Shown here: positions 1 through 6,734 of the stretch, in pieces
How positions within the stretch are numbered: the first letter of the stretch is position 1
Layout of the letters: each line of letters starts with the position of its first letter
Assembly: GCF_035285525.1 (NCBI RefSeq)
Contig: NZ_JAYKGW010000159.1
Location: forward strand, 1 to 6,734
Source of the DNA: Okeania sp.
GTDB taxonomy: Bacteria > Cyanobacteriota > Cyanobacteriia > Cyanobacteriales > Microcoleaceae
DNA: 6,734 nucleotides
Direction of reading: 5' to 3'
Position numbers and translations under genes: made by a program
Notes under the pieces: model-generated
What the model was told of the DNA's origin: nothing
Seen by the model: only the letters and a program-made list of their open reading frames with translations
Databases searched by the model: none

Positions 1-114
1 GGCATCGTGCTATTTTACCGGGCAGCTACCCACCGAGTATCTTCGCCACTGTAGCGTTTCACTTCCGAGTTCGGGATGGATCGGAGTGGTTCCACTACGT
101 CATAGACACCAGGA
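1..114 (-). rRNA. rrf: 5S ribosomal RNA, copy 1 (about 3 nt of its 3' end are cut off by the window start)
   Basis: The reverse complement reads TCCTGGTGTCTATGACGTAGTGGAACCACTCCGATCCATCCCGAACTCGGAAGTGAAACGCTACAGTGGCGAAGATACTCGGTGGGTAGCTGCCCGGTAAAATAGCACGATGCC. It has the bacterial 5S hallmark CCCGAACTCGGAAGTGAAAC, a cyanobacterial-type 5' end (TCCTGGTG) and the GGTAAAATAGC 3' region. It is identical to copy 2, where the helix-I partner CCAGG is visible. Confidence 0.9.
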
Positions 115-144
115 AAAGCTAATAATAGTTAGTTTATTATATTT

Positions 145-180
145 GCCTTTAACCTTTATAAGTTAGCAGGCGTTTTTTTT
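145..180 (+). terminator. Terminator-like hairpin plus T8 tract on the plus strand, lying between 5S copy 1 and its putative promoter
   Basis: GCCTTTAAC (145..153) pairs with GTTAGCAGGC (162..171), giving 9 pairs with one bulged C167 and one G-U pair, and an 8-nt loop. It is followed directly by G and T8 (173..180). The stem is AT-rich and weak, and no plus-strand gene is visible upstream of it. Confidence 0.3.
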
Positions 181-193
181 CCTTACATTTATT

Positions 194-222
194 ACTATAA
201 ATACCTTCTCTATAAATGTCAA
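194..222 (-). promoter_or_regulatory. Candidate sigma70-type promoter pointing at 5S copy 1
   Basis: The minus strand reads TTGACA (complement of 217..222), a 17-nt spacer, then TATAGT (complement of 194..199). The predicted start is near 185..188, about 70 nt upstream of the mature 5S 5' end at 114. The context is AT-rich, so a chance match is possible. Confidence 0.4.
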
Positions 223-252
223 CCCCCTAAGCAAAATTTTTTTTCTAAATAA

Positions 253-316
253 GGGAACAGGGAATAAGCAATGGACAATAGGCAATAGACAATAGGCAAT
301 AGACAATAGGCAATGG
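253..316. repeat. Heptanucleotide tandem array (STRR-like)
   Basis: GGGAACA GGGAATA A is followed by GCAATGG ACAATAG GCAATAG ACAATAG GCAATAG ACAATAG GCAATGG (268..316). That is seven units of RCAATRG, or 3.5 copies of a 14-mer. Confidence 0.85.
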
Positions 317-407
317 AAAGAAAGAATAATACCAATTAGCATGCATTAATGCTATACTTGAGCTACATTTCGACAGTAAAATAGTTACTGAGATTAAAAA
401 TTTGTTT

Positions 408-435
408 TTGACAATTCTTAGTCAATTCGTATAAA
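408..435 (+). promoter_or_regulatory. Candidate sigma70-type promoter for the kinase gene
   Basis: TTGACA (408..413), a 16-nt spacer, then TATAAA (430..435). If used, it gives a 5' leader of about 330 nt before the ATG at 776. This was the best -35/-10 pair I found in 230..775, but the region is AT-rich. Confidence 0.35.
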
Positions 436-561
436 CTTTTTCCAGTTTTTCTCTCCCCACACCGACCACACAAACCACACTTCTCCACCCAATTAAACAT
501 AGCATTCATGCATGAGAAATGGTATAAATGATTTCTGTCCGTTAATTTTAGGACTTATGCA

Positions 562-577
562 AAGAAACCCGGTTTTT
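562..577. repeat. Degenerate copy of the AGAAACC-N-GGTTTCT palindrome
   Basis: In AAGAAACC-C-GGTTTTT, the core AAACC (565..569) pairs with GGTTT (571..575). It has the same central C as the intragenic copy at 1825..1839. Confidence 0.6.
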
Positions 578-611
578 AGGATAAATCGTTGTTTTCAGCA
601 ATAGATGTCTA

Positions 612-630
612 CCAGAAACCAGGTTTCTGG
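612..630. repeat. Perfect 19-bp palindrome CCAGAAACC-A-GGTTTCTGG
   Basis: 612..620 is the exact reverse complement of 622..630. The same CCAGAAACC core occurs three times inside the CDS (1802..1810, 1823..1831, 1913..1921). Confidence 0.85.
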
Positions 631-775
631 GTTCACATGGCTTTAGTCCTGAATTTTTCTCCCTCTTGTTACCCCAGAATACTAACTTGAGAAACCTGAG
701 CCATCTAAAAAAAAGAAGTAAACTAGAAATATATATGGGCAAAAATTAGATTCTAATGATAAACAAACTGAGCCA

Positions 776-3700
776 ATGGGTAAAACAAAAACAATAAAAA
801 TAGCTAATTATCAAGCCCTGGAACTGATTTACGAAAGTGAGCGTACCGAAATATATCGGGGGCAGAATGTAGAGAATGGACAATCAGTTATTATCAAGTT
901 GATGCGTGATGAATATCCTTCTTTCAACAAATTGGTTCAGTTTAGAAATCAATATGCAATCACCCAAAATTTACAAGTAGAAGGTATCATCAAAACTTAT
1001 GGCCTGGTACGCTATAAAAACCGCTACGCCCTCATTATGGAAGATATAAGAGGGGTATCGTTAGACGAATATCAGCTTAGAGTATCTATAAATCTGTCAG
1101 AATTTCTTGATATTGCCATTCAACTTTCAGAAATTCTCCACCAACTCCATAATAACTCGATTATTCATAAAGATATTAAACCAGCAAATATCCTAATTGA
1201 TCCGGAAACTAAACAAGTCAAACTCATAGATTTTAGTATTTCGACTCTGTTACCAAAAGAAACTCAAACAGTTGAAACTCCCAAAGTATTAGAAGGAACT
1301 CCAGCTTATATATCTCCAGAACAAACAGGAAGGATGAATAGAGGAATTGACTATCGGAGTGATTTCTATTGTTTAGGAGTAACATTTTATGAATTATTAA
1401 GTGGAGGTTTACCTTTTAAGAGTAATGATGCTTTGGAACTAATTTATGCTCATATTGCCTTGTCCCCAATCCCTTTGAGAAATAGGGGGATATTAGAGGG
1501 AGAAATATGTCCGCAGCCCATATCAGATATGGTAATGAAACTGATGGCGAAAAATGCTGAAGACCGCTATCAGAGTGCTTTAGGATTGAAATATGACCTA
1601 GAAAAATGTCAGAGTGATTATAGAGAAAAGGGTGAAATAGAGTCGTTTGAATTAGGGGAACGAGATATTTGCGCTCGCTTTCTGATTCCGGAGAAATTAT
1701 ACGGACGGGAAGCAGAAATTAAAGCACTACTGGATGCTTTTGAACGAGTTAGTAATCCCCCCCAACCCCCCTTTGAAAGGGGGGAGTTACCGATTCCCAA
1801 CCCAGAAACCGGCTTTCCAGACCCAGAAACCCGGTTTCTTCGAGAAAGAACGGTAGCCAAAGGCAATCCCCCCCAACCCCCCTTTCAAAGGGGGGAGTTA
1901 CCGATTCCCAACCCAGAAACCGACTTTCTCACCCGTGAAATAGTAATGGTGGAGGGATTTTCTGGCATTGGCAAAACGGTTGTAATTAATGAGGTTCACA
2001 AACCAATAGTTAGACAACGGGGTTACTTTATCAAAGGAAAATTCGATCAATTTAATCGCAACATTCCTTTTAGTGCTTTTGTGCAAGCTTTTCGGAGCTT
2101 AATGGGGCAAATTATCAGCGAATCTGATGACGAGTTATCTACTTGGAAAGCAAAAATTCTGGAAACAGTCGGTACAAACGGACAAGTTTTAATAGATGTA
2201 ATCCCCGAACTAGAAAGAGTAATTGGCAAACAACCTCCGGTTCCGGAACTCTCAGGAAGTGCAGCCCAAAATCGCTTTAATCTCTTGTTTCAAAAATTTA
2301 TAGCTATCTTTGCCACCAAAGAACATCCCTTAGTCATATTTTTAGATGATTTACAATGGGTAGATTCTGCATCATTAAATTTAATGAAAGTGTTGATGGG
2401 AGATAATGAGATAGGTTATTTACTATTACTGGGAGCATATCGAGACAACGAAGTATTTCCCGCTCATCCTCTGATGTTAACTTTAGCAGATTTACAGAAA
2501 CAAAAGGTAGCTATTTCAACTATTACCCTCGCCCCCTTAGCTCAAAAACATATTAATCAGTTAGTAGCAGAAACTCTCAGTTGCAGTGTTAAGTTAGCTA
2601 TTCCTTTAACAGAACTAATTTATGGGAAAACCAAAGGGAACCCATTCTTTACCACCCAATTCTTAAAAGGATTATATGAAGATGAATTAATAGTATTTAA
2701 TTGGCATTTGGGATATTGGGAATCTGATTTGGTGAAGGTACAAGATGCAGCATTGACGGATGATGTGGTAGAATTTATGGCTGGGAGATTGCAAAAATTA
2801 CCGTCAAAAACCCAAGAAGTATTGAAGGTAGCAGCTTGTATTGGCAACGAATTTGATTTAGAAACATTGGCGATAGTGCGAGAAATTTCTTCAGAAGAAG
2901 CGGCAGCAGAAATATGGCGAGCGCTCCAGGAAAGGATTGTTTTACCAATCAGTGAAGCTTACAAATTTTTCCAAGGGGTGGTTGACTCCATTTCCATACA
3001 ACCAGAAATGATTGGTTATCGCTTTTTGCACGATCGCGTTCAACAAGCTGCTTATCAATTAATTCCAGATGCAGAAAAACAAATAGCTCATTATCATATC
3101 GGTAAGCGTCTTCTCTCTCGTCTTTCACTGGAGGAGCGAGAGAAATATCTGTTTGATATCGTTAATCATTTGAATATGGCGCTAGTTCTCATAGTGGATT
3201 CCAAGGAACGGGAACAATTGATGCAATTAAATCTGCAAGCTGGACGTAAAGCTAAGAATGCTTTAGCTTATCGAGCAGCGAGTGAATATTATGATACAGC
3301 TTGTCTTTTACTGAAAGATAGCAGTTGGCAAAACGATTATCAAAATCATTTAGCCGTTTATTCGGGAGCAGTGGAAACTGCTTTTTTATGTGGAGATTTC
3401 CCTCGCATGGAAGAGTTAGGAGAAATTGTACTTCAAGAAGCGCAAACATTTCTAGATTGTGTGAAAGTATATGAAATTAAAGTACAAGCAGCAATTGCTC
3501 AAAATCAACTTGATGCAGCTATTCAATTAGGTTTGCATTTTCTGAGAAATCTTGATATTCAACTTCCCGAACAAGTAACAAATTCGGAAATTGAGGCAGC
3601 TTTTGCTGAAAATGATGTTTTATTAGAAAAAATTGCTATCGAAGATGTGGTTAACTTCGAGCGCATGAGCGATTCCAATAAAGAGGCAGCAATACGGATG

Positions 3701-6334
3701 ATTACTATTGCTGGGTTAGCTATGTATGTTGCTAATCCAGAATTATTAATGTTAAGTGTAGCGCGACAAGTTAACCTCTGTTTGCAATATGGAAACACTT
3801 CTACTTCTGCTGATGCTTATGCTACCTACGGTCTGTTTCTTTGTGGCGAAATGGGAGAAATAGAAAAGGGGTATCAGTTTGGGGAACTTGCTATTGCAGT
3901 TCTGGAAAATCTGCAAACTATTGAAATTAAATCCTTAGTTTATGTTTTGTTTAATGGTTTTATTAGACATTGGAAATATCCTTGTCGAGATACTCTGCCA
4001 GATTTACAAAATGCCTACCACTGGGGTTTAGAAATGGGCGATCTCCAAAATGCTGCCCTCTCTGCTTATTGCTATTGTAGCCATCAATTTTTGTGTGGTG
4101 TAAATCTGGGAGATGTTCATAAAGAAATCGAACAGTACGCTCGTGCTGTGGAATCAATACAACAACTGGGAATCAAAGGTTGGCTCGATCCCTTGTTGGC
4201 ATTAACAGGAAAACTTATTAAACCCTCATCAACACCATTACTTTTATTATCCTCGATTACAGCAGAAAAAGAAACTATCGAAACTTTTAATCAAGACAGC
4301 GATCGTACAGGAATGTTTGTCTTTGCTTTTAGTAAAATGCTGTTAGCTTATTTATGGAATCAAACCGAGGAGGCGATCGCTGCTGCGAATATGGCTAGAG
4401 AATATCTTGATGGCATCACAGGTATGGCTTTCGTTTCCTGTTTCTACTTCTATGATACTGCTATTTTATTAAGCTCCCAACCAACTTCTCTTTCTTCTGA
4501 AGAGATAGATAAAATCGTCGATAATAAAAACAAACTACAAGATTTGTCTCAGTACGGTGCATCTAACTTACTTCATAAGTTTCAATTACTAGAAGCAGAG
4601 TATTATCGTTGGAATGGCGAGCATATTCTAGCGATGGAAATGTACGATCGCGCTATTGCTGGAGCCAAAGAAAATCATTACATTCAAGAAGAAGCCTTAG
4701 CAAATGAACTAGCAGCCAAATTTTATCTAGACTGGGATAAAGAAAAATTTGCCACACTTTATATGCAAGAAGCCTACTATTGTTATTCTCAATGGGGAGC
4801 CAAAGCCAAAGTAAAAGAGATAGAAAAACGCTATCCCAAACTTTTAGAACCAATTTTGCAAACCAACCTCTCCGCTGCCACAGCTAGCATTGCTCAAATT
4901 ACCAGTAATGATCGGACGCAAACAGCAACCGTTGCCAATATTTCCTCTATCATTGACTTTTCATCTTTATTAAAAGCTTCCCAAACTCTTTCCGGAGAAA
5001 TTGAACTCGATCGCTTACTCTCAACAGTAATGAAAATTATCATCGAAAATGCTGGAGCAACCAAAGGTGCATTATTATTAGTCGGAAAACAGGGATTAAC
5101 AGTAGAAGCGATCGCTAGTCGTACTGGAGTCAACAGTCAATTAACCATAGATTCTTTAAATCAATCTATTCCCCTCGAAGAAAATATTGACTTACCCGTA
5201 GGATTAGTTAACTTTGTCAGACGCACCGCAGAAACTGCAATTTTAGATGGGAAAACAGCCCAAGAACAATTTGCTGCCGATACTTATTTACTTCATTTTC
5301 ATCCCCAAAGTTTGCTGTGTATGCCTTTATTTGAACGAGGAAAATTAATCAGTATTCTCTATTTAGAAAATAGTTTGACCGCAGATGCTTTTACTGAAAA
5401 CAGGGTAAAAATTCTAGATACTTTGTGCGCTCAAGCAGCAATTTCCTTAGAAAATGCCAGATTATACCAACAAGCGCAAAAAGCACTCAAGGACTTGCAA
5501 CAGACTCAACTACAATTAGTACAACAGGAAAAAATGGCAACCTTGGGTAATTTGGTAGCAGGAGTTGCCCATGAAATTAATAATCCGATTGGGTTTATTA
5601 GAGGGAATATTGATGTAGCTCAAGACTATTTACAAGATTTACTTACTATACTAGCATTATATGCAGAAAATACCTCTCCACCAGAGTCAATTATGGCAGA
5701 GATAGAAGAATTAGAACAGGATTTTATTGCCGAAGATTTCCCGAAACTGATAACATCACTGGCAGAAGGATGTGACCGCATTCGCAATATTAGTACATCT
5801 TTGCGCACATTTTCACGGAGAGATACAACTACCAAAACAGAGTTTAATCTACATGATGGCATAGATAGCACTTTGTTAATTTTAAAATATCGTCTCAAAG
5901 CTAATCAAAACCGTCCCAGTATTGAGATTGTCAAAAATTACAGTCAGATACCGCTAGTGAAATGTTATGCAGGGCAACTAAATCAAGTATTTATGAATTT
6001 ATTGGCTAATGGGATTGATGCTTTAGAAGAAAGTAATAAAGGTAAAACTTTTACTGAGATAGAAAATAATCCCAATCGGATTACAATCAGAACGAAATTA
6101 AGCGCAGACAGCCAAAATGCCATAGTCGAAATTTCCGACAATGGAACGGGAATTCCAGAAGAAGTAAAAGAGAAGATATTTGAGCAAGGATTTACCACAA
6201 AAGAAGTCGGCAAAGGAACAGGTTTAGGAATGGCGATCGCTCATCAAATTATTACCGAGAAACATGGAGGTAAAATTATCTGCAATTCCAGAGTTGGCGA
6301 AGGTACAACTTTTACTATTATTATTCCAAAGTAA
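776..6334 (+). CDS. Multi-domain sensor multi-kinase (HstK-like dual kinase): Ser/Thr protein kinase + P-loop AAA_16/STAND-like NTPase + helical region + GAF + histidine kinase (HisKA/HATPase_c)
   Basis: The ORF is uninterrupted for 1852 codons, from ATG 776 to TAA 6332..6334. Kinase motifs: VIIK (K41), HKDIKPANIL (aa 131-140), DFS (aa 152-154), TPAYISPE (aa 175-182). NTPase motifs: LYGRE (aa 308-312), Walker A GFSGIGKT (aa 394-401), Walker B-like LVIFLDD (aa 519-525). The GAF-like region runs from DFSSLLKASQTLSGEIELDRLL to LENARLYQQ (aa ~1393-1566). Histidine-kinase motifs: H-box AGVAHEINNP (H1599), N-box NLLANGIDA, G1 DNGTGIPEE, G2 GKGTGLGMA. The N-terminus matches the usual start of this family just before the kinase domain. 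No clear Shine-Dalgarno sequence is present. Confidence 0.95.
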   Translation: MGKTKTIKIANYQALELIYESERTEIYRGQNVENGQSVIIKLMRDEYPSFNKLVQFRNQYAITQNLQVEGIIKTYGLVRYKNRYALIMEDIRGVSLDEYQLRVSINLSEFLDIAIQLSEILHQLHNNSIIHKDIKPANILIDPETKQVKLIDFSISTLLPKETQTVETPKVLEGTPAYISPEQTGRMNRGIDYRSDFYCLGVTFYELLSGGLPFKSNDALELIYAHIALSPIPLRNRGILEGEICPQPISDMVMKLMAKNAEDRYQSALGLKYDLEKCQSDYREKGEIESFELGERDICARFLIPEKLYGREAEIKALLDAFERVSNPPQPPFERGELPIPNPETGFPDPETRFLRERTVAKGNPPQPPFQRGELPIPNPETDFLTREIVMVEGFSGIGKTVVINEVHKPIVRQRGYFIKGKFDQFNRNIPFSAFVQAFRSLMGQIISESDDELSTWKAKILETVGTNGQVLIDVIPELERVIGKQPPVPELSGSAAQNRFNLLFQKFIAIFATKEHPLVIFLDDLQWVDSASLNLMKVLMGDNEIGYLLLLGAYRDNEVFPAHPLMLTLADLQKQKVAISTITLAPLAQKHINQLVAETLSCSVKLAIPLTELIYGKTKGNPFFTTQFLKGLYEDELIVFNWHLGYWESDLVKVQDAALTDDVVEFMAGRLQKLPSKTQEVLKVAACIGNEFDLETLAIVREISSEEAAAEIWRALQERIVLPISEAYKFFQGVVDSISIQPEMIGYRFLHDRVQQAAYQLIPDAEKQIAHYHIGKRLLSRLSLEEREKYLFDIVNHLNMALVLIVDSKEREQLMQLNLQAGRKAKNALAYRAASEYYDTACLLLKDSSWQNDYQNHLAVYSGAVETAFLCGDFPRMEELGEIVLQEAQTFLDCVKVYEIKVQAAIAQNQLDAAIQLGLHFLRNLDIQLPEQVTNSEIEAAFAENDVLLEKIAIEDVVNFERMSDSNKEAAIRMITIAGLAMYVANPELLMLSVARQVNLCLQYGNTSTSADAYATYGLFLCGEMGEIEKGYQFGELAIAVLENLQTIEIKSLVYVLFNGFIRHWKYPCRDTLPDLQNAYHWGLEMGDLQNAALSAYCYCSHQFLCGVNLGDVHKEIEQYARAVESIQQLGIKGWLDPLLALTGKLIKPSSTPLLLLSSITAEKETIETFNQDSDRTGMFVFAFSKMLLAYLWNQTEEAIAAANMAREYLDGITGMAFVSCFYFYDTAILLSSQPTSLSSEEIDKIVDNKNKLQDLSQYGASNLLHKFQLLEAEYYRWNGEHILAMEMYDRAIAGAKENHYIQEEALANELAAKFYLDWDKEKFATLYMQEAYYCYSQWGAKAKVKEIEKRYPKLLEPILQTNLSAATASIAQITSNDRTQTATVANISSIIDFSSLLKASQTLSGEIELDRLLSTVMKIIIENAGATKGALLLVGKQGLTVEAIASRTGVNSQLTIDSLNQSIPLEENIDLPVGLVNFVRRTAETAILDGKTAQEQFAADTYLLHFHPQSLLCMPLFERGKLISILYLENSLTADAFTENRVKILDTLCAQAAISLENARLYQQAQKALKDLQQTQLQLVQQEKMATLGNLVAGVAHEINNPIGFIRGNIDVAQDYLQDLLTILALYAENTSPPESIMAEIEELEQDFIAEDFPKLITSLAEGCDRIRNISTSLRTFSRRDTTTKTEFNLHDGIDSTLLILKYRLKANQNRPSIEIVKNYSQIPLVKCYAGQLNQVFMNLLANGIDALEESNKGKTFTEIENNPNRITIRTKLSADSQNAIVEISDNGTGIPEEVKEKIFEQGFTTKEVGKGTGLGMAIAHQIITEKHGGKIICNSRVGEGTTFTIIIPK
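806..1600 (+). other. Hanks-type Ser/Thr protein kinase domain (aa ~11-275)
   Basis: The catalytic loop is HKDIKPANIL. The Mg-binding motif is DFS rather than DFG. The activation-segment end is SPE rather than APE. The beta3 lysine lies in VIIK. The Gly-rich loop is degenerate (YESERTEIYRG). Confidence 0.85.
1754..1817 (+). repeat. 64-nt direct repeat, copy A, in frame inside the CDS (aa 327-347, NPPQPPFERGELPIPNPETGF)
   Basis: AATCCCCCCCAACCCCCCTTTGAAAGGGGGGAGTTACCGATTCCCAACCCAGAAACCGGCTTTC. It contains the 19-nt palindrome CCCCCCTTT-G-AAAGGGGGG (1766..1784). It is 62/64 identical to copy B. Confidence 0.9.
1865..1928 (+). repeat. 64-nt direct repeat, copy B, in frame inside the CDS (aa 364-384, NPPQPPFQRGELPIPNPETDF)
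   Basis: It is offset from copy A by exactly 111 nt (37 codons). The only mismatches are 1886 C (vs 1775 G) and 1923 A (vs 1812 G). Its palindrome CCCCCCTTT-C-AAAGGGGGG lies at 1877..1895. Confidence 0.9.
4373..4380. repeat. HIP1 octamer GCGATCGC
   Basis: Exact match to the highly iterated palindrome typical of cyanobacterial genomes. Confidence 0.8.
4952..5461 (+). other. GAF domain (aa ~1393-1562)
   Basis: The pattern is typical of GAF: L..SQ.LS.E..LD.LL..V...I.E..GA..G.L.L, running to P.SLLC.PL...GKLI.ILYLEN and ending before a coiled-coil linker into the H-box. Confidence 0.7.
5108..5115. repeat. HIP1 octamer GCGATCGC
   Basis: Exact match. Confidence 0.8.
5530..6331 (+). other. Histidine kinase core: HisKA dimerisation/phosphoacceptor plus HATPase_c
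   Basis: The H-box is EKMATLGNLVAGVAHEINNPIGFIRGN, with the phosphoacceptor His codon at 5570..5572. The N-box starts near 5996, the G1 Asp codon is at 6137..6139, and G2 (GKGTGLG) starts at 6209. Confidence 0.85.
6233..6240. repeat. HIP1 octamer GCGATCGC
   Basis: Exact match. Confidence 0.8.
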
Positions 6335-6383
6335 GGAAGAAGGAAGAAGGAAGAAGGAAGAAGGAAGAAGGAAGAAGGAAAAA
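6335..6383. repeat. Heptanucleotide tandem array (GGAAGAA)x6 plus GGAAAAA, starting at the first base after the stop codon
   Basis: There are six perfect GGAAGAA units (6335..6376) and one variant (6377..6383). The plus strand is purine-only from 6333 to 6386 (54 nt). Confidence 0.9.
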
Positions 6384-6536
6384 GGGTTATATCAAATCCG
6401 GTAGTATCGGTAGAATTCACTTTCTGTAGGGGTTTAGTCTCCAAACCCTTGCAAATTAGCAGTTTTCCCTCTTTTCTGATAGTATAACCTTATTCTCCAA
6501 CTTTTCGGGAACCGTAGCCGACGGATTTAATATTAC

Positions 6537-6557
6537 TGATAACTATTAACTATTAAC
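6537..6557. repeat. Short heptamer array TGATAAC TATTAAC TATTAAC
   Basis: Three consecutive 7-mers, two of them identical, lie immediately next to the terminator hairpin. Confidence 0.5.
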
Positions 6558-6559
6558 TG

Positions 6560-6601
6560 AAAAAACAAAGGTTCTCTCGTATCGTTAAGAGAACCTTTGT
6601 T
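6560..6601 (-). terminator. Intrinsic terminator downstream of 5S copy 2, probably bidirectional and shared with the convergent kinase gene
   Basis: A perfect 12-bp stem, CAAAGGTTCTCT (6566..6577) with AGAGAACCTTTG (6588..6599), encloses a 10-nt loop. On the minus strand the stem is followed by TTTTTT (complement of A6 at 6560..6565). On the plus strand it is followed by TTTATATTT. It starts about 10 nt after the 5S 3' end. Confidence 0.8.
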
Positions 6602-6610
6602 TATATTTAA

Positions 6611-6727
6611 CCTGGCATCGTGCTATTTTACCGGGCAGCTACCCACCGAGTATCTTCGCCACTGTAGCGTTTCACTTCCGAGTTCGGGATGGATCGGAGT
6701 GGTTCCACTACGTCATAGACACCAGGA
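6611..6727 (-). rRNA. rrf: 5S ribosomal RNA, copy 2 (complete, about 117 nt; ends uncertain by 1-2 nt)
   Basis: The sequence is identical to copy 1 and additionally shows the 3' CCAGG that pairs with the 5' CCTGG in helix I. A strong terminator follows it. Confidence 0.92.
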
Positions 6728-6734
6728 AAAGCTA

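What the first reader, a model, noticed from the sequence alone, without database searches (positions are those of the whole stretch)
1..6734. Two identical 5S rRNA genes in direct orientation bracket the kinase gene, and the identity runs into both window edges
Seen: 1..121 is identical to 6614..6734 (121/121), a period of 6613 nt. Each repeat covers a minus-strand 5S gene plus 7 nt upstream of its mature 5' end. The true extent of the duplication cannot be seen because both copies touch a window edge. Established: in cyanobacteria 5S is normally the last gene of a 16S-23S-5S operon. Here the 6.5 kb between the copies holds only AT-rich spacer and one protein gene, with nothing 23S-like. Inference: there are three possibilities. 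(a) The 5S gene has genuinely been duplicated, trapping a 6.6-kb kinase cassette between direct repeats; homologous recombination could then delete it, amplify it or release it as a 6613-bp circle. (b) This is part of a tandem amplification. (c) It is an assembly artefact, either a contig ending in a collapsed repeat or a circularised contig with overlapping ends.
Basis: partly seen in the sequence, partly recalled or inferred. Interest (0 to 1): 0.65.

Follow-up and report, generated by a model that had tools for sequence, protein, structure and literature searches.

The report
Duplicated stand-alone 5S gene breaks contig
The window is one whole assembly contig that starts and ends inside the same collapsed 133-base repeat, a free-standing 5S rRNA gene that this Okeania/Trichodesmium-like cyanobacterium has at least twice, most likely once on each side of a large kinase gene; this is real but fairly ordinary.

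Summary
Window 1-121 equals 6614-6734, and both ends are minus-strand 5S rRNA.

The window is a complete contig (C159) of a draft genome or MAG assembled with k=127. Another contig (C154, the sufR-sufBCDS side) shares C159's first 127 bases. C159's end overlaps that start by 121 bases, which is what a 133-nt collapsed repeat gives (2x127-133). The edge-to-edge identity therefore marks where the assembler broke. It does not measure how long the duplication is.

The 5S is not the tail of an rrn operon. It belongs to a roughly 300-nt module with its own promoter (TTGACA-17-TATAGT), the 5S gene and a hairpin terminator. All 12 genus genomes searched and 14 Okeania/Dapis/Trichodesmium-clade species representatives (the two sets overlap) carry this module, once each outside G000 and always next to sufR. 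In T. erythraeum IMS101 it is the only intact 5S gene.

This genome has two sister variants of the module's upstream region, so it has at least two copies.

Interest is modest.

The parts
1..113 (-). 5S rRNA gene with its last 4 nt at the 3' end cut off by the contig start (collapsed repeat copy)
   Evidence: Rfam RF00001, 61.5 bits, model positions 1-116, 3'-truncated. Identical to C154:1-113 and to window 6614-6726.
1..127 (.). Graph vertex V: a 127-mer shared exactly with the start of contig C154. The two contigs diverge at base 128.
   Evidence: The longest common prefix of C159(+) and C154(+) is exactly 127. All 44 shared contig termini in the assembly are exactly 127 nt.
114..245 (-). 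Conserved upstream region of the free-standing 5S unit (variant a), with -35 TTGACA at 222-217, -10 TATAGT at 199-194 and a leader of about 74 nt
   Evidence: Promoter scan gives 11 of 12 matches. The region is 93% identical to C154:114-240 over 128 aligned nt (alignment). It is conserved at 85-96% in every genome of the genus. The -35 and -10 boxes are (near-)invariant in the 13 other species compared, while the leader varies.
246..775 (.). AT-rich spacer made of dispersed repeats: a heptamer array at 252-321 and a MITE-like element at about 422-534
   Evidence: Direct repeat family D2. More than 25 genomic copies of 422-534 at 83-91% identity, and several copies of 205-404.
776..6334 (+). 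1852-aa multidomain sensor kinase gene: Ser/Thr kinase, AAA_16 NTPase, GAF, HisKA and HATPase_c. It is a lineage-specific paralogue of a large family.
   Evidence: ORF list and Pfam scan. Best match in genus representatives is 79-80% nt, and those matches are paralogues in tandem arrays. Best match in metagenomes is 60% aa.
6335..6383 (.). (GGAAGAA)n heptamer array directly after the stop codon
   Evidence: Sequence. Its 20-mers occur 83-89 times in the genome.
6563..6602 (-). Intrinsic terminator of the right-hand 5S unit: a 16-bp stem followed by a T-run
   Evidence: Terminator scan. Window 6560-6734, the hairpin plus 5S, is 95-99% conserved in 8 relatives, and everything beyond 6560 is unrelated between genomes.
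6610..6726 (-). Complete 5S rRNA gene
   Evidence: Rfam RF00001, 73.8 bits, model positions 1-120. The fold is kept, with compensatory changes, across orthologues.
6608..6734 (.). Graph vertex W, the last 127-mer of the contig. W and V together define an inferred 133-nt exact repeat (6608-6734 plus the 6 nt equal to 122-127).
   Evidence: The suffix of C159 dovetails with the prefixes of C159 and C154 by 121 nt, which equals 2x127-133. Sub-k dovetails of this kind are common in the assembly.

Best explanation
Shown: the window is one complete contig of a k=127 de Bruijn assembly. It begins at the last 127-mer and ends at the first 127-mer of a collapsed repeat. By graph logic that repeat is 133 nt and exact (the 5S gene plus 2 nt downstream and 14 nt upstream), so the two ends overlap by 2x127-133 = 121 nt. 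The repeat is the core of a free-standing 5S rRNA transcription unit of about 300 nt (sigma-70-type promoter, leader of about 74 nt, 5S, hairpin terminator). This unit is conserved and single-copy next to sufR throughout the Trichodesmium/Okeania/Dapis clade. In T. erythraeum IMS101 it is the only intact 5S gene.

Shown: this genome has two different, sister upstream variants of the unit. Variant a leads into the kinase spacer on C159, and variant b leads into sufR-sufBCDS on C154. That means at least two genomic copies, a duplication specific to this lineage.

Inferred: the only single-pass path through the two-in/two-out junction is X - 5S - (promoter a, spacer, kinase gene, terminator) - 5S - (promoter b) - sufR. 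On this reading two identical 5S genes sit in direct orientation on either side of a 6.5-kb kinase segment, inside the hypervariable region that lies 3' of the 5S unit in every relative. Direct repeats of this size (133 nt exact, about 300 nt at 93% or more) could support RecA-mediated deletion or amplification of the segment. That last point is inference only.
For: Window = C159:1-6734, the whole contig; the smallest contig in the file is 2660 nt, so short unitigs were discarded. All 44 shared contig termini are exactly 127 nt. C159 and C154 share a 127-nt prefix, and C159's suffix dovetails both prefixes by 121 nt. C154:1-241 is about 96% identical to C159:1-241 and unrelated after that. A near-consensus promoter lies at 222-194 and a terminator at 6602-6563 on the 5S strand. 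The module is conserved at 85-96% in all 11 other genus genomes, with one full copy each, and its upstream side is syntenic with C154 in all 8 loci examined. C154's neighbours are sufR and sufB/C/D/S. The hairpin plus 5S is 95-99% conserved, while everything beyond the hairpin differs in every genome. The module's terminator/5S junction occurs exactly once in each of 14 species representatives. Variants a and b share derived states absent from the 13 other species whose upstream region could be compared, so they are sister paralogues. IMS101 has two 23S genes but only one Rfam 5S, the free-standing one. The C159 interior has no exact repeat longer than 30 nt elsewhere in the genome, so an internal chimeric join at k=127 is not expected. 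MITE-like repeats and kinase paralogues shared with many other contigs tie C159 to this genome.
Against: No read, mate-pair or long contig spans either junction. No other assembly encodes this kinase. The second in-edge X is inferred and was not seen: the bin holds no second copy of the terminator/5S 3' junction. Copy number and the identity of the sequence after 6734 are therefore unknown. Variants a and b could in principle belong to two closely related strains binned together, although contamination is 0.06%. The kinase gene is not next to the 5S unit in any relative, so synteny cannot confirm the arrangement.
Confidence: 0.68

Rival explanations
1. There are three or more copies of the 5S module, or the two upstream variants come from different co-assembled strains. 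C159 would still be flanked by 5S on both sides, but its right-hand copy would not continue into C154. The kinase segment would then lie at another locus or in another strain.
For: Contigs under about 2.6 kb and unbinned contigs are missing, so further in-edges and out-edges of the repeat could exist. In 16 of the 44 contig pairs that share a terminus, the sequences run in parallel at 80-97% identity over the next 120 nt, so paralogous or allelic branches are common in this assembly. The kinase is not near the 5S unit in any relative.
Against: C159 and C154 both start exactly at the same vertex and diverge at base 128. A third out-edge would have to diverge at that very base as well. Contamination is 0.06%. 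Variants a and b are sister sequences. The region 3' of the unit is hypervariable in all relatives, so a novel gene there is unsurprising.
Confidence: 0.15
2. Tandem amplification: the unit [5S - promoter a - spacer - kinase - terminator] is present two or more times head to tail between X and C154, and the assembler collapsed the copies into one contig.
For: The graph (C159 starts and ends at the same repeat) is equally compatible with any number of passes through C159. Relatives hold tandem arrays of kinase paralogues, for example G002:C77 and G007:C227.
Against: Those arrays in relatives consist of diverged (76-80%) genes with short spacers (about 117 nt between successive genes in G002:C77) that leave no room for the ~300-nt 5S module. 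Nothing suggests excess depth, because no depth information is available. Identical 6.6-kb tandem copies are unstable.
Confidence: 0.07
3. A 6613-bp circle: C159 closes on itself through one 5S gene, either as an excised recombination product or as a small episome, while the chromosome carries X-5S-sufR only.
For: The contig's end overlaps its own start by 121 nt, and the path W->V->C159 exists in the graph. In all relatives the chromosomal arrangement is 5S-sufR without the kinase.
Against: The overlap is 121 and not k=127, so the assembler did not emit a closed loop, and the same vertex also leads to C154. The only gene is a sensor kinase; there is no replication, partition or mobilisation gene. 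There is no plasmid match. The spacers are full of this genome's own dispersed repeats. A circle that cannot replicate would not reach assembly depth.
Confidence: 0.06

Closest known systems
Repeat-collapsed contig ends in de Bruijn graph assemblies (rRNA genes as classic contig breakers)
   Same: The contig starts and ends on k-mers of a repeat longer than k. Neighbouring contigs share exactly k=127 nt, and the short repeat unitig itself was filtered out.
   Different: The repeat here is not the usual multi-kb rrn operon. It is a 133-nt exact core of a small stand-alone 5S unit, and the same contig touches it at both ends.
Orphan or extra 5S rRNA genes outside rrn operons in other bacteria (for example the additional 5S gene reported for Francisella genomes; the paper surfaced but I did not read it, so this rests on my own knowledge)
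   Same: A 5S gene that is not preceded by 23S and has its own promoter and terminator.
   Different: Here the free-standing gene is conserved across a whole cyanobacterial clade at a fixed locus next to sufR. Meanwhile rrn-linked 5S copies are truncated: C39 in this genome and both rrn operons in IMS101. In IMS101 it is the only intact 5S. I found no paper describing this.
Canonical cyanobacterial 16S-23S-5S operon
   Same: The same RNA family. The genome also has a canonical 23S-linked 5S on C38, 79% identical to the free-standing one.
   Different: No 23S lies upstream of either window copy. In IMS101 the unit lies more than 2 Mb from both 23S genes.
HstK-type dual Ser/Thr-His kinases of filamentous cyanobacteria (family name from my own knowledge)
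   Same: Ser/Thr kinase domain at the N-terminus, GAF + HisKA + HATPase_c at the C-terminus, and an AAA_16 NTPase in between. The family is hugely expanded, with 461 relatives confirmed in metagenomes.
   Different: This copy has no orthologue above 80% nt in 11 other genomes of the genus. It also carries two in-frame copies of a dispersed 64-nt element.

Membership tests
5S rRNA (Rfam RF00001) | Covariance-model score above the gathering threshold (38 bits) over the full model | tested here: met
   73.8 bits over model positions 1-120 at 6610-6726. 61.5 bits at 1-113, cut at the 3' end by the contig start.
5S rRNA (Rfam RF00001) | Three-helix-domain fold kept in orthologues, with compensatory changes | tested here: met
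   RNAalifold on 8 distinct free-standing 5S sequences plus the canonical C38 copy predicted 38 pairs, 8 of which show double-sided changes that keep the pair.
Canonical rrn operon (16S-23S-5S) | 23S rRNA immediately upstream of the 5S on the same strand | tested here: not met
   No LSU hit in the window. Upstream of 5S are a promoter-like site, a spacer and a divergent kinase gene. In closed IMS101 the orthologous 5S is more than 2 Mb from both 23S genes.
Free-standing 5S transcription unit of the Trichodesmium/Okeania/Dapis clade (defined here) | Conserved promoter boxes, 5S and hairpin terminator forming a module of about 300 nt | tested here: met
   The left copy has the promoter region at 114-245 and the right copy has the terminator at 6560-6609. 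These are 86-99% identical to the module in the eight relative loci compared and in 13 of the 14 species representatives (the 14th contig is cut off).
Free-standing 5S transcription unit of the Trichodesmium/Okeania/Dapis clade (defined here) | Transcription actually starts at the predicted promoter | not testable with these tools
The IMS101 primary-transcriptome paper does not mention 5S, and its supplements are not held.
De Bruijn repeat-collapsed contig end | Contig termini shared with other contigs by exactly k, and sub-k dovetails explained by short filtered repeat unitigs | tested here: met
   44 of 44 shared termini are 127 nt. C159 and C154 share a 127-nt prefix. The 121-nt dovetail equals 2x127-133. 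The smallest contig is 2660 nt.
Circular contig or plasmid with terminal overlap | Terminal overlap equal to the assembler's k, with no other contig leaving the same vertex | tested here: not met
   The overlap is 121 and not 127, and C154 leaves from the same vertex.
Circular contig or plasmid with terminal overlap | Replication or mobilisation genes, or similarity to known plasmids | tested here: not met
   The only long ORF (>=80 aa) with a domain match is the sensor kinase; the other two (82 and 90 aa) lie inside it on the opposite strand. The plasmid collection gives only two short paralogue hits, at 78% and 87% identity.
Tandem amplification | Read depth of the unit at least twice that of the flanks, or long reads with repeated units | not testable with these tools
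Contig names and coverage values are not provided.
Genuine two-copy direct repeat bracketing the kinase segment | Two distinct flanking contexts on at least one side of the repeat within one genome | tested here: met
   Upstream variants a (C159) and b (C154) differ at 8 positions between 128 and 241, and their continuations are unrelated. Bin contamination is 0.06%.
Genuine two-copy direct repeat bracketing the kinase segment | Physical linkage: kinase 3' end - 5S - C154, and X - 5S - kinase 5' spacer | not testable with these tools
   No reads are available, no alternative assembly exists, and X is absent from the bin.

The most novel reading that the evidence does not exclude
In the Trichodesmium/Okeania/Dapis clade the 5S rRNA gene has been uncoupled from the rrn operon. 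A self-contained 5S unit next to sufR has become the main 5S source, and in IMS101 the only one, while 23S-linked copies decay. In this genome the unit has been copied, and the two copies now form a recombination-competent pair of direct repeats. That pair could delete, amplify or circularise a 6.5-kb sensor-kinase cassette, which would be a way for highly conserved rRNA genes to act as portable homology for shuffling accessory genes.
Probability: 0.12. Interest if true: 0.55.

Novelty: new member of a known kind. Interest (0 to 1): 0.3.

Why it matters
This locus warns against reading contig-edge identity as biology. The 121-nt figure follows from k=127 and a 133-nt repeat, and says nothing about how far the duplication extends.

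The biological interest lies in the module itself. An entire clade of ecologically important marine cyanobacteria transcribes 5S rRNA from a stand-alone unit, and some members have lost the operon-linked copies. This raises the question of how 5S output is kept in step with 16S and 23S.

The lineage-specific second copy in this genome would change 5S dosage. It would also create direct repeats around an accessory kinase gene, but this is unproven and of modest general interest.

Tried and rejected
No depth, mate-pair or junction evidence could be obtained, and read laying was not attempted.

2. Other assemblies of the same locus: an exact-protein look-up of the kinase found nothing. A 40-mer from the left spacer has no match in JGI metagenome contigs. 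A protein-guided metagenome scan gave only paralogues at 60% aa or less.

3. Synteny: I looked for the kinase orthologue in 11 other genomes of the genus to see whether 5S flanks it there. Only 76-80% paralogues exist, so synteny cannot decide.

4. Missing in-edge X: I searched the genome for a second terminator/5S 3' junction and found none. Contig C116, whose homologue lies 2-5 kb beyond the 5S in relatives, ends in dispersed short repeats. This fits X being one or more unitigs under 2.6 kb that were discarded.

5. Chimeric contig: rejected. The longest match at 95% identity or more between the C159 interior and any other contig is 30 nt.

6. Import of one copy from another species: rejected. 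Variants a and b share derived states not seen in 13 other species.

7. Plasmid: rejected.

8. Literature: I found no paper on an unlinked 5S in Trichodesmium or Okeania in the held library. The TSS supplements of Pfreundt et al. 2014 are not held.

9. The strain-bubble test was uninformative. Parallel near-identical branches are common in this assembly and fit paralogous repeats as well as strain variants.

Full report
**1. The observation**

The repeat finder reports window 1-121 and 6614-6734 as 100% identical, 6613 nt apart. Rfam places 5S rRNA on the minus strand at 6610-6726 (73.8 bits, full model). It places a second copy at 1-113 (61.5 bits) that lacks its last 4 nt only because the sequence starts there. 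No other RNA family is found. The only long ORF is 776-6334 on the plus strand, encoding 1852 aa, with Pkinase, AAA_16, GAF, HisKA and HATPase_c domains.

**2. What the edges mean**

The window is the whole of contig C159 in a 260-contig, 6.5-Mb genome with 97% completeness and 0.06% contamination. The shortest contig in the file is 2660 nt.

I compared all contig termini. Every one of the 44 pairs that share a terminus shares exactly 127 nt, which is the signature of a de Bruijn assembly with k=127. C159 and C154 share their first 127 nt and differ at base 128. C159's last bases dovetail with the starts of C159 and C154 by only 121 nt.

In a unitig graph this has a simple reading:
- C159 and C154 both leave vertex V (window 1-127).
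- C159 ends at vertex W (6608-6734).
- W and V are the first and last 127-mers of a 133-nt repeat unitig, which is too short to survive length filtering.
- 2x127-133 = 121.

The 121-nt identity is therefore a consequence of k. The exact repeat is inferred to be 133 nt: the 5S gene plus 2 nt downstream and 14 nt upstream.

The interior of C159 has no match at 95% identity or more to any other contig that is longer than 30 nt, so an internal mis-join is not expected.

**3. What the 5S is**

Neither copy is preceded by 23S. Upstream of the left copy, on the 5S strand, lies TTGACA-17-TATAGT at 222-194, an 11-of-12 match. Directly after the right copy lies a 16-bp-stem hairpin with a T-run at 6602-6563.

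C154 carries the same upstream block. C154:1-241 is about 96% identical to C159:1-241, and the upstream part alone (114-240) is 93% identical; beyond that point the two are unrelated.

The block of terminator, 5S and about 130 nt upstream recurs at 85-96% identity in all 11 other genomes of the genus and in some sister genera, with one full-length copy per genome. In the eight loci I fetched:
- The upstream side is always syntenic with C154, whose genes are sufR and sufB, sufC, sufD, sufS.
- Conservation on the other side stops abruptly after the hairpin, at window 6560.
- The homologue of contig C116 follows 2-5 kb further on, after DNA that differs in every genome.

An exact scan of species-representative genomes found the terminator/5S junction once each in 14 records named Okeania, Dapis, Trichodesmium (including T. 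erythraeum IMS101) and unnamed Microcoleaceae.

Across these species the -35 and -10 boxes are (near-)invariant while the leader between them and the 5S varies. The 5S fold is kept with compensatory changes.

In the closed IMS101 genome there are two 23S genes but only one Rfam 5S. That 5S is the free-standing one, more than 2 Mb from either 23S. The sequence downstream of 23S there holds only a truncated 5S 5' half, which Rfam does not detect even at E<=1.

In the window's own genome one rrn 3' end (C38) has an intact canonical 5S that is 79% identical to the free-standing one. The other (C39) has a 5'-deleted remnant.

So this is a functional-looking, clade-wide, autonomous 5S gene and not an operon tail. 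I found no paper that describes it.

**4. How many copies, and where**

Two different upstream contexts leave the collapsed repeat: variant a on C159 and variant b on C154. They differ at 8 positions between 128 and 241, six of them in one cluster. They also share derived states absent from the 13 other species compared, for example GTTAGCAGGCGTTTTTTTT and a shared deletion.

They are therefore sister paralogues. The module was duplicated in this lineage, whereas it is single-copy in every relative examined.

With two exits (C159, C154) and two entries (C159, X), the only path that uses each contig once is X - 5S - a - spacer - kinase - terminator - 5S - b - sufR. It places the kinase gene in exactly the hypervariable zone that lies 3' of the 5S unit in all relatives.

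The kinase itself is a lineage-specific paralogue. The best genus matches are 79-80% nt and sit in tandem kinase arrays elsewhere. The best public metagenome match is 60% aa.

**5. What remains open**

No independent assembly of this locus exists in the collections. I therefore cannot exclude the following:
- A third module copy or a second strain, with C159's right end leading somewhere other than C154. Parallel near-identical branches are common in this assembly.
- Two or more tandem passes through C159.
- A 6613-bp circle. This is unlikely, because the overlap is not k, the same vertex also leads to C154, the only gene is a sensor kinase, there is no plasmid similarity, and the spacers are built from this genome's own dispersed repeats.

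My odds are about 0.68 for the bracketing arrangement, 0.15 for a more complex or other-strain context, 0.07 for amplification and 0.06 for a circle.

**6. Comparison and verdict**

The edge identity is a textbook repeat-collapsed contig end. The gene is a member of the 5S family (membership features met) but not of a canonical rrn operon (defining feature tested and not met).

Extra or orphan 5S genes are known in other bacteria. What is specific here is the clade-wide conserved stand-alone unit beside sufR, together with decay of the operon-linked copies, and a lineage-specific second copy in this genome.

Recombination between the two copies (excision, deletion or amplification of the kinase cassette) is plausible given 133 nt of exact identity and about 300 nt of near-identity. 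It is entirely inferred.

I rate the finding as a new member of a known kind and of modest interest (0.3). The decisive tests are read mapping, long reads or PCR across the two junctions.

Noticed in passing
G005 (T. erythraeum IMS101) C1:3141995-3142100 and C1:4598400-4598530; G000 C39 right end and C38:14941-15057: Operon-linked 5S genes are decaying in this clade. IMS101 has only a truncated 5S 5' half after one 23S and no detectable 5S after either 23S. In G000 one rrn end (C39) carries a 5'-deleted remnant, while the other (C38) keeps an intact 5S that is 79% identical to the free-standing one. The free-standing unit is the sole intact 5S in IMS101.
   Followed up: partly
window 1754-1817 and 1865-1928: Two copies (97% identical) of a 64-nt G/C-run palindromic element lie in frame inside the kinase ORF, between the kinase and AAA_16 domains. 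Each encodes NPPQPPF(E/Q)RGELPIPNPET. The first 35 nt or so of the element is dispersed in the genome (61 hits on 41 contigs), and paralogous kinase genes on C206 and C207 also carry it.
   Followed up: partly
window 6335-6383: A (GGAAGAA)n heptamer array starts right after the kinase stop codon. Its 20-mers occur 83-89 times in the genome.
   Followed up: no
window 205-404 and 422-534: The 5S-kinase spacer consists of dispersed repeats. A MITE-like element of about 110 nt at 422-534 has more than 25 copies at 83-91% identity on other contigs. Window 205-404 has several copies at 73-79%, and a heptamer array lies at 252-321.
   Followed up: no
C154 (L010) 241-396: Compared with all relatives, C154 has about 156 extra nt between the end of the 5S promoter block and the sufR-side synteny. 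It looks like a local tandem duplication of a unit of about 100 nt. The insertion starts at the same point (about 241-245) where C159 and C154 cease to be alike.
   Followed up: no
G007:C227:13311-32223 and G002:C77:220-16897: Relatives (Dapis strains) carry head-to-tail arrays of three to five 5.6-kb kinase paralogues that are 76-80% identical to the window's gene. In G007 the array lies on the same contig as the free-standing 5S unit, about 40-60 kb away.
   Followed up: no
Its G000-specific sequence (GTTAGCAGGCGTTTTTTTT) is one of the derived states shared by variants a and b.
   Followed up: no

Follow-up and report, generated by a model that had tools for sequence, protein, structure and literature searches.

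A duplicated block of small palindromic repeats lying in frame beside the Walker A loop of a cyanobacterial kinase gene

How does a long kinase gene come to carry two nearly identical, hairpin-forming units directly upstream of its nucleotide-binding loop, and why does its reading frame survive them? This question is raised by a stretch of 6734 nt (hereafter the window), for which a preliminary description, made from the letters alone, proposed that a small mobile or dispersed repeat resembling MITEs or SDRs had inserted, duplicated and been tolerated or exapted as a Pro-rich linker. We consider it probable, at roughly three chances in four, that the block represents small palindromic repeats of two dispersed families, here called H1 and P, which entered as a compound insertion, were locally duplicated and have been tolerated. 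The composite unit occurs twice; between its copies stand a 21-nt tandem and one P copy that is intact (Table 1).

The repeat block and its host protein

By Pfam, the encoded protein combines, in this order, a Ser/Thr kinase, an AAA_16 ATPase, a GAF domain and a HisKA/HATPase_c module, and its homologues, members of a family of filamentous cyanobacteria, bear the name 'trifunctional' kinase. The best protein matches are 69% and 66-67% identical (Roseofilum); the window's relatives are of Oscillatoriales type (Roseofilum, Okeania, Dapis). Both the Pfam match and a Walker A loop of the form GxxGxGK[ST] place the host among the AAA_16 / STAND-type P-loop NTPases, and the x-G-R-E helix of these proteins is present as LYGRE (aa 308-312), followed typically in the family by a 25-residue linker. 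The open reading frame and the catalytic motifs are intact despite the inserted block, as judged from the translation and Pfam. The PF13191 (AAA_16) match (E=1.4e-37, aa 388-551) begins only at profile position 25, since the domain is split by the insert. The finding is of use in annotation: the 57 additional residues divide a profile match, and the Pro-rich segment is not to be read as a domain.

Table 1. Features of the host gene, the inserted block and the non-coding leader (window coordinates)
Feature	Position	Strand	Remarks
Leader P copies, 51 nt apart	563..634	.	Mismatched once at 563-577; extended to CCAGAAACC-A-GGTTTCTGG at 612-634
Host gene	776..6334	+	1852 aa; ORF list, translation, Pfam domains
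Native LYGRE...LLDAFERVS helix	1697..1753	+	aa 308-326; column-for-column alignment with homologues
Inserted block	1754..1934	+	aa 327 to ~386; net gain of 57 codons over the shortest linker in the family
Copy 1 of the 64-nt composite unit	1754..1817	+	H1 hairpin + linker + degenerate P palindrome
H1a hairpin element, AT-C7-AA-C6-TTTGAAA-G6-AG	1755..1786	+	19-nt perfect palindrome 1766-1784; fits family pattern
TTACCGATTC	1787..1796	+	Complementary to GAACGGTAG at 1848-1856; paired in RNA and DNA MFE folds
21-nt (7-codon) in-frame tandem, 2.1 copies	1794..1838	+	IPNPETG / FPDPETR; TRF; contains P1 and P2
P2, perfect palindrome AGAAACC-C-GGTTTCT	1825..1839	+	95% complementary to leader copy 614-632
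GAACGGTAG	1848..1856	+	Pairs as right arm with 1787-1796; codes for part of ERTVAKG
Copy 2 of the 64-nt composite unit	1865..1928	+	Direct repeat of copy 1
H1b hairpin element	1866..1897	+	Palindrome 1877-1895, centre C; exact reverse complement of the 1766-1784 core
Walker A loop GFSGIGKT	1955..1978	+	aa 394-401; translation

The direct repeat at the heart of the preliminary description is borne out: its two copies agree at 62 of 64 positions (97%), a match that we estimate would arise by chance anywhere in 6.7 kb with a probability of ~1e-27. Their offset of 111 nt equals 37 codons, and both are accordingly read in one frame of the host ORF, as NPPQPPFERGELPIPNPETGF and NPPQPPFQRGELPIPNPETDF. 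The mismatches, G/C at 1775/1886 and G/A at 1812/1923, are both non-synonymous (E/Q and G/D) and thus give no sign of selection on the peptide. Adding two bases at the left extends the repeat to 66 nt (22 codons, 63/66 identical), and in a gapped alignment similarity continues weakly leftward into GAACG..GT..AG. A simple 111-nt tandem duplication was rejected, as only 64 of the 111 nt repeat. The GC contrast pointed out earlier is likewise present, with 0.52-0.60 in the block against about 0.33-0.45 around it and about 0.38 over the gene, and the two 19-nt palindromes are mutually 100% complementary. This contrast and the strong predicted fold of the block both favour inserted repeat DNA.

A trivial origin would be an assembly or sequencing artefact, in which a chimeric join or spurious duplication had entered a metagenomic contig. 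The window is indeed an entire contig whose two ends are identical over 121 nt, which shows that the assembly graph was closed there on a repeat. Yet the 64-nt repeats are shorter than this terminal overlap, the reading frame is exactly preserved, and hairpins of this kind stand at the same junction in homologues that were assembled independently. We therefore hold an artefact to be very improbable. The Rfam matches in the window are two terminal 5S genes and no others.

The AlphaFold model of aa 276-625, built with 54 homologues (mean pLDDT 67), renders aa 312-326 as a helix and the insert as coil (pLDDT 28-56); the insert and the Walker A strand are poorly placed, and the model supports only a reading of the insert as low-confidence coil. 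A Foldseek comparison of the model with the PDB gave nothing significant (best E 0.08, weak clamp-loader AAA+ matches), and a PDB sequence search with aa 276-625 gave no match.

Two dispersed palindrome families

H1 is a 32-nt C/G hairpin, A(T/A)-C7-AA-C6-TT..AA-G6-AG, with a stem of 8-9 bp. Scanned over species-representative genomes, the pattern CCCCCCCAACYCCCCN{5,9}GGGGGGAG found more than 117 matching genome stretches among the matches listed, with several per genome in some MAGs, where we estimate fewer than one chance match at cyanobacterial GC content. Among these matches most are cyanobacterial and other phyla are represented too, the taxa being Cyanobacteria, Planctomycetota, Chloroflexota, several proteobacterial classes, Nitrospirota, Patescibacteria and some viral contigs. 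Conservation reaches beyond the pattern itself, with 'AT' before the C run and the loop TT..AA in 97 of 119 copies and random outer flanks; as a consensus, the family is flanked by A(T/A) to the left and AG(A/T)AAGAG to the right. Copies lie both within genes and between them among the matches listed, and 58 of 123 listed copies fall inside stop-free stretches of at least 300 aa, with all six frames represented and the window's own reading, PPQPP..RGE, the commonest. Host proteins confirmed by Pfam include LigA, LeuRS, UvrC GIY-YIG, MutS, a RadA-like protein and GuaA. Moreover, H1 segments are commonly amplified locally and in frame at other loci (L008, L056, L023, L120, L054, L105 and L042). 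The hairpin core belongs to a compact motif that occurs far beyond cyanobacteria, often within repair and translation genes.

Because H1 is defined by our own search pattern, its ascertainment is biased; a comparison of H1 conservation between orthologous sites is uninformative, since only pairs in which each member fits that pattern enter it. The presence of H1 across phyla could be in part convergence. Only tentatively do we suggest that H1 is an undescribed, multi-phylum and coding-tolerant family of tiny hairpins with preferential sites, reached by landing or by conversion, among them the helix/beta-1 turn ahead of Walker A in this kinase family. If so, the pattern would imply an unknown mechanism of site-selective insertion or templated repair, rather than random transposition followed by a selection filter.

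The second family, P, is the palindrome AGAAACC-N-GGTTTCT, of which the 15-nt form with a central C stands between the two composite units, as previously described. With at most one mismatch, AGAAACCNGGTTTCT has three copies in the window, two of them in the non-coding leader, against 0.01 expected. The motif CCAGAAACC is, as claimed, read in frame as P-E-T three times (1802, 1823 and 1913) and recurs twice in the leader, at 612 (+) and 622 (-), which makes five occurrences in the window against 0.05 expected. Elsewhere, P is found in 10 copies at 7 other cyanobacterial loci, and the paired leader layout of P copies recurs in other cyanobacteria.

The proposal of a dispersed repeat is supported for the parts: H1 and P are each dispersed. 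The complete 64-nt unit had no match in the collections searched. What had been taken for one element is a composite of two repeat families. Three patterns spanning the H1-linker and linker-P junctions gave no matches in genome and JGI metagenome collections, from which the host genome is probably absent, so that uniqueness of the unit does not follow; the 61-aa translated block has no match among 5.8 billion proteins. A one-off composite that was duplicated locally is therefore a better fit than a 64-nt element transposed twice. Additionally, positions 500-2050 matched no structured RNA family in Rfam at E<=1, and a literature search with the literal repeat sequences returned nothing relevant.

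Hairpin inserts at one codon junction of the kinase family

Comparison with 120 homologues reveals the gap that the preliminary description had foreseen. The distance from LYGR to Walker A is 25 residues in 82 of the 120, where it reads ERVAEG[KN]SEMMLVAGFSGIGKT, and 82 residues in the window, the longest linker among them; the excess falls in the repeat block, between LYGRE and GFSGIGKT, as had been proposed. In homologues, the LYGRE...LLDAFERVS helix ends four residues before the beta-1 strand, and the insertion site is the DNA for the short turn between this helix and the beta-1 strand with its Walker A loop. The four nearest proteins in the tree (P0002-P0005) have no extra sequence at the block, and the DNA of an empty site reads GCT GAA GGA AAA AGT GAA ATG.

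The same junction is occupied in other members of the family. Inserts of at least 4 aa lie exactly between helix and beta-1 in 35 of 120 homologues, 17 of them of the PP..GG hairpin type, and six cases were confirmed in DNA; no other junction of the 1800-aa protein has comparable recurrent inserts among these 120 homologues. Since the same codon junction bears H1-type hairpins in many paralogues, ERVA|EGK is a family-wide hot spot for them. At this one position, a large family of paralogous kinases has gained such hairpins repeatedly. The purine tract GAAGGAAAAAG is a possible target motif there.

These recurrent hairpins could also be an old feature, inherited or gene-converted, instead of fresh insertions. 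Under such a history a variable, Pro/Gly-rich hairpin segment specific to the family has always occupied the helix/beta-1 junction, passed on vertically or by gene conversion among tandem paralogues, was mostly lost, and was expanded here by slippage. The restriction of the inserts to one junction and their confirmation in DNA speak for this account, as do the identical 21-nt right side, AGTAAGGGGGGAGGTAGAGCA, of the inserts of two homologues (P0007 and P0015) and the tandem arrangement of paralogues, which favours conversion. Insert-bearing proteins are, however, dispersed in the tree, each with sisters that lack an insert, and the clade around the window is insert-free; every one of the repeated losses would have had to recreate the conserved EG[KN]S to the letter. 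Furthermore, more than 117 unrelated loci and genes contain the same hairpin; the window has perfect hairpins and copies that agree to 97%, where paralogues share only 50-69%, and its loop TTTGAAA and right flank differ from those of the other family inserts (TT[AG]GTAA). On balance we regard an ancestral linker as an unlikely source of the block.

A compound insertion followed by local duplication would instead have proceeded in three steps. A hairpin element would first have inserted at a junction prone to such events in this kinase family; repeat- or hairpin-mediated slippage, or template switching, would then have copied it locally; and selection would have kept only variants with a preserved reading frame. 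The segment would be translated as a Pro/Gly/Glu-rich and probably disordered loop of 57 residues, with predicted tryptic peptides GELPIPNPETGFPDPETR, GNPPQPPFQR and GELPIPNPETDFLTR, and it may persist because a surface turn tolerates extra length, rather than through any demonstrated function.

Selection for a function of the insert would offer another reason for its persistence, whether as a flexible linker tuning how kinase and ATPase are coupled, through mRNA structure or a poly-proline pause that modulates translation, or as a phase-variation switch in the C7/C6/G6 runs. Several features would suit such a role: the frame was kept through several nested events, the junction is used recurrently in paralogues, PP occurs four times in the block, which also has homopolymer runs of 6-7 nt, and its predicted structure is very stable (RNA MFE -72.5 kcal/mol, z -5.9), with the two copies paired over 19 bp in both RNA and DNA MFE folds. 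Against it, the peptide is unconserved among homologues, whose inserts vary in sequence and range from +1 to +57 aa, and both differences between the copies alter the amino acid. H1 also occurs in intergenic DNA and in many unrelated proteins, which speaks against a role peculiar to this one, and for classical contingency loci runs of 6-7 nt are short. A selected function accordingly seems quite improbable to us. Taken by itself, the tolerated compound insertion would be another example of palindromic DNA, selfish or mutational in nature, that survives in an essential-looking gene because a surface loop tolerates it. Should target choice or repair-templated synthesis prove true, the junction would make the spread of the smallest bacterial repeats tractable to study, and would show repeats creating length variation beside nucleotide-binding sites.

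Relation to known intragenic repeats

In-frame palindromic repeats inside genes are documented (PMC3733652, PMC3184786, PMC10969869), and intragenic repeats such as RPEs and intragenic REPs are therefore already known; what is added here is a widespread hairpin type marking the same spot in many related genes. RPEs (Ogata et al. 2000) are, in the accounts of PMC10969869 and PMC3184786, about 100-150 bp long, confined to Rickettsia and composed of their own sequence families. As described there, they resemble the present block in being dispersed palindromic repeats that lie in frame in functional genes, are stop-free in the frame used, have non-coding copies too and are translated as extra surface segments. 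In contrast to those accounts, the host here is a cyanobacterium, and the units, a C/G hairpin of 32 nt and a palindrome of 15-23 nt, are nested and locally duplicated. The block differs from RPE-1 to RPE-10 in size and host, and it has no match among the NCBIfam models for repeat-derived peptides, a collection that includes an RPE1-domain model.

Intragenic REPs are GC-rich stem-loops of 20-40 bp tagged with GTAG/CGTC, whose singles, dimers and clusters encode 20-80 extra amino acids (Di Nocera et al. 2013, PMC3733652); they occur in Cyanobacteria, Planctomycetes, Chloroflexi and Proteobacteria, many of them in replication and repair genes and tRNA synthetases (PMC3733652). H1 is likewise a short GC-rich stem-loop with many dispersed copies, including those in LigA, MutS, UvrC, RadA and LeuRS, but neither of its strands bears a GTAG or CGTC tag (AATC7...G6AGTTAC in the window copies) and its head is A(T/A)-C7-AA. 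REPs of the GTAG/CGTC super-families are mobilised by RAYT (Y1) transposases.

Cyanobacterial MITEs (Nezha; those of Microcystis and Anabaena) are non-autonomous and form stable hairpins, and some are fused to or inserted in ORFs. They measure 70-400 bp and possess terminal inverted repeats and target-site duplications, whereas the 64-nt unit has neither: its ends (AATCCCC... / ...GGCTTTC) hold only internal palindromes, and its flanks (GTTAGT|..|CAGACC and AAAGGC|..|TCACCC) contain no direct repeat. With the GTAG/CGTC tag lacking as well, the likeness to MITEs drawn in the preliminary description applies only loosely. With terminal inverted repeats and target-site duplication lacking and no linked transposase seen, the mobility of H1 and P is putative.

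The SDR1-8 elements of Nostocaceae, attributed to Elhai et al. 2008, are reportedly dispersed hairpin-forming sequences of 21-27 nt that nest in one another and are associated with heptamer tandem repeats. Compared by description only, they share with the present units a very small size, hairpins and nesting, and the window also has heptamer arrays. SDRs are, in the account of PMC5861425, reported only from Nostocaceae, unlike the Oscillatoriales-type relatives of the window. The heptamer arrays lie at 263-314 and 6333-6385 (TRF).

Composition of the block

The window, a complete contig of 6734 nt, holds a single long gene in its ORF listing (776..6334, + strand, 1852 codons), whose product carries the Pfam domains listed in the table. 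Homologues are named ‘trifunctional serine/threonine-protein kinase/ATP-binding protein/sensor histidine kinase’ and come from filamentous cyanobacteria, such as Roseofilum, Dapis, Okeania and Microcoleus, the best match being just 69% identical; three HIP1 octamers in the window, with 0.02 expected, fit a cyanobacterial origin.

The preliminary description reported a 64-nt direct repeat (1754-1817 and 1865-1928) just upstream of the Walker A loop, and this is present, with 62/64 positions identical, the copies starting 111 nt apart and both translated in frame in the 776..6334 ORF. The 19-nt palindromes (1766-1784 and 1877-1895), a 15-nt palindrome (1825-1839) and the higher GC across the block were likewise found as described, and CCAGAAACC recurs in five copies versus 0.05 expected, of which three are translated in frame to P-E-T and the other two fall in the non-coding leader. 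The block is several elements, not one: two copies of a 32-nt C/G hairpin (H1), a linker, and the palindrome ACCCAGAAACC-N-GGTTTCT (P) in three copies, the first two of which (P1 and P2) make up a 21-nt, 7-codon tandem. Simple tandem duplication of 111 nt is ruled out as the source of this layout, as the repeat accounts for only 64 nt (or 66) of that length. The 19-nt palindromes differ at the centre base alone (G at 1775, C at 1886), so that each core is the exact reverse complement of the other. The single-stranded fold predicted for the block is very stable (RNA MFE -72.5 kcal/mol, z -5.9), with H1a and H1b paired at 19/19 bp and, enclosed by them, a hairpin of 1804-1817 with 1826-1839.

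Features of the window, and DNA at the corresponding junction in homologues (P0007 to P0077)
Feature	Position	Strand	Sequence or source
Ser/Thr kinase domain	aa 24-266		Pfam
AAA_16 ATPase domain	aa 388-551		Pfam
GAF domain	aa 1410-1558		Pfam
HisKA and HATPase_c domains			Pfam, same 1852-codon product
H1a	1755-1786	+	AT-C7-AA-C6-TTT(G/C)AAA-G6-AG
H1b	1866-1897	+	AT-C7-AA-C6-TTT(G/C)AAA-G6-AG
Linker			TTACCGATTC, complementary to GAACGGTAG at 1848-1856
P1	1799-1817		degenerate copy of P
P2	1821-1839		intact copy of P
P3	1910-1928		degenerate copy of P
5S rRNA gene, truncated	1-113	-	
5S rRNA gene, complete	6610-6726	-	
Window junction			AGT-AATC7AAC6TTTGAAAG6AG
P0016 junction			GCA-TC7AAC6TTGGTAAG6AAGA
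P0015 junction			CATC7AAAC6TTAGTAAG6AGG
P0007 junction			AATC8AACTC4TGAGTAAG6AGG
P0028 junction			C6..C6TTACTAAG6..G6
P0077 junction			4 C-arm and 4 G-arm units

A recurrent insertion site ahead of Walker A

Among the 120 best homologues of the window protein, the spacing from LYGR to G[FY]SG[IV]GK[TS] is exactly 25 residues in 82, reading ...LLDAFERVAEG[KN]SEMMLVA; the window, with 82 residues, has the longest spacing of the aligned set. Four homologues that cluster with it in a neighbour-joining tree (P0002-P0005) all lack the insert (4/4), so the gap in orthologues anticipated earlier does exist. The AAA_16 match starts only at profile position 25, which places the block between the N-terminal helix of the domain and the beta-1 strand with the Walker A loop. 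With 54 homologues as input, AlphaFold models a helix at aa 312-326, followed by coil through the insert (pLDDT 28-56); the model is also poor around the P-loop, and thus backs nothing beyond an unstructured loop.

Inserts of at least 4 aa occur at this junction in 35 of the 120 homologues, 17 of them of PP..GG type, while no other junction of the protein accumulates such inserts in the same sample. The insert-bearing proteins are dispersed over the tree beside insert-free sisters. At the DNA level, an H1-type hairpin lies directly 3' of Val-Ala/Ser codons in six members (table), and these six loci hold no further hairpin whose C and G runs reach 5 or more. Across different genera, many kinase paralogues (L003:6827, L121:3976, L122:3976, L136, L137) carry an H1-type hairpin at the junction, after ERV-A and before the Walker A strand; their frames and loops vary, and sister paralogues are insert-free.

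The empty site is a purine tract, GAAGGAAAAAG, similar to the right flank of H1 copies, which is likewise rich in purines. Target preference is one possible cause of the hot spot. Gene conversion among tandem paralogues is also possible and would be favoured by the arrangement in L003 (Dapis, 20.6 kb) and L136, where two to three members of the 1800-aa kinase family stand consecutively, as is an old insert followed by many losses.

H1 and P as dispersed repeats

Scanning one genome per species for the exact pattern CCCCCCCAACYCCCCN{5,9}GGGGGGAG returned at least 117 H1 stretches in several phyla, where by our own estimate fewer than one chance match is expected with the base composition of cyanobacteria, and no more than a few tens were all genomes 70% GC. 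Cyanobacteria account for 45 of the 80 match titles listed; the others listed are Planctomycetota, Chloroflexota, Delta-, Beta- and Gammaproteobacteria, Nitrospirota/Nitrospinota and Patescibacteria, and 13 IMG/VR contigs match as well. Conservation extends beyond the search pattern to A(T/A) ahead of the C run and a TT..AA loop in 97/119 copies, the outer flanks being random save for the moderately purine-rich right side.

Stop-free stretches of at least 300 aa enclose 58 of 123 copies, with all six frames represented and the window's own reading, PPQPP..RGE, the commonest. About half of the copies lie in frame inside long genes, often for repair or translation (L004-L120). Pfam-confirmed hosts are a LigA adenylation domain (L020), LeuRS (L068/L076), a UvrC-type GIY-YIG domain (L049), a RadA-like ATPase (L017), GuaA (L102) and MutS domain V (L107), in which the insert sits immediately ahead of the Walker A strand. 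In long ORFs of other cyanobacteria, segments containing H1 are repeatedly amplified in frame as 45-48-nt tandem units, for example DPPQPPLAKGGSKSEA x3 (L008:4764-4930, L056:346-420, L120, L054, L105, L042).

The P palindrome, AGAAACCNGGTTTCT, has three copies in the window versus 0.01 expected, two of them 51 nt apart in the non-coding leader, and ten copies in 7 of 122 unrelated loci, often paired about 50 nt apart. Pairs in non-coding DNA of several cyanobacterial genera (window 563-634, L022:1252-1319, L042:5600-5665, L091:519-553) are spaced by 20-53 nt, about 50 nt in 3/4 cases; AGAAACC-N-GGTTTCT pairs may constitute a small paired-palindrome element.

The idea of a dispersed repeat holds for both parts, H1 and P. 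The 64-nt composite had no match in genome, JGI metagenome and protein collections; the host genome is apparently missing from these, so the result says nothing on the host. No description of the H1 motif was found in the limited literature that could be searched.

Origin of the block and neighbouring repeats

In-frame palindromic repeats are documented as Rickettsia RPEs and intragenic REPs, the latter being especially common in genes for tRNA synthetases and for replication and repair (PMC3733652, PMC3184786, PMC10969869). In its behaviour H1 resembles an intragenic REP, though it has no GTAG/CGTC tag. The MITE-like character once proposed survives as far as small dispersed repeats are concerned; the block has neither the terminal inverted repeats nor the target-site duplications of a MITE.

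Our preferred explanation, to which we assign a probability of roughly three in four, supports the insertion reading of the preliminary description with refinements. Small palindromic repeats would have inserted at a permissive, perhaps preferred, turn and been copied locally, selection would have removed variants that break the frame, and the product would be a disordered Pro-rich loop, translated and tolerated. A linker inherited or gene-converted within the family is unlikely. Selection for a linker, an mRNA structure or a phase switch is less probable again, since homologues do not share the peptide and each of the two differences between the 64-nt copies alters an amino acid; judged from sequence, nothing shows a function of the block. 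That the block is an assembly artefact we regard as very improbable. Most worth pursuing are the hot spot seen throughout the kinase family and the hairpin family that spans phyla.

The contig ends (1-121 and 6614-6734) are identical over 121 nt, each a minus-strand 5S rRNA gene; either two 5S copies flank the kinase gene, or a repeat in the assembly graph is where the contig was closed. A perfect inverted repeat of 15 bp with a loop of 10 nt (6563-6602) sits immediately 3' of the minus-strand 5S gene and looks like an rRNA operon terminator, because a T run follows on the minus strand. Two tandem arrays of heptamers, CAATAGA/GGCAATAGACAATA within the leader (263-314) and AAGGAAG x7.6 beginning at the stop codon (6333-6385), are similar to the STRR-like short tandem repeats of filamentous cyanobacteria.
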